Shown here: positions 1 to 64,000 of the stretch, one piece after another
How positions within the stretch are numbered: position 1 is the first letter of the stretch
How the letters are laid out: each line of letters starts with the position of its first letter
Origin: an uncultured bacterium
Lineage (GTDB): Bacteria > Planctomycetota > Phycisphaerae > Phycisphaerales > UBA1924
NCBI GenBank assembly: GCA_963976235.1
Contig: CAXBJM010000009.1
Coordinates: 8,393-72,392, forward strand
DNA length: 64,000 bases
Direction of reading: 5' to 3'
The notes under the pieces: model-generated
Databases searched by the model: none
What the model was told of the DNA's origin: nothing
Seen by the model: the letters and a program-made list of their open reading frames with translations, nothing else
Position numbers and translations under genes: made by a program

Positions 1-46
1 GCAGATTGCCCGTTTTTTTATGTCTGCATGTTCTCGATTGTGACGG

Positions 47-1120
47 TTATTGCATCGAGTTGAGTTCTTGAGCAGGCAAACGCTGGACAAGGGTCGGCAA
101 GATGTAGTGGAGACCTTTGTAGGTGTAGATGCGTCCGGAGACGAGCAGTTGAGTCGCATCCCCTGCATCCATCGCAATTGTTTCCATCCGCATGAGGAGC
201 TTGCATGGCTCGACGATGAGTTCCGGTGCATTTGTTGCATCGGGTGTGTCATTGTCGAACACGATCACCCAGGCGCCCGATGCGTTGCGGATCATGCGTG
301 AGGGTTGGCGCAAGATGAGTGTGCCTTCATCGAACCCGGTTATTGAATCTGCGCGTGTGACTTGCGTGCGTTGATTGAGTGAGTTTGATGGGGAATCAAT
401 CTGAAGGTGTGGGCTCTGGGTGGGTGATGAATTTGATTGCGTATCAAACTCAAGCTCTTTGAGCAGATCGCGGACACCAGGATCATTCTCGGTTGATGGC
501 GGGGTTGTGTCCTCGGGTTGAGTAGTTGTAGATTCTGGCGGATTCTCAATAGGTTGAGATTTCCCAATGCGGTACGCGGAGATGAGGAGTTGGTTTCGGT
601 TGTGGTAGGTGAAGATTTCGCCTGAGAGTTCGATTGGTTGTCCGGTCCATTGGTTTTCAAGTTGTTCGAGTGTATGGCAAGGCATGAGCAGGACGGGACC
701 CTCGCCGGGTTGGCGTGTTGCTTGATCGGGGACGAAGATGAGTAGATTGTTTGGACCTCGCACGATGGTGCCTGGACGGTTGAGGATGTAAGCGCCTTGG
801 GCGAGTGTCGAGGGTGCGATGGTTGCATCGAGTGTGTCGTGGAGGACCTTGAGCCAGTCTTCGCCTTGGGTGAGTCCTGGTTGAACTGCAACCGAGACAG
901 CGGCTTTGGTAGGCATCACAGCGGTTTGATTGGTTCCCACGCGCGGTAGGATTGCAATTGCCTGTTCAACCTGCTTGGGACTCCCCGGGGTTGGGTCATC
1001 GGGAGCAGCAAGAGCATGTGTGGATTGGGCACCAAGCACAAGTGAGGCGATCAGAACGGAGGTGTGTGCAGCATTCATTGGGCGATGATCCATATTGGTG
1101 TATCGGCTCGAAGTGACCAT
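47..1120 (-). CDS. secreted protein of unknown function with an internal domain duplication
   Basis: 357-aa ORF. N-terminus is signal-peptide-like (MNAAHTSVLIASLVLGAQSTHALAAPDD), and in-frame ATGs at 1093 and 1078 are more likely true starts. Two ~110-aa halves are separated by an acidic P/T/E linker (ENPPESTTTQPEDTTPPSTENDPG) and share a pattern (PC..L...SG.I.TY). No family recognised. Confidence 0.6.
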   Translation of the reverse strand: MVTSSRYTNMDHRPMNAAHTSVLIASLVLGAQSTHALAAPDDPTPGSPKQVEQAIAILPRVGTNQTAVMPTKAAVSVAVQPGLTQGEDWLKVLHDTLDATIAPSTLAQGAYILNRPGTIVRGPNNLLIFVPDQATRQPGEGPVLLMPCHTLEQLENQWTGQPIELSGEIFTYHNRNQLLISAYRIGKSQPIENPPESTTTQPEDTTPPSTENDPGVRDLLKELEFDTQSNSSPTQSPHLQIDSPSNSLNQRTQVTRADSITGFDEGTLILRQPSRMIRNASGAWVIVFDNDTPDATNAPELIVEPCKLLMRMETIAMDAGDATQLLVSGRIYTYKGLHYILPTLVQRLPAQELNSMQ

Positions 1121-1269
1121 ATCGTATCGTGAAATGTGCCTATGTGTTGATGTCTGGGACGGGAAGTCGTCTTTTGGGTGTGGAAATGAGGGGGAGATGT
1201 TGACCTTTTGGGCATGGGTTTGTACTGTCCCCTCTGCTGATGGTTGTGAGACTGTTGGTTCTGAAGGTC

Positions 1270-1354
1270 GGCCGTGTGCCCGAGTGGTCTAAGGGGACGG
1301 ATTGCAAATCCGTTGTGCGAAAGCCAACCGTGGGTTCGAATCCCACTGCGGCCT
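1270..1354 (+). tRNA. tRNA with anticodon GCA (Cys by anticodon) and a class-II-like long variable arm
   Basis: Cloverleaf folded by hand. Acceptor GGCCGTG/TGCGGCC (5 WC + 2 G-U). D arm CCC-GAGTGGTCTAA-GGG. Anticodon stem ACGGA/TCCGT with loop TTGCAAA (GCA at 1304-1306). 16-nt variable region TGTGCGAAAGCCAACC (GC-GAAA-GC mini-hairpin). T arm GTGGG-TTCGAAT-CCCAC. Discriminator T at 1354; CCA not encoded. Confidence 0.8.
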
Positions 1355-1430
1355 TTGGTTGAAGAACCTGAATGAACCGATCTGGAATGTCCAGGTCGGT
1401 TTTTTCATGGGCGTTCTGATATCATTGTGC

Positions 1431-2498
1431 ATGAGTGAATCGAATCCAATCGAACCAATCAATGCCAAGCCGATGAGTGCCGATGAGGTGGCGGCTGCGG
1501 CCAAGTTGTTCCGCGAAGACTTTGAAGCGGTACGCACCGAGGTTGCCAAAGCGGTGGTGGGGCAACACGAAGCGATCGAGCAGACATTGATCTGTTTGTT
1601 TGTCGGCGGGCACGCGTTGCTTGAAGGGGTGCCTGGGATTGGCAAGACACTTTTGGTGCGGAGTATCGCGCAGGCAGTGGATTTGAAGTTCGGACGGGTG
1701 CAGTTTACTCCTGACCTCATGCCCGCGGATATCACGGGTACGACAGTGGTGGACGAGATTGAGGATGAGCATGGGCGGATGAAACGGGCGTTTCGGTTCT
1801 CGCCTGGTCCAGTGTTCTCTCAGATTTTGCTCGCGGATGAAATTAACCGAGCAACACCCAAGACGCAGTCTGCGTTGCTCGAAGCGATGCAAGAACAGAG
1901 CGTGACGGTGGGGACGACAACGCACAAGTTGCCCAGCCCGTTCTTTGTGCTCGCGACGCAGAACCCGGTGGAGCAAGAGGGGACTTATCCGTTACCCGAA
2001 GCGCAGTTGGACCGGTTTTTCTTTAAGCTGCAAGTTGGATATGGAACGCGTGAAGAACTCGCGGAGATCGTGATCCGGACAACTGGTGCGCAGCAAGCAC
2101 AGATTTCGCCTGTGCTTGATCACGAGCGACTGATCGCGCATCAGCAGCTTGTTCGCCAAGTTCCTGTCGCGGAACATGTGCGTGATTATGCGATCCGGTG
2201 TGTGCTCGCCACGCATCCCAAGAGTGTGTTGTCAGGTGGAGAGTTTGCAACCCCGATGGTGAATCAGTATGTGAGCCTGGGTGCATCACCACGAGCAGCG
2301 CAAGCGTTGATGCTCGCGGGCAAATGCTTGGCGCTGCTTGATGGGCGGGCGAGTGTCGCGATCGAGGATATCCAGAAGGTGGCATTACCCGCATTGAGGC
2401 ACCGGATCTTGCTCAACTTTGAAGCGAGCGCAGAACAGATCGATGCGGATGCGATTGTAATAAATATTGTAAATACGCTCTCACGCGATTCTGTGTGA
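1431..2498 (+). CDS. moxR: MoxR-like AAA+ ATPase
   Basis: Walker A GVPGIGKT, Walker B LLADEINRA, and the typical MoxR core (FRFSPGPVF, VLATQNPVEQEGTYPLPEAQLDRF). The tracked ORF starts at 1302 inside the tRNA. ATG at 1431 (MSESNP...) or 1407 is more plausible. Confidence 0.9.
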   Translation: MSESNPIEPINAKPMSADEVAAAAKLFREDFEAVRTEVAKAVVGQHEAIEQTLICLFVGGHALLEGVPGIGKTLLVRSIAQAVDLKFGRVQFTPDLMPADITGTTVVDEIEDEHGRMKRAFRFSPGPVFSQILLADEINRATPKTQSALLEAMQEQSVTVGTTTHKLPSPFFVLATQNPVEQEGTYPLPEAQLDRFFFKLQVGYGTREELAEIVIRTTGAQQAQISPVLDHERLIAHQQLVRQVPVAEHVRDYAIRCVLATHPKSVLSGGEFATPMVNQYVSLGASPRAAQALMLAGKCLALLDGRASVAIEDIQKVALPALRHRILLNFEASAEQIDADAIVINIVNTLSRDSV

Positions 2499-2667
2499 TT
2501 TGTTGATTCATTTAAATAAAAAAACATGAACAGATTGGAACTGATCTGTGTTTCGTGCAGTATCTATGTGTTGTACCGAAGTATGAGTTTCTCGTTGGCC
2601 CTGCTTTCAGCGAGCGTGCATTCGGTGAATAGACGGAATCGTCTCGTGGGCTAACTGGGGATTGAAA

Positions 2668-3471
2668 ATGAATATGATGAAAGCTGTCGGTGCGCTTGTG
2701 CTTTGTGCTGGGTTTGCGATGGGGGACATTGCAGATGACTTTGAAAGCTACAGCGTTGGCGGGTTGCCCGGTGGCGGCTGGCAAGACGCGGTGAGTTTTA
2801 TTGATGAGCCGACACATCCCGGGGATTCGGTCTCAGTGATTGAGACCACCGACGCGTTTGGAAGTACGACGAATGCAGTGCAGATCGGTGATCACATCGG
2901 GACATCAGGGGGGATGATGTCCCAGGTTGAACATACTACGGTTCAACGGTTCGAGATTGATGTTCGACTTGATCAGCAAGGCAACGGGAGTAGTCCAAAC
3001 TGGATGAGTGCGGTTGGATTTTTCCAAGATACCGATCAGACTGATTTTAACTGGGGGCCTCAGGCGGTTGTGTATGCGTCCCCGAATGGTCGATTTCGGT
3101 TGTTCGTGCAGAACAACGATGGGCAAGGGTCGGGTTCCCGCGACTTTGGACTCGGGAATGCACAGTGGTCGATCGACACCTGGGTTCGGATTTCGCTCGA
3201 AGCAGACTCGGCCAACGGCGTGTTTGGGGTCAAGATTTCTGATCTCGCAACAGGGGATGTGCTGACAGATGTGAGCAGGACTTACACAGGATGGAACCCT
3301 GATTTTGGGCAGTATGATCTTGTCTCGGTGAACGATGGTGAGTACGGAACAAACCAGGGGAGCATTGGGAATATGTCGAGTTATGACAACGCGAACTATG
3401 TGCCGACGCCCGGTGCGATTGGAATGATTGCAGCGAGTGGGTTGTTCATATCCAGACGACGCAGGATGTGA
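2668..3471 (+). CDS. PEP-CTERM-anchored secreted protein
   Basis: N-terminal signal peptide (MNMMKAVGALVLCAGFAMG). C-terminus VPTPGAIGMIAASGLFISRRRRM matches the PEP-CTERM pattern (P-x-P, TM helix, basic tail). GGGGA lies just upstream of ATG 2668; the tracked ORF begins with TTG at 2662. Confidence 0.75.
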   Translation: MNMMKAVGALVLCAGFAMGDIADDFESYSVGGLPGGGWQDAVSFIDEPTHPGDSVSVIETTDAFGSTTNAVQIGDHIGTSGGMMSQVEHTTVQRFEIDVRLDQQGNGSSPNWMSAVGFFQDTDQTDFNWGPQAVVYASPNGRFRLFVQNNDGQGSGSRDFGLGNAQWSIDTWVRISLEADSANGVFGVKISDLATGDVLTDVSRTYTGWNPDFGQYDLVSVNDGEYGTNQGSIGNMSSYDNANYVPTPGAIGMIAASGLFISRRRRM

Positions 3472-3500
3472 ATGAATCGATTGAGTTTGTCCCCCACGAG

Positions 3501-3534
3501 CGGCTGTCAGGTGTTTTCGAGCATCTGGCAGCCG
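3501..3534 (+). terminator. possible stem-loop between convergent genes
   Basis: CGGCTGTCAG (3501-3510) pairs with CTGGCAGCCG (3525-3534): 10 bp with one G-U and a 14-nt loop, followed by ATTTTA. The large loop and weak U-tract make this tentative. Confidence 0.3.
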
Positions 3535-3557
3535 ATTTTACTTATTCGGAGGGATAC

Positions 3558-4268
3558 TCAGAATGAGTACGGATCATCGATGATCCCGCGACGGCGCTTG
3601 CGGGTCGTCGGGGGCGCATTGATCGCATCATGGCACGCATCGGCAAGTGCTTTGATGAACTTCTCGTGTTCTGGGCAGATATCAAGTCGATCGAGAAAAT
3701 CGTCAACGATCCATTGTTTGGGATCATCGGGCTCGGAGGCACCCAGAGCGTCGAGTATTGCTTGATCTCCCAATGTCTCCGCAGCAAGCGCGAACCAATC
3801 AGCGGTGGGGCGATCGTTGTCTGGTGGTTGAATCTGGATTCGCGCGACGCGATCTGCGACGCTGACGATTGGCCAAAGTCCTTTGGCGGTGGTGGGTTCG
3901 CGGGTAAGGACAAAGACACCGATCCCCGCATCATTTGCTGCAACCCTGAATCGGCGGGTGTCAGCGCCAACAAAGTTGGGTGCAAACAGATAGCAACTCG
4001 CATCGGGGTCTGCGGGGATGTCCGATGAGTTTGAGATACAGTGGATCACATTGGTATCGAGCGCAGAGAGACGCAGAGCGCGTTGCGATTCGAGCATGGG
4101 CAGACAGATCCTGCACATGGTTGCGAAGTCGTTCTTGTTGCGAGCAAAGAACAACGCATCGCGGCATGCCATCGCGGCGTCAAGATACTCGCCTCGGGCG
4201 AGGGATTGGCTCGCGAGTTCCATCATGGAATCGATGGGGGGCGCTGTGTTGGACGAATGTTGATTCAT
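3558..4268 (-). CDS. hypothetical protein
   Basis: 236-aa ORF with protein-like composition. Its ATG directly abuts the TAA of the upstream gene (TAAATG at 4266-4271). No family recognised. Confidence 0.55.
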   Translation of the reverse strand: MNQHSSNTAPPIDSMMELASQSLARGEYLDAAMACRDALFFARNKNDFATMCRICLPMLESQRALRLSALDTNVIHCISNSSDIPADPDASCYLFAPNFVGADTRRFRVAANDAGIGVFVLTREPTTAKGLWPIVSVADRVARIQIQPPDNDRPTADWFALAAETLGDQAILDALGASEPDDPKQWIVDDFLDRLDICPEHEKFIKALADACHDAINAPPTTRKRRRGIIDDPYSF

Positions 4269-4889
4269 TTATGAGTTCGATGGTATCTGCTTGATCATGG
4301 TGTTGAGAAGTGCATCCCATGCGTTTGCTTGATCGTCGAGGTCGTACTCGATCGCGTCGCCGAGTGATGCCCAGTCTTGTTTGCCAAGTGAGTTGCGTAC
4401 CTGGGCGAGTGCTTTGGAGAGCGCGTCGATGCATTGTTCGCCAGATATTGTGGTGCCCTTTGCGTCGGTGATTTCGAGTGTGTCGATGTTGATTTCGGCG
4501 AGCGCTGCGGACTGACCAACAACATCACGGACCGCGTGCCAACCTTCGAGAACAGACTTGAGGGATTCGATGGATTGATCGAACGCGCCGGTTCGGATCA
4601 GATCCGCGGTTTCGGTTTGTTCCGTGCGGGTGCCTTCAAGTGCCTCTTTGGCGGTGTTGAGTGTTTCAATGAGGAACGCGTTGAAGTCGGTAGTGGTCAG
4701 GCGAAGCTCGGTGATCCCCGCATTGTCGGTGGGTGGTTCATCGAGGAGTGCGTCGTCGATGGGATGCCCGTCCGCTTGGATGTCGACGATCAATCTGCCA
4801 GCGTCTTCGGCGTGCTGACGAGCGATCTCAAAGGCATTCTCAAGGTTGTCGGTTGTATCAAGTTGTGTATTGTCGATCCAGAGTTGCAT
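4269..4889 (-). CDS. hypothetical acidic protein
   Basis: 206-aa ORF, D/E-rich, predicted helical, no signal peptide. Third gene of a co-directional GT2 / LAB_N / X / Y array. Confidence 0.55.
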   Translation of the reverse strand: MQLWIDNTQLDTTDNLENAFEIARQHAEDAGRLIVDIQADGHPIDDALLDEPPTDNAGITELRLTTTDFNAFLIETLNTAKEALEGTRTEQTETADLIRTGAFDQSIESLKSVLEGWHAVRDVVGQSAALAEINIDTLEITDAKGTTISGEQCIDALSKALAQVRNSLGKQDWASLGDAIEYDLDDQANAWDALLNTMIKQIPSNS

Positions 4890-4916
4890 ATTGATTTCTT
4901 TCTGTTTTGGTTCAAT

Positions 4917-5510
4917 CTATTGGGGAGCGGGTTGATTGGACTCGCGGCATTTTTCTTTATGGATGAGTCTGAGATTTCGAGCATAGATCACGATGCCGGT
5001 GGATTGTCCGAGGACACCAACTATGTCAACGCGCCAGACGAAGTAGGTGAAGAGGCAGATGCCTCCGATGAAACTGAACCACCAAAATATTTCGGGTACG
5101 GTGGAGACACGAGATTTTTCGGAGATGATCCATTGGATAAACATGCGCCCGAAGAATGCGGTTTGTCCGACGAGTCCGATGACGACCCACCCGAAGGTGC
5201 TCCAGGTGGTGATGTTGAAGAAACCAAGCAGGTGTCTTTCGATCGCGGGACGCTGGTTCCACTTGTCGACTTGCTGGGAAATGAATGCATCGAGTTCGAT
5301 CGGTGTGAGAAGTTGATCAGATCTGAGATTTGAGGGTCCAACGACTTGATATTGGAGTTGGCCGTCGATTTCTGATCGCATGAGTTGTATCTCAATAGCG
5401 CCTACAGAGACACTGAGATCCGTCTCCGCATGTGAAAGAGCGGGTTGAAGCACCAACCACATCCCCAGGAGCACCAGGAGGATCATCGCGATGATTGGTC
5501 CTGGTTTCAT
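4917..5510 (-). CDS. membrane protein with lipid-A-biosynthesis N-terminal (LAB_N) domain
   Basis: The C-terminal ~90 aa (FGWVVIGLVGQTAFFGRMFIQWIISEKSRVSTVPEIFWWFSFIGGICLFTYFVWRVDIVGVLGQ) look like the LAB_N 3-TM repeat. N-terminal signal/TM plus a ~95-aa extracytoplasmic segment. Overlaps the upstream GT2 stop by 4 nt. Confidence 0.7.
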   Translation of the reverse strand: MKPGPIIAMILLVLLGMWLVLQPALSHAETDLSVSVGAIEIQLMRSEIDGQLQYQVVGPSNLRSDQLLTPIELDAFISQQVDKWNQRPAIERHLLGFFNITTWSTFGWVVIGLVGQTAFFGRMFIQWIISEKSRVSTVPEIFWWFSFIGGICLFTYFVWRVDIVGVLGQSTGIVIYARNLRLIHKEKCRESNQPAPQ

Positions 5511-6331
5511 TGTGTGATGGTCTCCGCATGAGTGGGTTCTGCGATCTGTGGAGCGGTGATTTCGATGGATGTTACGGGCTTGCGTCGATTCCGCATATAG
5601 CGGACCGCGAAGAGGTCGATGAGTCCGGGGATTGCTCGTTTGGTGATCCCCATGCCGTACTTCGGGGTGCCCGCGTGACGGTGACGATGAGAAACGGGCA
5701 TTTCAACCACGGTGTATCCCATGTGACGAGCAGTTGCGGGGATGAATCGGTGCATGCCTTTGAACTCGAGCGGCAGGCGGAGTGCGACCTCGCGTTTCAT
5801 CACACGCAGGGAGCATCCGGTATCGGTGATGGTGTCCCCGAGTACCCAGAGTCGAAACTTGCGTCCGACCCATGATCCGAACTGGCGGATCTTTGCGTCG
5901 CCTTGTGATCGGGCAGCGGATCGGTCGCCTTGCACAAAATCCGCGTTCGATTCCTCGATGAGTTCGAGCATCGCGGGGATGTCTTTGGGATCATTTTGTA
6001 GATCCGCATCGAGCACCGCGATGAGATCGCCTTTTGCTGCACGGAAACCAGCATGGAAAGCAGCAGACTGCCCGTTGCCTGACCCATGGGGGGTATTGGT
6101 CATTGAAACGCATCGAACCCAGTTTTTTTGCGATTGATGGTCGATAATTTTCATTTTTGTGGTGTCGGTAGACCCGTCGTCCACGATGATGAACTCGAAG
6201 GCGATATTGAGCGGTGAGAGCGCATCTCCGACTTGTTTGATGAGCTCGTCGATATTTTCCTCTTCATTATGAGCAGGCGCAACCACAGAGAGTTTTATCG
6301 AAGATTTGGAAGAATTGAGGTGCGTGCTCAT
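5507..6331 (-). CDS. family 2 glycosyltransferase (polyprenyl-phosphate sugar transferase-like)
   Basis: LSVVAPAHNEEENI, IIVDDGSTDTT and DADLQNDP motifs typical of DPM1/ArnC-like GT2 enzymes. Confidence 0.85.
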   Translation of the reverse strand: MSTHLNSSKSSIKLSVVAPAHNEEENIDELIKQVGDALSPLNIAFEFIIVDDGSTDTTKMKIIDHQSQKNWVRCVSMTNTPHGSGNGQSAAFHAGFRAAKGDLIAVLDADLQNDPKDIPAMLELIEESNADFVQGDRSAARSQGDAKIRQFGSWVGRKFRLWVLGDTITDTGCSLRVMKREVALRLPLEFKGMHRFIPATARHMGYTVVEMPVSHRHRHAGTPKYGMGITKRAIPGLIDLFAVRYMRNRRKPVTSIEITAPQIAEPTHAETITQ

Positions 6332-6434
6332 GATGATTGTTTCGGAGTATCGTATCCGCTGAATATGGTTCCTAGGATTGATCTTAGTAGCCCTTTTACC
6401 AGGATGGTTCCAAAATCCTGAGGAGATAGCAGAT

Positions 6435-6839
6435 ATGCATATGCGTCATTCAGATCACGATCACGGCCCGGAAACTGTTCATGTCAAGATCATCCTTGAG
6501 AATCCAGAAGAACTCAATGAAGATGGTTCGGATAAGGCGGTTCATGAGTTGATGGCTGCCAAAGGCGAGCATCTCCTCGAAGTCGCGATTGAGCACGGAA
6601 TCAACATCGAGCATTCCTGCGGCGGCGTGTGTGCCTGCTCAACCTGCCACATCTATGTCGAGGAAGGCATGGATATGGTCTCGGAAGCAGAGGAAGAGGA
6701 AGAAGATCGGGTCGAAGAAGCACCAGGTCTTCAGATGAACTCTCGGTTAGCATGTCAGTGTGATATCACCGGAGACGGCCCAATTGTCTTCCGGGTCCCA
6801 TCATGGAACCGGAATGCGGTCAAAGAAGTCCCGCATTAA
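6435..6839 (+). CDS. adrenodoxin-type [2Fe-2S] ferredoxin
   Basis: C-x5-C-x2-C in SCGGVCACSTCH plus the distal SRLACQC cysteine. AGGAGA at 6421-6426 precedes ATG 6435. His-rich N-terminal extension (HMRHSDHDHG). Confidence 0.85.
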   Translation: MHMRHSDHDHGPETVHVKIILENPEELNEDGSDKAVHELMAAKGEHLLEVAIEHGINIEHSCGGVCACSTCHIYVEEGMDMVSEAEEEEEDRVEEAPGLQMNSRLACQCDITGDGPIVFRVPSWNRNAVKEVPH

Positions 6840-6874
6840 GCGAGAATCGACCATCTAGGCGATATCCTATAGGC

Positions 6875-8452
6875 ATGAATCGTCTTCCCACTATCAAATA
6901 CATTTTTGTTTCGCTCATCTTCGCAATGGGGGCATCGTTGTGCTTTAGCGGGACGATGCTTGCTCGCACCGGACCAACAGATGATATTGTGGAATCCGTT
7001 TGGGTATCAATGCGGGTGAAAGTTCCTGCACCTGATGCGATGGGTAACGCGATTGGTGACACAAAGGGATTCGGGCTTGTGCTGATTGATCCTGATCAGG
7101 GTGCGATCGATGATGAGTTTGTGTGGGATGAACCCAACACCGATCATTCGATCGCGATCGGTTTCGATGTTCATAATCCGCAACCAAATCAAGAGGCCGA
7201 TGAGAATGGTCGGGTGATGGGTTGGTTCGATGCGCTGGGTAACTGGTACGATCGGCCTCAACGCGAGGTGTCGGTGCATGTGAATGGACGCGAGCGGATC
7301 AATGTGCTCAGTGATGTCGAGTTCCGCACGGGTGAGTGGATGGATGTGATGGTCCAGGTCCGTTTTGTGCTCGGCGGAGCACATGTCATGGTGCTCATTG
7401 ATGGGCAGGTCGTGATCAGTCAAGATGTTTGGCAAGTTGAACCCATGCGTCTTCATGCGATGGCGGGTGTCGAGGGGGATGCGATCGAGATCGAAGATCT
7501 ATCGATTGTGCATGCAGGATTGCTTGAAGAATCAATGCCAAAACCTGTGCATGTGGAAGTCTTCGCCGAGGAGTTCTTGGCAAATGCAAAGCGTCTCAAA
7601 TCGGATGTTGATTTTGATGCGATCCCGGAATCAGTTGGACGGGTCATCGCGACCCTGACGCTATCTGAGCCTGAGGTTGGGTATGACCACTGGGATAAAA
7701 AAGGCACAATCGGTATGAGCGTTCCCAGCGGGGTTGAGGGGGAGGAAGCGGAACGGTTTGAGGTGTTCCGGTTTATTACTCCATTCCGTCGCGGATGGAC
7801 CTGGTATATGGATGTGACGGACTTCATGCCTTTGTTCCGTGATCAGCGTGCGTTTGATGCGCATATCGGGACTTATATGAAAGGGTGGAATGTTTCCTTT
7901 GGGTTGGATTTCTATCCGGGTACTCCAGAACGCTCGCCGATCGAGGTGGTGAACTTATGGAACGGGAATGCAGATATCGGCGATCCAGAAAAACCAGTTC
8001 ATGAGTTTTATCGAGCGCGTGAGATCACAGTGCCTCAAGGAACAACGCATGCACGCGTGCGGGCAACTGTAACCGGTCACGGGATGCATCCCAACTCGAA
8101 AAACGCGGGTGAGTTCATGCCGATCTGGCGGACCATGACGATCAGTTCGCAGGAATCTGGGGGGGATGTGCTCGCGGGTGATTTTATAACACAATCATCG
8201 CGTGATCATCTCTGGATGACGGATGTGTATTTGAATCCTTGTCGGCCTCAGGGCGGGACATGGAAGTTTGATCGCTCGGGTTGGGCGCCGGGATCGAAGG
8301 TTGAGCCTTGGATTGTTGATGTCCAACGCGAGTTCGTGTTTGGAGATACAGTCACGATCGAGTACGAACTCGATGAATACCTCAACGAAGGGCGAGGCGA
8401 GACCTGGGCGCCGCACCATTGGACCGATGCGGTCATCGTGTTTTACAAATAA
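6875..8452 (+). CDS. secreted protein with PNGase F-like C-terminal half (tentative)
   Basis: Signal peptide after M at 6875. The C-terminal ~270 aa carry motifs I associate with peptide-N-glycosidase F-type domains (DHWDKKGTIG, TVTGHGMH...AGEF, DRSGWAPGSKVEPW). Recognition by eye only. Confidence 0.5.
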   Translation: MNRLPTIKYIFVSLIFAMGASLCFSGTMLARTGPTDDIVESVWVSMRVKVPAPDAMGNAIGDTKGFGLVLIDPDQGAIDDEFVWDEPNTDHSIAIGFDVHNPQPNQEADENGRVMGWFDALGNWYDRPQREVSVHVNGRERINVLSDVEFRTGEWMDVMVQVRFVLGGAHVMVLIDGQVVISQDVWQVEPMRLHAMAGVEGDAIEIEDLSIVHAGLLEESMPKPVHVEVFAEEFLANAKRLKSDVDFDAIPESVGRVIATLTLSEPEVGYDHWDKKGTIGMSVPSGVEGEEAERFEVFRFITPFRRGWTWYMDVTDFMPLFRDQRAFDAHIGTYMKGWNVSFGLDFYPGTPERSPIEVVNLWNGNADIGDPEKPVHEFYRAREITVPQGTTHARVRATVTGHGMHPNSKNAGEFMPIWRTMTISSQESGGDVLAGDFITQSSRDHLWMTDVYLNPCRPQGGTWKFDRSGWAPGSKVEPWIVDVQREFVFGDTVTIEYELDEYLNEGRGETWAPHHWTDAVIVFYK

Positions 8453-8493
8453 CTAAACAAATTGAAGTCGATAACAAACGGATACAAAGAACG

Positions 8494-9153
8494 ATGGCAC
8501 AGAAACGAGAACTCCAAGACCGGTACTTCCGCCAAGCAAAGCGGGAGGGGTATGTTGCGCGTTCTGCGTACAAACTCCTAGAAATCAACAAGCGACGCAA
8601 GCTCATCCGCAGGGGTGATCGTGTGTTGGACCTTGGGTGTGCGCCTGGGTCTTGGTTACAGGTTGCGGAAAAAATTGTGGGTGAAGATGGTTTGGTTGTG
8701 GGGATTGATCTCCAGCATGTCACAACATCATTTGGTCCTAATGTGCATCTGATCCAGGGTGATTTTACCGAAGCGACCGCTGCGGAGTTGCTCGGCGGTG
8801 GGGACGAGCTCTTTGATTCAGTGATCTCTGACATGGCGCCTTCGACGACGGGGCACGGGGATCATTTCTTCTCTGAGCGATTGTGCCAAGAGATTATTAA
8901 CTCGCTTCCTAATCTGCTCAAAGCGCGTGGGACTTGCACGATGAAAGTACTAGAGGGTGAGACTTTTCCATATCTTGTTCGTCGGATGAAAAACTGTTTC
9001 CGGATCGCGGGCGCGATTAAACCTGATGCCTGTCGAGATGTTTCGCGAGAGACTTATCTCTATGGGATCGGGTTCCGTCCTACGCGTGTGATCCATCATG
9101 ACGAGCGGAACCAAGGGGCGCTGCCTGAACCTGCACCAGGGTGGGGCGATTGA
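8494..9153 (+). CDS. rlmE: 23S rRNA (uridine2552-2'-O)-methyltransferase RlmE/FtsJ
   Basis: MAQKRELQDRYFRQAKREGYVARSAYKLLEI followed by the SAM motif VLDLGCAPGSWLQV and SDMAP. Confidence 0.9.
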   Translation: MAQKRELQDRYFRQAKREGYVARSAYKLLEINKRRKLIRRGDRVLDLGCAPGSWLQVAEKIVGEDGLVVGIDLQHVTTSFGPNVHLIQGDFTEATAAELLGGGDELFDSVISDMAPSTTGHGDHFFSERLCQEIINSLPNLLKARGTCTMKVLEGETFPYLVRRMKNCFRIAGAIKPDACRDVSRETYLYGIGFRPTRVIHHDERNQGALPEPAPGWGD

Positions 9154-10997
9154 TATTTCTCGCGCCTATCGCGGGGTTCATCGCAGGTGCGATCGGGATC
9201 GCAACGGTGGTTGTGCTCTACATGCTCAAGCTCAGGCGTCGCCCGGTCATGGTGTCGAGCACGCTTTTATGGTCACGGGCGATCAAGGACATGGAAGGTA
9301 ATGTGCCTTGGCAACGCTTGTCGCCGACAGCGTTGTTGTGGTTGCACCTGCTGATTGTTGTGCTGATGGCGCTGGCGATTGGTCGGCCTGTACTTGATGA
9401 TGCGATCGGTGATGGGCAACGGGTCTATCTGGTGATTGATACAAGCGCATCGATGAACGCGATGGTTGTTAATAGCAACGATTCACGATCGGGTCTCGAA
9501 CGCGCGAAGTCTCAAGCGATTGATCGGGTGGATGGGTTGTTTGATTCGGGGCGATCGCCGATGGTGAGTGTGATTGCAGGGGGGAATGAAACCAAGATTG
9601 TGCTTGCGGATTCATCACAGCGCGGGCAGTTGATCGGTGCGATCCGATCAATCCAGGCGAGCGATCAACCCGGGGATATATATGAAGCGATCGAGTTTGT
9701 TGAATCAATGCATGATGCATCTCAGCAGCTAGAGATTGCAGAATTGGACGAAGCTGAAGATGTGTCGAGCGCTTTGGTGTTTGTGTTCTCCGATGGTGGA
9801 TCAACAGCAGGAAATCGAATTGCGATGCGACAAGGTGGGGGTGTCTTTGTTTCTCCCTATACCCAAAGCGAGCAAGGAATGCTTGGGAATCTGGGCGTCG
9901 TGGCAATCGGCGGCACGCGCGATCGGAGTGATCCAGTTCTAAGTAGGGTCTTCGTGCGCGTTGAGCGAAACGAGCAAGGTCCTCGCGGTGGGGTGCTTCG
10001 TGTATTTGTGGGTGATGTTGAGATCGATCAACGCGCGATCGGGTTTGAAGGAGATTCGCGTTCGGTAAGTGAATCATTCGAACTTCGTTTGATGCAAGGG
10101 GCGATCGTGCGCGTCGAGCTTGATGTTGACGATGCGCTCGATACTGATAACCGGGCATGGGTGAAAATGCCTTCGCCATCGTTGGTGCGGGTGGCGGTGG
10201 TCGCGCCTGATGGGGTTGCGGATCCGTTGTTGGTTGATATGCTTGAGGTGATCGCACGATCGCAGGTAAATGTGCTTGCGCCTGGGGAAGAGATTCCTGA
10301 TGTGGATCTGGTGGTGTACGATCGGGTGACTCCTGAATCGCTTGCGGGGGGGGCGACACTCGGGTTTGGGAGTGTGTATCCGGATCAAGCGGAGGTGGAT
10401 GTGCTCAATGGATTGGGTATTCGTCGGCGGATGATCTCGTGGGATCGCGCAGATCCGATGGCACGCGAATCAGGGTTGGGATCGGTTTCATACCAACGAT
10501 CGGTTGTGTTTCCAGCCGATGACTCTACTCGGGTGATCGCTGCGGATATTGATGGGTCGGTGATTGTCGAGCGGATCATCGGTCAACATCGGCACGTGCG
10601 TGTTGCGTTCGCGTTGCATGATTCAAACTGGGTGGTGCAAGTGGGGTTACCGATTTTCTTGGTCAATGTGGTTGAACAACTATTACCCGGAACCAGCGGG
10701 GTCGGCGAGGTGTTTTCCACTGGTCAAGTGATCGGGGAAGGTGCAGATGCGATCGGGCCGATGTCTCAGATTGGAGTTGTTGATTTTGTAGGTGATCAGG
10801 TAGGAGTGAGTCTGCTTGATTCGGGTGAGAGTTCGCTGTTTGTGCGCACCGATGTAGTGATCGGATCGGGTGATACGCAGGTGAGCAATGTAGGGGACGG
10901 TTCCCAGCATGAACTCTGGAGATGGTTCACCATGTTGGCGATTGGATTGATCGCGTTGGAATGGTTTGTGTACGCGGGTCGAGTGAAGATTGTGTAA
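9141..10997 (+). CDS. BatA-like N-terminal TM / von Willebrand A domain membrane protein
   Basis: The N-terminus (IFLAPIAGFIAGAIGIATVVVLYMLKLRRRPVMVSSTLLW) resembles the aerotolerance BatA N-terminal domain. A VWA-like DTSASM motif follows, and there is a C-terminal TM. Start is GTG 9141 or TTG 9150, overlapping the rlmE stop. Confidence 0.7.
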   Translation: MGRLIFLAPIAGFIAGAIGIATVVVLYMLKLRRRPVMVSSTLLWSRAIKDMEGNVPWQRLSPTALLWLHLLIVVLMALAIGRPVLDDAIGDGQRVYLVIDTSASMNAMVVNSNDSRSGLERAKSQAIDRVDGLFDSGRSPMVSVIAGGNETKIVLADSSQRGQLIGAIRSIQASDQPGDIYEAIEFVESMHDASQQLEIAELDEAEDVSSALVFVFSDGGSTAGNRIAMRQGGGVFVSPYTQSEQGMLGNLGVVAIGGTRDRSDPVLSRVFVRVERNEQGPRGGVLRVFVGDVEIDQRAIGFEGDSRSVSESFELRLMQGAIVRVELDVDDALDTDNRAWVKMPSPSLVRVAVVAPDGVADPLLVDMLEVIARSQVNVLAPGEEIPDVDLVVYDRVTPESLAGGATLGFGSVYPDQAEVDVLNGLGIRRRMISWDRADPMARESGLGSVSYQRSVVFPADDSTRVIAADIDGSVIVERIIGQHRHVRVAFALHDSNWVVQVGLPIFLVNVVEQLLPGTSGVGEVFSTGQVIGEGADAIGPMSQIGVVDFVGDQVGVSLLDSGESSLFVRTDVVIGSGDTQVSNVGDGSQHELWRWFTMLAIGLIALEWFVYAGRVKIV

Positions 10998-11003
10998 TAG
11001 CGT

Positions 11004-12803
11004 CTATTTGAGTTGATCGAAGTTGTCCGCGTGGATGGTGAGTCTGCCGGGCTCGGGTTGGTCGGGGATCATGCGTCGAGGCCAGGCGGTGTGGGTTTTC
11101 GATGCGTCGGTGCGTTCGAGGCCGAGTTGGAGAATGTCGTCATGATCGAAGGCGTTCTCGGGGAGATCGATCATTGCAATCCAACGATCATCGAGGATCC
11201 GGATTTGTACATGCGGAATCCCGATCGAGAGCATTGAACCCGCATCAAATGTAACCTGACCCGACGGCGTGATTGTCCAGACAGCGAATGGGTTGGTGTA
11301 TGGACCAACCCAGAGGGTGAGTGATTCGTTTAAACTTGCAGGGTCAGGCGTCGTGAGTTCCATGTAGAGTTGCCAGTTTGTGGTCGGATTTGATCGTGTT
11401 GGTGCGCCGACTCTGCGGAGAATCCCCACACTTGATCGGTTGAGACTCGGGGATGCACCTTCGAGTGGTCTGTTGGCAAGCAATGCGTTCATTGTCCAGT
11501 CATTGAGCATCGGTCCGATCCGGACATACGGTGCGCGTGCCGGGGTAGGGGATGCGATCGCGTTCAGGGTCGTGCTCCAATTGCCGGTACGGATGCGAAT
11601 AGGTTGAGTCTCAATATTTGGATTGGTAGGAGAGAGTAAGATCGGATCGATTGGGATCGTGATCGGTGTTGCAATATGTGCACTGAGTGTAGAAAGTTGA
11701 GGCGAACTGGTTGATGATTCAGTCGCGTCCACTCGCATTAAGGATGATCCGGGGGTCTGTGGGCGAGCAATTGCGGTGATCGTTGGGATGAAACGATTCG
11801 TGTCTGCTTCGATTTGTCCTTGATCATCCGTGATCCATGCGAGGGCGCGGGGTTGGTTCTCGAGCCAAGCCTGAGCGCGGAGCATTCGGATTCGGTCGTC
11901 CACAAACGGGGAAAGAAGGTCATGGGCGAGTTGGGCGAGATCTGTGTTGTCGAGTGTCCAGAGTGGGAGGATGCGTGTGTTGAACTGTGCGGTCGCGATG
12001 AGTTGGGATTTGAGTCTGATCGCGACGGACGGATCGATGAGCCAGATTCGGCCGAGAATGATCTGCCAGCGGGCGATGGATTGATGGGAAATCTCACGCA
12101 GGATATCGGCGCCTGGGGTGTTCATTGCGAGCTCGAGTTCGAGGGTTTCGAGATGATCGCCTTGCGATGATGTTCGAGCACTCGGGGCGAGCCCGTCGGT
12201 AAGTAGGTGTGCGCGCCAGTTGGAGAAAGGGTTGTGGTGGTACTGATCGATTGCGTATTGCACCGCGGGGTCTGCGAGCGCATCCTCCGGGAGATGGAGT
12301 GACCAGAATGAGTTGAGCTCGGATTGTTGGGTTGGGGTGATTGCTTCGAGCTTGGCGCGCTCGGGGTCTGGGAGCCAGTTGAGTTCGTAACGCTGCGATC
12401 CGAACCAGAGACCTTGTCCGACAGCGTCAATCGGGAGGGCGATGCGGATGAACCATGTTCCACGAGGACGCTGATTGATAGGGATTTGTGAGATGGTCTC
12501 GTAATCCGTCGCGGTCCAGATCCCCGCGGGGGGTGTCCAAGCGCTTGGCGAGGGTTGCGGGGTGCGTCCGATCCAGAAGGGTTGTGAGGAGATAACTCGC
12601 CCATCATCGAGTTTGGTGATGATATCTTTGCGGAGATCGCGTTCGTTTTCACTCACGATCGCGATGGTGAGTGGATACGAAACAATCGCGTCGAGTCGAT
12701 CCGTTGCCGGGCGGATTGTTTGGGCATTCGTGGATTGTGCAAAAACAGCGAGAGAGAGGGTAAGACTCACAATCAAGTAACGGAATGAGCTAAACATGGG
12801 CAT
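11004..12803 (-). CDS. secreted hypothetical protein
   Basis: 599-aa ORF with a signal peptide (MPMFSSFRYLIVSLTLSLAVFAQSTNAQT). No family recognised. Confidence 0.6.
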   Translation of the reverse strand: MPMFSSFRYLIVSLTLSLAVFAQSTNAQTIRPATDRLDAIVSYPLTIAIVSENERDLRKDIITKLDDGRVISSQPFWIGRTPQPSPSAWTPPAGIWTATDYETISQIPINQRPRGTWFIRIALPIDAVGQGLWFGSQRYELNWLPDPERAKLEAITPTQQSELNSFWSLHLPEDALADPAVQYAIDQYHHNPFSNWRAHLLTDGLAPSARTSSQGDHLETLELELAMNTPGADILREISHQSIARWQIILGRIWLIDPSVAIRLKSQLIATAQFNTRILPLWTLDNTDLAQLAHDLLSPFVDDRIRMLRAQAWLENQPRALAWITDDQGQIEADTNRFIPTITAIARPQTPGSSLMRVDATESSTSSPQLSTLSAHIATPITIPIDPILLSPTNPNIETQPIRIRTGNWSTTLNAIASPTPARAPYVRIGPMLNDWTMNALLANRPLEGASPSLNRSSVGILRRVGAPTRSNPTTNWQLYMELTTPDPASLNESLTLWVGPYTNPFAVWTITPSGQVTFDAGSMLSIGIPHVQIRILDDRWIAMIDLPENAFDHDDILQLGLERTDASKTHTAWPRRMIPDQPEPGRLTIHADNFDQLK

Positions 12804-12955
12804 AAGCTTGCTTTGGTGGACGATTTTGGTGTGTTTTGTATTTTTCTGTCAGCCGACAGGTGGGTTTGTGGGTATATCAGTATATACGGCTGACCGTTCC
12901 GGCATGGATTGATTCTGTGTCGATCGAGGGCAGCTCATATCAAAGGAGAATCGCC

Positions 12956-13423
12956 ATGAAGTCTATATATACGCAACATTCACCGAACCGTTCCCTCGGC
13001 AAGTTCAAAGCGGTCATGTTCTCCGCAGCGGTGCTCTCGATGGGGATGCTCGGCGGGTGTGACAATGCAGGTGAAGGACTCTTCTCTGGTGCAGCACTCG
13101 GAGCTGTGACAGGACTCGTGATCGGTTCGATGAGCGGTGATGCAGGTGAAGGCGCTGCGATCGGCGCGGTCCTCGGTGGTGCAGGTGGGGCGATCGTTGG
13201 AGACCAGAACGAGCGGAATCGGAATAATGCACGATATGGATCGTATGAGTATGACAGCCGACCCAGGTATCGAAGTGAGTATCGGGCGGGGTACCGGAGA
13301 GGTCCTGTGCGGCCTCCATATTGCTCAACCCACCGGGTGTATCACATCCATCATTCCCACAGTGGTTCCCATCATCGTGCAAATGGGCATGGATATGGGT
13401 ATGCAGAGTGGTGGAATGACTGA
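12956..13423 (+). CDS. glycine-zipper lipoprotein with R/Y/H-rich tail
   Basis: AAGGAG precedes ATG 12956. Lipobox MLGGC. Glycine-zipper stretch GAALGAVTGLVIGSMSGDAGEGAAIGAVLGGAGGAIVG. C-terminal RYGSYEYDSRPRYRSEYRAGYRRG...HHIHHSHSGSHH. Confidence 0.6.
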   Translation: MKSIYTQHSPNRSLGKFKAVMFSAAVLSMGMLGGCDNAGEGLFSGAALGAVTGLVIGSMSGDAGEGAAIGAVLGGAGGAIVGDQNERNRNNARYGSYEYDSRPRYRSEYRAGYRRGPVRPPYCSTHRVYHIHHSHSGSHHRANGHGYGYAEWWND

Positions 13424-13480
13424 TTAGACGCAAGTTTTCGCATACTATGCTTGGCTTGAACTCTTATTAGGATACCAGCC

Positions 13481-15292
13481 TTGCATATTCGAAACTTTTC
13501 CATCATCGCCCATATTGACCACGGTAAATCTACGCTCGCGGATCGGTTGCTCCAAGCGACCAACGCGGTGTCGGACCGCGAAGCGAAAGCGCAGCATTTG
13601 GACTCAATGGATCTCGAACGCGAGCGCGGGATCACGATCAAAGCGTCCGCGGTGACTGTTATGCACACGCATAACGGCGAACAATACATGCTCAACTTTA
13701 TTGATACCCCGGGTCATGTGGACTTCGGGTATGAAGTATCTCGTGCGCTCAAGGCGTGTGAAGGTGCGTTGTTGATTGTTGATGCGTCGCAGGGTGTTGA
13801 AGCGCAGACGGTTGTGAATACTTATCTCGCGGTTGAGCAAAACCTTGAGATCGTCCCGGTGTTGAACAAGATTGATTTGCCTGGTGCGCGTCCCGATGAG
13901 ATCGCGGATGAAGTCGAGCAGGTCCTTGGGATTGATGCGATGGAATGTATCCCTGTGAGCGCGAAAACGGGTCAGGGGATTCCGGAGTTGCTCAATGCGA
14001 TCTGTGATCGGTTCCCGGCGCCTGAGCCGCCAAAGATTAAGGAAACACGGGCGCTGATCTTTGATGCGGTGTACGACGATTACCGTGGCGTGATCGTGTA
14101 CTGCCGGGTATTCGATGGCAAGCTCACAGTGGGTGACAAGATCCGCATGATGGGGATCGATCGGACATTTAGTATTACCGAGCTTGGTAAGTACACCCCG
14201 AAGCAAGAGAAACATAAAGTGATCGGGCCGGGTGAGACTTGTTACCTCGTCGCCGCGATCAAGAACCTGAGTGAAGTGCGTGTCGGCGATACGATCACGA
14301 TCGATCACAACCCCGCAGCCGAGGCGCTCGAAGGGTATGAACCACCTTCGCAGATGGTGTTCTGTGATTTCTATCCTTCAACGACAGAGATGAAGGGCAA
14401 TAGCTTTGAAGAACTCCGCGATGCGATGGAGAAGTTGATCCTCAATGACTCGTCGTTTAGTTTCCAAGCGGTGCACTCTGAAGCACTCGGATTTGGATTC
14501 CGGTGTGGGTTCTTGGGGTTGCTCCATATGGACATTATCCAGGAACGACTTGAGCGCGAAGGCGGCGTTGAGGTCATCCAGACAGCGCCGACGGTATCGT
14601 ACAAGATCAAAATGCGTGGCAAACGCAACGAGATTCTCGAAAAAGAGATCCACAACCCGGCGGACCTTCCGGATGCAGGGTTGATTACCGAGTTCAGCGA
14701 ACCGATCTGTAAGGTCGAGATCATGACCCCCGGTGAGTACATCGGCGAGATTATGAAGTTATGTATGGAACGACGCGCGGTGTTTAAGAATCAGGCGTTT
14801 GTTTCGCACGGGCGAGAGATGCTGAGCTTTGAGGTGCCGTTGGCGGAGATCATCTTTGATTTCTATGACAAGCTCAAGGGGATATCGCAGGGTTACGCGA
14901 CGATGGATTATGAAGTGATCCGATTCGACAAGAACGAACTGGTCAAGGTTGCGATCTTAATCAACAACGAACCGGTCGAAGCGCTGTCGTTGATCTGTCA
15001 TCGTGATCGGGCGGTGGCGCGTGGGAAGATTCTGTTGACCAAACTGAAGAAGCAGATCGATCGTCATCAGTTCGAGATCCCGTTGCAAGCTGCGATCGGT
15101 GGGAAGATCATCGCACGCGAAACGATCAAGGGGTTCCGCAAGGATGTGACCGCCAAATGTTACGGCGGCGACATCTCGCGTAAACGCAAGCTGCTCGAAG
15201 CTCAGAAGAAGGGCAAGAGCAAGATGAAGTCGATCGGGTCGGTGAATATCCCACAGAAGGCGTTCATGGCGGTGCTTGATACCGGGGAGTGA
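13481..15292 (+). CDS. lepA: elongation factor 4 (LepA)
   Basis: IRNFSIIAHIDHGKSTLADRLL G1 motif, DTPGHVDF, NKIDL and the LepA-specific C-terminal domain. TTG start. Confidence 0.95.
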   Translation: MHIRNFSIIAHIDHGKSTLADRLLQATNAVSDREAKAQHLDSMDLERERGITIKASAVTVMHTHNGEQYMLNFIDTPGHVDFGYEVSRALKACEGALLIVDASQGVEAQTVVNTYLAVEQNLEIVPVLNKIDLPGARPDEIADEVEQVLGIDAMECIPVSAKTGQGIPELLNAICDRFPAPEPPKIKETRALIFDAVYDDYRGVIVYCRVFDGKLTVGDKIRMMGIDRTFSITELGKYTPKQEKHKVIGPGETCYLVAAIKNLSEVRVGDTITIDHNPAAEALEGYEPPSQMVFCDFYPSTTEMKGNSFEELRDAMEKLILNDSSFSFQAVHSEALGFGFRCGFLGLLHMDIIQERLEREGGVEVIQTAPTVSYKIKMRGKRNEILEKEIHNPADLPDAGLITEFSEPICKVEIMTPGEYIGEIMKLCMERRAVFKNQAFVSHGREMLSFEVPLAEIIFDFYDKLKGISQGYATMDYEVIRFDKNELVKVAILINNEPVEALSLICHRDRAVARGKILLTKLKKQIDRHQFEIPLQAAIGGKIIARETIKGFRKDVTAKCYGGDISRKRKLLEAQKKGKSKMKSIGSVNIPQKAFMAVLDTGE

Positions 15293-15293
15293 A

Positions 15294-16316
15294 ATGATTA
15301 ATGAAGAAACTGTAATTGTATTAGGTGCAGGTGCTTCATTTGATTATGGGTTGCCACTAGGCCCTCAACTCACTGAGAAAGCAGTTGAATTTTTGCATCG
15401 TCATCAAGAAACCAAATTTGATGATTGGGCTGAGATAGAGACTGATTTGAATGGATATAGCAATCTGGCAAAGATTCTGCAAAAATCGCGAACGCCAACG
15501 CTTGATGCATTTATAGAGAAAAACAATACATTCGCTCCGCCACTCAAAGCGGCGATTGCAGGTGTTTTACTTGAACTCGAAGATAAAGCGATATCCTCGA
15601 TGGAGTTTCCAGATGGAGATTGGGTTTCGTGGTTGTATCACAACAGGATGGAGTCGTGTCCAGAGTCTTTCAAAAATAATCGATTGTCGTTTGTGTCATT
15701 TAATTATGATAGAATTCCGATGGCGTTGTTTGCGAGGTTTATGGCAAATACTCATCAGGTAGACATCGAACATTCACTGCGAATTGTGAGCGGGGCAATG
15801 GCTCACGCTTTGCCTCAGGAAAATTTTGGGCATGTGCCTGATGATGTTCACATCGAGCGGTTTATTCATGTGCATGGTCAGGTGGGAACTGAGTTGAAGC
15901 CTAGAGGCACTACAGAAATGTATAGCCAGAGTGTAAATGTAGACAATACGATGCTTCAGTCGATAGATTCTTCTAGAAAAGTCAATGGGAAATATCTTAA
16001 TGATATATCAAAAAATATCGTAACCATTTCGGAAAACGAGAAGATGCCTGATGAGAACGCATATGCGAGGATGAAAATATTGCTATCGCGTGCGTCAAAA
16101 ATAATTATCCTGGGTCTTGGTTATCACGATAAAAATCTCGATAAAATCGGATTAACCTCTGAGTTTGTGAAATCTAACCGTCTCAAATTTATTGGAGGCA
16201 CAGGAATTGGATTGGGTCAAAAAGATCGAGATAGATTACTAAACAGATTTGGGTCAAAATTTAAGATTGGTGATGATAAGCAAGATTGCTTGTCATTCCT
16301 GCAAGAATATTTTTAG
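15294..16316 (+). CDS. SIR2-like (SIR2_2-type) domain protein, stand-alone
   Basis: 340 aa with ordered landmarks GAGAS (aa 11-15), FNYD (136-139), HVHG (192-195) and LGLGYHD (273-279). Strongly AT-rich compared with both flanks. ATG lies 1 nt after the lepA TGA, with GGGGAG upstream. Confidence 0.7.
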   Translation: MINEETVIVLGAGASFDYGLPLGPQLTEKAVEFLHRHQETKFDDWAEIETDLNGYSNLAKILQKSRTPTLDAFIEKNNTFAPPLKAAIAGVLLELEDKAISSMEFPDGDWVSWLYHNRMESCPESFKNNRLSFVSFNYDRIPMALFARFMANTHQVDIEHSLRIVSGAMAHALPQENFGHVPDDVHIERFIHVHGQVGTELKPRGTTEMYSQSVNVDNTMLQSIDSSRKVNGKYLNDISKNIVTISENEKMPDENAYARMKILLSRASKIIILGLGYHDKNLDKIGLTSEFVKSNRLKFIGGTGIGLGQKDRDRLLNRFGSKFKIGDDKQDCLSFLQEYF

Positions 16317-16348
16317 TTGGGTTTAATCGATTCAGCTATGGAGTTGAA

Positions 16349-17032
16349 ATGGACAAGGCACTCGCAGATCCCAAAGCAACCAGCTATCGACTCTTCATCT
16401 TGGCCGTGTCGGTACTCTCGTTGTTGGTCATTGCGGCGATGATGTTGGTGCCAATGGATGAAGAGACCTATCGGCTGATGGGGTTGATTGATGTGGTTGC
16501 GTGTTCGGTGTTCTTTGCAGATTTTCTTCGTCAGTTGTATAAGGCCGAGTCTCGCTCGCGGTACTTCTTTACTTGGGGTTGGTTGGATTTGATCGCGAGT
16601 ATTCCCAGCGTCGATGCGTTTCGATGGGGGCGAGCGATTCGATTGGTGCGGGTGGCGCAACTGTTACGGGGTGTGCGATCGGGGCGGCACCTGATGCGGA
16701 TTCTTGGGTACTACCGTCGACGCAGCGCTGCAGCAGTCTCAGGGTTGATCGCGTTTTTATCGATCACGATTGGGAGCATGGGGATCTTGCACTTTGAGTT
16801 GGGTGTTGAGGATTCTAACATCCGCACAGCGGAAGATGCGATTTGGTGGGCGTGGGTAACGATTACAACAGTGGGATATGGCGATTACGCACCCGTGACG
16901 ACCGGCGGACGGATCGTTGCGATGGTGTTGATGGTTGTGGGGGTTGGGTTGTTCAGTTCAATGAGCGGTTTGATCGCGAGTTGGCTTTTACAGCCGCCGG
17001 ATGATGAAAAATATGTATTTGAAAGCGAATGA
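16349..17032 (+). CDS. 6TM voltage-sensor-type potassium channel
   Basis: K+ selectivity filter TTVGYGD. S4-like helix with spaced arginines (RWGRAIRLVRVAQLLRGVRSGRH). Six predicted TM segments. No cytoplasmic RCK or CNB domain. Confidence 0.85.
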   Translation: MDKALADPKATSYRLFILAVSVLSLLVIAAMMLVPMDEETYRLMGLIDVVACSVFFADFLRQLYKAESRSRYFFTWGWLDLIASIPSVDAFRWGRAIRLVRVAQLLRGVRSGRHLMRILGYYRRRSAAAVSGLIAFLSITIGSMGILHFELGVEDSNIRTAEDAIWWAWVTITTVGYGDYAPVTTGGRIVAMVLMVVGVGLFSSMSGLIASWLLQPPDDEKYVFESE

Positions 17033-17045
17033 TGAGGAGAATGGA

Positions 17046-18335
17046 ATGATGAATCGAATTATTCATGGACTAGTTTATTGGGTTGTTGGTATCGGATTGA
17101 TGATTGGCAGCGTTGGGTGTTCTTCTTCCCAATCGTTTCAGACGCATGCGGATCGGTTGTCGATTTCTCCGGTGGGCGGAGAATCGGTTGAGCTGCCTGC
17201 GGAGTTTGATGGGTATCAGGTTGTGTTGGATGTGATGCTTAATGGGACTGGGCCGCACCGGATGATTCTTGATACGGGGAGTGCGGTGTCGCAGGTTCCC
17301 CCGGAGGTTGCCAAAGCTGCGGGGATTGGAGCGAGCGGGCATGTGCGTACGCTTGATGCGCATGGGAATGTGAACAAAGAACCCATCGGGTTGGTGAGCA
17401 GTGTTGAGATTGGTGGATTAGTGGGGCACGGCGTGCCGTTCACGATTGATCGGTTGCCTGAGCGGATCGCGGAGGGACCAAAGATCATCGGGATCATCGG
17501 GTACAACATGTTTCGGAATCACACACTGACATTGGATTATCCCAATGAGCAGGTATTTGTGAGTCATGCGAGATTGGATGCAGATTCGATCGGGACGGTA
17601 CCGATGTGGTTAGAGAATGGTCGAGTGCCGTTTATTGATGGGGGGATGGTCATCCCGGGATCGAAGGGGACACTTCCTTGTGATATGTTGATCGACACGG
17701 GGAGCGGTGCTTTGCTCAACTTGTCGGGGATGCACGCACAGGTGTACAGCGACTTGGAAAACAAAGTCGAGGTTGGTGTGTCAATGTCCTCGAGTGGCAC
17801 GGTTGAACCCAATGAGTATGCGAGGTTGATCTTTGACCTTGGATTTCAGGGGATCTATGCGCGGAACCTGATGGCGATTGTGAGCCGAAGCACGAGAAGT
17901 GATTCTTCAATTGGTGGCGAGTTCATGCGTCGATTTCGGGTGAGTCTTGATCCGGTTGGTAAGCATTTTCGGGTTGAACTCTCCGACGGAAGGACAGAGA
18001 TTGATATGCCGATCTGGCGGGTCCATGGTATCGGAATTCGGCTCAATGAAGATGATCAGTTTGTGGTGCGGAGTGTTGTCGAGGGTTCACCAGCAGAACT
18101 CGGCGGGGTTCAAGAAGGGGATGTGTTGCTCGCGTTTGATGGGGTCCCTCTCACGCTTGAACCTTTTAATTGGCCGGGACCGGTGCTTGATAATTCGCTC
18201 GAGCAGCGAGCGTATCTGATTTCGCGCGATGGTGCAGAGCAAACACTTGTGCTTGCTTTCCAAGATTTCATTCCGATCCCGAAGATGAAGTTGATGTTGC
18301 GAGATGCTGCGGATCAGGGTGTGAAACAGCCTTAA
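17046..18335 (+). CDS. lipoprotein with two retropepsin-like aspartic protease lobes and a C-terminal PDZ domain
   Basis: GAGGAG precedes ATG 17046. Lipobox SVGCSSS. Two D-T-G-S motifs (ILDTGSAVS, LIDTGSGAL). PDZ-like GSPAELGGVQEGDVLLAFDG. Confidence 0.7.
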   Translation: MMNRIIHGLVYWVVGIGLMIGSVGCSSSQSFQTHADRLSISPVGGESVELPAEFDGYQVVLDVMLNGTGPHRMILDTGSAVSQVPPEVAKAAGIGASGHVRTLDAHGNVNKEPIGLVSSVEIGGLVGHGVPFTIDRLPERIAEGPKIIGIIGYNMFRNHTLTLDYPNEQVFVSHARLDADSIGTVPMWLENGRVPFIDGGMVIPGSKGTLPCDMLIDTGSGALLNLSGMHAQVYSDLENKVEVGVSMSSSGTVEPNEYARLIFDLGFQGIYARNLMAIVSRSTRSDSSIGGEFMRRFRVSLDPVGKHFRVELSDGRTEIDMPIWRVHGIGIRLNEDDQFVVRSVVEGSPAELGGVQEGDVLLAFDGVPLTLEPFNWPGPVLDNSLEQRAYLISRDGAEQTLVLAFQDFIPIPKMKLMLRDAADQGVKQP

Positions 18336-18341
18336 GAATAG

Positions 18342-18887
18342 TTAGTAGCGCAGTTGAACTGTTCGTACATGGCGACCGTCTTTGAGAAGAACCGCGTAGA
18401 AGTGGTCGAAACTCGTTTCTTTGAGGTCCTCGAATGTGGGGCCACCCAGTGCGGTGATGATGGTGGGGACGGTGTTGGAGTGGGCGATGACCAGAGTGGT
18501 GTTGGTGTCTTCGAGTGCTTTGATGGTGGTCGCGAGTCCGATTGCGTCGAGTGCGGGGTAGACGGTTGATGGGATACCGGTCGCGGCGGAAGTTGGCGCT
18601 GCGGTTTGGGAAGAGCGTAGGGTGTTGGTGACATAGATCGCGCCGAGTTCTTCGTCTTGGATCATGTTGGCGAGTGAAAGCGCGCGGGCTTGGCCCTGGG
18701 CGTTGAGGTTCGGGTTGTTGCCTGTGTTTGGAGTTGTGTCCGCATGTCGGACCACGAAAATGAGCTGGGTGGTTGCGAGATCAATGGGGTTATTGGTGAC
18801 GGGTTGTTTCTGATAAGTTGGTTGGGTGAAACCCAGGATCGCGATGATTCCAGCCGCGAGGATTCCGAAAAGAGTGATTGATTTCAT
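18342..18887 (-). CDS. histidine phosphatase family protein (SixA/PGM-like), secreted
   Basis: RHA motif in IFVVRHADT and a downstream VIAHSNTV histidine. N-terminal signal/TM. Confidence 0.7.
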   Translation of the reverse strand: MKSITLFGILAAGIIAILGFTQPTYQKQPVTNNPIDLATTQLIFVVRHADTTPNTGNNPNLNAQGQARALSLANMIQDEELGAIYVTNTLRSSQTAAPTSAATGIPSTVYPALDAIGLATTIKALEDTNTTLVIAHSNTVPTIITALGGPTFEDLKETSFDHFYAVLLKDGRHVRTVQLRY

Positions 18888-18938
18888 GTGATGGTTTCCT
18901 GTGATAAATAGGGATTGATCTTACGATTTTACCATACC

Positions 18939-19670
18939 TTAAGTGAACTTGGCACCCTTTGATTCAAAGTAACTTCCAAGTCCTTCGCGGGCAGCGTAAC
19001 TGAATTTTTTCTCTATGGATGCGGACCAGGTGTTTGGTTTGGCCCCGCGTTGTTCAAGATATGCTCTGTATGCGTCATCATACTGGTCTATGTTCGCGAT
19101 TGTTTGAGTATCGCTTGGGTATTCGTTCTCGAAGAGCATGGATTGTTGAGCAAATCGCGGACGATGTGACGGGGTCTCTGCGGGGACTCCGACGCATAGG
19201 CCGTAGAACGGGAGAACGCCTTCTGGGAGATTGAGGAGTTTGTCGAGTTGAGGCAGGTCGTTGCGGATCCCCCCGATGTAGCATGTGCCGTATCCGAGTG
19301 ATTCGAATGCGAGCGTGAAGTTCTGTGCAAAGAGTGACGCGTCGATGGATGCAACGAGAAATGCCTCTAAGCTTGATTTGTAGGGTGTGTCTGCGCGATC
19401 GAGTACGAGCATGTGTTTGCGGAGATCGCCGCAGATGATGAAGAATGCGGGGCAGTCGCGGACTTTCTGTTGTGGTCCGCACAGGTCGGCGATGACTTGG
19501 CGTTTGTCATCGTCGGTGATGTGGAGCACGCAGTATGGTTGGACTGCAGATGAGGTTGCCGCTGCTTGTCCGCAGAGCATCGCTTCGTCGATGTGTGATT
19601 GGGGTATTGGATCGTTTGTATAGGTACGGATCGATCGATGAGCTCGGATGGTTTCTATGGTTGGATTCAT
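18939..19670 (-). CDS. nfsA: oxygen-insensitive NADPH nitroreductase, NfsA-like
   Basis: The N-terminus MNPTIETIRAHRSIRTYTNDPIP aligns closely to E. coli NfsA (MTPTIELICGHRSIRHFTDEPIS). Length also matches. Confidence 0.85.
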   Translation of the reverse strand: MNPTIETIRAHRSIRTYTNDPIPQSHIDEAMLCGQAAATSSAVQPYCVLHITDDDKRQVIADLCGPQQKVRDCPAFFIICGDLRKHMLVLDRADTPYKSSLEAFLVASIDASLFAQNFTLAFESLGYGTCYIGGIRNDLPQLDKLLNLPEGVLPFYGLCVGVPAETPSHRPRFAQQSMLFENEYPSDTQTIANIDQYDDAYRAYLEQRGAKPNTWSASIEKKFSYAAREGLGSYFESKGAKFT

Positions 19671-19810
19671 GGGATAAGGGTAGGTGCGTGAGGTGATTAA
19701 GAAACTCTGAAAACATGACTGCTTGAGGATCGAGGCGCATCACTGGATGTACGCAGTGCGGGATTGGTACGGTTATGTATCAATAGATCCGTATTCAAGC
19801 AGGAGAAATC

Positions 19811-20629
19811 ATGAATACGAAGAGAACATCAGGTTGGGATGCGCCGGCAGGATCCGTTGACATCAAGACCATATTGGCGATTGCGTTCGCGGTCGGTGGA
19901 TTGTCATGGGGTGCCTATTCGATGCTCTCAGGAGGGGGACCTGAGAAGAAAAAGGAACCTCGCGTGATCGCATCAGCATTGGACAGTAATGGAAACGAGG
20001 TCGAACCCGAATACACAAAAGCGAAAAGCGCCAAGCAGGTTGGTCAGATTCAAGATGAGCTTGCAGAACTGGTTACGGATCAAGCTCGGTCAACATTGAA
20101 CGAGATTCAAGTGCCTAAGGGAGTACCTGATGGTGTGAGTGATGCGGTGATACATGCGTTCATTCCAATCTTGAGTGGTGATTACGATTCATTTACAGAC
20201 GCGATCCTCGCGATGGGTGGCAAACTGAGTGATAATCTCGATAAGGACCATCCGATTTTTACGAACTTGGCAAAGGTGTTCGAGGGCGCGAAGGTAGATT
20301 TAACTCGGATCAGTGTTTCAAAGTATGAAGCGCCTGATGGCAGACGCACACAGATGCGCCGGGAGGTGAATACCGATGATGTGGATACTCAACCAGGCAA
20401 CTCGTCGATGAGATCATCAGTGATGGAGATGCAACCTGCGTCATTGTTCCCCGATGCGCCAAGCAAGAGCGATGACACTGCGATCGAAGTCAGTATCCCG
20501 GTCCAACCCAAAGGCGAAACGAACGAAGTGATCTTTTCACTGATTCTCACTTGGAACCCCGAAGCGAGGCACTGGCAACCCGCAGCGTATCGCACGATCC
20601 GCAATATGTTGATGGAGGACGAGGGATGA
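19811..20629 (+). CDS. membrane-anchored hypothetical protein
   Basis: 272-aa ORF with one N-terminal TM helix. Its stop overlaps the start of the next gene (ATGA at 20626-20629). Confidence 0.55.
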
Positions 20630-21474
20630 ACACACCATACAAAGAACATAATAGAAACAGCAGATTCAAGCGCATGCATGGTTTTACGCTGATTGAGTTG
20701 CTTGTGGTCATCGGGATCATTGGATTGTTGATCGGGATTCTTCTCCCGGCATTGTCGGGCGCAAGAAGTTCTGCGCTCCAAACTGTGGCGATGAGCAATG
20801 TACGATCGGTTGGGACACAGTTCGAGCAGTTTGCCGGTGAACGGGGTGCGTATCCGCATCAGAATCTGGGGGAACTTCCTCGGAGTTTACAGGATGAAGA
20901 GGATGTGTACGAACCTGTCGGCGATGAACTGATTATCGAGTGGTATCCGGGTGGAGTGATTATTGCGACGACGGATTACTTTGGGCATAGCTGGATGTGG
21001 CCTGCGATGATTGCGCCGCTTGATGATTGGCCTGATTACTGGGAGACATGGATATCTCCGCGTAAAGATGAAGAGTTACCAAAGCTTGAATCGATCGGGG
21101 TTGATCCTGAGTTTCGTTTCGATGAGGTTATTTCTGTTCAGTATTCCAACTCGTTTGTGACGCGTGCGAGCTATTGGAATGGCGAACAGACTTCTACGGA
21201 TTTTGATTTGCTCAGATCTACCCGGCCTCACGATGTGCGGTATGCATCGAGCAAGGTGATGCTCTGGGATGATGATCTGTCATATTTGGTTGGTAAGAAA
21301 ACACCCGAGCGGATTGATGGGTTGCTCAATGCGAAGACCCCGATGGGGTTTGCCGATGGGCACGCGGAGATGCTGTTACCGAGTGATGCGAGCGATGGGG
21401 TTGAGAATCCTATGACGCGTCAAACGATCAAGTTGCACAACACGAAGGATGGGGTGCAAGGCCGAGATTATTAA
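20626..21474 (+). CDS. prepilin-type N-terminal cleavage/methylation domain protein, DUF1559 (H-X9-DG) family
   Basis: [26 protein letters not shown] pseudopilin leader and C-terminal [10 protein letters not shown]. Confidence 0.8.
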
Positions 21475-21716
21475 TCAGGATCATTCGTTGTATCTTGTAT
21501 GATCTCGTAGAATACGGATTCACCCGTATCAATGAGCCTTCGGATATATGGTCGGCACAGCGTGCAATCTGTCGAGCACTGAGTCTGTTTGCAAAGGGTA
21601 TCAAAGATAATGTGTTGATCGGTGATTCTTGATTTTTTGAGATCATCCACGATTGGTAGAAGAAGACTAAACGGGACATCGTGACAGACGCAGCGGTCGA
21701 TTTTCATCGCCGCCAA
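21471..21716 (-). CDS. BFD-like [2Fe-2S]-binding small protein
   Basis: 81 aa with a CxC...CxxC pattern (RCVCHD ... QCSTDCTLC) as in bacterioferritin-associated ferredoxin. Overlaps the upstream DUF1559 gene by 13 nt. Shares TTAA with the convergent stop at 21471-21474. Confidence 0.6.
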
Positions 21717-22525
21717 CTCTCAGGGGATTGTACATATCCCGGATCGTTCAACTTCGAGATTGATCCGATCCCGTAGTGTGAGATTGTCTTCGCGTCGGGA
21801 TCGTTTGTTTCATGATTGACCGATCCATCAGCGTGTGCTGCGACCGCGGTACCCATGCTATCTCCCGTCGATTTCCGGTGCCGGAATGCGGTGGTGGGGG
21901 AAAAGTTTTCTCGCCAACCGAGCCCGGGGGTGAACAGCTCAGGCGGGTCGAGCAATGCAGAGTTTGATGGTTGTCCACTAAAAAGCATGATGAGGGTGTC
22001 TGCGAAAACAAGTTGTACCGACGGGCGATGGATGTCGGCAGTGCGGAGTGTGCGTTGGTTGTAGAGCGAGAAGTAACCGGTCGTCGATGGAGCGAGCCCG
22101 TATGCGTTGTAGCCGTAGGTTGAGGTGAAGGTGTTGGTCGACCCTTGTGTTGCGTATGACCCCTTGGGTTGGTTCGGGCATTCAAAGATCGAGGTATCGC
22201 CAGGAACAGCGCTCATGTATGGAGTGAGTGTCCCTGAGTTATGGTCGAGTGTTTGGTTTGCGATGTTTTCTGACCCATACCAGTATGTTCGGTTCACGCC
22301 CGCGGTTCGGAGGTGAGGCATTGCGTACCCCCGATGATCATCGGTGTACATAATCCAAGCGGTCACGAGTTGGCGTTGGTTGGATGTGCAGATGACTGCT
22401 TGTGCGGATTGCCGGGCGCTCCCCAGCGCCGGGAGCATGATCCCGATAAGGAGTGCAATGATCGACACAACCACGAGGAGTTCGATCAATGTGAATGCCC
22501 GAGATTGATTAGTATGTCTGATCAT
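21704..22525 (-). CDS. prepilin-type N-terminal cleavage/methylation domain protein, DUF1559 family
   Basis: [30 protein letters not shown] leader and C-terminal AHADGSVNHE. Overlaps the upstream gene by 4 nt. Confidence 0.8.
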   Translation of the reverse strand: MIRHTNQSRAFTLIELLVVVSIIALLIGIMLPALGSARQSAQAVICTSNQRQLVTAWIMYTDDHRGYAMPHLRTAGVNRTYWYGSENIANQTLDHNSGTLTPYMSAVPGDTSIFECPNQPKGSYATQGSTNTFTSTYGYNAYGLAPSTTGYFSLYNQRTLRTADIHRPSVQLVFADTLIMLFSGQPSNSALLDPPELFTPGLGWRENFSPTTAFRHRKSTGDSMGTAVAAHADGSVNHETNDPDAKTISHYGIGSISKLNDPGYVQSPESWRR

Positions 22526-24093
22526 TTGCGGAGTAGATTGATGAGCTGGTGAATGGTGATTTTGCCCTGTGTGTATTGGTGCATCAGCTGGGTGGGTGTG
22601 GGTGATTTAGAGGGTGCGAATGCATGGATTCCAGATTCTCCTGATGTGTAGATCCATGAATCGATCATCGCGGGTGTAGATCCTGCGCCGGTAAATTGTT
22701 CAATGATGAAACCCGGGTCTGTTGGGAGTTTGGTGAGATCGATCAGACTCAGGTCGGTGTTGTGTGCGAACTGAACTCCAGGTGTTCTTGCAGGAGCGGT
22801 ACCGACGACGAGCATCGGGGTGTTGTTGATATTTGTGTCAATGCTCGTGACGATTGGTTGGTGTGTCCATCCGCCGATGGAGAGGAATGATTCTCCAAAG
22901 TCCCAGATCCCATTGGCATTTGTGTCGTCGTGTGTGTCGAGTGCAGAGTCCCAGAGGATCGTAGGGGTGTTGTTTGATTGTGTGATGTATTGAATACTTG
23001 GGAGTGAGCCAAAGAAGGGAAGAAAATCGAAAGCACCGATTGGAACTCCCCCCGAAACGATCACATCTCCATTGTTCAGAACTATCGGCATCGCGTCGGT
23101 TCGATTGGTAGGAATGGACCATTGCAGTGCGCCGGATCGTTTGTTGATTTTGACGGTGTTTGCGCTGAACTGCAAACCGGTAAATGTGTAGGACGATGCG
23201 TAGAGACTACCGTGAGCGATTGAGACACCGGAGAAGAACCCCGCATTGATCGGGTTGGTAAATGTCCAGGTAGGGTCTAGTTGGGTTATTGCGGTTGCGT
23301 CGAAGGCGAGGATCTGACCTGCGGTTGATCCAGCGCTCGATGCGGTGGATACATAGATCATTCCATCAGCGTACGCGGGGGTATTGCCTGAGGAGTCGCC
23401 GATGAGGGGGGACTGCCAGATAATCTCTCCGGGCTGATATGGATTTTTGAGAGGGTTGAATGGATCGGTGTTGATGCAGGTGAGTTGAGATGGGGTGCCT
23501 CCACCGAAGGAGTAGTTGGTGACGAATGCGCGATCAGAATCTCCGAGATCTGCAGTAACGATTGGGGATGCGTTGACTGTGATACCACCGATTGGTGTTG
23601 ACCAATTTTTCATACCAGTATTGGAGTCGATTGAGATGAGTCTGTCGCTTGTTGCGATGATGAGTTGATGATTTTGGATATCAACCGCGGGGGTCGACCA
23701 AGAGTCGAGAATCGCGGGGGGGATCGGGGTTGCCCATTGGAAGTCGCCGGTCAATCGATGATAACAAACCGCGAAGCTTGAACCCGGCGCATCTGGATTG
23801 GTTGCGAGTGCGTAGATTTGTGCAGAGTCTACGACAAGTCCAGTTTGGGCGATCGGGATGTAGGTGGTTGATCCATCGCCATCACCGATCCATATGGGTG
23901 AATCGAGTGATAGGGTTTGGGTGGAAGTGCTCGCATTGCTTTGCCTGCGTGTGTTTCCACCCAGATGGGTCCAACTCGATGAGTGGTTGATTGTCTGCGG
24001 GGATTGTTGGTTCGCAGCAGGATATGAACCACTCTGAGCGCATGCACATGTGCCAACACAGGCAAGAATAAATATGTGTGAAACGCGAATCAT
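22522..24093 (-). CDS. secreted PQQ-like/BamB-like beta-propeller repeat protein
   Basis: Signal peptide from M at 24093 (MIRVSHIFILACVGTCACAQS). Repetitive W/G-rich blades (WSTPI, WQSPL, WSIP). The family call is by pattern only. Confidence 0.6.
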   Translation of the reverse strand: MIRVSHIFILACVGTCACAQSGSYPAANQQSPQTINHSSSWTHLGGNTRRQSNASTSTQTLSLDSPIWIGDGDGSTTYIPIAQTGLVVDSAQIYALATNPDAPGSSFAVCYHRLTGDFQWATPIPPAILDSWSTPAVDIQNHQLIIATSDRLISIDSNTGMKNWSTPIGGITVNASPIVTADLGDSDRAFVTNYSFGGGTPSQLTCINTDPFNPLKNPYQPGEIIWQSPLIGDSSGNTPAYADGMIYVSTASSAGSTAGQILAFDATAITQLDPTWTFTNPINAGFFSGVSIAHGSLYASSYTFTGLQFSANTVKINKRSGALQWSIPTNRTDAMPIVLNNGDVIVSGGVPIGAFDFLPFFGSLPSIQYITQSNNTPTILWDSALDTHDDTNANGIWDFGESFLSIGGWTHQPIVTSIDTNINNTPMLVVGTAPARTPGVQFAHNTDLSLIDLTKLPTDPGFIIEQFTGAGSTPAMIDSWIYTSGESGIHAFAPSKSPTPTQLMHQYTQGKITIHQLINLLRK

Positions 24094-24200
24094 TGAGTTC
24101 CTTTCGGAAAGCTTGAAACAGTTTGCTCGAGTTTCCCCGAGCAAACCGCGATCTCTCCCTGCTCCCATGAGGGATGGGAACAGAAGGGATGGGGATTTGT

Positions 24201-25037
24201 TTATGCTCGTCGGCGGCGCGTTGTGGTCAACGATCCAAATCCGATGAGCATCAATACACCCGGTGCAGGGACTACCGCGACCGCGTCGATTTCAAATGCA
24301 GTACCAGATTCGTTCAAGAATCGGACATAGTTTGCAGATGAGAGTCCGGTTGAATCGATATCGATTCCGATTCCTCCGCCTGAGCCGTTGTAGAGCGAGA
24401 CGATTTGTTCAAAGCTCAAGTTTGCAAGATCGCTCAACCCGAGTGTTGGGTCCATCGCTTGGGTGAAATCAGATTCGATCAATCCATTCGTTCCGGGTGT
24501 GGGCGAACTGAAATCGCTATATCCGAGTGTGGGGAAGAGATCAAGGAATGTGATCGCAGCGGTGTGCCATGACGTACCGTCCTGTGATACCTGGATGGTT
24601 GCTTGCCCGCCGGCACCAAAGACAAATGGGTTTGCACCGATGACACCTGTGCCGTCATTGTTCGGATCTGTATCAGACCATGAGGTATCGGCGAACCCAG
24701 AGTTGGAGAACACGATGAAATCTACGCCGAAAGCGTGGGACGCATCATTGGTGATCGTGGTTTCGAATCCAAGATCGAGGTGTCCGCCGCTGCCGATTGA
24801 GACAAGTTCGTCGGTTCCGAATGCGGGGTTGAACGGGGTGACGCCTCCGGGGAAGATGCCTTCGCCGGTAAATCGCTCGGCGGCACCAAGGGAAACCATC
24901 GCATTGGTGTACCCTGCAACAGCATTAGTACCAGCGTCGTAAGAGAGCACGGTGGTTGCAAATGGATTTGCAACTGCGCTCGCAGTGATGAGGGTGGATG
25001 TGACAGCGATTGCTGACGATGTGATGAATGCACGCAT
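24201..25037 (-). CDS. PEP-CTERM-anchored secreted protein
   Basis: Signal peptide from M at 25037. C-terminus VVPAPGVLMLIGFGSLTTTRRRRA. Confidence 0.7.
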   Translation of the reverse strand: MRAFITSSAIAVTSTLITASAVANPFATTVLSYDAGTNAVAGYTNAMVSLGAAERFTGEGIFPGGVTPFNPAFGTDELVSIGSGGHLDLGFETTITNDASHAFGVDFIVFSNSGFADTSWSDTDPNNDGTGVIGANPFVFGAGGQATIQVSQDGTSWHTAAITFLDLFPTLGYSDFSSPTPGTNGLIESDFTQAMDPTLGLSDLANLSFEQIVSLYNGSGGGIGIDIDSTGLSSANYVRFLNESGTAFEIDAVAVVPAPGVLMLIGFGSLTTTRRRRA

Positions 25038-25500
25038 GTGCTTCTCTCTTTCTTGGTGCTTTCGCGGCACCAGAAGTACCTGTGTAGATACACAGACTTC
25101 CCGATGAACAAATCATCGGTCCAAGCGTTGAGAAAGAGATGGTGGGGAGGGTTCGCTTGGGAAGATGGGCGAACAAGTCCACCAACCCCAGATCGCGAGG
25201 GCCGACATAACTGTTCAAGGCAGGTCTTCCGGCTTTGGGCTCTGCATGCTCGGCCTTCCCGTACATGAATCCAAAGAATCATGTGCCAGTGGCGTGCATC
25301 TCACTGGAAAGTGGATGCGTAGAGCAGACATCAATGCCCATTACGGCGGCGCGTCCGCGGCGGCTTTTCACCGCACTTCCCTTTTCACCCGGATTGAAAC
25401 AACTCCCCGGGCACCAAGAACAGACAAAGCCTAGCAGTTGGGAATACCCGAAGCAAGTAGGGCGAAAAATGACTGATAGGAGTCAATAATCAATGCTTCC

Positions 25501-26967
25501 ATGATTGAAACAGAACTCCAAGCAATTCTCCAATCCCGATTCAGACTCGAATCTCTGCGCCCGCTTCAACAGGAGATCATCGAACGGGTGATGAATGGTG
25601 GCGATGCGCTGGTGGTGATGCCGACAGGGTCGGGGAAATCTCTGTGTTTCCAGTTGCCCGCGATTGCGATGCGTGAGGAATCAGGTGGTGAAGGGGTTGG
25701 GTTGGTGTTCTCGCCTTTGATTGCGTTGATGGAAGACCAGGTCGCGGCGCTCCGCAAGAAGGGGATCAAAGCATCATTTGTCAACTCTACCGTACGCAAG
25801 CAAGAACGACTCAAACGATACAATAAACTCGCAGCAGGTGAGTATGAGTTGTTCTATGCGACCCCTGAGCGCATGGAGAAACCGGATTTTCGTCAGGCAT
25901 TAGATCAGGTGCCCGGTGGGGTGAATTTGCTTGCGATTGATGAGTGCCATTGCGTCACCAAGTGGGGGCATGATCTGCGTCCTGCGTATCAGAAAATCGG
26001 TCAGTTCCGCAAAGAGTTGGGTGATCCGATTACGATCGCGTTGACTGCAACCGCGACCAAACCGGTGCGTGAGGATATCCGCACGGTGCTCGGGCTTGAT
26101 CTCGATGAGATGCCTTTGTATGCAGCGCCGGTCGATCGTCCGAATCTGAAACTGAGTTCGAGCGTGGTCTGGGATGATGGGGAGAAGATCGATCATATCA
26201 AAGCGATTGCGAGCAAGACCAATGCGACTGGAATTGTGTATTTCACGCTCATTAAGAATCTAGAGCAGATGGCGGATCGATTGCAAGAAGCGATGCCCGG
26301 CCGCGAAATCGAGATTTATCATGGTCGATTGCATCCAAGAGAACGCACACGAGTGTATGACCGGTTTATAGAATCGGGTCCAGATGATGGATTGATCCTG
26401 CTTGCGACCAATGCATTTGGGATGGGTGTTGATAAGCCCGATCTTCGATACATTGTACATGGGCAGATACCCGCGTCGATCGAGGCGTATCACCAAGAGG
26501 TCGGACGAGCAGGACGCGATGGCGAAGATTCGATCTGTGAGCTTTTGTATTGTCAGGATGATCTCGCGATTCAGCAAGAGTTCATCCGCTGGCAGAATCC
26601 AAGTGCAGATTTCTTAATGTCCGTGATGAGTGCGATCGAAGCGAGGTATATGGAAGATGATTTCGATGACGATGATCTTCGGTTGATGGTGATCGGGAAA
26701 GGGCACGCCCACGGCATGGGTGGTGGGATCATGGACTATGCGCTGATCCGATTGGCAGAACTCGGTGCAATTGAACTCACGAGTATTCGCTCAGAATCCG
26801 GGGGGCGTGGACGCTATCGGTTCTTGCGGTCCCTCGAAGATGACGAGATTGAACCGCAGTTGATCGAGGAAAAACGCCAAAGAGACCTGATGCGGCTGTT
26901 GGATGTTGTGAAGTTGACCAAAGCAGACTCAATCCCCGAGTATGTCTCGGACTACTTCGATCTTTAA
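25501..26967 (+). CDS. recQ: RecQ-family ATP-dependent DNA helicase (short form, no HRDC)
   Basis: Motif I MPTGSGKSLCFQLP, DECH box (LAIDECHCVTKWGHDLRPAY), TATAT, and motif VI YHQEVGRAGRDG. Confidence 0.9.
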   Translation: MIETELQAILQSRFRLESLRPLQQEIIERVMNGGDALVVMPTGSGKSLCFQLPAIAMREESGGEGVGLVFSPLIALMEDQVAALRKKGIKASFVNSTVRKQERLKRYNKLAAGEYELFYATPERMEKPDFRQALDQVPGGVNLLAIDECHCVTKWGHDLRPAYQKIGQFRKELGDPITIALTATATKPVREDIRTVLGLDLDEMPLYAAPVDRPNLKLSSSVVWDDGEKIDHIKAIASKTNATGIVYFTLIKNLEQMADRLQEAMPGREIEIYHGRLHPRERTRVYDRFIESGPDDGLILLATNAFGMGVDKPDLRYIVHGQIPASIEAYHQEVGRAGRDGEDSICELLYCQDDLAIQQEFIRWQNPSADFLMSVMSAIEARYMEDDFDDDDLRLMVIGKGHAHGMGGGIMDYALIRLAELGAIELTSIRSESGGRGRYRFLRSLEDDEIEPQLIEEKRQRDLMRLLDVVKLTKADSIPEYVSDYFDL

Positions 26968-27032
26968 GCAGTTCGGGTCTATCATCAAAACCACGAAAAG
27001 TAATCTGAATCCAATCTGCGAAAGGACACGCA

Positions 27033-27362
27033 ATGAGCGAACCAATCACCGAAGTTATCATCGAAGACCTCACCGTTGGCGAAGGCGACGAATGCCAACC
27101 GGGCGCAACGGTCAATGTACACTACAAGGGTGAACTCATGGACGGCACCGTCTTTGACTCATCACACGGCGGCAGTTCGATCAACTTCCCGCTGAACAAC
27201 CTCATTCAAGGATGGCAAGAAGGCATCCCCGGAATGAAGGTCGGCGGGAAGCGCAAGCTCACCATCCCGTACATGAAAGCCTATGGCGAAGCAGGCGCAG
27301 GCGGGGCAATCCCACCAAAGGCAGATCTGATCTTCGAGATCGATCTCCTCGGCGTGAGCTAA
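27033..27362 (+). CDS. FKBP-type peptidyl-prolyl cis-trans isomerase
   Basis: VHYKGELMDGTVFDSS ... IQGWQEGIPGMKVGGKRKLTIP ... LIFEIDLLGV. Confidence 0.9.
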   Translation: MSEPITEVIIEDLTVGEGDECQPGATVNVHYKGELMDGTVFDSSHGGSSINFPLNNLIQGWQEGIPGMKVGGKRKLTIPYMKAYGEAGAGGAIPPKADLIFEIDLLGVS

Positions 27363-27377
27363 TCGAAAATACAGACT

Positions 27378-28220
27378 ATGCCCAAGCCTACGGTTTCCAT
27401 CGTGATGCCCAGTTTCAACCAAGCGAAGTTCTTGGAAGAGGCCATCACCAGTATCCTCGATCAACGCGATCAGATCCATGAGTTCATCGTCCTCGATGGG
27501 GGCTCAACCGATGGGTCAGTCGAGATTATCGAGAAGTACGCTTCGGAAATTGATCACTGGCAATCCAAACCCGACGGCGGTCAATCCAATGCGATCGCTG
27601 ACGGGTTTTCTCGTGTCACAGGGGATGTGATCAACTGGATCAACTCTGATGATGCAATTCTTCCCGGCGCGATCTACGCGATACGCGAACGATTCGCTGC
27701 TGATGAAGAACTCGGTTTAGTTGAGGGGAATACGGTGGTCATCGACGCGGATTCGAATATCTTGCGATGTGATCGGCGCGCAGGTCCCGGTAGATGGTGG
27801 GTGCGGCACGGGTATCTGCGATCACATCAGCCGAGTACATTTTTCAAACGAGCCCTATTCGAGCAAGTGGGCGGGATTGATCTCTCGCTTCAATGTGTGA
27901 TGGACACCGATCTTTGGTATCGACTTATCCCGTCGACCAAGTGCGTGCGCATGAAGCGATACATCGGGGTGCATCGAATTCATGAAGATGCCAAGGGCGA
28001 GTCATGGGATGATGTCTACGCGAGTGAACGGACACTACTCGACGAGCGATACCCACAGTTCCGCAAGCGTCCCGTCCTGCATCAGATCGGTCGAATTGTG
28101 TATTATGCATCACAGGCATACAACGGCAGAGCATCAGGCGCAAAGAATGATACCGCGTCCTTGTTCGGGAAAAATTTTCGAGATGTTTTCTCAGATGACA
28201 CCCAAGCGTTGCGGCCTTGA
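27378..28220 (+). CDS. family 2 glycosyltransferase
   Basis: VSIVMPSFNQAKFLEEAITSILDQ, VLDGGSTDGS and NSDD motifs. Confidence 0.85.
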   Translation: MPKPTVSIVMPSFNQAKFLEEAITSILDQRDQIHEFIVLDGGSTDGSVEIIEKYASEIDHWQSKPDGGQSNAIADGFSRVTGDVINWINSDDAILPGAIYAIRERFAADEELGLVEGNTVVIDADSNILRCDRRAGPGRWWVRHGYLRSHQPSTFFKRALFEQVGGIDLSLQCVMDTDLWYRLIPSTKCVRMKRYIGVHRIHEDAKGESWDDVYASERTLLDERYPQFRKRPVLHQIGRIVYYASQAYNGRASGAKNDTASLFGKNFRDVFSDDTQALRP

Positions 28221-28235
28221 TTCAAAAAGCCATGC

Positions 28236-29063
28236 TTATCGTTCATACATATTGTTGATCATCGCGTCGATTTTGCCTTTGCTTTGTTCGACGGTATCCG
28301 ATGGTCCCCAGAGTTTGATGAGGACTTTCGTAGTGGGGAGTTCGATGACAGCAGCATGAATCGCGTAGAACGGTTTTTCGTTCTGGGTTCCCCGTTGATC
28401 AGGATCAATATAGGTCCCTGAGAGATCGAAGTAAGTCACCGGGTAGTCCATCACCTCATCGGTTGACGATCGCGTGTTTGGGCGGTCAGTGAAGTATGAT
28501 TCGAGTGTGCGTTTGATCTGTGATGCAGAATCGGTTTCCTTTGTGAATGAAACCGAAGCGTTCCCGAGTTGATTCAGGACATACATCTCTGCGAATCGAC
28601 CGGTGCCAGGGATTGCCATCCGCCAATTTTCGGGCATGTCCCACGCGAACCCAGCAGCTTGTGCGTATTCTTCATCGAACTGCGTCAGCGCCAATCCATT
28701 TTCTGGAACTGTTGAGTTCTGTGCTTGCTTGGTGATGTCCCGAGCGCGATCTCTTGCTTTGCCGAGCAGCGACTTAGAGCCTGTGTCGAGTGTCCATTCG
28801 CGGACCTCGTCTTTGTATTCTTTGACGCGTTCGACCACCTCTTGGTCGATCGGCTCGTCGACTATGTCTTCGGTGACCTCATGAGCATCGTCGATTGTTT
28901 CATCAACTGCTGTTTCAAAATCATCGAGGTAGCTCGTGTCAGCTTCGAACTCAGGGGCAGGAGTGTTGGTGCTTGAACTCGAATCTGAGCATCCAGGAAC
29001 GAGCAATGCCAATGAGATAAACGATGATGCCAACACGATTGAGTATGGGGATGGAGTAGTCAT
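28236..29063 (-). CDS. hypothetical lipoprotein
   Basis: M at 29063 gives a lipoprotein signal (LALLVPGCSDSSS), followed by an acidic segment. No family recognised. Confidence 0.55.
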   Translation of the reverse strand: MTTPSPYSIVLASSFISLALLVPGCSDSSSSTNTPAPEFEADTSYLDDFETAVDETIDDAHEVTEDIVDEPIDQEVVERVKEYKDEVREWTLDTGSKSLLGKARDRARDITKQAQNSTVPENGLALTQFDEEYAQAAGFAWDMPENWRMAIPGTGRFAEMYVLNQLGNASVSFTKETDSASQIKRTLESYFTDRPNTRSSTDEVMDYPVTYFDLSGTYIDPDQRGTQNEKPFYAIHAAVIELPTTKVLIKLWGPSDTVEQSKGKIDAMINNMYER

Positions 29064-29141
29064 GCCCAAGTCTAGGGGCAGTAGGCATGTCAGGAGGATT
29101 TGCAGCACTTCGTAGTTTGAATCACCAGCTTGATTTGGGGG

Positions 29142-29543
29142 TTATCTCCAAATATCAGTTGTGATGAGTTCGATCGAGTTGCCTGATGGGTCACGAACAT
29201 AGATTGATTTCGCGGGGTATTCGCGGTTCCATTGGATTTCTTGCTCGATCGGAATGCCATGACTTGAGAACCTGTCGAGCCAGTTCTGATAATCATCGGG
29301 TTGAATCCGAAATGCGATATGACCTGGACCTCGGGGTCCATGCGATGGGACATCGCGACCGGGTTGATCAGATACGGTTGGGTCGAAGATGAGCAGCACA
29401 TGATTTTCATCAACTCGGAAGAGGGTCATCAGTTCTGATTGGCCTTCGGGTTTGTCAAAGCCGATGACTTCGTGATAGAACCAGATTGCTTCATCGATGC
29501 TATTGGCGTACAAAATTGTTTCAAGGATTGATTCAGGTTTCAT
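29142..29543 (-). CDS. VOC (glyoxalase/bleomycin-resistance/dioxygenase) family protein
   Basis: 133 aa. Paired beta-alpha-beta-beta-beta pattern with HIAF and SIYVRDPSGNSIEL motifs. Confidence 0.75.
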   Translation of the reverse strand: MKPESILETILYANSIDEAIWFYHEVIGFDKPEGQSELMTLFRVDENHVLLIFDPTVSDQPGRDVPSHGPRGPGHIAFRIQPDDYQNWLDRFSSHGIPIEQEIQWNREYPAKSIYVRDPSGNSIELITTDIWR

Positions 29544-29613
29544 GTGAAATTATAGCATCAGTAGTCTTTCATTCCGTATACTCTCTCGAGAGGGTTATTC
29601 AAAGGGACGAGCA

Positions 29614-30114
29614 ATGACCAAAGCAGATAAAAGCCAGTGGAAACCAAAGCCTATTCATTCTGTTGAAGATCTCCGAGGAGAACTCAATACAATTCAATCT
29701 GCCCATCAAGCAGGGACGCTATCGACCACTGGGGGATGGACTCCTGGGCAGAACTTAGATCATTGTGCCATCTTCATGAACAATGCATTTGATGGATTTG
29801 AGTTGAAGATGGCTTGGCCAATCCGGGTCATGGGTAAGCTGTTTATAAAACCGATGCTTGCCAAACCCAATGCACAAATGAAACCAGGGTTTAAATCCGC
29901 ACCAGCACTTGAACCCTCGGATGAAGTGAGCTTTGAAAATGGATTTGCAAACATGGATGCGGCCGTCACGAGACTTGAAGCAGGCGAGAAGATGACCCAG
30001 GATAGCCCTTTCCTTGGAAAGATGACCCATGAGCAATGGGTTGCGGTCCATCTGAATCATTGCCGAATGCACTTCGGATTCTTACAGTACGGCGATACCC
30101 AAACGGGCGCATAA
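29614..30114 (+). CDS. DinB-superfamily / DUF1569-like protein
   Basis: 166 aa. The C-terminal HLNHCRMHFGFL is typical of the DUF1569 four-helix-bundle family. Confidence 0.6.
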   Translation: MTKADKSQWKPKPIHSVEDLRGELNTIQSAHQAGTLSTTGGWTPGQNLDHCAIFMNNAFDGFELKMAWPIRVMGKLFIKPMLAKPNAQMKPGFKSAPALEPSDEVSFENGFANMDAAVTRLEAGEKMTQDSPFLGKMTHEQWVAVHLNHCRMHFGFLQYGDTQTGA

Positions 30115-30141
30115 AAAAGCCGCACATGGATTGGTGCGGCT
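30113..30141 (-). terminator. rho-independent terminator after fabG (bidirectional hairpin)
   Basis: GCCGCAC (30119-30125) pairs with GTGCGGC (30134-30140). On the minus strand the stem is followed by TTTTTT (plus-strand A-run 30113-30118). Lies between convergent stops at 30114 and 30166. Confidence 0.6.
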
Positions 30142-30165
30142 CATGAGATAACGAATCAAGCAGTG

Positions 30166-30906
30166 TTAGCACATGGTCATGCCGCCATCAACCGCGATGG
30201 TTTGGCCGGTCATGAACCGTGCGCCGTCGCTGGTGACGTATGCAACTGCAGCAGCAATATCTTCTGGTTGACCAAGTTCGCGTGTCGAGATCACGCCTTT
30301 GATATGCTCGGTGACTGCTGCGGGCAGGTCTTTGGTCATGTCTGTTTCAATGAAACCAGGCGCGACACAGTTTGCAGTGATGTTCTTCTTACCGAGTTCG
30401 CGAGCAATTGTCTTTGTGAATCCGGTGAGTCCTGACTTCGCTGCGGCATAGTTTGCTTGACCAGAGTTGCCCACGAGTCCTGAGGTGGATGCGATGTTGC
30501 AGATTCGTCCGAACTTGCCTCGCATCATCGGGCGAGCGGCAGCGCGGCAAGCAACAAACACACTCTTGAGATTTGTGTTGATCACATCATCCCATTCTTC
30601 ATCCGACATGCGAAGAATCAGGTTGTCTTTGGTGATTCCTGCATTGTTGACAAGGATATCGAGTCTGCCATGATCTTTGGCAACGGATTCAACCATTTCC
30701 GCGACCGCGGTGAAGTCTGAAATGTCGCAAGTCAGTGCGTTTGCAGATCCGCCTGCAGCTTGGATCTCTGCGACGAGTTCGTCGAGTGGTCCTTGCGAGC
30801 GGGAGACACATACCACATGGCGGCCGTCCGCTGCAAGTCGGGTTGCGATTGCGCGACCTATTCCTCGTGATGCTCCGGTGACGATGGCGACGCGTTTGTC
30901 GGTCAT
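30166..30906 (-). CDS. fabG: 3-oxoacyl-ACP reductase FabG
   Basis: VAIVTGASRGIGRAIA, NNAG and YAAAKSG motifs. Sits in a plsX-fabHDG context. Confidence 0.92.
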   Translation of the reverse strand: MTDKRVAIVTGASRGIGRAIATRLAADGRHVVCVSRSQGPLDELVAEIQAAGGSANALTCDISDFTAVAEMVESVAKDHGRLDILVNNAGITKDNLILRMSDEEWDDVINTNLKSVFVACRAAARPMMRGKFGRICNIASTSGLVGNSGQANYAAAKSGLTGFTKTIARELGKKNITANCVAPGFIETDMTKDLPAAVTEHIKGVISTRELGQPEDIAAAVAYVTSDGARFMTGQTIAVDGGMTMC

Positions 30907-30952
30907 GAGTAGTCTCGTTTCTATAACTTGATATGTGTCTTGCGTTTCTTGA

Positions 30953-31894
30953 TTAAGAAACGGTTGCTGGTTCGTTGTGTCCTTGGACCTTAGTTCCGCG
31001 ATCGATGCGTCGCATCATGCCGCCGAGGGACTTGCCCGGGGCGAGCTCGTGGAACTGTGCTCCATTGTTGTTGGCGATCAAGTGCTCGCAGCACGCTGCC
31101 CATCGGACGGGAGATGTGAGCTGGTCGACCAATCGTTGACGGATCGAATCGCCTTCATGCTCGTGTGGCAATGCGGTTACATTGGACATCACGGTGCAAG
31201 TGGGTGCGTTGATCTGTGTCGCGGCAAGCGCTTCGGAGAGCTGATCCGCAGCGGGTGCCATGATCGGTGAATGGAATGCACCTGCGACACTCAAGCGGGT
31301 TGCTCGGAGTTTCATTTCGCCTGCAATGGTTTCAGCTCGATCACATGCTGATGCGGATCCAGAGATCACGACTTGCCCTGGTGCGTTAAAGTTTGCAGCA
31401 ACAAGAATGTCATTTTCGCGTGCTTTATCACAAACAGCATTTGCGGATTCTTCATCTGCCCCGATGAGCGCAACCATCGAGGAGTCCACTGCTTGAGCAG
31501 CTTCTTGCATTGCCTTCCCTCGTAGGGCAACAAGTTTGAGCCCATCGGCAAATGAGAACGCATCGGCAAGATGTAATGCAGTGTACTCGCCTAGGGAGAG
31601 CCCCGCAGCCGCGACCATGTTGAGTTCTTTGGTTGTCAGATTCTCACTATCGAGCCAACCCATGAAACATGCGATCGACGCGGTGTAGATCGCAGGTTGC
31701 GAGACATCAGTCCTGTTGAGCGTGTCTGCGGGTCCCTCAAAGCAGAGTGTGGTGAGCGGGGCGCCGAGTGAATCGCCGAGGATTTCATCGGCTTGTTCAA
31801 AGATTACACGCGAAGCTTCTGAAGTATCGCTCCAGAGTTTGGCCATGCCGATTGTTTGAGCGCCTTGTCCTGGACAAAGTATAATATTGTTCAT
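30953..31894 (-). CDS. fabD: malonyl-CoA:ACP transacylase FabD
   Basis: PGQGAQ, GLSLGEY active-site serine, and AFHSP motifs. Confidence 0.92.
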   Translation of the reverse strand: MNNIILCPGQGAQTIGMAKLWSDTSEASRVIFEQADEILGDSLGAPLTTLCFEGPADTLNRTDVSQPAIYTASIACFMGWLDSENLTTKELNMVAAAGLSLGEYTALHLADAFSFADGLKLVALRGKAMQEAAQAVDSSMVALIGADEESANAVCDKARENDILVAANFNAPGQVVISGSASACDRAETIAGEMKLRATRLSVAGAFHSPIMAPAADQLSEALAATQINAPTCTVMSNVTALPHEHEGDSIRQRLVDQLTSPVRWAACCEHLIANNNGAQFHELAPGKSLGGMMRRIDRGTKVQGHNEPATVS

Positions 31895-31920
31895 GGTGTC
31901 CCCACAGAGTTTTGATTTGT

Positions 31921-32934
31921 TTAGAGCTGCCAGAGGCTCGATCCCCAGGTTAATCCTGCGCCAAATGCAAGGAACATGACCTTATCACCCGGTTTGACTT
32001 TGCCTGAATCCATGAGCTCAGCATACACCAATGGGACTGAGCCCGCGACGGTGTTGCCGTACTTGTTGATGTTGACGAGCAGCTTGTCTTCAGGAATCCC
32101 GAATCGCTCGCGAGCAGCATCAAGAATTCTCAGATTCGCTTGGTGGCATACGAAGTGATCGACTTCATCTGCATCCATATTCGCATCCGCGAGTGTGTCT
32201 GAGATGACTTGTTGGAACTTGTTGACCGCGAACTTGAAAACCGCTTTGCCGTTCATCTGAACACGATTGATGAAATCCTCATTGAACTCAACATGCTCAG
32301 GGAAGTCGAGATGTGATGAAGGGATAAAGAGGTGTTTCCCACCTTCACCATCAGAGTGCATCCGATGAGCGATCATGCCAACACTTGGGTTCTCACTCCG
32401 CCGAAGAACCATCGCACCAGCACCATCACCGAACAAAATCGCAGCGCCTCGCCCAGCTGTGGAGTAATCAATAAACCGGGTGATTGTGTCAGCACCGATG
32501 ACACCGATGGTTTTGTAAGCACCTGATTTGATCATCGCATCCGCGATGGACATGGTGTAGACAAACCCAGAACACGCCGCGTTGATATCCATAGCACCGA
32601 TGTGTCCCGCGCCGATCTGGTTGGCAACGATACATCCTATTGATGGTGTGGGTGAGTCCGGAGTCATCGTCGCGACAAGCAGTAGATCGAGTTCGCTCGC
32701 ATCAATTTTTGCGTCTGCCAGCGCATTTTTCATCGCAATGACTGAGATCTGCGAAGTGCGTTCGCCGTTGGTTTGATCCGCGCGTCGGCGTTCGGTGATC
32801 CCGGTTCGTTTGAGAATCCACTCGGAGGTTGTCTCCATGCAGTTCTCTAGGTCTTGATTGGTGAGTCGAGATTCGGGGAGGCACAAGCCTGAGCCAATGA
32901 TTTCAACACCGAATCGGTTGTTGGTATCACTCAT
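31921..32934 (-). CDS. fabH: 3-oxoacyl-ACP synthase III FabH
   Basis: NAACSGF active-site cysteine, HQAN, NTVAGS. Overlaps the plsX stop by 4 nt. Confidence 0.92.
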   Translation of the reverse strand: MSDTNNRFGVEIIGSGLCLPESRLTNQDLENCMETTSEWILKRTGITERRRADQTNGERTSQISVIAMKNALADAKIDASELDLLLVATMTPDSPTPSIGCIVANQIGAGHIGAMDINAACSGFVYTMSIADAMIKSGAYKTIGVIGADTITRFIDYSTAGRGAAILFGDGAGAMVLRRSENPSVGMIAHRMHSDGEGGKHLFIPSSHLDFPEHVEFNEDFINRVQMNGKAVFKFAVNKFQQVISDTLADANMDADEVDHFVCHQANLRILDAARERFGIPEDKLLVNINKYGNTVAGSVPLVYAELMDSGKVKPGDKVMFLAFGAGLTWGSSLWQL

Positions 32935-34007
32935 GATGCGGGTTCACCTTGGGTTGCATTGATTGGTTTCGCCTGTGCCAAGCCGTGAGGTTCGATATCT
33001 GCGACTTCATTGAGACGCTCAACGATTTCGTCATTCACATGCCCGCGGACATATTCGAGGGTGTTCTTGATTGCAGATTTGATTGTGCGTGCTTCCGCGG
33101 AACCATGTGAGATCATCATCACCCCATTGAGTCCAAGCAGCGGAGCGCCGCCGTACTCGTGGTAATCATTTTTCTTGTAAATTGATTTCACAATCGGTGC
33201 AAACTGCGCAGCGAGCTTTGGGTCTTGTTCCGCGATTTCTTGACCAATTGCTTGGAAGATACTCTTGGCAAACCCCTCTGCCATTTTGAGCACTGTATTA
33301 CCAACAAACCCGTCGGTTACGATGACATCTGCAACACCTGAGAATATATCTCGGCCTTCGATGTATCCGATGTAGTTAATGCCGGGGGTTTTCTTGAGCA
33401 GTTCAGCGGTTTCTTTCGCGAGTCCTGAACCCTTGCTCTCTTCGGAACCAATGTTCAAGAGACCAACGCGGGGGGATTTTTCTCCAAGCACCCGGCGGGC
33501 ATACACATCGGCCATGATCGCATATTGCCAGAGATGTGTAGCGCGTGGTTCGGGGTTGGCACCCGCATCACAGAGCACGACCGGGCCGTGAAATGATGGG
33601 AAGGTGACCGCGATTCCCGGACGATGCACGCCTCGGAGTCTTTTCATGTGCATCTGCCCTGCAGCGACACATGCGCCGGTGTTCCCTGCGGAGATCACCG
33701 CATCGCATCGAATTTTAGCTTTCTTCGACCCGATCTTCGCCATCTTTACGATGGTTGAATCTTTGTATTGGCGGACCGCAACTGTCGGGGAAGCGCCCAT
33801 AGGGATGACTTCGCTTGCATGTTCGATGACCATGCGTTTGTCTACAACTTGCTTTGAGTGAAGATAATCGGTGACCAATGCTTGATCACCGACAAGAACA
33901 AGCTCATCAGATTCACTCAGGAGTGGGAGAGCATCGATGCATCCATCAAGGATAGCATTCGGCGCGTTATCGCCTCCCATGACATCAATTGCGATGCGAA
34001 TCGACAA
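32931..34007 (-). CDS. plsX: phosphate acyltransferase PlsX
   Basis: IAIDVMGGDNAP, NTGA and VTDGFVGN motifs. Confidence 0.92.
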   Translation of the reverse strand: MSIRIAIDVMGGDNAPNAILDGCIDALPLLSESDELVLVGDQALVTDYLHSKQVVDKRMVIEHASEVIPMGASPTVAVRQYKDSTIVKMAKIGSKKAKIRCDAVISAGNTGACVAAGQMHMKRLRGVHRPGIAVTFPSFHGPVVLCDAGANPEPRATHLWQYAIMADVYARRVLGEKSPRVGLLNIGSEESKGSGLAKETAELLKKTPGINYIGYIEGRDIFSGVADVIVTDGFVGNTVLKMAEGFAKSIFQAIGQEIAEQDPKLAAQFAPIVKSIYKKNDYHEYGGAPLLGLNGVMMISHGSAEARTIKSAIKNTLEYVRGHVNDEIVERLNEVADIEPHGLAQAKPINATQGEPAS

Positions 34008-34048
34008 GGTCGACCTCCGGCGTTGGAAACATATGGTTGTGTATTATT

Positions 34049-34246
34049 TTAGGCGTCGGTGCCGATGCCCAACTTGCGTACCTTGATACGAAGACCCGGG
34101 CGAACATATCCGGATTCTGCACAGACGCGATGATGCAACTTAGGCATCCCGCTCAATGGGCAGATGGTTGGGAGTGTGCCTGTGATTGCGTCGTGTGAAC
34201 GGCGGCGCTTTGACCGGCCTCTGCTTTGGCGTTGTGATGGAAGCAT
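34049..34246 (-). CDS. rpmF: 50S ribosomal protein L32
   Basis: SRGRSKRRRSHDA motif. GGAG lies upstream of ATG 34246. Classical position upstream of plsX. Confidence 0.85.
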   Translation of the reverse strand: MLPSQRQSRGRSKRRRSHDAITGTLPTICPLSGMPKLHHRVCAESGYVRPGLRIKVRKLGIGTDA

Positions 34247-34462
34247 TGACGCTCTCCTCAAAGACTCGGGTCTGGCAACTACAATGAGTCGTCAACCGAG
34301 TACTCAATTAGGCTATGAAATATTCACAGCGGTATCTTCGACAATTCCTCCAACGACATCGCAGGAGTTTGAACGCGAACGATAGTCATTCAACCCCTTC
34401 GAGTCAATGTTCTGATGAGTGGACACAACCCGAGTGGGTGTCTATATTTGCCCTGACAATCT

Positions 34463-34535
34463 GCCTCCCTAGCTCAATTGGTAGAGCAGCGGACTCTTAA
34501 TCCGCGTGTTCAGGGTTCAAGTCCCTGGGGGGGTA
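34463..34535 (+). tRNA. tRNA-Lys (anticodon CTT)
   Basis: Acceptor GCCTCCC/GGGGGGT (G1-U72 and U4-G69 wobbles). D arm GCTC-AATTGGTA-GAGC. Anticodon stem GCGGA/TCCGC with loop CTCTTAA. T arm CAGGG-TTCAAGT-CCCTG. Discriminator A. Confidence 0.9.
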
Positions 34536-34540
34536 CTTTC

Positions 34541-34597
34541 AAAAAGCACGCTTCGCGTCGATTTTGCCCCCCAGAATCAGATCCGAGCGTGCTTTTT
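34541..34597 (+). terminator. possible terminator after tRNA-Lys (long-loop hairpin)
   Basis: AAAAAGCACGCT (34541-34552) is perfectly complementary to AGCGTGCTTTTT (34586-34597). The 33-nt loop is atypically large. The T-run is part of the 3' arm. Confidence 0.4.
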
Positions 34598-34654
34598 CAG
34601 TACATACCAGGAGAGGGAATCTCCATCGATATTCGGAAAAGGTACGGTGCATTT

Positions 34655-34936
34655 ATGGCTACTGGACGCGAGTTTTCATCCTCACAACGCAAAATCATTC
34701 ATCGGTACTATGACAATATCGACAACATTGTCATCACCCGTCTGGGTGAAATCACAACCGATATGGTGCTTGCATCAGGGGATACCAAAAAACTCGATCG
34801 TCTCTGGAAACGAGCGGAGCAAGCACTCGCGAAGGTAAAAACAAGTGATGGCGAAAAAGATCCCATGATCGAGAAAATTCTCTCATCACGGGACCTCGAA
34901 GCCCTTGGCAAACTCGTCACCAAACTCAACAGGTGA
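34655..34936 (+). CDS. small hypothetical protein
   Basis: 93-aa ORF from ATG 34655. The upstream part of the tracked ORF crosses the tRNA and is rejected. K/R/D-rich and helical. Its stop abuts the stop of the convergent GH15 gene. Confidence 0.45.
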   Translation: MATGREFSSSQRKIIHRYYDNIDNIVITRLGEITTDMVLASGDTKKLDRLWKRAEQALAKVKTSDGEKDPMIEKILSSRDLEALGKLVTKLNR

Positions 34937-36943
34937 TCAGTTGGAGTTCGAGTTGGGAATCTCAGCGTTTGCGATTTGAGCTGCCAACTCGTCGTACTTG
35001 TCACAGTACATCACACAAGTTGAAACCACAGTCGCATGCGACCAGGTCAACGGGGAGACAGACATCGGAGCCCCCGAGTACGGATCGAACTGCTCTGCGA
35101 GTACGCCTGAATCGAGCGTGAGATTCACAGTCCATTCTAATGCAGGTAATGCCCGTTTGAGTTCTTCCATACTGGTCGCAATCGCGATGTTGTATTGGGC
35201 TTGCCAGAGTGTACAGATGACCCATGGATTGCCAGGCACATCGTCAGTGTTCTCACATTCGACTTGGTGGTAATAGTCTCTTTCATACCGGGCGCATCCG
35301 CCGACATCAGTCTTGACCCACAGGCGATCGCGGAGTGACTTCATCTCGAGTTCAACGAGTTCGTCAGTCGGATCAAACGCGTCGAACGCGAAAAGCGCGT
35401 AGTTGGCGCTGTCACGGGTCATGTCCAAGCGGTAACTACCATCCTCGAGTGGGATCGCCATGCGAGCGAACTCTTTGCGTTCGCTGTGCCACATGTGTCG
35501 ACGCAGGGCGCCCTTCATGCGTTCGGCGCCCTCGCGGAATGATGCAGCGCGATCCATTTCCCCAAAGTCCTGTGCAAAGTCCGCAGCTGCTTTAAGCGCT
35601 CCGATTGTTGCGGCGACGGTAAAGGTGTGAATCCCTCTTCGTTCTTCCCAAAGGTCCCAAGATTGCAAAGGTAACCCATTGTGATCCCGATGCTCAAGCA
35701 TCCACATCGCAGGACGAACAACCAAACTAATGTAGAGTGATTTAATAAACTCGACATCACGGAATGTCTCAAAGTGTTTGCGGAGCGCCCAGAGAGTGAG
35801 CGCGGTTTCGTCCTGCTGAATGGGCAGAATCGCTTGTCCATCGATCATCCAGGGGTGCCATGAACTCGCCAGATTGCCCTCAGGGGTGTATTTGTGCAAG
35901 AAGTAAGGCTTGTCACCAATGCAATCATGTGCAAAGCGGAAGAAGTTTCTGCTCAACTCACTCTGTCCTGCGAGGATCAATGAATGGGCAACCAATGCGC
36001 CATCCCGCATCCAGCAGTAGGAATAATGATCTCCTGCGAAGTGCGTGATGTCCGAGTCGTTGGCTGCGATGATTGCCCCGCCGTTGTCGATCTGGGTGCG
36101 GAGAATGAGCTGACTTTGGAAATACAAGTCTTGCACAGGCTCAGGCAGGACATCGATATTGATTGGTTCCTTGCGTGACCAGAGTTTCCAGTATGCTTCG
36201 GTGCGAGCGATCAATCTTTCGGGTGAGACTTCCCAGATCCGTTCATTGATATGCTTTGCATCATCATAGTTCTGTGTGCATGCGATCCACATGGTTGCTT
36301 CTTGGGTTGCAAATGGTTTGATCTGGAGATTAATCCCAACCGTCGCATCGACAGAACCCTGTGAAATGGCGTTCTTACCGAGTTGACCATCTTCCGCATC
36401 GCGCCAGGTGCCTTCGGCGCCGCCGACGCGCTTGGCGCCGATTGCCCAGTGCTCAACACCGACATGGTTCGGTGTTGAGGTGTTGATCAAGAAATACGCA
36501 TCGTCTTTGTACATGATGACCGCACGGGTTGATGGGTCATAGTTTGCGGTATCACCAACAGGCGACCCATTGATCGAGAAATCACAATGGAAAAACAATC
36601 GGACATCGCGTGTTTTGCCTGCGAGATCGCGCACTGTCAAGTGTCTGAAGTAGACCGGTTTATGGAGGTCGACAACATCGTTGGAAACGATTTCAATCCC
36701 GAGTTCTTTATGAACGAGGGTGACTTCAGTGGTGAGTGAATCTGGTTTGTACCGAAGATCACGGGTCCACCCCTCGTCTTCGATCCATGCCATCTTCCCA
36801 TCAATCCAAACACCAAAGCGTTGGGGATGACCATTGGTATGGTTGTGTCGACCGACCCTTGGTGAGTAGAGATCGCGAATGCGATACAGGTCGTCAAAGG
36901 TGATCAACATGTTGCCGTTGCCGACGGGGATATCTCTTGGCAT
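34937..36943 (-). CDS. glycoside hydrolase family 15 (glucoamylase/trehalase-like)
   Basis: 668 aa. N-terminal beta-sandwich plus an (alpha/alpha)6 region with YSYCWMRDGA, WDLWEER and LAEQFD-type motifs. Confidence 0.85.
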   Translation of the reverse strand: MPRDIPVGNGNMLITFDDLYRIRDLYSPRVGRHNHTNGHPQRFGVWIDGKMAWIEDEGWTRDLRYKPDSLTTEVTLVHKELGIEIVSNDVVDLHKPVYFRHLTVRDLAGKTRDVRLFFHCDFSINGSPVGDTANYDPSTRAVIMYKDDAYFLINTSTPNHVGVEHWAIGAKRVGGAEGTWRDAEDGQLGKNAISQGSVDATVGINLQIKPFATQEATMWIACTQNYDDAKHINERIWEVSPERLIARTEAYWKLWSRKEPINIDVLPEPVQDLYFQSQLILRTQIDNGGAIIAANDSDITHFAGDHYSYCWMRDGALVAHSLILAGQSELSRNFFRFAHDCIGDKPYFLHKYTPEGNLASSWHPWMIDGQAILPIQQDETALTLWALRKHFETFRDVEFIKSLYISLVVRPAMWMLEHRDHNGLPLQSWDLWEERRGIHTFTVAATIGALKAAADFAQDFGEMDRAASFREGAERMKGALRRHMWHSERKEFARMAIPLEDGSYRLDMTRDSANYALFAFDAFDPTDELVELEMKSLRDRLWVKTDVGGCARYERDYYHQVECENTDDVPGNPWVICTLWQAQYNIAIATSMEELKRALPALEWTVNLTLDSGVLAEQFDPYSGAPMSVSPLTWSHATVVSTCVMYCDKYDELAAQIANAEIPNSNSN

Positions 36944-37248
36944 GGTGCGGACTCGTTTCGAACTGATTGATGTGAAATCTTCTCTGTGATTGAGATATCG
37001 GTCATTCAGACCTGTCAGATTGCTCTAATAGAGCATAGGAAGGGTGAATTGTCAGCAGAATACGGCATTGAAAAGAAATCATTGCCCAAACAAAGGGAGT
37101 ATCTGATTGTGCTGACTCAATTCTTGCAGTATGATGCATAAGCGTACTTTGTAGAAGGGGTATTTGTTTTTTTGGGGATAATGTCTAGGTTATCCTGCGA
37201 CCCTTCTTTTGTACCAAGTGATCAGATATTCATTTTCAAAGGTAAGTT

Positions 37249-38352
37249 ATGGCAGACAAAGCATTGTCCCTGAATTCGTTCAGCCCCAAATTGATCCGTC
37301 GTCACACGGGGTTCACACTTATTGAGCTTTTAGTCGTGATCTCAATTATCGCACTTCTGGTGAGCATTTTGCTCCCGGCCTTGGGCAGTGCGAGGGGGTC
37401 GGCTCGATTACTCAAAAGCCAAGCAAACTTGAAATCGCTCGCACAGATCCAAGAGGTCTATGCCGGTGATTTTCACGGGAGTTTGATGAACCCATTTGAT
37501 ATTCAGAAGTTCAACGATCGAAATCGTCCTGGGAGTGGTCCACGCCCGGGAGGAGCAGGTTGGGGACTTGCACAAAAAGTAGGGTCGTCATATGCGATTG
37601 AGTTTCCCCCAGGTGGAAACAACGGCCCAGAGTGGTATTCAGAAATGTACGCTTTCCATTGGTATTCGATCATCGGCGGCTGGTTGGGTCAGGGGAACTA
37701 CGAATCAGAAGTTCAGTTCTCGCCCGCAGACCGATCAATGATCGCAAGATTCCAATCCCTTCAGGATGATCCACCGAACGGCTGGACACTTGATCGAGGA
37801 TTCTGGGATGGTTCTTACGTGCTCTCACCCACAATCTGGTTCTCGCCCGAGCGCTACAAAGACACCGGCCGCGGGGCAGCTCCACGGATGAACCCTGTTG
37901 AGTCGATGACTCGTCGCAACAAGATGTCGAGTGTTGCGTATCCATCACAGAAAGTGCTTCTTTGGGAACGATTCGATTGGACAAAGAGAGAACGCACGGC
38001 AAGTACAAGAAACCCGAATATTATGGGCGGTGCTGTGATTGTCTTTGGTTCAGAAAACCTATCGCCGCAATGGAATAACTCCGAAGCGGAACCATCTGTC
38101 GCAACCGCAGATGGGAGTGTGTCTCGTGTGAAAATCGATACGATTTTTCAAGGGATCGGAAGCGACAACGAACGAACAGCACGATCATACACTCCTACAG
38201 ATATGTGGAATCCCGTGTACTCCGGTCTTCAGGCATATCAAATGCATGAAGACGGATTCGAGATCGGCGATCCGCGTACCGGCCTAGGACAATATCCTGC
38301 CTTCTTCTGGGCAACCCGTGATGGTGTTCGAGGACGAGATTTTACTCGTTAA
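37249..38352 (+). CDS. prepilin-type N-terminal cleavage/methylation domain protein, DUF1559 family
   Basis: [31 protein letters not shown] leader and C-terminal [12 protein letters not shown]-rich 300-nt upstream spacer. Confidence 0.8.
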
Positions 38353-38366
38353 CTCTGTAATCCATT

Positions 38367-38696
38367 CTACCCATCGAGCATTGCAGCTGCGAGTTCTTCT
38401 TCGTTGGTTGCTTCTGCGTCTGTACTGTTATCTGGTCCCATCGCATCGATGCGATTTTTTGGATTGCCGATAAAGTTGAACTTGATCCCGAAGTTCTCCC
38501 CGACTTTGACTGCAGATCCTTGCCCGATTGGCTTGTTATTGATTCGGACCTCAAGGTCCTCCTCAGCTTCTTTCCCAAGCTCAAGAATCGACCCGGCAAC
38601 CCACCCTCGAATGTCATGAACAGTGATCGCTCGTTCCCCAAGCACAACAACGAGTGGGACTTCTAAAGACATTATTGTGCTGACATCAGTGTTCAT
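38367..38696 (-). CDS. FliN/SpoA-domain (flagellar motor switch/T3SS C-ring-like) protein
   Basis: VPLVVVLGERAITVHDIRGWVAGSILELGKEAEEDLEVRINNKPIGQGSAVKVGENFGIKF matches the FliN C-terminal/SpoA pattern. Start at 38696 or 38672. Confidence 0.6.
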   Translation of the reverse strand: MNTDVSTIMSLEVPLVVVLGERAITVHDIRGWVAGSILELGKEAEEDLEVRINNKPIGQGSAVKVGENFGIKFNFIGNPKNRIDAMGPDNSTDAEATNEEELAAAMLDG

Positions 38697-38847
38697 ACCA
38701 ACTCCATCGGCAGAATCTGCGCATGATTTCACGCGCAGATACATACATTCCATATAGAGTTCAGATACGCAACATTCGTGCCAGAATATCACCTCATCAG
38801 GGCAATCCTGAAGAGGTGGATATGGATGTTGGTGTGTTCAGAGCGGT

Positions 38848-40122
38848 TTAGCCTTCGTACTTTGAACAGATCAGCGTGACATTGTGCCCGCCGAACCCGA
38901 AGGTGTTGTTCATGACATGTTTCACAGGCATCTCACGAGCAGTGTTCGCGACGATATCGATCTTCTCGAATCCCTCGTCGAGATCTTCTATGTTGATCGT
39001 GGGGGGGACGAGTCCTTCTTGGATCGCACCAATACATGCAACAAGTTCAACAGCACCCGATGCGCCCAGGCAGTGTCCGTGCATCGATTTGGTTGAGTTC
39101 ATGACCAATCCATTGCCCGGTTTGGAATGATCTCCAAAGACAGAGCGAACCGCGAATACCTCTGCTTGATCACCCAGAGGGGTCGAAGTGCCATGGGCAT
39201 TGATGTAGTTGATATCGGTTGGATTGAGACCTGCATCTTCAAGTGCCCATCTCATTGAGTTACACGCTCCGCGTCCCTCGGCATGGGGCGCGGTGATGTG
39301 ACCCGCATCACAGGAGTTGCCAGTGCCAGATAGCACGGCGTAAATCGTTGCGCCGCGTGCCTTTGCGTGCTCTTCAGATTCAAGAACATACATCGCAGCA
39401 CCCTCAGAGAGGACAAATCCATCTCTTCCCGCATCAAACGGGCGTGAGGCCTTGGTTGGTTCATCATTGCGTGTGGAAAGCGCCTTCATCGTCATGAACG
39501 CACCGATACAGAGCGGGGTAACCGCTGCTTCACACCCGCCGGCGATCATCACATCAGTTTTTCCAGAGCGGATGTAGTTCATCGCGTCACCGATCGCGTG
39601 CCCAGATGATGCACATGCAGTTGCGTGTGCTGTCGCAGGTCCCTGCATGTTGTACTGGATTGCGATGTTACCGGTAGTTGCATTGACCATCAGCTTTGGG
39701 ACGGTGAATGGGCTAATCCGGGATGGTCCTTTTTGACTCATCGTCATGACCGCATGTTCGATGGCGTAGATACCACCAACACCAGATCCAACAATAACGC
39801 CGTGCCGTGTTGGATCACCAACGGTGTGGTCCCACCCAGAATGGTTCACCGCTTGGATAGCAGCGCTGAGTCCGAGTTGTGCGGATCGATCGAGTCTCTT
39901 TGCTTCTTTCTTTTCGATGACAGAAGCGGGGTCCCATCCCTTTGTCTGACCAGCAATCTTGACAGACCATCCGTCGTACTTATCGAACTCGGGGTTCTCG
40001 ATCAGTGATATACCGGACTTGCCAGAACGCATCGCGTCCCAGGTATCGTCAGCATTGTGTCCAAGGTTGGTTATAGCACTGAAGCCTGTGATCACGACAC
40101 GATGGTTTGGACTTTGGGACAT
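38848..40122 (-). CDS. fabF: 3-oxoacyl-ACP synthase II FabF
   Basis: RVVITG, ACASSGHAIGDA active-site cysteine, HGTSTPLGD, and GHCLGASG motifs. Confidence 0.92.
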   Translation of the reverse strand: MSQSPNHRVVITGFSAITNLGHNADDTWDAMRSGKSGISLIENPEFDKYDGWSVKIAGQTKGWDPASVIEKKEAKRLDRSAQLGLSAAIQAVNHSGWDHTVGDPTRHGVIVGSGVGGIYAIEHAVMTMSQKGPSRISPFTVPKLMVNATTGNIAIQYNMQGPATAHATACASSGHAIGDAMNYIRSGKTDVMIAGGCEAAVTPLCIGAFMTMKALSTRNDEPTKASRPFDAGRDGFVLSEGAAMYVLESEEHAKARGATIYAVLSGTGNSCDAGHITAPHAEGRGACNSMRWALEDAGLNPTDINYINAHGTSTPLGDQAEVFAVRSVFGDHSKPGNGLVMNSTKSMHGHCLGASGAVELVACIGAIQEGLVPPTINIEDLDEGFEKIDIVANTAREMPVKHVMNNTFGFGGHNVTLICSKYEG

Positions 40123-40227
40123 GGGGATACTCGATATGGTAAAAATATCAATTGTAGTAGAGGCATATATCAGAACGCCCCACCAGAATGCTCTGATGGG
40201 GTACTCATTTGATCTGCAAACACAGAT

Positions 40228-40476
40228 TTAGTCGACGCCGTTGGCCTGCTTGATGAACGCAACAGCTTGCCCGACGGTCTGAATTTTTTCAGCCTGATCG
40301 TCTGGGATTGATGTCTCGAACTCATCTTCAAACTCCATGACGAGTTCAACAGTGTCAAGACTGTCCGCGTTGAGGTCATCAACAAAGCTTGTATCGCTGG
40401 AGATTTTGGCTTTGTCAGCACCCATCTGTTCTGCGACGATGTCGATTACCTTTGCTTCAATTTCCTGTTCAGTCAC
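40228..40476 (-). CDS. acpP: acyl carrier protein
   Basis: [20 protein letters not shown] with the phosphopantetheine serine. GTG at 40476 sits 8 nt after GGAGA and gives an 82-aa ACP. The tracked ORF extends to 40524. Confidence 0.9.
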
Positions 40477-40590
40477 AGTGTCATCTCCAGATATAAGAGG
40501 GCTTTGCGAGCTTGGTCCGGGCAATCCGAACGATCAATCAGCTCTATCCCTTTTCAAGCTGATGATTCTAGCCTCTTTCAACGCGTTTGC

Positions 40591-40628
40591 CAAATCGGAC
40601 CCTCTGAGAACATCCAATGTCCGATTTG
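40591..40628. repeat. 10-bp perfect inverted repeat in the acpP upstream spacer
   Basis: CAAATCGGAC (40591-40600) and GTCCGATTTG (40619-40628), 18 nt apart, extendable by GCC/GGC with a 2-nt bulge. Lies about 115-150 nt upstream of the acpP start. Confidence 0.3.
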
Positions 40629-40834
40629 ATGGCTCAATCCTGCAGATACGGGGGATACCTGAGTTATCGACCGCGCCAGTCGGAATGTCCCGCCTAGGGG
40701 GTGAAGTCAAACAGGGGTATAGACCTTGTATCTCCCATCGGAGTCGAGCGAGGGTGTCGGTATGACGAATACTGGTGAGAAGCTCGCATAGTGTGGGTAA
40801 ATGGTCGCCCAGAAGGGCATGTGGAGGTCAGGAT

Positions 40835-41638
40835 ATGGGAGCAATGCCAAAGGAACCCGAGGCGTTTGCAGAGCAGGTCGCAAAGCTTATCGAGCAGATG
40901 CAGCCTGGTTTTCAGATCGATCGAGTCAACGCTCAGGAACTCTTAGTCAACGGCCGACGCCTTGATCTGGAAAACCTCTTCCGCATGGTTGCCCATGAAC
41001 CAAATCGCGGGACTGACATCGTGGAGCATTTCCTCGATCAACTCTTTGCGGGTGAACAGATGGAACTCGCAGAAGAATCATTCGATCAGGTAAAGGCGAG
41101 GGTCATGCCTCGTATCCAACCAACTTCGATCTTTGATCATCTCTCCCAAGAGTTGGTTGCTCATGTCCCGTTTGTCAATGACACGGTCATCGTATTCGTG
41201 CTTGATATGCCTCACATGACGGTAAGCATCACCACCGAACAGGTCATCAAGTGGGGCATTACGATTGATGAGCTCGAAGATGTTGCTCGTGAGAATCTTG
41301 ATATCTACGCACCCGAGCTTGAGATGCAGGTCATCGAATCCGCAGAAGGCGGCCGAGCGGTGATTGTTGCCGAGCAAGACGGGTACGACGCTGCTCGATT
41401 GTTGCTTGGTGATTTGCATATGAAACTCGCAGCCCAACTCGGACTCGATTTTTATGTCGCAACTCCCGCACGGGATATGTTCATCGCGTTGAGCTGCGAA
41501 CCGGTCGAGTTTGTTGATCGTTTGCGTGCACGCGTTGCCGAGGATTTCTCTCGCTTGCCTTACCCGATCACGCAGGATTTGTTCCTGGTGACTCAAGACG
41601 GTGTTGCAGGAACCACCTGGATGCGCGACGCAGCGTAA
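40835..41638 (+). CDS. hypothetical protein (possibly DUF1444/YtpQ-like)
   Basis: GGAGG precedes ATG 40835. 267 aa, cytoplasmic. The family assignment is only a weak impression. Confidence 0.5.
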   Translation: MGAMPKEPEAFAEQVAKLIEQMQPGFQIDRVNAQELLVNGRRLDLENLFRMVAHEPNRGTDIVEHFLDQLFAGEQMELAEESFDQVKARVMPRIQPTSIFDHLSQELVAHVPFVNDTVIVFVLDMPHMTVSITTEQVIKWGITIDELEDVARENLDIYAPELEMQVIESAEGGRAVIVAEQDGYDAARLLLGDLHMKLAAQLGLDFYVATPARDMFIALSCEPVEFVDRLRARVAEDFSRLPYPITQDLFLVTQDGVAGTTWMRDAA

Positions 41639-41663
41639 GCTCATCTCATGAATACCGAACCAC

Positions 41664-41692
41664 AATAACCGAGCAATGCTCGGTTATTTTTT
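41664..41692 (+). terminator. rho-independent terminator
   Basis: AATAACCGAGC-AAT-GCTCGGTTATT (11-bp stem) followed by TTTT. Overlaps the stop codon of the convergent FkbM-like gene. Confidence 0.6.
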
Positions 41693-42397
41693 ATCTGGGA
41701 CGAACACATAGTTCAGGAACGGGTCTTTGATCGTCGAGCGAAGTTCATCAAACCGATTCATCGGGGTGAGTGCTCGTTGGTGAAAGAAGTAAGCGTTGTA
41801 TCCAAGGGAATTGAGATCCGCAAAGAGTGCGGTTTCGTGGACCTGCGCATCATGGCATTCAATGAGCAGCGACGGGCGGTGTGTTTCGAGGGTTTTCATC
41901 CCACCTGCGATGACTTCATGTTCATGTCCTTCGACATCGCATTTAATGAATGCGATCTGCCCGCAGGGATTTTCTTCAAGGTAAGCATCAAGGGTTGTGA
42001 GCGGGATTGTGAGCGAATCGTTGACCCCTGGGATCGTTCGGCAAATCGAAGCGCCTCCAAGATGATTGAGGTTCCGATTGAGTGTTGCCGACCCGATTTC
42101 TGATGAAAGACCGGTCTTCGCAATCGTGAGGTTCTTCATTTTGAAAGCGTCTTTGACCATCTGAAGATGCTCGATCATCTCGGGTTGAGGTTCGAACCCG
42201 ATCACCTGACCATCACGCCCAACCTTTTTGTGCATCCAATAGCTATAAATACCGGTGTTGGCACCGATATCGAGTGTGGTTTTTCCTCGCAGATCTTGAG
42301 CGAGCATGAATTTGACCTCATCTCGTTCGGTATTGAGTCGATACCTCCAAGCGCGGTGGATCATGTGGGCGTATTCATAGATTCCGAGTTTGCTCAT
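41684..42397 (-). CDS. FkbM-family methyltransferase
   Basis: TLDIGANTGIYSYW SAM-binding motif and FIKCDVEGHE. M at 42397 is chosen because the longer ORF would overlap the divergent pabA/trpG start. Confidence 0.7.
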   Translation of the reverse strand: MSKLGIYEYAHMIHRAWRYRLNTERDEVKFMLAQDLRGKTTLDIGANTGIYSYWMHKKVGRDGQVIGFEPQPEMIEHLQMVKDAFKMKNLTIAKTGLSSEIGSATLNRNLNHLGGASICRTIPGVNDSLTIPLTTLDAYLEENPCGQIAFIKCDVEGHEHEVIAGGMKTLETHRPSLLIECHDAQVHETALFADLNSLGYNAYFFHQRALTPMNRFDELRSTIKDPFLNYVFVPDKK

Positions 42398-42443
42398 ATG
42401 GAGATGGTATAAGAACCGCAGCCGAGTGTATAGAGTTGTGCCC

Positions 42444-43097
42444 ATGATATTATTGATCGACAACTACGATTCATTCACCTGGAACCTTGTTCAAAGGCTC
42501 GGCGAGATCGATCCCTCCCTCGAACCGGACAAAGATCTTGTTGTAGTTCGTCATGACGCAATGACCCCTGATCAAGCGTGCGAACTCGATGACGGAAATG
42601 GTCCAACTCATGTAATTATCTCTCCGGGGCCTTGTACACCAAAAGAAGCAGGGGTATCGAGCGATATGATCGAACGGTTTGCGGGGCGCGTTCCGGTTCT
42701 GGGGGTTTGCCTTGGGCACCAGTGCATGGCAGACAGTAACGGCATGATCGTCGAGCGCCATCCGGTGCTCATGCATGGGAAGACCTCGACTATTGCACAT
42801 GACGGGCAGGGTCTCTTCGCGGGTGTGGAATCCCCAACAACAGTTGCTCGATATCACTCGCTGGTTGTCCGTAGAGAGAGTGTACCCAACCTTGAGATGA
42901 ACGCTGACGGCTGGGAAGTCTCCGCGTCATGCTATGACGAAATTGACGGTGAAGAAGTCGAGGTGGTCATGGGGTTGCGTCGAGTCTGGGCAGATTCTTC
43001 CAAAGCACCCCTCGAAGGGGTCCAGTTTCACCCCGAGAGCTTTATGACCCCTGCGGGGACTCAGATGCTTCGCAACTTTCTCAACATGACCAAGTGA
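42444..43097 (+). CDS. glutamine amidotransferase component II of anthranilate/aminodeoxychorismate synthase
   Basis: MILLIDNYDSFTWNLVQ, GVCLGHQ nucleophile and QFHPES. Confidence 0.85.
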   Translation: MILLIDNYDSFTWNLVQRLGEIDPSLEPDKDLVVVRHDAMTPDQACELDDGNGPTHVIISPGPCTPKEAGVSSDMIERFAGRVPVLGVCLGHQCMADSNGMIVERHPVLMHGKTSTIAHDGQGLFAGVESPTTVARYHSLVVRRESVPNLEMNADGWEVSASCYDEIDGEEVEVVMGLRRVWADSSKAPLEGVQFHPESFMTPAGTQMLRNFLNMTK

Positions 43098-43153
43098 GTT
43101 GATGAGGCACCGTTTCGATTGCCCAATGGTCATTGCCCTCTTATCATGATGGC

Positions 43154-43612
43154 ATGATCCATCCAGCACCAACAACTCAAATTGATCCGACACTCGCCAG
43201 AGGGACTATCGTCGAAGTGAACGATGCGACCGCGACCAAACCGGCGCAGGTCGTGCTGAGTTTTCCCAACAACAGTTATCGCGCAGCATTCGAGACCAAT
43301 GATGATCTCGGTGTCCTGCGTTCTCATCTCGGTGAGATGATCTTGGGTAGGATCTTTGCCACTGCTCGACGGATGGATCGCCCGTTGGCGGGGGGCAGAA
43401 GGCTCGACCCATGCTTTGGAACACCGACCCGTGTAATGGGCACCGTCATCGCAACAGATCCCGTTGCCAATGTGGTTGTTGTTGATGCAGGAGCACCAGT
43501 GATCCTGACATTGAGCGCCCCAGGACAACACGCAAAGGCATTCGCAGATGCAGAGTTCGTTGTATGCGATGTTGCACCCGGTGCAAGATTCTCCTTGGTG
43601 AGTTCGAACTGA
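43154..43612 (+). CDS. hypothetical protein
   Basis: 152-aa ORF from ATG 43154 (the tracked ORF starts with TTG at 43133). First gene of a tight co-directional four-gene array. No family recognised. Confidence 0.5.
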   Translation: MIHPAPTTQIDPTLARGTIVEVNDATATKPAQVVLSFPNNSYRAAFETNDDLGVLRSHLGEMILGRIFATARRMDRPLAGGRRLDPCFGTPTRVMGTVIATDPVANVVVVDAGAPVILTLSAPGQHAKAFADAEFVVCDVAPGARFSLVSSN

Positions 43613-43642
43613 TTTCATACACAGAATGAATGGAGTGATTGC

Positions 43643-44002
43643 ATGATTGTTGTCAATACTGAGATAGTTCCAGGTCGAGAGGTTGACCAGATATTGGGTC
43701 TCGTGCAAGGCAACACAGTGCGAGCGAAGAATGTTGGACGCGATATCGCTGCTGGATTCAAGAACATGGTCGGCGGGGAACTCAAGGGATACACCCAACT
43801 CCTCGTTGAATCCCGCAGACAAAGCACCGAACGCATGATCGCACAGGCAAACGAACTCGGCGCCAACGCGATTTTGAATGTCCGATTCACAACGAGCGCT
43901 GTCACCAACGGCGCAGCGGAGCTCTATGCCTACGGCACCGCGGTGACGCTCAAGCCGACGAGTCTTGGTATGATCGAAGACGCTGCACCAACTGGAGAAT
44001 GA
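43643..44002 (+). CDS. YbjQ/UPF0145 (DUF74) family protein
   Basis: MIVVNTEIVPGREVDQILGLVQGNTVRAKNVGRDIAAGFKNMVGGELKGYTQLL...ANAILNVRF is the canonical YbjQ pattern. Confidence 0.8.
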   Translation: MIVVNTEIVPGREVDQILGLVQGNTVRAKNVGRDIAAGFKNMVGGELKGYTQLLVESRRQSTERMIAQANELGANAILNVRFTTSAVTNGAAELYAYGTAVTLKPTSLGMIEDAAPTGE

Positions 44003-44003
44003 G

Positions 44004-44510
44004 ATGGAGCAGTTCCTCGTTTTGTTTATCCAGTTTGGATTTGGTATTGTCCTGCTTGGTCTTGGATTCGGTGTCGGAAGGTTCACCGAGAAAAGACATT
44101 TTAATCGACTCCATCAACGAGAATATATGTACAAAGGAGTGCTTGTGACCTCGCTCTCTACATTGCCTTACGCGGACCAACGAGTTGGAAGCACAATGGT
44201 CACCGGTGAATGCGTCATCGCGACGGATTACTTCAAGAGCTTCGTGACCAAACTCAAGAAGATCATCGGGGGTGAACTCCGCGCTTATCTGAGTTTGATG
44301 GATCGTGCACGCAGAGAATCCGTTGTTCGGCTCATCGAGCAAGCCCAGGAACAAGGGTTTGATGCGGTTTGTAATATCCGCTTTGTGTCCGCAGATGTTG
44401 GGGGATCAACCTCAAACCGGAAGGGTGCTGCGATGGTAGCGATTATCGCGTCAGGCACCGCATACAAGCGGAATATGAATACGGCGATTGATGAGCATGG
44501 GTCAGTTTGA
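44004..44510 (+). CDS. membrane-anchored YbjQ/UPF0145-like protein
   Basis: N-terminal TM (FLVLFIQFGFGIVLLGLGFGVG) followed by a YbjQ-like core (KKIIGGELRAYLSLMDRARRESV...FDAVCNIRF). Starts 1 nt after the previous stop. Confidence 0.7.
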   Translation: MEQFLVLFIQFGFGIVLLGLGFGVGRFTEKRHFNRLHQREYMYKGVLVTSLSTLPYADQRVGSTMVTGECVIATDYFKSFVTKLKKIIGGELRAYLSLMDRARRESVVRLIEQAQEQGFDAVCNIRFVSADVGGSTSNRKGAAMVAIIASGTAYKRNMNTAIDEHGSV

Positions 44511-45331
44511 TGGACCCTGATTCACCCAAACGCCGAAAATTCAAACTCAATGCACGGAATCAATCCGTTCATGCCGAACCGACAACTGCTGCGATGCGTG
44601 GACAACTCGATGCTCGAAAAGATGCAACAGTGTCCAAAGCACACCAGCGCATCGACAATGATCACTTGGGTGAATCGTTCAATGATGAAGCAGAACGGAG
44701 TGTGTTCGACGAACCCACATATTCCAAAGAACTCGGAGGCAACATCCCCGAGAATGCATTGACCTACAAGCGGTTTCTTGAAGAGAAACTCGAAACCATC
44801 TCGCCAATCGAGAGTTGGTTGTTTACCGGAGTCTTGGTGCTCTGCTCAGGAGTGTTCGCGGTCGTCGGTTCTTTTATGAGTAACTTCGCGAACATGGGAC
44901 TGAGTTCATCGGTTGAGTTTGTCGCTATCGCAGTCTTTGCGCCGGTGATCGAAGAGGTGATGAAAACCGCGTTGTTGCTCTGGGGTGTTGAACAGAAACC
45001 CTATTGGTTCAGATCCCCTACGCAGTTGATGATCGTGGGGGCGTGCTCAGGACTCATGTTCGCAGCGATCGAGAATCTGCTCTATCTCAATGTGTATATC
45101 GAAGACCCAAGCATCGGGATCATCCTCTGGCGATGGACTGTATGCGTTGGGTTGCACACCACGACGACAATGATCGCGACGATTGGGCTCGTCAAAATCT
45201 GGAGACGGGTGATGCAAACAGGAAAATTTGCAAGAGCAGAAATCGGCGCACGGTATCTTTTTTATGCCATTCTTTTGCACGCTATCTATAACGGGAGCTT
45301 GTACTTACTTGGTTTTCTGATCGCTTTTTAA
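44510..45331 (+). CDS. PrsW-family intramembrane protease-like protein
   Basis: APVIEEVMKTALL (E-E-x-x-K) and LLHAIYNG (H-x-x-x-N) motifs within about six TM helices. ~95-aa cytoplasmic N-terminal extension. Its ATG overlaps the previous TGA. Confidence 0.7.
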   Translation: MDPDSPKRRKFKLNARNQSVHAEPTTAAMRGQLDARKDATVSKAHQRIDNDHLGESFNDEAERSVFDEPTYSKELGGNIPENALTYKRFLEEKLETISPIESWLFTGVLVLCSGVFAVVGSFMSNFANMGLSSSVEFVAIAVFAPVIEEVMKTALLLWGVEQKPYWFRSPTQLMIVGACSGLMFAAIENLLYLNVYIEDPSIGIILWRWTVCVGLHTTTTMIATIGLVKIWRRVMQTGKFARAEIGARYLFYAILLHAIYNGSLYLLGFLIAF

Positions 45332-45475
45332 GAGTTTGGAAGGGTGTTGGTAGATCGGGTATTAATACTTAAAAGTCCTTGTCTAATGGGCATTTTTTAT
45401 CCATATTAACATTCAGGGAGATACCATCGACCCGTTCCGCACTGTGGGGGCACAAAGCTTTGGAGACTCTTACTG

Positions 45476-45982
45476 ATGCGCTACATTCGAAATTTTATTG
45501 TTCTCATGGTATTCGTTCTCGCTGTGACCCCCGGCCATGGAGAACTCCCTGAAAATCCGAATGATCTCAACACCAACGGCTTGTACACAACAGCTCAGAT
45601 TGAAGTGTTTACCGAGTTGTGGGCATACATCTATTTACCCGAGATGGGACTGTTCCCACTCGGAGATCTGGAGACTGAAGGATCTACTGGATGGATGGCA
45701 TTCAATTCATTTGGATTGCCATTATCTTCCTTCGAACCGGTAAGTATGGTCACGATCAACCCCACAAGAACCAACTTGGGTTTAGTGGTCCTCATGCCTG
45801 CGGAGAACTGTATCGGGGACTTCGATGGCGATGGTCAAGTCAACGCGGGCGATATCCTGCTGTTCTCACAGGCATATGTTGCTGGTGATCTTTCCGCGGA
45901 TCTCACAGGAGATGGCGAAGTGAACATCTGGGATCAGATATTTTTTCTACAACTCGTGTCGGTTGGGTGTATTACTTATTGA
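45476..45982 (+). CDS. secreted protein with GC-type dockerin-like C-terminus
   Basis: Signal peptide. Paired Ca-binding-like repeats DFDGDGQVNAGDILLF and DLTGDGEVNIWDQIFF, ending ...VSVGCITY. Preceded by a very AT-rich spacer. Confidence 0.6.
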   Translation: MRYIRNFIVLMVFVLAVTPGHGELPENPNDLNTNGLYTTAQIEVFTELWAYIYLPEMGLFPLGDLETEGSTGWMAFNSFGLPLSSFEPVSMVTINPTRTNLGLVVLMPAENCIGDFDGDGQVNAGDILLFSQAYVAGDLSADLTGDGEVNIWDQIFFLQLVSVGCITY

Positions 45983-45986
45983 TTGC

Positions 45987-46991
45987 TCAATCGATTCTCG
46001 GATCGATCCATTTGTAGAGCACATCCACAACAAGATTGAAGACAATGAGCATGGTCGCGAAGACCAAGACGACGCCGATGATCAGGAAGAGGTCTTTGTT
46101 CTGGACCGCATTGACGAAGTGTTCGCCCATTCCTGGGACGGTAAAGACCCGCTCAATGACGAAGGAACCGGTCATCGCCATCGCGGTTGCTGGGCCGAGG
46201 AAACTGAGCACCGGTAAAAACGCATTTTTGAGTGCATGCTTGAGCAACACCGAATACTCTGAAGCGCCCTTTGCTCGTGCAGTGCGGATGTAGTCGGCGC
46301 CCAACGCATCGATCATGCCCATCCGGGTCAATCGAGCGATGTACGCTGCGAACGGGAGAGAAAGTGTGAACGCGGGAAGCACAATGCTCTTCGGTGTTCC
46401 CCATTGGGCAATCGGAAACCATTCGAGCCAAAGCGAGAAGGTGAGTAGCATCACCGTCCCGATCACAAAGCTCGGCAGTGAGATTCCAATCATCGAGAGC
46501 GCAAGCGTTGCAATATCCGCCAATGAGTTGGGTTTGACCGCTCCGATCACCCCCGCGCCAATCCCGATAAAGAGTGCGATGAGAATCGCGGAAGCGCCAA
46601 GCGTTACTGAAACCGGGAGGGTGTCACGGATGATCTCGTTGACTGTCTGGTCGTCATACTTAAGCGATGGACCAAAGTCGAATATCGGCCGTGTAGGCAT
46701 GGGCACCCCTTCAAGGGATGCGAGTTCTTGCTCGCGTTGTATCTGACCAGAGAAGTAATCCTGTGCATACTTGATCCCTGTCGCACTGGTCAAGTATGAG
46801 GAGTAGAACCTTGGGAATGAATCAAGGTTGTACTGCTTATTCATCTGTTCGATAACTTCGGGTTTGGGTCTTTTTTCGGGGTTTTCGAGTGGGTTTCCAG
46901 GCACCGCCCATGCGAGGGTCAAGGTGATGGTATAAATCACAAGCAAGATGATCGGCAACGCGATGAGCCGACGCAAAATCAGTGTCATCAT
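45987..46991 (-). CDS. ABC transporter permease, OppB/DppB-like
   Basis: LILRRL N-terminus and the EAA-like motif YIRTARAKGASEYSVLLKHALKNA. Overlaps the binding-protein gene by 4 nt. Confidence 0.9.
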   Translation of the reverse strand: MMTLILRRLIALPIILLVIYTITLTLAWAVPGNPLENPEKRPKPEVIEQMNKQYNLDSFPRFYSSYLTSATGIKYAQDYFSGQIQREQELASLEGVPMPTRPIFDFGPSLKYDDQTVNEIIRDTLPVSVTLGASAILIALFIGIGAGVIGAVKPNSLADIATLALSMIGISLPSFVIGTVMLLTFSLWLEWFPIAQWGTPKSIVLPAFTLSLPFAAYIARLTRMGMIDALGADYIRTARAKGASEYSVLLKHALKNAFLPVLSFLGPATAMAMTGSFVIERVFTVPGMGEHFVNAVQNKDLFLIIGVVLVFATMLIVFNLVVDVLYKWIDPRID

Positions 46992-48919
46992 GATGATGTC
47001 CGATCTCTTTGAACACTTGCGGGGCGCATGGGTTTAGGATAGTTTGGGCCGATGTCGTCGATCAGAACATCAATGAGAAACGCGTTCTGTTTCGTGCGTG
47101 GGTGAGTCGAGAGACCTGTGAGCTTGTGGGGATCGAACATGTAGATTGTTGCATAGTGAAAAATCGGAATCAGGGGCAAATCTTCTTCGATTAATATCCG
47201 CTCTGCTTCACTCAGAAGTTCCAAGCGTTTGACCGGATCAAGCTCGAAGGCAGCATCAGCAAGCAGTTGGTCATAGATCGGGTTGCTGTACGCACGATCG
47301 TTGTTGCCGTTGGTTGTTTCGTTGATGTCGAGAAAGGTGGTGGGGTCGCCATAATCTCCAAACCAACCCGCGCGGGCGGTCATGTAGTCTTTGTTTTTCA
47401 GATCCTCTCGGAATATCTTGAGTTCGTTCTGATCGAGCTTGGTTTTGACTCCGAGATGTTTTTGCCAGCTCTTCGCGATTGCCTGCGCGATCAGATCATG
47501 TCCTGAGTCTTTGTTAAATGCCATCTCGACGATAAAATCATCAGGGAAGTTCGCAGCTTCGAGGAGTTCTTGTGCTTCACGAATAATCGCATCACGCGCT
47601 GCTTGGTTCTTTGCATCCCCAATATTGGGTAATCCAGTGGGGGAGGTGTATCCACCGATCGAACCCGGAGGGATCAGTGTTGATGCGGTTGGTTCACCGA
47701 GTCGACGGACTTCGTCCGCGACGGATCGTTTATCAACACACATCGCAAACGCTCTGCGGACGCGGGCATCTGCGAACGGGTTCACTTGTCCATCGGGGAG
47801 ATTGGGTTTGCAGTTGAAGTTATAAAAATAGGTTCCAAATGAGGATACCGCGTGTGTATGGGCGCGAGGGTCTTGGGGGAGTAATCGATCGATCGTGAAC
47901 TGATCGAGTCCTTGTTTTCGGTATTGTTCGACTTCTTGAGCATGTTCCGCGAGGAACTCAAGTTTCTGCGCGACCATGTCGCCGCGATATGGAGCAGTGA
48001 CATCAGAAATCCAATCCAGTGCACCGGTTTGATATGCTAAAACGCCGGCATTGGGATCGGAGATTGAGGGGATGGCGATCGAGTTCATCGCGATACTGTC
48101 TTTGTCCCAATAGTATTGGTTTTTTTCAAAGCGCATATCGCGTTTCATGCGCCACCCGGTGAGTTCAAACGGGCCATTGGAAATGAGCACCCCGGGTTTG
48201 GTCCATCCGGGTTTGCGGATAAGACGAGCGGTATTGGGATCGGGTCGTTCGTACTGTGAGACAAGGGGTTCGTACACCGGAGAGAACACCGCAAACGAGC
48301 ACAACTCAAGGAAATAGGGTACGGGATGATCGAGGGTGACAATCAGTGTGTCATCGTTAGTTGCTCGCATCGCGACGAGTTCATCGAACTTCTGCTTTGT
48401 TTCTTCCCAGAGTTCATAAGCGCCCAGTTGACGATCTGCAGGGGTGGAGAAATCTCGATCTGGGAAGTTGGTGAGTTGATCTTGGCGCCATTGATAGAAG
48501 GACTGGGCGCCTTTGATGTTCATGAACATGTTGACATAGTCAGACACAAGATCGGGGAGCATTGCCCGGCGCCACGAAAACCGGAAATCTTCCGCGGTGA
48601 CCGGTTCGCCGTTGGACCATTTCGCGTCTGGACGCAGTTTGAATGTGTAGGTGAGTCCATCTGCAGATACCGACCAGTCCTGTGCAACCGCAGGGATGAT
48701 CGCAAAGTCATCTGCGAGCACATCATTCTGGACCAGTCCTTGATAGAGCAAGCGAGCGGTCCGCAGGTCATGCATCCAACTCATCCGCTGAGGGTCGAGT
48801 GTGTTGACTTCTGTGGAGTTGATAAACACAAGATCTGCTCGCGGCTGCGGGCGATCGGACAGCACCGACACCCCAATCAGGGCAAGCAAGAAAACAACAG
48901 GGATGAGCATCCGGTACAT
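46988..48919 (-). CDS. ABC transporter substrate-binding protein, family 5 (peptide/nickel)
   Basis: 643 aa with a signal anchor. Typical SBP_bac_5 stretches (TYTFKLRPDAKWSNGEPVTAEDF, GWFGDYGDP). Confidence 0.9.
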   Translation of the reverse strand: MYRMLIPVVFLLALIGVSVLSDRPQPRADLVFINSTEVNTLDPQRMSWMHDLRTARLLYQGLVQNDVLADDFAIIPAVAQDWSVSADGLTYTFKLRPDAKWSNGEPVTAEDFRFSWRRAMLPDLVSDYVNMFMNIKGAQSFYQWRQDQLTNFPDRDFSTPADRQLGAYELWEETKQKFDELVAMRATNDDTLIVTLDHPVPYFLELCSFAVFSPVYEPLVSQYERPDPNTARLIRKPGWTKPGVLISNGPFELTGWRMKRDMRFEKNQYYWDKDSIAMNSIAIPSISDPNAGVLAYQTGALDWISDVTAPYRGDMVAQKLEFLAEHAQEVEQYRKQGLDQFTIDRLLPQDPRAHTHAVSSFGTYFYNFNCKPNLPDGQVNPFADARVRRAFAMCVDKRSVADEVRRLGEPTASTLIPPGSIGGYTSPTGLPNIGDAKNQAARDAIIREAQELLEAANFPDDFIVEMAFNKDSGHDLIAQAIAKSWQKHLGVKTKLDQNELKIFREDLKNKDYMTARAGWFGDYGDPTTFLDINETTNGNNDRAYSNPIYDQLLADAAFELDPVKRLELLSEAERILIEEDLPLIPIFHYATIYMFDPHKLTGLSTHPRTKQNAFLIDVLIDDIGPNYPKPMRPASVQRDRTSS

Positions 48920-48971
48920 AGTTCCACTTTACCGGTTTGGGCGTTTGATTGTCGCGGTGAAGCAGAAAAAC

Positions 48972-50123
48972 TTATCGAACGAATCGTTCATCCGCAAAGT
49001 TAAACTTACGGATTAGGTCCGATCCAGGTCCGAGCAACCCTGACGCGTCGTTTCGGAAATCACGGTCGTCGCCTGCTTCGAGTTGATCTGTGAATCCGGT
49101 TTGACGGATGCTGCTCTGGGAATCACCTGCGATCTCGGCATGCTTGCGGCGAGCAAAGTACAGTAAAGATTCTGCAGAGCGGACAGATTTGATTGTGAGT
49201 CCGCGCCGGGAAACAGGTTCGAGGGTTTTGCCGAACTGACGACGCAGTGTGATCGAGATGGTATCTCCCGCGAGCCCGACAGCTTCTCTCGTTGCGTCGG
49301 ATGTTGTTGAGGAACTGATATCCAGGATCGATGCGGTAATGGCGCTGGTTGCTTGGATCGCGAGGGATTGAGCAAACTTCGGATCATCAGAAACCGTCAA
49401 TGTGCGGAGTTGGTTCCCAACGACATTGGACAATGCTTTGATCGCGGTCGATCTGCTGTTGCCCATATCTTTGGATGTAAGGGTTGTGCCTTGGATCAGT
49501 GCACGGACAGCACTGCGGAGCAGTTCGCGATTGACATCGTTCTCCATCGCGATTTTTTCGAGTGCACCGATTAACGAGTCGATTTCACCTGAGGAAATCG
49601 CAGGGCTGTATTTGGTGGTATTGGAGAAGATGCTCTGTATCCGTGATACAGCAAAGATCTGAATACCCAAATCTTCATCCTTGAGCGACTTCTGCACCCG
49701 AGAGGCACTATCAGGGGTTGAGAGTGCACCTGCGAGTCTGAGTGCGGAGAGCTTTGATCCCACACTGTCTTGCCCTTCAAGCTCGTCCATGAGTGGAACG
49801 AGTGATCGGGCGTATGCCTGACGGAAAGCGATCGAGACCCCTCGTTGGTGGACAGGGTTGACCAATGCTTCCATTGCTTTTTTCACATCTGAGGATGATC
49901 CGCTCAGAGCGCGTTCAGTCCAAGATTGGATAAAACTGTTGATCTGTGTTTGCTGTGCGTTGCCGATCGTGATCGCTTCAACTGTAGATCCGGGGAGTGA
50001 TGAGCTTTGCGCGTAGACCTGGGTAGGGAGCAGACTCGAAGTTGCGAGGCATGCAATGGTACAGGTGATTCGCTTGAACTGGGAGATGGATTTGATCACT
50101 GGATATTCCCTTGTGTGGGGCAA
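48972..50123 (-). CDS. secreted helical-repeat hypothetical protein
   Basis: 383 aa with a signal peptide (ACLATSSLLPTQVYAQS). Repetitive helical, HEAT-like composition. No family recognised. Confidence 0.55.
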   Translation of the reverse strand: MPHTREYPVIKSISQFKRITCTIACLATSSLLPTQVYAQSSSLPGSTVEAITIGNAQQTQINSFIQSWTERALSGSSSDVKKAMEALVNPVHQRGVSIAFRQAYARSLVPLMDELEGQDSVGSKLSALRLAGALSTPDSASRVQKSLKDEDLGIQIFAVSRIQSIFSNTTKYSPAISSGEIDSLIGALEKIAMENDVNRELLRSAVRALIQGTTLTSKDMGNSRSTAIKALSNVVGNQLRTLTVSDDPKFAQSLAIQATSAITASILDISSSTTSDATREAVGLAGDTISITLRRQFGKTLEPVSRRGLTIKSVRSAESLLYFARRKHAEIAGDSQSSIRQTGFTDQLEAGDDRDFRNDASGLLGPGSDLIRKFNFADERFVR

Positions 50124-50250
50124 ATGGACTTACGACAGAGCACTTGGCGTGTGCTGTGACTTGGTAGAGTTTATCGTCCCCAATCGGGTTCGTCACGATT
50201 CAGCGCCAACGAACCGCAGATCAGTCGCAGTTGGGGGGAGTTTGGTTGAT

Positions 50251-51240
50251 CTAATAGACTTCAAGGAAGACGCGTTTTGACTTCTTGATCTTCTTGGGGA
50301 TCATTTTTCGTTCCCAATGATCGATGTCAGACGCGATTTCGGGATCTATTTTGAGGAACTGGGGGAGTTGATCAGGGGGAAGCAGTTTAGCAAGTGTCTG
50401 GAATACCCCGAGTTCCATGCCCGCCATGCCGCAGATGTATATGAGGGTGCGTTTGTTTATGAGCATCGGACTCAAGAGATGAAAATCATCGACGAGTCGA
50501 TCTTGTACATACATTTTCTTGGGTTGATCTGGGGTTGTGTGCCGAGAGATCGCGGTGTGGTAGGTAAAGTTTTCAAACTGTTTAGTCCAATGCAACAAAG
50601 TATCATGGTAGAGCAGATCGGTTTCATAAGGCACCCCCATCAGCAATGCGACCTTTGACGAGAGATCGTGGGTGCCTGAAGCTTGGATCAGATCCATGAT
50701 CATCCCACGAAATGGTGCGATCCCGGTACCAGTTGCGATAAAGACATAATCGTGATCAAGCGGGTTCTTGGGTAATACGAACCGTTTGCCGACCGGTCCG
50801 GTGAGTGTGATCTCATCACCCACATTGAGATCGCACATATAGTTCGAGCAAACACCATTGAGGAGTTTATGTGAATCCCAATCTTCATCGAGGACGCGTT
50901 TGACGCATGTGGTGATGATGTTGCCATCGCCGGTCTCGCCGTCGGAGGGTGCAGCGATCGAGTACAACCTGAGCTTGTGTGAGACCCCGTGTTCGGTGAG
51001 TCCGGGAGGGATCACGCCGAAAGACTGGCCGGAGATCCAGGTGCCTGCCAGTGGGGTGTTTGAGACATCAATTTCAATATGACGGACGAACCCAGAAGCT
51101 TTGCGAGAATCGGTGCAGAGCCGGGTCGCGTGGACTTTGCCGACGATTGGTTGATCTGGTTTGACGATATGCTGATCAACCACTGGCATCACAGGTTCGC
51201 CGATTAACGGGATAGAAGCGCTCGGATCAGAGGTGCTCAT
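50251..51240 (-). CDS. ferredoxin-NADP+ reductase (plant-type FNR family)
   Basis: RLYSIA FAD-binding motif, GVCSNY, and ATGTGIAPFRG NADP motif. Confidence 0.8.
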   Translation of the reverse strand: MSTSDPSASIPLIGEPVMPVVDQHIVKPDQPIVGKVHATRLCTDSRKASGFVRHIEIDVSNTPLAGTWISGQSFGVIPPGLTEHGVSHKLRLYSIAAPSDGETGDGNIITTCVKRVLDEDWDSHKLLNGVCSNYMCDLNVGDEITLTGPVGKRFVLPKNPLDHDYVFIATGTGIAPFRGMIMDLIQASGTHDLSSKVALLMGVPYETDLLYHDTLLHWTKQFENFTYHTAISRHTTPDQPKKMYVQDRLVDDFHLLSPMLINKRTLIYICGMAGMELGVFQTLAKLLPPDQLPQFLKIDPEIASDIDHWERKMIPKKIKKSKRVFLEVY

Positions 51241-51342
51241 GATCCATTATAGGATCGCTTGCGTCGATGGCGTACAAAAATAGAGCATCTTATATAGAAA
51301 GAGTACTAGGAGACACTTTGGAACTTGCATTGATTAAACGAT

Positions 51343-52761
51343 TTAGCCTTCGTCGTCGACAGTAGACTCTTCGAACTCTTCATCATCAGAATCATCGAAA
51401 TCTTCATCGAAGTCCTCTTCGTATGAATCATCCATATATTCTTCTTCGACTTCTGGTTCGAGCCCACCAAGCAGATCCAGACGCACAGCGGTTGCCTCGA
51501 TCTTATCACGCTCATCGCCTTGCACTCGAGCACCACGCAGTGATGCAGCGGCGCTCTGGAATGCGTCGTTGGAATCGGTCTTTGCTTGTCTTTGTGCTTC
51601 GCTTGCTGATTGTGCAGCTGTGGACCAATCGCCTGGGATTCCAGCTTCACTCAAAGCGGTGTAAAGGATCGCTTCTTCAGCGTATCCGCCAGCTTGACGG
51701 GCATAACACTCGGCAAGGGTTTGCTGGGCAGATGCTTTGGTAAGCGATGCGATCTGCTTGAGCGTTGAGTTTGCATCACGCAATGCAGAGATCGCGCCGC
51801 GTGCAAGTGAGATCGCACGATCGTTGGCAGCACTGACTTCATCGCTGCGGAACTGAGCATATTCACTCATCGCGTCGTCGATGCGTTGTGCAGCTGCGTT
51901 TGCCGCGTCGTGGGCCTGCTGTGCATCGTTCTTGCTTGCCGATTCGCGTGCGCGGAGTTCATCCTGTGCCTTCTTGAGCAAGGCGACCTGAGATTCTGCT
52001 TTGTTGACATTGAGCCCGATCTCACGGGCGCCCGGACGGAGTTGGCCGACCACCCCTTCGATCCGGATGGATTCGAGTTGATATTGATCTGCGCGAAGGG
52101 TGTGTTCGCGGACTTGGAGGACGATCTTGGCTGCTTCTGCTGCACTTACTCTCGACATCTCAAGTTCGAGTGCGCCTGATTCGTTGCGTTCAGAGCTTGC
52201 TTTGGCGCGGAGATCGGCAATCTGTGAATCAAGGTCATCAATCTGAGATTCGATCTGCTCGCGTTGTGCTTGGTACTGCTTGATGTCATCCTGACGAAGC
52301 ATAATGAACCCGTTGATGTCTGCAATATCCTTGGATGGATCAAACTGACCTGCAGCATTCGCGATCGCGGACATGGTCAACCATTCATTGATCATTCCAC
52401 GCACGATTCGAGCTTTTTGGAGAGACTCGGTTTCTGCGCGAGAGGCTTGTTGGGAAGCGAGAGACGCCTGTCCGATTTTCGCAAGCGAGAGTGTGATCGC
52501 AGCGCCTTGTGCATACCCGCTCTCGCTGCCCGCGAACTCGGAGGCCAGTTGTTCAGTCTCGCGGTAAGTTTTCTCTGAGAATGAGTTGGCAGTGGTGGGG
52601 TCACCTGCGGCGATCGAAGTAAATGAGCGTCCTGCCTGTTTGACAGCAGCTGCTGATTCGTCTGATTCTGAGCACCCCGCGAGTCCAGCAAGGGAGATCA
52701 GCGCTGCGATCGTTGCGATTTGGAAGGTTCGGCAAGGTGATGTTGGACTTTGGTTGGGCAT
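51343..52761 (-). CDS. coiled-coil lipoprotein with poly-acidic tail
   Basis: Lipobox LAGLAGC. Long A/Q/E/R-rich helical body. The C-terminal ~45 aa are almost entirely D/E (EEEYMDDSYEEDFDEDFDDSDDEEFEES). Confidence 0.55.
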   Translation of the reverse strand: MPNQSPTSPCRTFQIATIAALISLAGLAGCSESDESAAAVKQAGRSFTSIAAGDPTTANSFSEKTYRETEQLASEFAGSESGYAQGAAITLSLAKIGQASLASQQASRAETESLQKARIVRGMINEWLTMSAIANAAGQFDPSKDIADINGFIMLRQDDIKQYQAQREQIESQIDDLDSQIADLRAKASSERNESGALELEMSRVSAAEAAKIVLQVREHTLRADQYQLESIRIEGVVGQLRPGAREIGLNVNKAESQVALLKKAQDELRARESASKNDAQQAHDAANAAAQRIDDAMSEYAQFRSDEVSAANDRAISLARGAISALRDANSTLKQIASLTKASAQQTLAECYARQAGGYAEEAILYTALSEAGIPGDWSTAAQSASEAQRQAKTDSNDAFQSAAASLRGARVQGDERDKIEATAVRLDLLGGLEPEVEEEYMDDSYEEDFDEDFDDSDDEEFEESTVDDEG

Positions 52762-52899
52762 TCCTGATCCTATTTATTATTCAATACATGCTTCGAGCAT
52801 TCGATGGGTCGTGCATTCAAACCCCAGAATCAGTGATTTGTCTGAAAATGGGAGTCGGATCTTAGCACACCTCGGGTTGTTTTTGGGCAAGGATTCCGC

Positions 52900-54261
52900 T
52901 CAAGGTTCAGATTGATTGGATTTGGGGTCTTCGTCAGTGTCATTTGGTTTGGGTTCCGGTTGGATTTGGGAAATAAATCCATACTCCGGGCGAGGCTGAT
53001 ACATGGATCTGATCCAGTCTATCGCATCTCGATATTTACGATCTCTGGTGGATCGGAAGATCGGACGGAATCGGGCGCCACGGAACTCGCGGGGGATTTC
53101 GGGATGTGGAGAAAGTGAGTTTTTCTCGATCATTGCCATTTGTAACAATGGTGAACGCTCTGGAGCGTCATAGTTGATCAGCGAGGTGCCATTTTCTAGG
53201 GTGTAACTCTCAATGATGGCAAAGTTGGTATAGATGGTTTCGATTGAGTTTGGACGCGAGTTGATCACCTGGAATGTGCCCGCTTCAGGACCTCCATGGC
53301 AGCGGGTGGTCGCACACGCGTTCAAGAACCAACCTCGCTGGCTGTGAACCTGTGTGCGGAAGATATCCATCGATTTTGGATCTTCAAGCACTTGAACCTG
53401 ACTGTAGAGATCACGGGCTTTGTGTGTAAAGAGAAGGCGAAGCTTGTCGATTTCAGGGAGTTGAAAGAGTGCTTTTCGCTCGTCTTCATTGGGTGAGAAC
53501 GCGTCGGGATTCTGAAGAATAAGTGTCCTGAGTGTTTCATCAGGGATCTTGATCTTCGGTGGATCACGAAGATCGATCTCATATACCCGGATCAGATTGA
53601 TCTGTTCCGCACTCAGAGGCGAGATATCATTCCGCTTTGGTCGTTGAGATCCTGCTGAGTCAGGCGCAGATGATGGATCTCCGACTTCCGTATCTGGAGT
53701 CGAAGTTGATTCCAACTTGTCATATTCAGTCAGCCAACGATGCAAGAGCTTCGCTTTGGGGTTATTGGGATCGACAAGCAGGATCGATTCGAGTTCACTG
53801 ATTGCAAGCTCATAGGCTTGCCGTTCACGGAGCCATTCAACGAGCGAGAGTCTGGCGTCGATATCTCTATCAGGGATTGAGTTCCGCATTTCGTTGTATC
53901 GAACGGCGACGGGCGCAAGTATAACAACGGACGCGACCCGATTGCGTTGGAATGTTGTCTCAATGCCATTGATCCCAATGATCACAATGAGCGAGTCTTG
54001 GCGGATGAGTTCGCCGGTGATTTTTCGTCCACTGATGAGTGTGACGGTGCATTCACGAATTCCCTGTTCAGCCAGCTCCATTTCATCAACTTCGGGTTGA
54101 TACGAAGTATTGAGCGTGTGGTGTGATGGGTGAATGATTGATTGGAGTCTGATCGATTGGGTGATCGTGCCTCCAACAAGCAGAAGCATCGGGGTGCCTA
54201 CCCAGAACAACACTTTGTAGGTATCAAATCTATTCATACGAGTTGGAGTGCTGCGTGTCAT
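52900..54261 (-). CDS. membrane-anchored hypothetical protein
   Basis: 453 aa with an N-terminal TM and a TPR-like segment. Contains CATTRCHGG (C-x4-CH). No family recognised with confidence. Confidence 0.55.
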   Translation of the reverse strand: MTRSTPTRMNRFDTYKVLFWVGTPMLLLVGGTITQSIRLQSIIHPSHHTLNTSYQPEVDEMELAEQGIRECTVTLISGRKITGELIRQDSLIVIIGINGIETTFQRNRVASVVILAPVAVRYNEMRNSIPDRDIDARLSLVEWLRERQAYELAISELESILLVDPNNPKAKLLHRWLTEYDKLESTSTPDTEVGDPSSAPDSAGSQRPKRNDISPLSAEQINLIRVYEIDLRDPPKIKIPDETLRTLILQNPDAFSPNEDERKALFQLPEIDKLRLLFTHKARDLYSQVQVLEDPKSMDIFRTQVHSQRGWFLNACATTRCHGGPEAGTFQVINSRPNSIETIYTNFAIIESYTLENGTSLINYDAPERSPLLQMAMIEKNSLSPHPEIPREFRGARFRPIFRSTRDRKYRDAIDWIRSMYQPRPEYGFISQIQPEPKPNDTDEDPKSNQSEP

Positions 54262-54419
54262 GGATGTGTGTGCTGAAAAGGGGAGTGGGCCTGAATGATA
54301 AGTGTAGACTGCGGCTTAAATGGAGCAGTTTGCTTGTATTCTATACCATGATTGGCGTGTTCCGGTTCCCCAATCTCTGTTTCTGGTTCAGCAGAGATGT
54401 TTATATTCATGAAGAACAG

Positions 54420-54445
54420 AAAAAGCCCGTGGTGAACCACGGGCT
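54420..54445 (-). terminator. rho-independent terminator of the che operon
   Basis: AGCCCGTGG-TGAA-CCACGGGCT (9-bp stem, tetraloop). On the minus strand it is followed by TTTT(T). Lies 65 nt downstream of the cheY stop. Confidence 0.7.
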
Positions 54446-54509
54446 TTGCGTCAGATTTTGATTGCGTTGACCTGCTCATTGTCGATTGAGCAAATCCTCG
54501 GACCATTTG

Positions 54510-54878
54510 TTAGGCATTGCATTTTGCAAGCGTTTCCGAGATCCGCTCGCTGAGCAGGTCTGGGGTGAATGGTTTCACCACATAGTTGTTCACGCCTGCT
54601 TTGATCGCTTCGATCACGCGGGCTTTTTCAGATTCGGTCGTGACCATGATCAGCGGCGTAGTTTTGTCAGTTTCACGGAAACTCTTCACAAATGTCAACC
54701 CGTCCATGACAGGCATGTTCCAATCCACAAGACAGAGCTCGGGTTTGAACTCAGATATCTTGTCGAGGGCATCTTGCCCGTCACAGGCTTCTTCAAGTTC
54801 GAGGAAACCGAGCTGGTTGAGCACCGATTTCTGGATGTTTCGCATTGTCTTTGAGTCGTCAATCAAAAGGATTCGCAT
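54510..54878 (-). CDS. cheY: chemotaxis response regulator CheY
   Basis: MRILLIDDSKTMR, DWNMPVMDG phospho-acceptor region, and a conserved K in VVKPF. Confidence 0.9.
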   Translation of the reverse strand: MRILLIDDSKTMRNIQKSVLNQLGFLELEEACDGQDALDKISEFKPELCLVDWNMPVMDGLTFVKSFRETDKTTPLIMVTTESEKARVIEAIKAGVNNYVVKPFTPDLLSERISETLAKCNA

Positions 54879-54911
54879 TTGAAAGCTCCTTGGTAATATC
54901 TATGAGATGAT

Positions 54912-55403
54912 TCAGGCTGCGCTGGAGTGTGTTGATGATACTTGGGTTGTTGCTCGCAATGAGATTTCAAGAGCTACTTCTCCACAATCAGTGTAACATG
55001 GGATACACACGCAGGGAGTGTCTGTGTTTGTTGCGACTCGGTGCCCATCGCCGATGATCACGGATGGGCAAGAGATGAATACACCCTTGCGTTGGAACTC
55101 CGCCTTTGCGTTGCCTGAGATCATATTCACGAGTTCTCCGATCGCATCTGCAAAGTCATCAGAGTCTGATTTGATATCCATTCCTGTAAAGAGGTGAACG
55201 ATTGCTTCTGATACAGGCATGGGCATGCTCAGAACAATAGTTCCAACCATTTCGCCTGAAACTCCGATGATGCCTGATACATCATGCGATGCTTTGCGAT
55301 CAGCCTTTATGTGAGGCTCACCAATCTCGACGGGGAGTTGAAACATTGTGCTGAAGACATTCTGGATTGATGTCATGAATGGGTTGATATAACTGGCGTC
55401 CAT
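54912..55403 (-). CDS. cheX: CheX/CheC-like CheY-P phosphatase
   Basis: YINPFMTSIQNVFSTMF N-terminus and NMISGNAKAEF, typical of CheX. Located in the che operon. Confidence 0.75.
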   Translation of the reverse strand: MDASYINPFMTSIQNVFSTMFQLPVEIGEPHIKADRKASHDVSGIIGVSGEMVGTIVLSMPMPVSEAIVHLFTGMDIKSDSDDFADAIGELVNMISGNAKAEFQRKGVFISCPSVIIGDGHRVATNTDTPCVCIPCYTDCGEVALEISLRATTQVSSTHSSAA

Positions 55404-55451
55404 CGTATTGCTCCTTGATGGTTTTTTTTGCAGATTTGATCTTGAGGTTTG

Positions 55452-57770
55452 TTAAACGGTGCCGCAGGCGGATGTGCGCCGATTCTTTGATACGCTCATG
55501 AGCTCGGCAACATCCACGATGAGGCTCACGCATCCATCGTTTCGTACTGTTGCTCCTGAGATTGGACCTTGTCGTTGGATGCCGCGGAGAGGTTTGATTA
55601 CGATTTCTTGCTGTCCGATGACACTGGAGACTTTGAGGCCGATGATTCTTTGGTTGAATCCAATAATCACCACAAAGTCCTCATCCTCTCTCTGAGTTCC
55701 AGGTACATGAAAAGTTTCCTGAGCGCTGATGAGCGGATAGACTTTTCCACGAAGATGGATGACGGGTTTGTCGCCAATATTTGAGAGCATGTCTGGTGTT
55801 GGATGAACGATTTCAGTGATATTGGTCAACGGAATCGCGTAGATCTCGTCACTTACCGCAACCATCATCGCGGGCATAATCGCGACGGTGAGCGGGATGT
55901 TGATACAGATGGTCGTTCCGACATCTTCCTTGGATTCAAGCATGATGTGGCCTTTGAGTTTGTTCTCAATATTGGTTCGGACTACATCCATACCAACCCC
56001 TCGGCCAGATAAATTAGATACTTGGTCAACGGTCGAGAACCCAGCTTCGAATATAAATCGGAAGACTTCTTCGTCCGAGAGCGTACTGAGTTGTTCCGTT
56101 GAGACGAGCCCGCGTGCTACCGCCTTGTTGCCGATGATTTCTCTTGAGAGTCCTTTTCCATTATCAATAATTCGGACATTTACATGACTCCCTTCGTGCC
56201 CAGCGATGAGTTGGATAACACCCTGCTCATCCTTGCCTGCTTCGAGTCGGTCTTGGGGCATTTCAATCCCGTGATCGACACTGTTGCGAAGGAGATGGAC
56301 CAACGGGTCACCGAGTTCTTCGATGATTGACTTATCTACTTCTGTGTCGCCGCCGATGATTTCAAGCACAATATTCTTCCCAGTCTTGGTCGCCAGATCA
56401 CGAATAAGTCGGGGGTACTTGCCGAAGAGTTTATCGAGAGGCTGCATCCGGGTTTGCATGACCGCGAGCTGGATATCACTGGTAACTCGATCAAGCGTTG
56501 ATGCAGTTATTTCCATCTGCTCAATGAACTCATTACCCATATCTGAGCGGACAATATTCTCTGCCATAGCGCCGATCCGATTCTTCTGAAGCACAAGCTC
56601 GCCCACCAGGTTCATGAGCGATTCAAGACGCGAAACTTCCACTCGAATTGTTTGTTCGATTGCTGGAACTGGTGCTTTGCTTGCTGCCGACGCGGGCTCT
56701 GACTCTGAATCAACGATATCCGGCACAAGCGATCGGACTGGGGTGTCGCACGCGGATTCGTTTGTTGGGTCTTGAACGCGTTGTATGCTTGGATCATCGA
56801 GTGAAATGTACGAGACACCATCATTTGCAAGCGTTTGCTCGGGTGTTGCGTCTGGTTCGATTAACCCTACGGAGAGTTCTTTGCCCTGAGATACAGCGCT
56901 GAGTCTCTCTAAGAGAGTGCCTGTTTTCCAGATGAGTACTCTTTGGTTTGCGAGTTCCTTTGTCTGCTCACGGAGAAGCAAGCAAACAGCATGAAGCCGA
57001 GGGATCATCTGGTTAATATGCGAGTCTTCTAGAGTCTCGACGCCCTCAAGTGCAGCGACCAGTGAGTTAGCGAGTTGCGAAACTTCATCAATCTCGAAGA
57101 AATCCACAGTGCGAGCGATATCTTCAAAGAACTCGGAGAGGTTTCTCGATGCGAATGATCGCGTGTCCCGATTGGTAAGGTCATTCAACTTAACGATCGT
57201 TAAATCAAGCGTTTCTTCGATATCCATCGCGAGATGATCGATCAGATCAAGCTTGGATGAATTGAGTGAGATCTGCCGGACGAGCCGTCCATAAGTGTCT
57301 ATTTCTGAGAGAAGCTTTGAACTTGTATTCGATTCTTCATCGGGGACGGTAACTTCATGAGCATCCTTAAGTGATCCGCCATCGCCAAGGAGGGTGAGCT
57401 TACGGATGAGCTCAGAGTCCGCTGCGGAGAGTTCTGTCTCACCTGCGGAGAGTTCATTGAACTGGACTTTGAGCATGTCAACCGCTGCGAGAAGCAGGTC
57501 CATTTCCATTGTGCCAATGATAAAATCACCGTTGCGAGCGGTGTTGAGTGCGCTCTCCGAGCTGTGTGCGAGCTCGACAAGGTTCGTCAGGGCTAGGAAA
57601 GATGCGCTCCCCTTAATTGTGTGCAATGCTCGAAATATTTGATTGAGTAAATCTAGGTCCTCAGGTGTTGATTCTAATCCGACGAGATCGCCTTCGAGTT
57701 GCTCGAGAAGCTCTCCGGATTCGGTGAGGAAATCTTGTAGTATTTCTGGACCGAAGTCGTCAATACTCAT
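55452..57770 (-). CDS. cheA: chemotaxis histidine kinase CheA
   Basis: Hpt FRALHTIKGSASFL, HATPase N/G boxes (HLLRNSVDHGIE, DNGKGL, GRGVGMDV), and a C-terminal CheW-like domain. ATG 57770 overlaps the cheR stop. Confidence 0.92.
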   Translation of the reverse strand: MSIDDFGPEILQDFLTESGELLEQLEGDLVGLESTPEDLDLLNQIFRALHTIKGSASFLALTNLVELAHSSESALNTARNGDFIIGTMEMDLLLAAVDMLKVQFNELSAGETELSAADSELIRKLTLLGDGGSLKDAHEVTVPDEESNTSSKLLSEIDTYGRLVRQISLNSSKLDLIDHLAMDIEETLDLTIVKLNDLTNRDTRSFASRNLSEFFEDIARTVDFFEIDEVSQLANSLVAALEGVETLEDSHINQMIPRLHAVCLLLREQTKELANQRVLIWKTGTLLERLSAVSQGKELSVGLIEPDATPEQTLANDGVSYISLDDPSIQRVQDPTNESACDTPVRSLVPDIVDSESEPASAASKAPVPAIEQTIRVEVSRLESLMNLVGELVLQKNRIGAMAENIVRSDMGNEFIEQMEITASTLDRVTSDIQLAVMQTRMQPLDKLFGKYPRLIRDLATKTGKNIVLEIIGGDTEVDKSIIEELGDPLVHLLRNSVDHGIEMPQDRLEAGKDEQGVIQLIAGHEGSHVNVRIIDNGKGLSREIIGNKAVARGLVSTEQLSTLSDEEVFRFIFEAGFSTVDQVSNLSGRGVGMDVVRTNIENKLKGHIMLESKEDVGTTICINIPLTVAIMPAMMVAVSDEIYAIPLTNITEIVHPTPDMLSNIGDKPVIHLRGKVYPLISAQETFHVPGTQREDEDFVVIIGFNQRIIGLKVSSVIGQQEIVIKPLRGIQRQGPISGATVRNDGCVSLIVDVAELMSVSKNRRTSACGTV

Positions 57771-58648
57771 GTTTCCTTCCTGTCTAATCCTGCAACGAAC
57801 TCGTTCTTCTGATAACAAAAACCCTGTGGGATTTTGAGGTGTGAGAACATGTCGGAAATTGCTTTGATGCGTTCTGAATGCCCGATGAAGAGGGTGCCAT
57901 CATCAGCGAGCTGATTATCAAACATTGAGATTACATCGTGTTTCATTTCATCATCGAAGTAGATGAGTACATTCCGGCAGAAGATGATGTCCCAGGTACC
58001 ATGACGCTTTGCAGCCATGCGGTCCTTGAGGTTGTGTTTTTCAAAGGTGACCATTGAGCGGATTGTGTCATCGAGAATAAAGTCCCGTCCAGACTCTTTG
58101 AAGTAGCGAGTTCTAATCAGGTTCGGTGTGGTACGAAGTGAGTAGGCTGTGTAGACACCTTTTTGAGCGATGTTGAGTGCCTTCTCAGAGATGTCAGTTC
58201 CGAGAATCTCAATACACCAATCACTGAGTCGTGCCCCCAGAGTGCGATGAAGCAGCATCGCGAGCGTAAAGGGTTCATCTCCTGTCGAGCAAGCTGCGGA
58301 CCAGATTCGCAATCGCTTGCTTGACGACCTTGCGTCGAGCATTTCTGGAAGTATTTGATTTTCGAAGACATCGAGTTGAGCTTCGTTCCGGAAGAAGCTT
58401 GTTTCGTTGATCGTAATACGGTTGAACAGTTCTTGAAACTCTTCCATCTGGTAGGGTCCCATCGTGAGATAGGCGATGTAGTGATCGAAGTTCTCCATTT
58501 CGAGTTCTGTGATTCGATGCGATAACCGTGATTCGATGATGTATTTCTTGGCAGCAGGGAAATGAATACCCGACCGATCGTAGATGATTTTGGCCATCTT
58601 CTCGAACTGAGTTGTGTTCATTGTGATCTTGTGATTGGTGAAGCTCAT
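57767..58648 (-). CDS. cheR: chemotaxis protein methyltransferase CheR
   Basis: NETSFFRN, RIWSAACSTGDEPF and IFCRNVLIYF motifs. Confidence 0.9.
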   Translation of the reverse strand: MSFTNHKITMNTTQFEKMAKIIYDRSGIHFPAAKKYIIESRLSHRITELEMENFDHYIAYLTMGPYQMEEFQELFNRITINETSFFRNEAQLDVFENQILPEMLDARSSSKRLRIWSAACSTGDEPFTLAMLLHRTLGARLSDWCIEILGTDISEKALNIAQKGVYTAYSLRTTPNLIRTRYFKESGRDFILDDTIRSMVTFEKHNLKDRMAAKRHGTWDIIFCRNVLIYFDDEMKHDVISMFDNQLADDGTLFIGHSERIKAISDMFSHLKIPQGFCYQKNEFVAGLDRKET

Positions 58649-58692
58649 TTATGTATTCCCTGCGAACTGAAATGAAATGGTCTGGGTGGGAC

Positions 58693-59226
58693 TTAGGCAG
58701 CGGTTCCACTTCCAGCGTTGTCGATTTGGGTTCCCATCACGACAAGTTTGTCCAGCGATTGCGCAGAGAGTACGTAATTGAGATCAAGGAGAATGATGAG
58801 TTGGTCATCGAGTTTGGCAACACCTGAGACATAGCTTGAGTCAACCGAAGTTGCGATAGTTGGAGTGTCCTCAATGACCGAGCGATCGATTGTGAGCACT
58901 TCGTGGACCGAGTCCACAATACATCCAACAGTGTTCCCTTGAACAACAACCACAACGATTCGTGATTCGTCACTTGCCTGCGTTGCGGGGATTCCAAACT
59001 GAGTTCTCATATCAAGAACAGGGATAACTCGTCCACGGAGATTGAGAACGCCCTCAATTCCTTCCGGACTCATAGGCACTTTCGTAAGTGCTCGCAATCG
59101 AATGATTTCTTTGACACACAGAATATCTACAGCGAATACTTCACTCCCGACTGTGAAGCTCACGAGTTGGAGATGTTGAGTCGTTTGGTTTGTATGACTC
59201 GGATTTGTGTCCATATGATTCTCCAA
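58693..59226 (-). CDS. cheW: chemotaxis coupling protein CheW
   Basis: LVSFTVGSEVFAVDILCVKEI ... LNLRGRVIPVLDMR pattern. Confidence 0.9.
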   Translation of the reverse strand: MENHMDTNPSHTNQTTQHLQLVSFTVGSEVFAVDILCVKEIIRLRALTKVPMSPEGIEGVLNLRGRVIPVLDMRTQFGIPATQASDESRIVVVVVQGNTVGCIVDSVHEVLTIDRSVIEDTPTIATSVDSSYVSGVAKLDDQLIILLDLNYVLSAQSLDKLVVMGTQIDNAGSGTAA

Positions 59227-59340
59227 AATTTCGCGGCTTCAAAAAGAGTCTTTGGTAGTTATCGTGGCGTAGGGACACTGAGTTCAGTGAAGTTCATAAT
59301 CCCGTTGCTGCAATTTGGTATGTTTGCCATCGGCGCATTA

Positions 59341-60435
59341 TTAAGCGGTATTTTTGAGTTCCGATCTGCCATTGAGATGTGTGAGCAGATCTCGAATTTC
59401 GGTTGGATCAAGGATCGAATCAACAATATTGAGATCAATAACAGCCTTGGGCATCCCATAGACAACGCAACTCTGTGCCGACTGGGCAATGATTTGCCCT
59501 CCCGCGCGATGAATGTCTTGGGCACCTTTCGCCCCGTCATAGCCCATACCAGTAAGTTGGATCGCGAGGAGGTTTTTACCAAAGATCTCCGAAGCATCCG
59601 AGAACAACAGATCAACCGATGGGCGATGCACAGCGCCAGCAACAGAATCAATCAGACGAGTGATAATCTTATTGCCAGCGACTTTGATCAGTTTGATATG
59701 TGTTCCGCCCTGCGCGATATGAATCCCAGGATTGGACACGATCGAACCATTTGTCGCCAGTTCGACGCTGCAATCACAGTGTTGATTCAATCGGTCAGCA
59801 AGACTCTTGGTGAAGAGTTCGGGCATGTGCTGGGCAACGAATATGGGAACGCGGAGTGAACTTGAGAGTTGAGAAAAAATATCCTCAAGCACCGGTGGGC
59901 CTCCGGTTGAAACACCTACCACGACCGCTTGAATGCGAGAAAAATCTATATGCTTGTTTGTGTGTGCTGTTGGTTTGTCGGTGTTGCTGATTGTTGGATC
60001 AATCAGTTGCGATGGGGTATTCCCGAGTGATGCTCGATGTTCACCGATGGCACGAAGCTTTGCGAGTAGTTCTATCTTGAATCCAGAGTTTGCTTTGCTG
60101 AAGGAGTTTGGGTCTTTACCAATAAAATCTGATGCGCCGATTCGCATTGCTTTGAGGGCTTCATCACTTCCCGCACTTGTCAATGATGAACACATCAAGA
60201 CAACGGGTTTGAACCGATGGCACTTGATTTTGATTTCACGCAGAGCAGCCATTCCGTCTTTATTGGGCATTTCGACATCGAGAGTGATGATGTCGGGTTT
60301 GAGATCGATCGCTTTTTGAACCCCATCATTCCCATCGCGTGCGGTACCAACAACTTCAAATGCTGGGTCAGATGCGATCATCTCCGAAATAATTTTTCGC
60401 ATAAATGCAGAATCATCAACAACGAGTACGCGCAT
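59341..60435 (-). CDS. cheB: chemotaxis response regulator protein-glutamate methylesterase CheB
   Basis: Receiver MRVLVVDDSAFMRK...DVEMP. Methylesterase GVSTGGP, HMP and GMGYDGA motifs. Confidence 0.92.
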   Translation of the reverse strand: MRVLVVDDSAFMRKIISEMIASDPAFEVVGTARDGNDGVQKAIDLKPDIITLDVEMPNKDGMAALREIKIKCHRFKPVVLMCSSLTSAGSDEALKAMRIGASDFIGKDPNSFSKANSGFKIELLAKLRAIGEHRASLGNTPSQLIDPTISNTDKPTAHTNKHIDFSRIQAVVVGVSTGGPPVLEDIFSQLSSSLRVPIFVAQHMPELFTKSLADRLNQHCDCSVELATNGSIVSNPGIHIAQGGTHIKLIKVAGNKIITRLIDSVAGAVHRPSVDLLFSDASEIFGKNLLAIQLTGMGYDGAKGAQDIHRAGGQIIAQSAQSCVVYGMPKAVIDLNIVDSILDPTEIRDLLTHLNGRSELKNTA

Positions 60436-60590
60436 GCGTTACCCCCTAATCAATACCGATGGGAAGTCTTCGAACAAAGATATGATCGGACGGTCAAACC
60501 CAGTGCTTAAGGGGGGATTCGAATGATTGAGGATAAAGGTAACGAACAAAGAGGAGAGCATTTCAAAGGTGCTGTAAATGCGCAAAAAGA

Positions 60591-60622
60591 CAGTCAGCAC
60601 CGAATGAATTCGGTGCTGACTG
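60591..60622 (-). terminator. rho-independent terminator after tRNA-Leu
   Basis: Perfect 15-nt arms CAGTCAGCACCGAAT / ATTCGGTGCTGACTG. On the minus strand it is followed by TCTTTTT. Lies 60 nt downstream of the tRNA 3' end. Confidence 0.6.
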
Positions 60623-60682
60623 CGATTGCTCATCACCCGAGTTCTTGAAGATATGTAAACATACCTCGAAACACAGGTGTAA

Positions 60683-60767
60683 TGCCCAAGAGAGGACTCG
60701 AACCTCCACTCCCGTTACAGGAACCACCACCTCAAGGTGGCGCGTCTACCAATTCCGCCACCTGGGC
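60683..60767 (-). tRNA. tRNA-Leu (anticodon GAG)
   Basis: The reverse complement reads GCCCAGG-TG-GCGGAATTGGTAGACGC-...CCACC-TTGAGGT-GGTGG, then a long variable arm, T arm GGAGG-TTCGAGT-CCTCT, acceptor CTTGGGC and discriminator A. Confidence 0.9.
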
Positions 60768-60972
60768 TCAGTGAAGCGAAGGCAAGTATACGCACAATTC
60801 GTTGGGAGTCGACCCCTCTGCAAAATCGAATCACAATTCCACCGACGGAATATCCAAGATAGCACGGAACCCGCGTGGGCAATATGCTACGATTGCGCTC
60901 TTTACCAATTCTTATAGGGCGATGAAACCCCCGATGATTCATTTCATCCAACTGGGGATGGCGAGGCAGATT

Positions 60973-61443
60973 ATGACGAGTGATACTCAAAGTACCGAAC
61001 AAACTTTATACAAAACAGTCCTCAAGGGTGCTCAAGAAGCAGCTGTATTCGCTGAAGTCTTGATCGACTCCCGAGGAGTGAGCTGCCGAGCATTGAACTC
61101 CGCAGAACCCGCGTTCTACCGTGTCCAAGCGGTCGATGGGCAAATTTGGATCAGTATGGAAACCGAAGATCGTTGGCTCTCAGGCTCGATTGAGGGTGAT
61201 CTTGTCAATACTGGTGATAAGCTCGACGAACTCATAGAAGAAGAAGTCATCGATCTCGGACACCATGACGCCAAGGTCGGATTTGAGCATTTTCGTTCAC
61301 CTGAGATGCTCTATGTGTTCCGATCGAAGCTCTCCACGCCGATGGAAGATGCCAAAGCTGCCCAGCATGCGTTGATCTGGTTGCTCGGCTATGAGATTGT
61401 GCTCCGCGAGCTCGGTGACATGGACGAGTCAGAAGAAGACTGA
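60973..61443 (+). CDS. small acidic hypothetical protein
   Basis: The ORF is open from 60802, but its 5' part abuts the tRNA. ATG 60973 has GAGG upstream; 60922, 60934 and 60958 are alternatives. Acidic C-terminus. Confidence 0.45.
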   Translation: MTSDTQSTEQTLYKTVLKGAQEAAVFAEVLIDSRGVSCRALNSAEPAFYRVQAVDGQIWISMETEDRWLSGSIEGDLVNTGDKLDELIEEEVIDLGHHDAKVGFEHFRSPEMLYVFRSKLSTPMEDAKAAQHALIWLLGYEIVLRELGDMDESEED

Positions 61444-61483
61444 GTCGGTGCCCAGATGGGCAAAGGAAGGCAGCGCCAAACAC

Positions 61484-62971
61484 ATGCGGATATTAATGCT
61501 TGGGTGGGAGTTCCCGCCATACATGTCGGGGGGGCTTGGCACCGCGGTAGATGGGCTGACCAAATCACTTGTGGCGCAAGGTCATGAAGTGGTGTATGTG
61601 TTGCCTCACCCTGTCGCAGAGGGGCATGTGTCTCATGTCGAACTTGTTGGTCCACGCATCCTTGCGAAACGACTCGAATCATTGCGATCTGGCGCACTCG
61701 CTGTCGAAGCGATGCCGATTAATCAACAAACGCCTCAGACGAGGGTCGTCTACGAACAACGAGAGCGCGAGTTGCTTGCGTGTTCGACGATGATTGAAAA
61801 ACTCGAACGCTTCCAAACAAACGCACCCAGCTCATACCCAGGTGTTGATGCGGGGGATGTGCTCCGTAGAGTGATCGAAGAGATCCAAGAAAAGCGGACA
61901 ATCACTGAGCAGGTAGGCATCACAGAATCAGTCGTGAGTGATGCAGAGATGTTTAGTTCTGTTCGTGGGTCCTCGGCTGATGAACTCGCGATGGTCATCG
62001 AATCCGTGCTTGAATCGCTTGGAGAGATGGGCACCGGAGCGGGGGGGTACGGGTCTGATTTGTTCGGAGACGCGCAGAAATATGCGAGATTGGTCGCCGC
62101 GATGGGGATGACCGAACGCTTTGATGTGATCCATGCGCACGATTGGTTAACCTATCCTGCGGGGTTATTGCTCAAGGCAATCACAGGCAAACCACTCGTG
62201 TGTCATATCCACGCGACGGAGTTTGATCGCTCTGGTGAGCACATCAATCAGGGTGTGTATGACATCGAACGATCTGGGATGCAGGGCGCGGATCGAGTGA
62301 TCGCGGTATCACGATTAACCAAAGCAATCGTGAATGAACGCTATGGCGTGAGTAATGACAAGATTGATGTTGTGTACAACGGCGTCGCTCAAGACAATAT
62401 CCAACCCGCACGAGGCGCCGCGATCGAACAAGGCGATCGGATCGTGCTGTTCCTTGGGCGAATCACGATGCAAAAGGGACCCGAGTACTTCATCGAAGCT
62501 GCAAAGCGGGTGCTGGAAAAAGAAGATCGTGTGAAGTTTGTCGTTGCGGGTTCGGGTGATATGGCGGTCCGGATGATCGAGCACGCTGCAGCGATCGGGA
62601 TTGGACACAAGGTCTTGTTCACTGGGTTCTTACGCGGGCGCGATGTTGATCGGGTGTACCGGATGGCGGATTGTTATGTCATGCCGAGCGTGTCTGAACC
62701 ATTCGGGATCGCGCCGCTTGAAGCGATGCGAAACGATGTACCCGTGATTGTGTCCAAGCAATCCGGTGTGTCTGAAGTGTTGACCCATGCGCTCAAGGTC
62801 GATTTCTGGGACACGGATGAGATGGCCAACAAGATCGTCGCGGTTCTGCGATACCCACCGTTGAGCCAGACACTCCGCGAGCACGGCCGATTCGAACTCC
62901 GGAGCTTGAACTGGGGCGGCGCAGCCGAGAAATGCGTCAAGGTATACGCGCGTGCGATGGCACAGGTTTAA
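61484..62971 (+). CDS. glycogen-synthase-like glycosyltransferase (GT4/GT5, archaeal-type N-terminus)
   Basis: MRILMLGWEFPPYMSGGLGTAVDGLTKSLVAQGHEV resembles Pyrococcus-type glycogen synthase. C-terminal E-x7-E region SEPFGIAPLEAMRNDVPVIVS. ~140-aa insertion after the first beta-alpha unit. Confidence 0.75.
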   Translation: MRILMLGWEFPPYMSGGLGTAVDGLTKSLVAQGHEVVYVLPHPVAEGHVSHVELVGPRILAKRLESLRSGALAVEAMPINQQTPQTRVVYEQRERELLACSTMIEKLERFQTNAPSSYPGVDAGDVLRRVIEEIQEKRTITEQVGITESVVSDAEMFSSVRGSSADELAMVIESVLESLGEMGTGAGGYGSDLFGDAQKYARLVAAMGMTERFDVIHAHDWLTYPAGLLLKAITGKPLVCHIHATEFDRSGEHINQGVYDIERSGMQGADRVIAVSRLTKAIVNERYGVSNDKIDVVYNGVAQDNIQPARGAAIEQGDRIVLFLGRITMQKGPEYFIEAAKRVLEKEDRVKFVVAGSGDMAVRMIEHAAAIGIGHKVLFTGFLRGRDVDRVYRMADCYVMPSVSEPFGIAPLEAMRNDVPVIVSKQSGVSEVLTHALKVDFWDTDEMANKIVAVLRYPPLSQTLREHGRFELRSLNWGGAAEKCVKVYARAMAQV

Positions 62972-63039
62972 ATGAGCAGTAATTTACAGAGTTCAATGGT
63001 CTTGATGACCACCAGTTGTCAAATCAACCAGCTTTCCGC

Positions 63040-63984
63040 TTAACCCACATCGCGTCCTTGGAAGAGGAATACGGCGAGGGATAAGAACACCACGATTTGA
63101 CACAGGCCATAGAAAAAGACCAGAACAATGTGCGAGCCCGGAATCGGTTGGTTCTGTGAAACCGCATCGAGCAACCAAAACGCTTGCATGTTTGGGACGA
63201 TTGACCAGATCACCAATGGTGCTTTATGGACTGTAGTGGGGGTGATGAACAGCGAATCACCTGGCATTGGGGGTCTTGACAAAGGGACCGCTTCTTTGCC
63301 AACCTGTTGGATCACGAGGTGTGCGTCGTCTATCTCGATAATGATGAGTGCAGGTTCTGGTCGGATATTTTTGTCCGGCACAATCGATTTGTCGTAAGGC
63401 TCGAATCTTGGGGTGATCAAACCGATCCCGCTCGGGGATGAGCCGTAATAGATCGAGTCCCCGATTTGCAGATCAGCGGTTGGTGGTCCGAGGAGCGTCA
63501 GACGCATCATCGAACCCGGGCTGCGAAGCATCACTTCGTTATACGCAGGATCTTCATTGAGTTCTGGAGAATCAATCCGGAGGAGTTCACGAGATTGCAC
63601 ATACTGACGGGGGTCGAGCCCGCTTTCTATAAACTCTTCGGTGCTCATGTTGGCGCGCTTGGCACCAAGTTCCCATACCAGTTCACGATGGAAATCATAG
63701 ATATCAGTGCGGGTCGCGGATTCGGTCATCGAGACCTGCGCCACGCGTTCGTTTTCGTAAATTCCCCGTCCGAACCAGTGATTTGAGAGCAACCCGATCA
63801 AGAACACGCCTGTACAGATCGCGATCGTGAGGACTTGCCCGAGTCGAGTAGATACCGCGGTCGCGAGTGCTGTCATCACGAGCAACGCGATTCCTAAGCA
63901 ACAACACGCAAGGATGATCTGAGGCTTAAAGTTCGCAGATGGGGAAATCATCGACCAATCTTCGTCGATGAACAATGCGAGCAC
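63040..63984 (-). CDS. polytopic membrane protein, possibly ABC-2-type permease, probably 5'-truncated by the window end
   Basis: TM helices flank a ~190-aa soluble loop. The C-terminal LAVFLFQGRDVG is reminiscent of ABC-2 permease ends. The reading frame may continue beyond 64000. Confidence 0.45.
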   Translation of the reverse strand: MLALFIDEDWSMISPSANFKPQIILACCCLGIALLVMTALATAVSTRLGQVLTIAICTGVFLIGLLSNHWFGRGIYENERVAQVSMTESATRTDIYDFHRELVWELGAKRANMSTEEFIESGLDPRQYVQSRELLRIDSPELNEDPAYNEVMLRSPGSMMRLTLLGPPTADLQIGDSIYYGSSPSGIGLITPRFEPYDKSIVPDKNIRPEPALIIIEIDDAHLVIQQVGKEAVPLSRPPMPGDSLFITPTTVHKAPLVIWSIVPNMQAFWLLDAVSQNQPIPGSHIVLVFFYGLCQIVVFLSLAVFLFQGRDVG

Positions 63985-64000
63985 ATACGCAATCCAAATG

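Follow-up and report, generated by a model that had tools for sequence, protein, structure and literature searches.

A stand-alone SIR2-like gene of the immune sirim type in a variable slot behind lepA in Phycisphaerales

We analysed a SIR2-like gene that lies directly behind lepA, in a 64-kb stretch of DNA referred to here as the window. The gene borders given in the initial annotation were confirmed, with the ATG 1 nt past the lepA TGA and the ATG of the next gene, for an ion channel, 32 nt past the TAG (16314-16316) of the SIR2-like gene (Table 1). The lepA frame ends in Thr-Gly-Glu-stop, and its Gly-Glu codons hold a Shine-Dalgarno-like GGGGAG. The junction pattern GGnGAG-TGA-n-ATG is kept in four of the seven loci in which lepA and the SIR2-like gene are adjacent (the window, L001, L002 and L013). 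Neither junction of the SIR2-like gene shows promoter-like or terminator-like sites, and from the sequence we infer that its start may be translationally coupled to the lepA stop.

Table 1 Features of the lepA/SIR2-like locus, in window coordinates.
Feature	Position	Strand	Description
lepA (EF4)	13481..15292	+	Conserved left anchor of the slot; Pfam GTP_EFTU 5.7e-57, LepA_C 7.3e-47, EFG_C
Putative coupling junction lepA/SIR2-like	15284..15296	+	GGGGAG, TGA 15290-15292, one base 15293, ATG 15294-15296
Low-GC islet	15293..16348	.	SIR2-like ORF and 32-nt 3' spacer; occupant of the lepA-downstream variable slot
Stand-alone SIR2-like (sirim-type) gene	15294..16316	+	340 aa, single domain
GAGAS	15324..15338	+	aa 11-15; glycine-rich NAD-binding loop after strand 1; invariant in 54/54 aligned relatives
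FNYDR	15699..15713	+	aa 136-140; xxNxD motif, putative catalytic Asn137 and Asp139; F136, N137, Y138 and R140 invariant, D139 at least 90% conserved
HVHG	15867..15878	+	aa 192-195; putative catalytic His192; H192 at least 90% conserved, G195 invariant
LGLGYHDKN	16110..16136	+	aa 273-281; late Rossmann strand/loop; equivalent of the G-x-S/FLGxS motif in SIR2 proteins
Ion-channel gene	16349..17032	+	227 aa; right-hand frame gene of the slot; Pfam Ion_trans 7.4e-18, Ion_trans_2 5.4e-17

The surroundings of the gene are otherwise unremarkable. LepA, a histidine phosphatase and a nitroreductase carry ordinary Pfam domains only, and PADLOC gave zero matches for the neighbouring gly-zipper, channel and Asp-protease/PDZ proteins. 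In agreement with the initial annotation, no SLOG, HerA, pAgo, STAND or TIR partner or fusion is present in the 64-kb window, repeats flanking the gene are of chance size only, and neither an integrase nor att-like sequences were found at the locus.

The SIR2-like gene has a GC content of 0.397 and a GC3 of 0.362, compared to 0.529 and 0.665 for lepA and 0.529 and 0.610 for the channel gene. Sliding GC dips to 0.36-0.44 only over positions 15200-16400, between flanks of 0.50-0.58. Of the 56 non-overlapping ORFs in the window that reach 150 aa (mean GC 0.516 ± 0.028), only this one falls below 0.45, ~4 sd under the mean; the compositional step seen at the gene borders is thereby borne out. Across the copies behind lepA, gene GC tends to follow host GC, but weakly and without significance (r = 0.62, p = 0.13, n = 7), and composition therefore does not separate long residence from repeated import.

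We compared the region behind lepA across 80 Phycisphaerales species representatives, among which LepA is 64-95% identical; the closest lepA loci all belong to Phycisphaerales MAGs, in line with the Phycisphaerae affiliation assumed in the initial annotation. Orthologs of the SIR2-like gene lie directly behind lepA in six other genomes, at 57, 54, 40, 38, 35 and 27% identity, giving seven genomes with the window. Most of the 80 species lack the gene at this site and hold other cargo or nothing behind lepA, which marks the 3' end of lepA as a hypervariable accessory slot, with the presence/absence polymorphism that the initial annotation suggested looking for. The slot measures 0-4 kb and usually contains one to three genes, the first of which often begins within ~10 nt of the lepA stop. 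Among its cargo are SIR2-like genes from two or more lineages (the copy in L092 being of another family lineage), small membrane proteins, a DUF4279 protein, ORFans and a candidate PDC-M24 pair; the other occupants are mostly ORFans rather than known defence genes. The slot is empty in L028, where the channel coding region lies ~46 nt past lepA, while in L018 the channel is preceded by different cargo without a SIR2-like gene, and in L002 the SIR2-like gene is present and the channel is missing next to it. These three arrangements, together with its normal GC, rule out the ion channel as a functional partner.

The gene is patchily distributed across hosts, and genomes with and without it are interleaved in a nitroreductase host tree (single-gene neighbour joining, no bootstrap). 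All nine lepA-associated copies that we inspected (the seven of the sub-clade, L092 and L058) keep an intact reading frame. Between the window and its nearest relatives the SIR2-like proteins share 54-57% identity, compared to 59% for a 599-aa neighbour, 46% for the gly-zipper protein and 48% for the histidine phosphatase. The locus had been described as a foreign-looking inserted islet. The low GC stands, and a core gene is ruled out by its absence from the locus in most of the 80 related species, but a recent insertion is excluded by the same-site orthologs in seven genomes and by the lack of repeats, integrase and att-like sequences. The same-site orthologs instead suggest that the gene is an old resident of a variable slot. 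Set between conserved genes, lepA on the left and those for the channel, histidine phosphatase and nitroreductase on the right, and filled with different low-GC cargo per species, this slot resembles core-gene-flanked hotspots such as Pseudomonas cDHS and those of E. coli, but it is tiny, its cargo is mostly unannotated and it has no integrase or att-like repeats. Literature searches gave no direct match for a stand-alone SIR2 system or for a hotspot at lepA. That seven genomes strictly retain the gene at this site behind lepA, with identities as low as 27%, could also reflect a functional tie to lepA rather than a role as a defence effector.

Next, we considered the domain assignment of the 340-aa protein. 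Pfam returned nothing even at E≤10, including SIR2_2 (PF13289), SIR2 (PF02146) and AbiH, and NCBIfam likewise gave zero matches at that threshold. The PADLOC SIR2 model PDLC04087 matched aa 2-282 at 1.1e-8, and also matched 51 of 54 relatives. The HMM check suggested in the initial annotation was thus negative for the Pfam SIR2 models and positive for PADLOC. Pfam SIR2_2 was matched by 35 of the 54 relatives at E≤0.01 (best 2.3e-7), and by these sequence profiles the family lies at or past the edge of the SIR2_2 model. The classical sirtuin model PF02146 was matched by none of the 54, and by the window protein neither. AbiH (PF14253) matched two of the 54 weakly (1.6e-3), and the PADLOC Aga_SIR2 models matched only the N-terminal ~40 aa of the window protein (E ~3e-3). 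A PDB search with the single sequence gave an off-register SIR2-like match and chance tubulin matches, and nothing more; a profile of the family retrieved KomC (8zsf, 2.8e-5) and ThsA (8.5e-4).

In an alignment of 54 family sequences, the motifs reported earlier (GAGAS 11-15, FNYD 136-139, HVHG 192-195 and LGLGYHD 273-279) all occupy invariant or at least 90% conserved columns. F136, N137, Y138 and R140 are invariant and D139 is at least 90% conserved; in the last motif G274 and N281 are invariant, and the columns of L273, G276 and Y277 reach at least 90% conservation. The putative catalytic His is H192, in place of the H194 of the initial annotation. When the profile was compared to the PDB, GAGAS aligned with GAGVS of KomC and GAGLS of ThsA, FNYDR with TTNYDR and TTNYD, respectively, and HVHG with HG of both, the structure of the KomC H146N mutant (9xvc) being among the matches. 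LGLGYHDKN aligned with FLGYSMYD of the SIR2-like protein 9jap and FLGFSFED of ThsA. The window protein contains two cysteines only (C122 and C332), and therefore has no Cys4 zinc site.

The AF2 model of the window protein (pLDDT 91.7, pTM 0.90) contains a helical insert at aa ~55-128 and a clade-specific, lower-confidence insertion at aa ~170-232. All 29 PDB proteins among the Foldseek matches listed at E≤1e-3 have the SIR2 fold, and the leaders are defence proteins, namely SIR2-HerA, SPARSA, KomC, DSR2, ThsA and FAM118B. The best match is the SIR2 protein of SIR2-HerA (E 9e-7, TM 0.47), and structural similarity is modest overall (TM 0.35-0.47). CobB and Sir2Tm were weaker matches (TMq 0.34-0.39), and a BFVD structural search gave weak viral sirtuin matches only. 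On the combined basis of the PADLOC match, the SIR2_2 matches of relatives, the profile matches and the AlphaFold model, the protein is a divergent SIR2 fold, with its motifs in canonical order as the initial annotation had it. No separate sensor domain is obvious in the 340-aa model, an observation that sits uneasily with an autonomous effector.

Bonhomme et al. (10.1101/2024.09.18.613514) contrast a six-stranded sirtuin type with the sirim type, which carries GxG and xxNxD motifs, lacks the Zn-binding Cys tetrad and usually has at least seven sheet strands. The sirim fold is a Rossmann-type SIR2 with the NAD pocket where a variable helical insert joins, and association with anti-phage systems in genomes counts as a further sirim trait (10.1101/2024.09.18.613514). 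The window protein combines a SIR2 fold with a helical insert, by AF2 and Foldseek, and has the two motifs as G11-A-G13 and F136-N137-Y138-D139. It has no Cys tetrad, and DSSP assigns 10 strand segments to the model, ~7 of which could line the central sheet as read from the secondary-structure string alone. By its motifs, the missing Cys4 site and the strand count, the protein is of the immune sirim type rather than the sirtuin type. The non-defence deacylase that had been offered as one option is disfavoured by the two cysteines (no Cys4 Zn site) and the ~7 or more strands.

NADases of the SIR2 type are key effectors in bacterial immunity, with relatives in the innate immune system of humans (FAM118B/SIRal). 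To our knowledge, all SIR2 systems whose mechanism is understood include a sensor, be it a fused domain or a partner protein. We compared the window protein to these systems. The SIR2 subunit of SIR2-HerA (Nezha) ranks first by structure (8uae/8sub, Foldseek E ~1e-6, TM 0.44-0.47), and the PADLOC 'SIR2' models (343-390 positions) that match the window protein and 51 of 54 relatives presumably belong to the PADLOC SIR2-HerA definition. Both proteins are of the immune type without a Zn site and are of similar size (340 vs ~380-400 aa). However, their identity is 11-15%, the TM score stays below 0.5 and Nezha SIR2 requires HerA for activation, and no HerA gene lies next to the window gene or was found among the neighbours listed for ~90 family loci. 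Among solved structures, KomC of Kongming (8zsf) gives the strongest sequence-profile match (2.8e-5), at GAGxS, NYDR and HG, and is likewise a short SIR2 protein (264 aa) without a fused sensor. The alignment is limited to the motif regions, KomC is ~75 aa shorter than the window protein, and it acts together with KomA and KomB, a modified nucleotide being its trigger, whereas the window gene is flanked by lepA and an ion channel.

ThsA and DSR1/DSR2 share the SIR2_2-type catalytic core (N...H; matches 7uxt, 8bto and 8y3m) and, by analogy, NAD+ depletion would be the expected chemistry. ThsA differs in having a SLOG or Macro sensor domain and in requiring ThsB; the window protein is single-domain, and no TIR gene was found within ~5 kb of its gene. 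DSR proteins reach ~1,000 aa with C-terminal sensor domains, compared to 340 aa here and 295-330 aa in the family. SPARSA needs a short pAgo/APAZ, fused or adjacent, and there is no pAgo near the window gene. Classical sirtuins and the CobB deacylase are set apart by the absence of a PF02146 match and of the Cys4 zinc module. Conceptually closest is AbiH of Lactococcus (PF14253), a ~350-aa single-gene phage-resistance protein that is predicted to be sirtuin-like and whose mechanism is unknown (PMC13064643). It belongs to a different family, and the window protein has no AbiH match in Pfam (E≤10) or PADLOC.

The wider family comprises 6,594 50%-identity representatives at E≤1e-30. Among the best 150 of these, nearly all are 295-330 aa long and matched end to end. 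Source databases label the members "hypothetical", with no Pfam or NCBIfam name. Nearly all are unfused, and clustering the neighbours of 76 metagenomic family loci revealed no recurrent neighbour, in keeping with the lack of partners and fusions reported for the window gene. The sequences reveal a very large unnamed family of ~300-aa SIR2 proteins, which counts thousands of 50%-identity clusters and lacks both fusions and a conserved partner. Members at metagenomic loci have a gene GC that is a median 6.6 points under their flanks. Most family loci have housekeeping surroundings rather than recognisable defence islands; some members lie closely and co-directionally behind kdsB, lpxB or an epimerase, and linkage to lepA occurs in 0 of 80 metagenomic loci. 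Some members do have defence-type neighbours (ThsB-like TIR, GmrSD/NERD, Shedu, RM, pAgo and PDC candidates), each as a single occurrence, counted without background control among the best 25 of 107 neighbour families. One distant member lies 32 nt downstream of a ThsB-like TIR gene (PADLOC ThsB 3.7e-7), and the two look like a Thoeris-like pair without SLOG.

Given the large unnamed family and the species-variable slot, the window gene is probably an anti-virus accessory gene. We propose, at a probability of roughly 0.55, that it encodes a stand-alone sirim-type NAD+-consuming abortive-infection effector, an accessory gene co-expressed with lepA. In the mechanism we infer, which extends to chemistry, defence role, trigger, coupling and AT bias, the protein would be kept inactive in the healthy cell and, upon phage infection, would be switched on through oligomerisation or through a phage component that binds it directly, as happens with other defence SIR2 proteins, which typically form filaments or rings. 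NAD+ would then be hydrolysed in the Asn137/Asp139/His192 pocket, and the infected cell would stop. Having no promoter of its own, the gene would be transcribed with lepA, and ribosomes ending lepA would begin on it at GGGGAG-TGA-A-ATG. The strong synonymous AT bias probably contributes to keeping a potentially toxic protein at low expression. We know of no characterised SIR2 precedent in which a ~300-aa domain both senses and executes.

The protein could instead be the effector only, an NADase activated by a diffusible signal or by a sensor encoded elsewhere, as KomC is by the KomA/B nucleotide and ThsA by the TIR signal. We consider this unlikely. The best PDB profile match, KomC, does act with partners at 264 aa without a fused sensor, the 340 aa here likewise offer no obvious sensor domain, and one distant relative follows a ThsB-like TIR gene at 32 nt. 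Yet that TIR pairing was seen once, the 76 loci show no recurrent partner, nothing suitable lies within 10 kb of the gene in the 64-kb window, and more than 6,000 clusters that stand nearly always alone point to autonomy.

More tentative, and rather unlikely as a whole, is a joint reading in which the 3' end of lepA in Phycisphaerales acts as a shared "expression dock" for promoter-less cassettes and the ~300-aa SIR2 family as an autonomous sensor-plus-effector. Together with the stop, the conserved terminal Gly-Glu codons of lepA (GGnGAG) would present ribosomes with a ready-made binding site, and cassettes would be swapped by recombination between conserved flanks and expressed via coupling to lepA. 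The family would then represent a minimal SIR2 immune module, sensing and executing within a single domain.

It is distinctly unlikely that the protein acts outside defence as an NAD-dependent enzyme (an ADP-ribosyltransferase, deacylase or NAD-linked regulator, for example) whose role is bound up with the lepA operon, or with translation/stress physiology, in a Phycisphaerales sub-clade. All seven sub-clade genomes with visible context have the gene directly behind lepA at a coupling-type junction, with identity down to 27%, other members sit just behind kdsB, lpxB or an epimerase, and many members are without nearby defence genes. The tie does not extend beyond the sub-clade, however: none of the 80 metagenomic loci of the wider family is lepA-linked, and in most related species the gene is missing and unrelated cargo or nothing trails lepA. 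The slot also takes in the separate L092 lineage and unrelated genes, low GC and patchy spread are typical of accessory genes, and the sirim-type features without a Cys4 Zn site also argue against such an enzyme. A gene that merely hitch-hikes or decays, functionless at present and tolerated in a gap behind lepA, would fit the atypical codon usage, the divergence from 57% down to 27% identity between genomes and a slot that tolerates many ORFans, but is highly improbable given nine intact frames out of nine, catalytic and NAD-binding residues invariant in the family, a confident predicted fold and a divergence from the nearest relatives (54-57%) on par with ordinary neighbours (46-59%).

If the family protects alone, as the stand-alone effector reading would have it, it could reveal how infection is sensed by a SIR2 domain on its own and serve as a minimal activation model; if it does not, it would point to unlinked signalling partners still to be found. 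In marine Phycisphaerales, where few defence genes are characterised, the lepA-downstream slot provides a simple, naturally occurring system of presence versus absence. The window protein also occurs in Tara data. Within the wider family, 19 members sit on viral or prophage contigs.

No Pfam or NCBIfam model matched the window protein, even at E≤10, and phmmer against PDB sequences gave an off-register match only. The PADLOC SIR2 model PDLC04087 matches it over aa 2–282 (1.1e-8), and a homolog search returned 841 proteins which, save five closer relatives, measure about 300 aa and share 25–30% identity with it. In a 54-sequence alignment, the invariant positions are GAGAS (11–15), G23, D71, F136, N137, Y138, R140, G195, G274 and N281, conservation reaches at least 90% at D139 and H192, and the four motifs read by the initial annotation (GAGAS, FNYD, HVHG and LGLGYHD) lie at the residues assigned to them. 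Pfam SIR2_2 is matched by 35 of the 54 aligned relatives and PADLOC SIR2 by 51. A family profile retrieved KomC (8zsf, 2.8e-5) and a ThsA (7uxt, 8.5e-4), in exact register at GAGxS, NYDR and HG.

The AlphaFold2 model from this alignment is confident (pLDDT 91.7, pTM 0.90), with lower confidence across clade-specific insertions at roughly aa 170–232. Significant Foldseek matches in the PDB are SIR2-fold proteins without exception, led by the SIR2 of SIR2-HerA (E about 1e-6, TM 0.44–0.47) and followed by SPARSA SIR2, CobB/Sir2Tm, KomC, DSR2, ThsA and human FAM118B. The TM-scores are modest, and the protein therefore has a divergent SIR2 fold with no close kin among solved proteins. The proposed SIR2 identity is upheld by the PADLOC match, profile, model and Foldseek comparison, although not by a direct Pfam search of the protein. 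Sirims, the immune-type branch of the SIR2 superfamily, differ from deacylating sirtuins in having no zinc Cys tetrad, usually at least seven strands, and GxG and xxNxD motifs (Bonhomme et al., 10.1101/2024.09.18.613514). The window protein has two cysteines only, carries both motifs and, from a reading of the model's secondary-structure string, has about 7 candidate sheet strands. Thus, by the criteria of Bonhomme et al. that could be checked, it is sirim-type, and with no zinc module the deacylase role offered as one option by the initial annotation is unlikely.

When 1.84 billion representatives were searched exhaustively with the family profile, 12,354 proteins were recovered at E≤1e-3, 9,695 at ≤1e-10 and 6,594 at ≤1e-30. 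Nearly all of the best 150 matches are 295–330 aa and aligned end to end, so a compact, unfused architecture is the rule for the family. The window gene is a divergent and, at 340 aa, longer member of this large, unnamed and uncharacterised family of minimal SIR2 proteins. Across 76 metagenomic loci, no family of neighbouring proteins is shared by more than three, which together with the compact architecture bears out the description of the gene as stand-alone.

Comparison with known systems places the SIR2 of SIR2-HerA closest in structure and KomC closest in sequence motifs. AbiH, an abortive-infection protein that works as a single gene, is predicted to be sirtuin-like and has no known mechanism (PMC13064643), is a conceptual precedent, despite the lack of a match between the AbiH model and the window protein. 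Assignment to any named SIR2 system was rejected, as the defining architecture of each is missing: the gene has no HerA, no SLOG, Macro or ThsB (Thoeris), no pAgo (SPARSA) and no KomA/KomB neighbours (Kongming), and its product lacks the large C-terminal sensor domain of DSR.

The protein has an intact NAD pocket and an Asn/Asp/His catalytic set in an immune-type SIR2 fold. We propose, with a probability of roughly 0.55, that it is an autonomous NADase defence effector. By analogy with NAD+ consumption in Thoeris, DSR, SIR2-HerA, SPARSA and Kongming, infection would trigger the enzyme, NAD+ would be consumed and the infection aborted. The gene would share a transcript with lepA, ribosomes terminating at the lepA stop would go on to translate it via GGGGAG in the last lepA codons, and its AT-rich codon usage may hold down levels of a product that could be toxic. 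SIR2 defence effectors are well known, and proteins of this kind are probably already in broad sirim censuses, among predicted antiphage proteins; to our knowledge, no mechanism has been described for a partner-less 300-aa SIR2 family of such size.

It is considerably less probable that the protein is an NADase effector dependent on an unlinked signal or sensor. This reading draws on KomC, the best sequence match, which works with partners, and on one family relative paired with a ThsB-like TIR. That pair (L012, a family locus) may be Thoeris-like, with a SIR2 devoid of a SLOG domain; it is set amid housekeeping genes (chlorite dismutase-like, cysS and ispF).

Elsewhere, family contexts include GmrSD-like and NERD genes, or hypothetical genes. 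Of 59 upstream neighbours, 43 are co-directional and 25 lie within 100 nt. Across the 76 metagenomic loci, family genes have a median GC 6.6 points under their flanks, and 73% are more than 3 points lower. PADLOC matches listed for 148 flanking proteins comprise Shedu SduA, type I RM subunits, a type II REase, pAgo with Aga_SIR2, PDC-S19 and PDC-S31; each is a raw, single occurrence, and no recurrent defence neighbour is among them. Family members also occur on 19 IMG/VR viral or prophage contigs, and in an Anaerohalosphaera MAG (L009) one is flanked by lpxB and priA. In three metagenomic contigs (L144, L148 and L152) a family member comes directly after a KdsB-like gene, at a gap of -3 to 37 nt, and upstream of pyrG; the family is repeatedly the tail-end gene behind housekeeping genes.

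At the window locus, the initial annotation had placed the ORF exactly, including its distances to both neighbours (see table). Pfam identifies the gene upstream as lepA (GTP_EFTU 5.7e-57, LepA_C 7.3e-47); past the channel gene lie an Asp-protease/PDZ gene and, on the opposite strand, histidine phosphatase and nitroreductase genes (Pfam). The mechanical channel ORF starts at TTG 16286, overlapping the SIR2-like 3' end, and the ATG start is backed by homologs in two relatives (L018 and L001). The Asp-protease/PDZ ORF (17001–18335), if its first ATG is used, overlaps the channel 3' end by 32 nt (17001–17032). Neither junction of the SIR2-like gene has promoter-like or terminator-like sites, and no meaningful repeats flank the gene.

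Features at the window locus and at related loci (L-numbers, loci of relatives; P-numbers, homologous proteins)
Feature	Locus	Coordinates	Strand	Remarks
SIR2-like gene	window	15294–16316	+	340 aa; ATG 15294, TAG 16314–16316
lepA stop TGA	window	15290–15292	+	1 spacer base, then SIR2-like ATG 15294
Ion-channel gene	window	ATG 16349	+	32 nt past SIR2-like TAG; Pfam Ion_trans, Ion_trans_2
P0002	L001			57% identity to window protein; behind lepA
Sub-clade gene	L013			54% identity over 125 aa before contig end; behind lepA
P0003	L002			40% identity; behind lepA
P0004	L003			38% identity; behind lepA
P0006	L173			35% identity; behind lepA
Sub-clade gene	L061			27% identity; 7–10 nt past lepA; best matches are these sub-clade proteins
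Family gene	L144	about 5001–6044		behind KdsB-like gene
ThsB-like TIR gene	L012	5076–5969		PADLOC ThsB 3.7e-7; same contig as L098
Stand-alone SIR2 family member	L012	6001–6927		308 aa; 32 nt after TIR gene
Y1 transposase	L020	7284–7796		conserved, 171–176 aa across L020, L021, L027 and L035; Pfam Y1_Tnp 3.1e-5; N-terminus MPVKHYDIPNQARFLTYSCFDRLPLF
PDC-M24 candidate pair	L044	6844–8311	minus	right after lepA; another Phycisphaerales species

The SIR2-like gene has a GC of 0.397 and GC3 of 0.362, against 0.529 and 0.665 for lepA and 0.529 and 0.610 for the channel gene, and sliding GC drops to 0.36–0.44 across roughly 15200–16400 only, confirming the compositional step seen earlier at the gene borders. 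It is the sole ORF with GC below 0.45 among 56 non-overlapping window ORFs of at least 150 aa (mean GC 0.516, sd 0.028; mean GC3 0.549, sd 0.051). FYMINK content is close in the SIR2-like protein (0.31) and LepA (0.29), thus the AT bias is synonymous and not amino-acid-driven. GC skew is positive in nearly all 300-nt windows across 11000–21000 regardless of gene strand, and the cumulative skew climbs steadily, unbroken by the islet, consistent with + as the leading strand there.

The closest homologs all lie directly behind lepA; they are equally low in GC, the genes downstream of them are syntenic, and this sub-clade gene occupies the same site in seven genomes, the window counted. In the genome pairs whose SIR2-like proteins are 54–57% identical, ordinary neighbours show comparable divergence (599-aa protein 59%, gly-zipper 46%, histidine phosphatase 48%, nitroreductase 68%); LepA is 91–95% identical. 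Sub-clade gene GC is below host GC in every case (mean offset -0.124) and rises weakly with it (r = 0.62, p = 0.13, n = 7).

A LepA scan of GTDB species representatives gave 80 Phycisphaerales loci (LepA identity 64–95%), of which only L013 and L061 hold the sub-clade gene. Main-family members lie 14–50 nt past lepA in L092 and 1.9 kb downstream in L058, and belong to another lineage. The remaining species have no SIR2-like gene at lepA, even at 87–93% LepA identity, and the gene is non-core, as had been anticipated. A single-gene NJ tree of nitroreductase, without bootstrap, intersperses genomes that have the SIR2-like gene with genomes that lack it. The inserted islet of the initial annotation stands as a low-GC islet but not as a recent insertion, since seven genomes share the site. 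The SIR2-like gene is better read as a long-standing resident of a slot behind lepA whose content is hypervariable. Because its GC tracks host GC weakly, ancient residence with repeated loss and cassette exchange among relatives, via recombination in conserved flanks, are both compatible with the data.

That the sub-clade is so strictly linked to lepA would suit an NAD-dependent enzyme outside defence, with a function bound to the lepA operon, but the gene is missing from most relatives and the wider family is unlinked to lepA (0 of the 76 metagenomic loci adjacent), making this role improbable. A functionless hitch-hiker is very improbable given the intact reading frames, invariant catalytic residues and confident predicted fold.

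In a phylum that has been little studied, the slot docked at lepA offers a neat natural system. Among closer relatives its frame is conserved and reads 599-aa protein, gly-zipper, lepA, slot, optional channel and Asp protease, histidine phosphatase and nitroreductase, with about 0.8 to 4.4 kb between lepA and the downstream anchors and often low GC right after lepA. In L028 the slot is empty, the channel coding region starting about 46 nt past lepA. About nine Phycisphaerales species carry two or three families of ~115-aa (110–120) membrane proteins without a Pfam match. These are missing from the window and every SIR2-carrying locus, and thus look like alternative occupants of the slot. They are the first ORF after lepA in L015, L019, L022 and L031, with others in L014, L016, L035 and L041; they are membrane-anchored at the N-terminus and frequently form tandem pairs, and some have a '...LKGTE(S/T)R...' motif in common. 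IS200-like Y1 transposase genes lie 400–650 nt past lepA in four species (L020, L021, L027 and L035) and might contribute to slot variability; the transposase resembles domesticated REP-associated tyrosine transposases. Other cargo includes a DUF4279 protein, a sulfotransferase, many ORFans of 190–470 aa and a PDC-M24 candidate defence pair, in which PADLOC recognised PDC-M24B (3e-14; it also has DUF1828) and, as a weak match, PDC-M24A (5e-3).

The junction GGnGAG-TGA-n-ATG (window 15284–15296) is common to four of the seven genomes with the sub-clade gene. Unrelated first-position cargo also begins 0–10 nt past the lepA stop (L015, L018, L019, L022, L023 and L035), which suggests that the conserved Gly-Glu-stop end of lepA (GGnGAG-TGA) is a shared ribosome-binding site for any slot occupant. 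Some apparent cargo starts at -3 are artefacts of GTG inside GAGTGA. The junction is a TGATG overlap with the lepA stop in L019 and TGA-ATG in L022.
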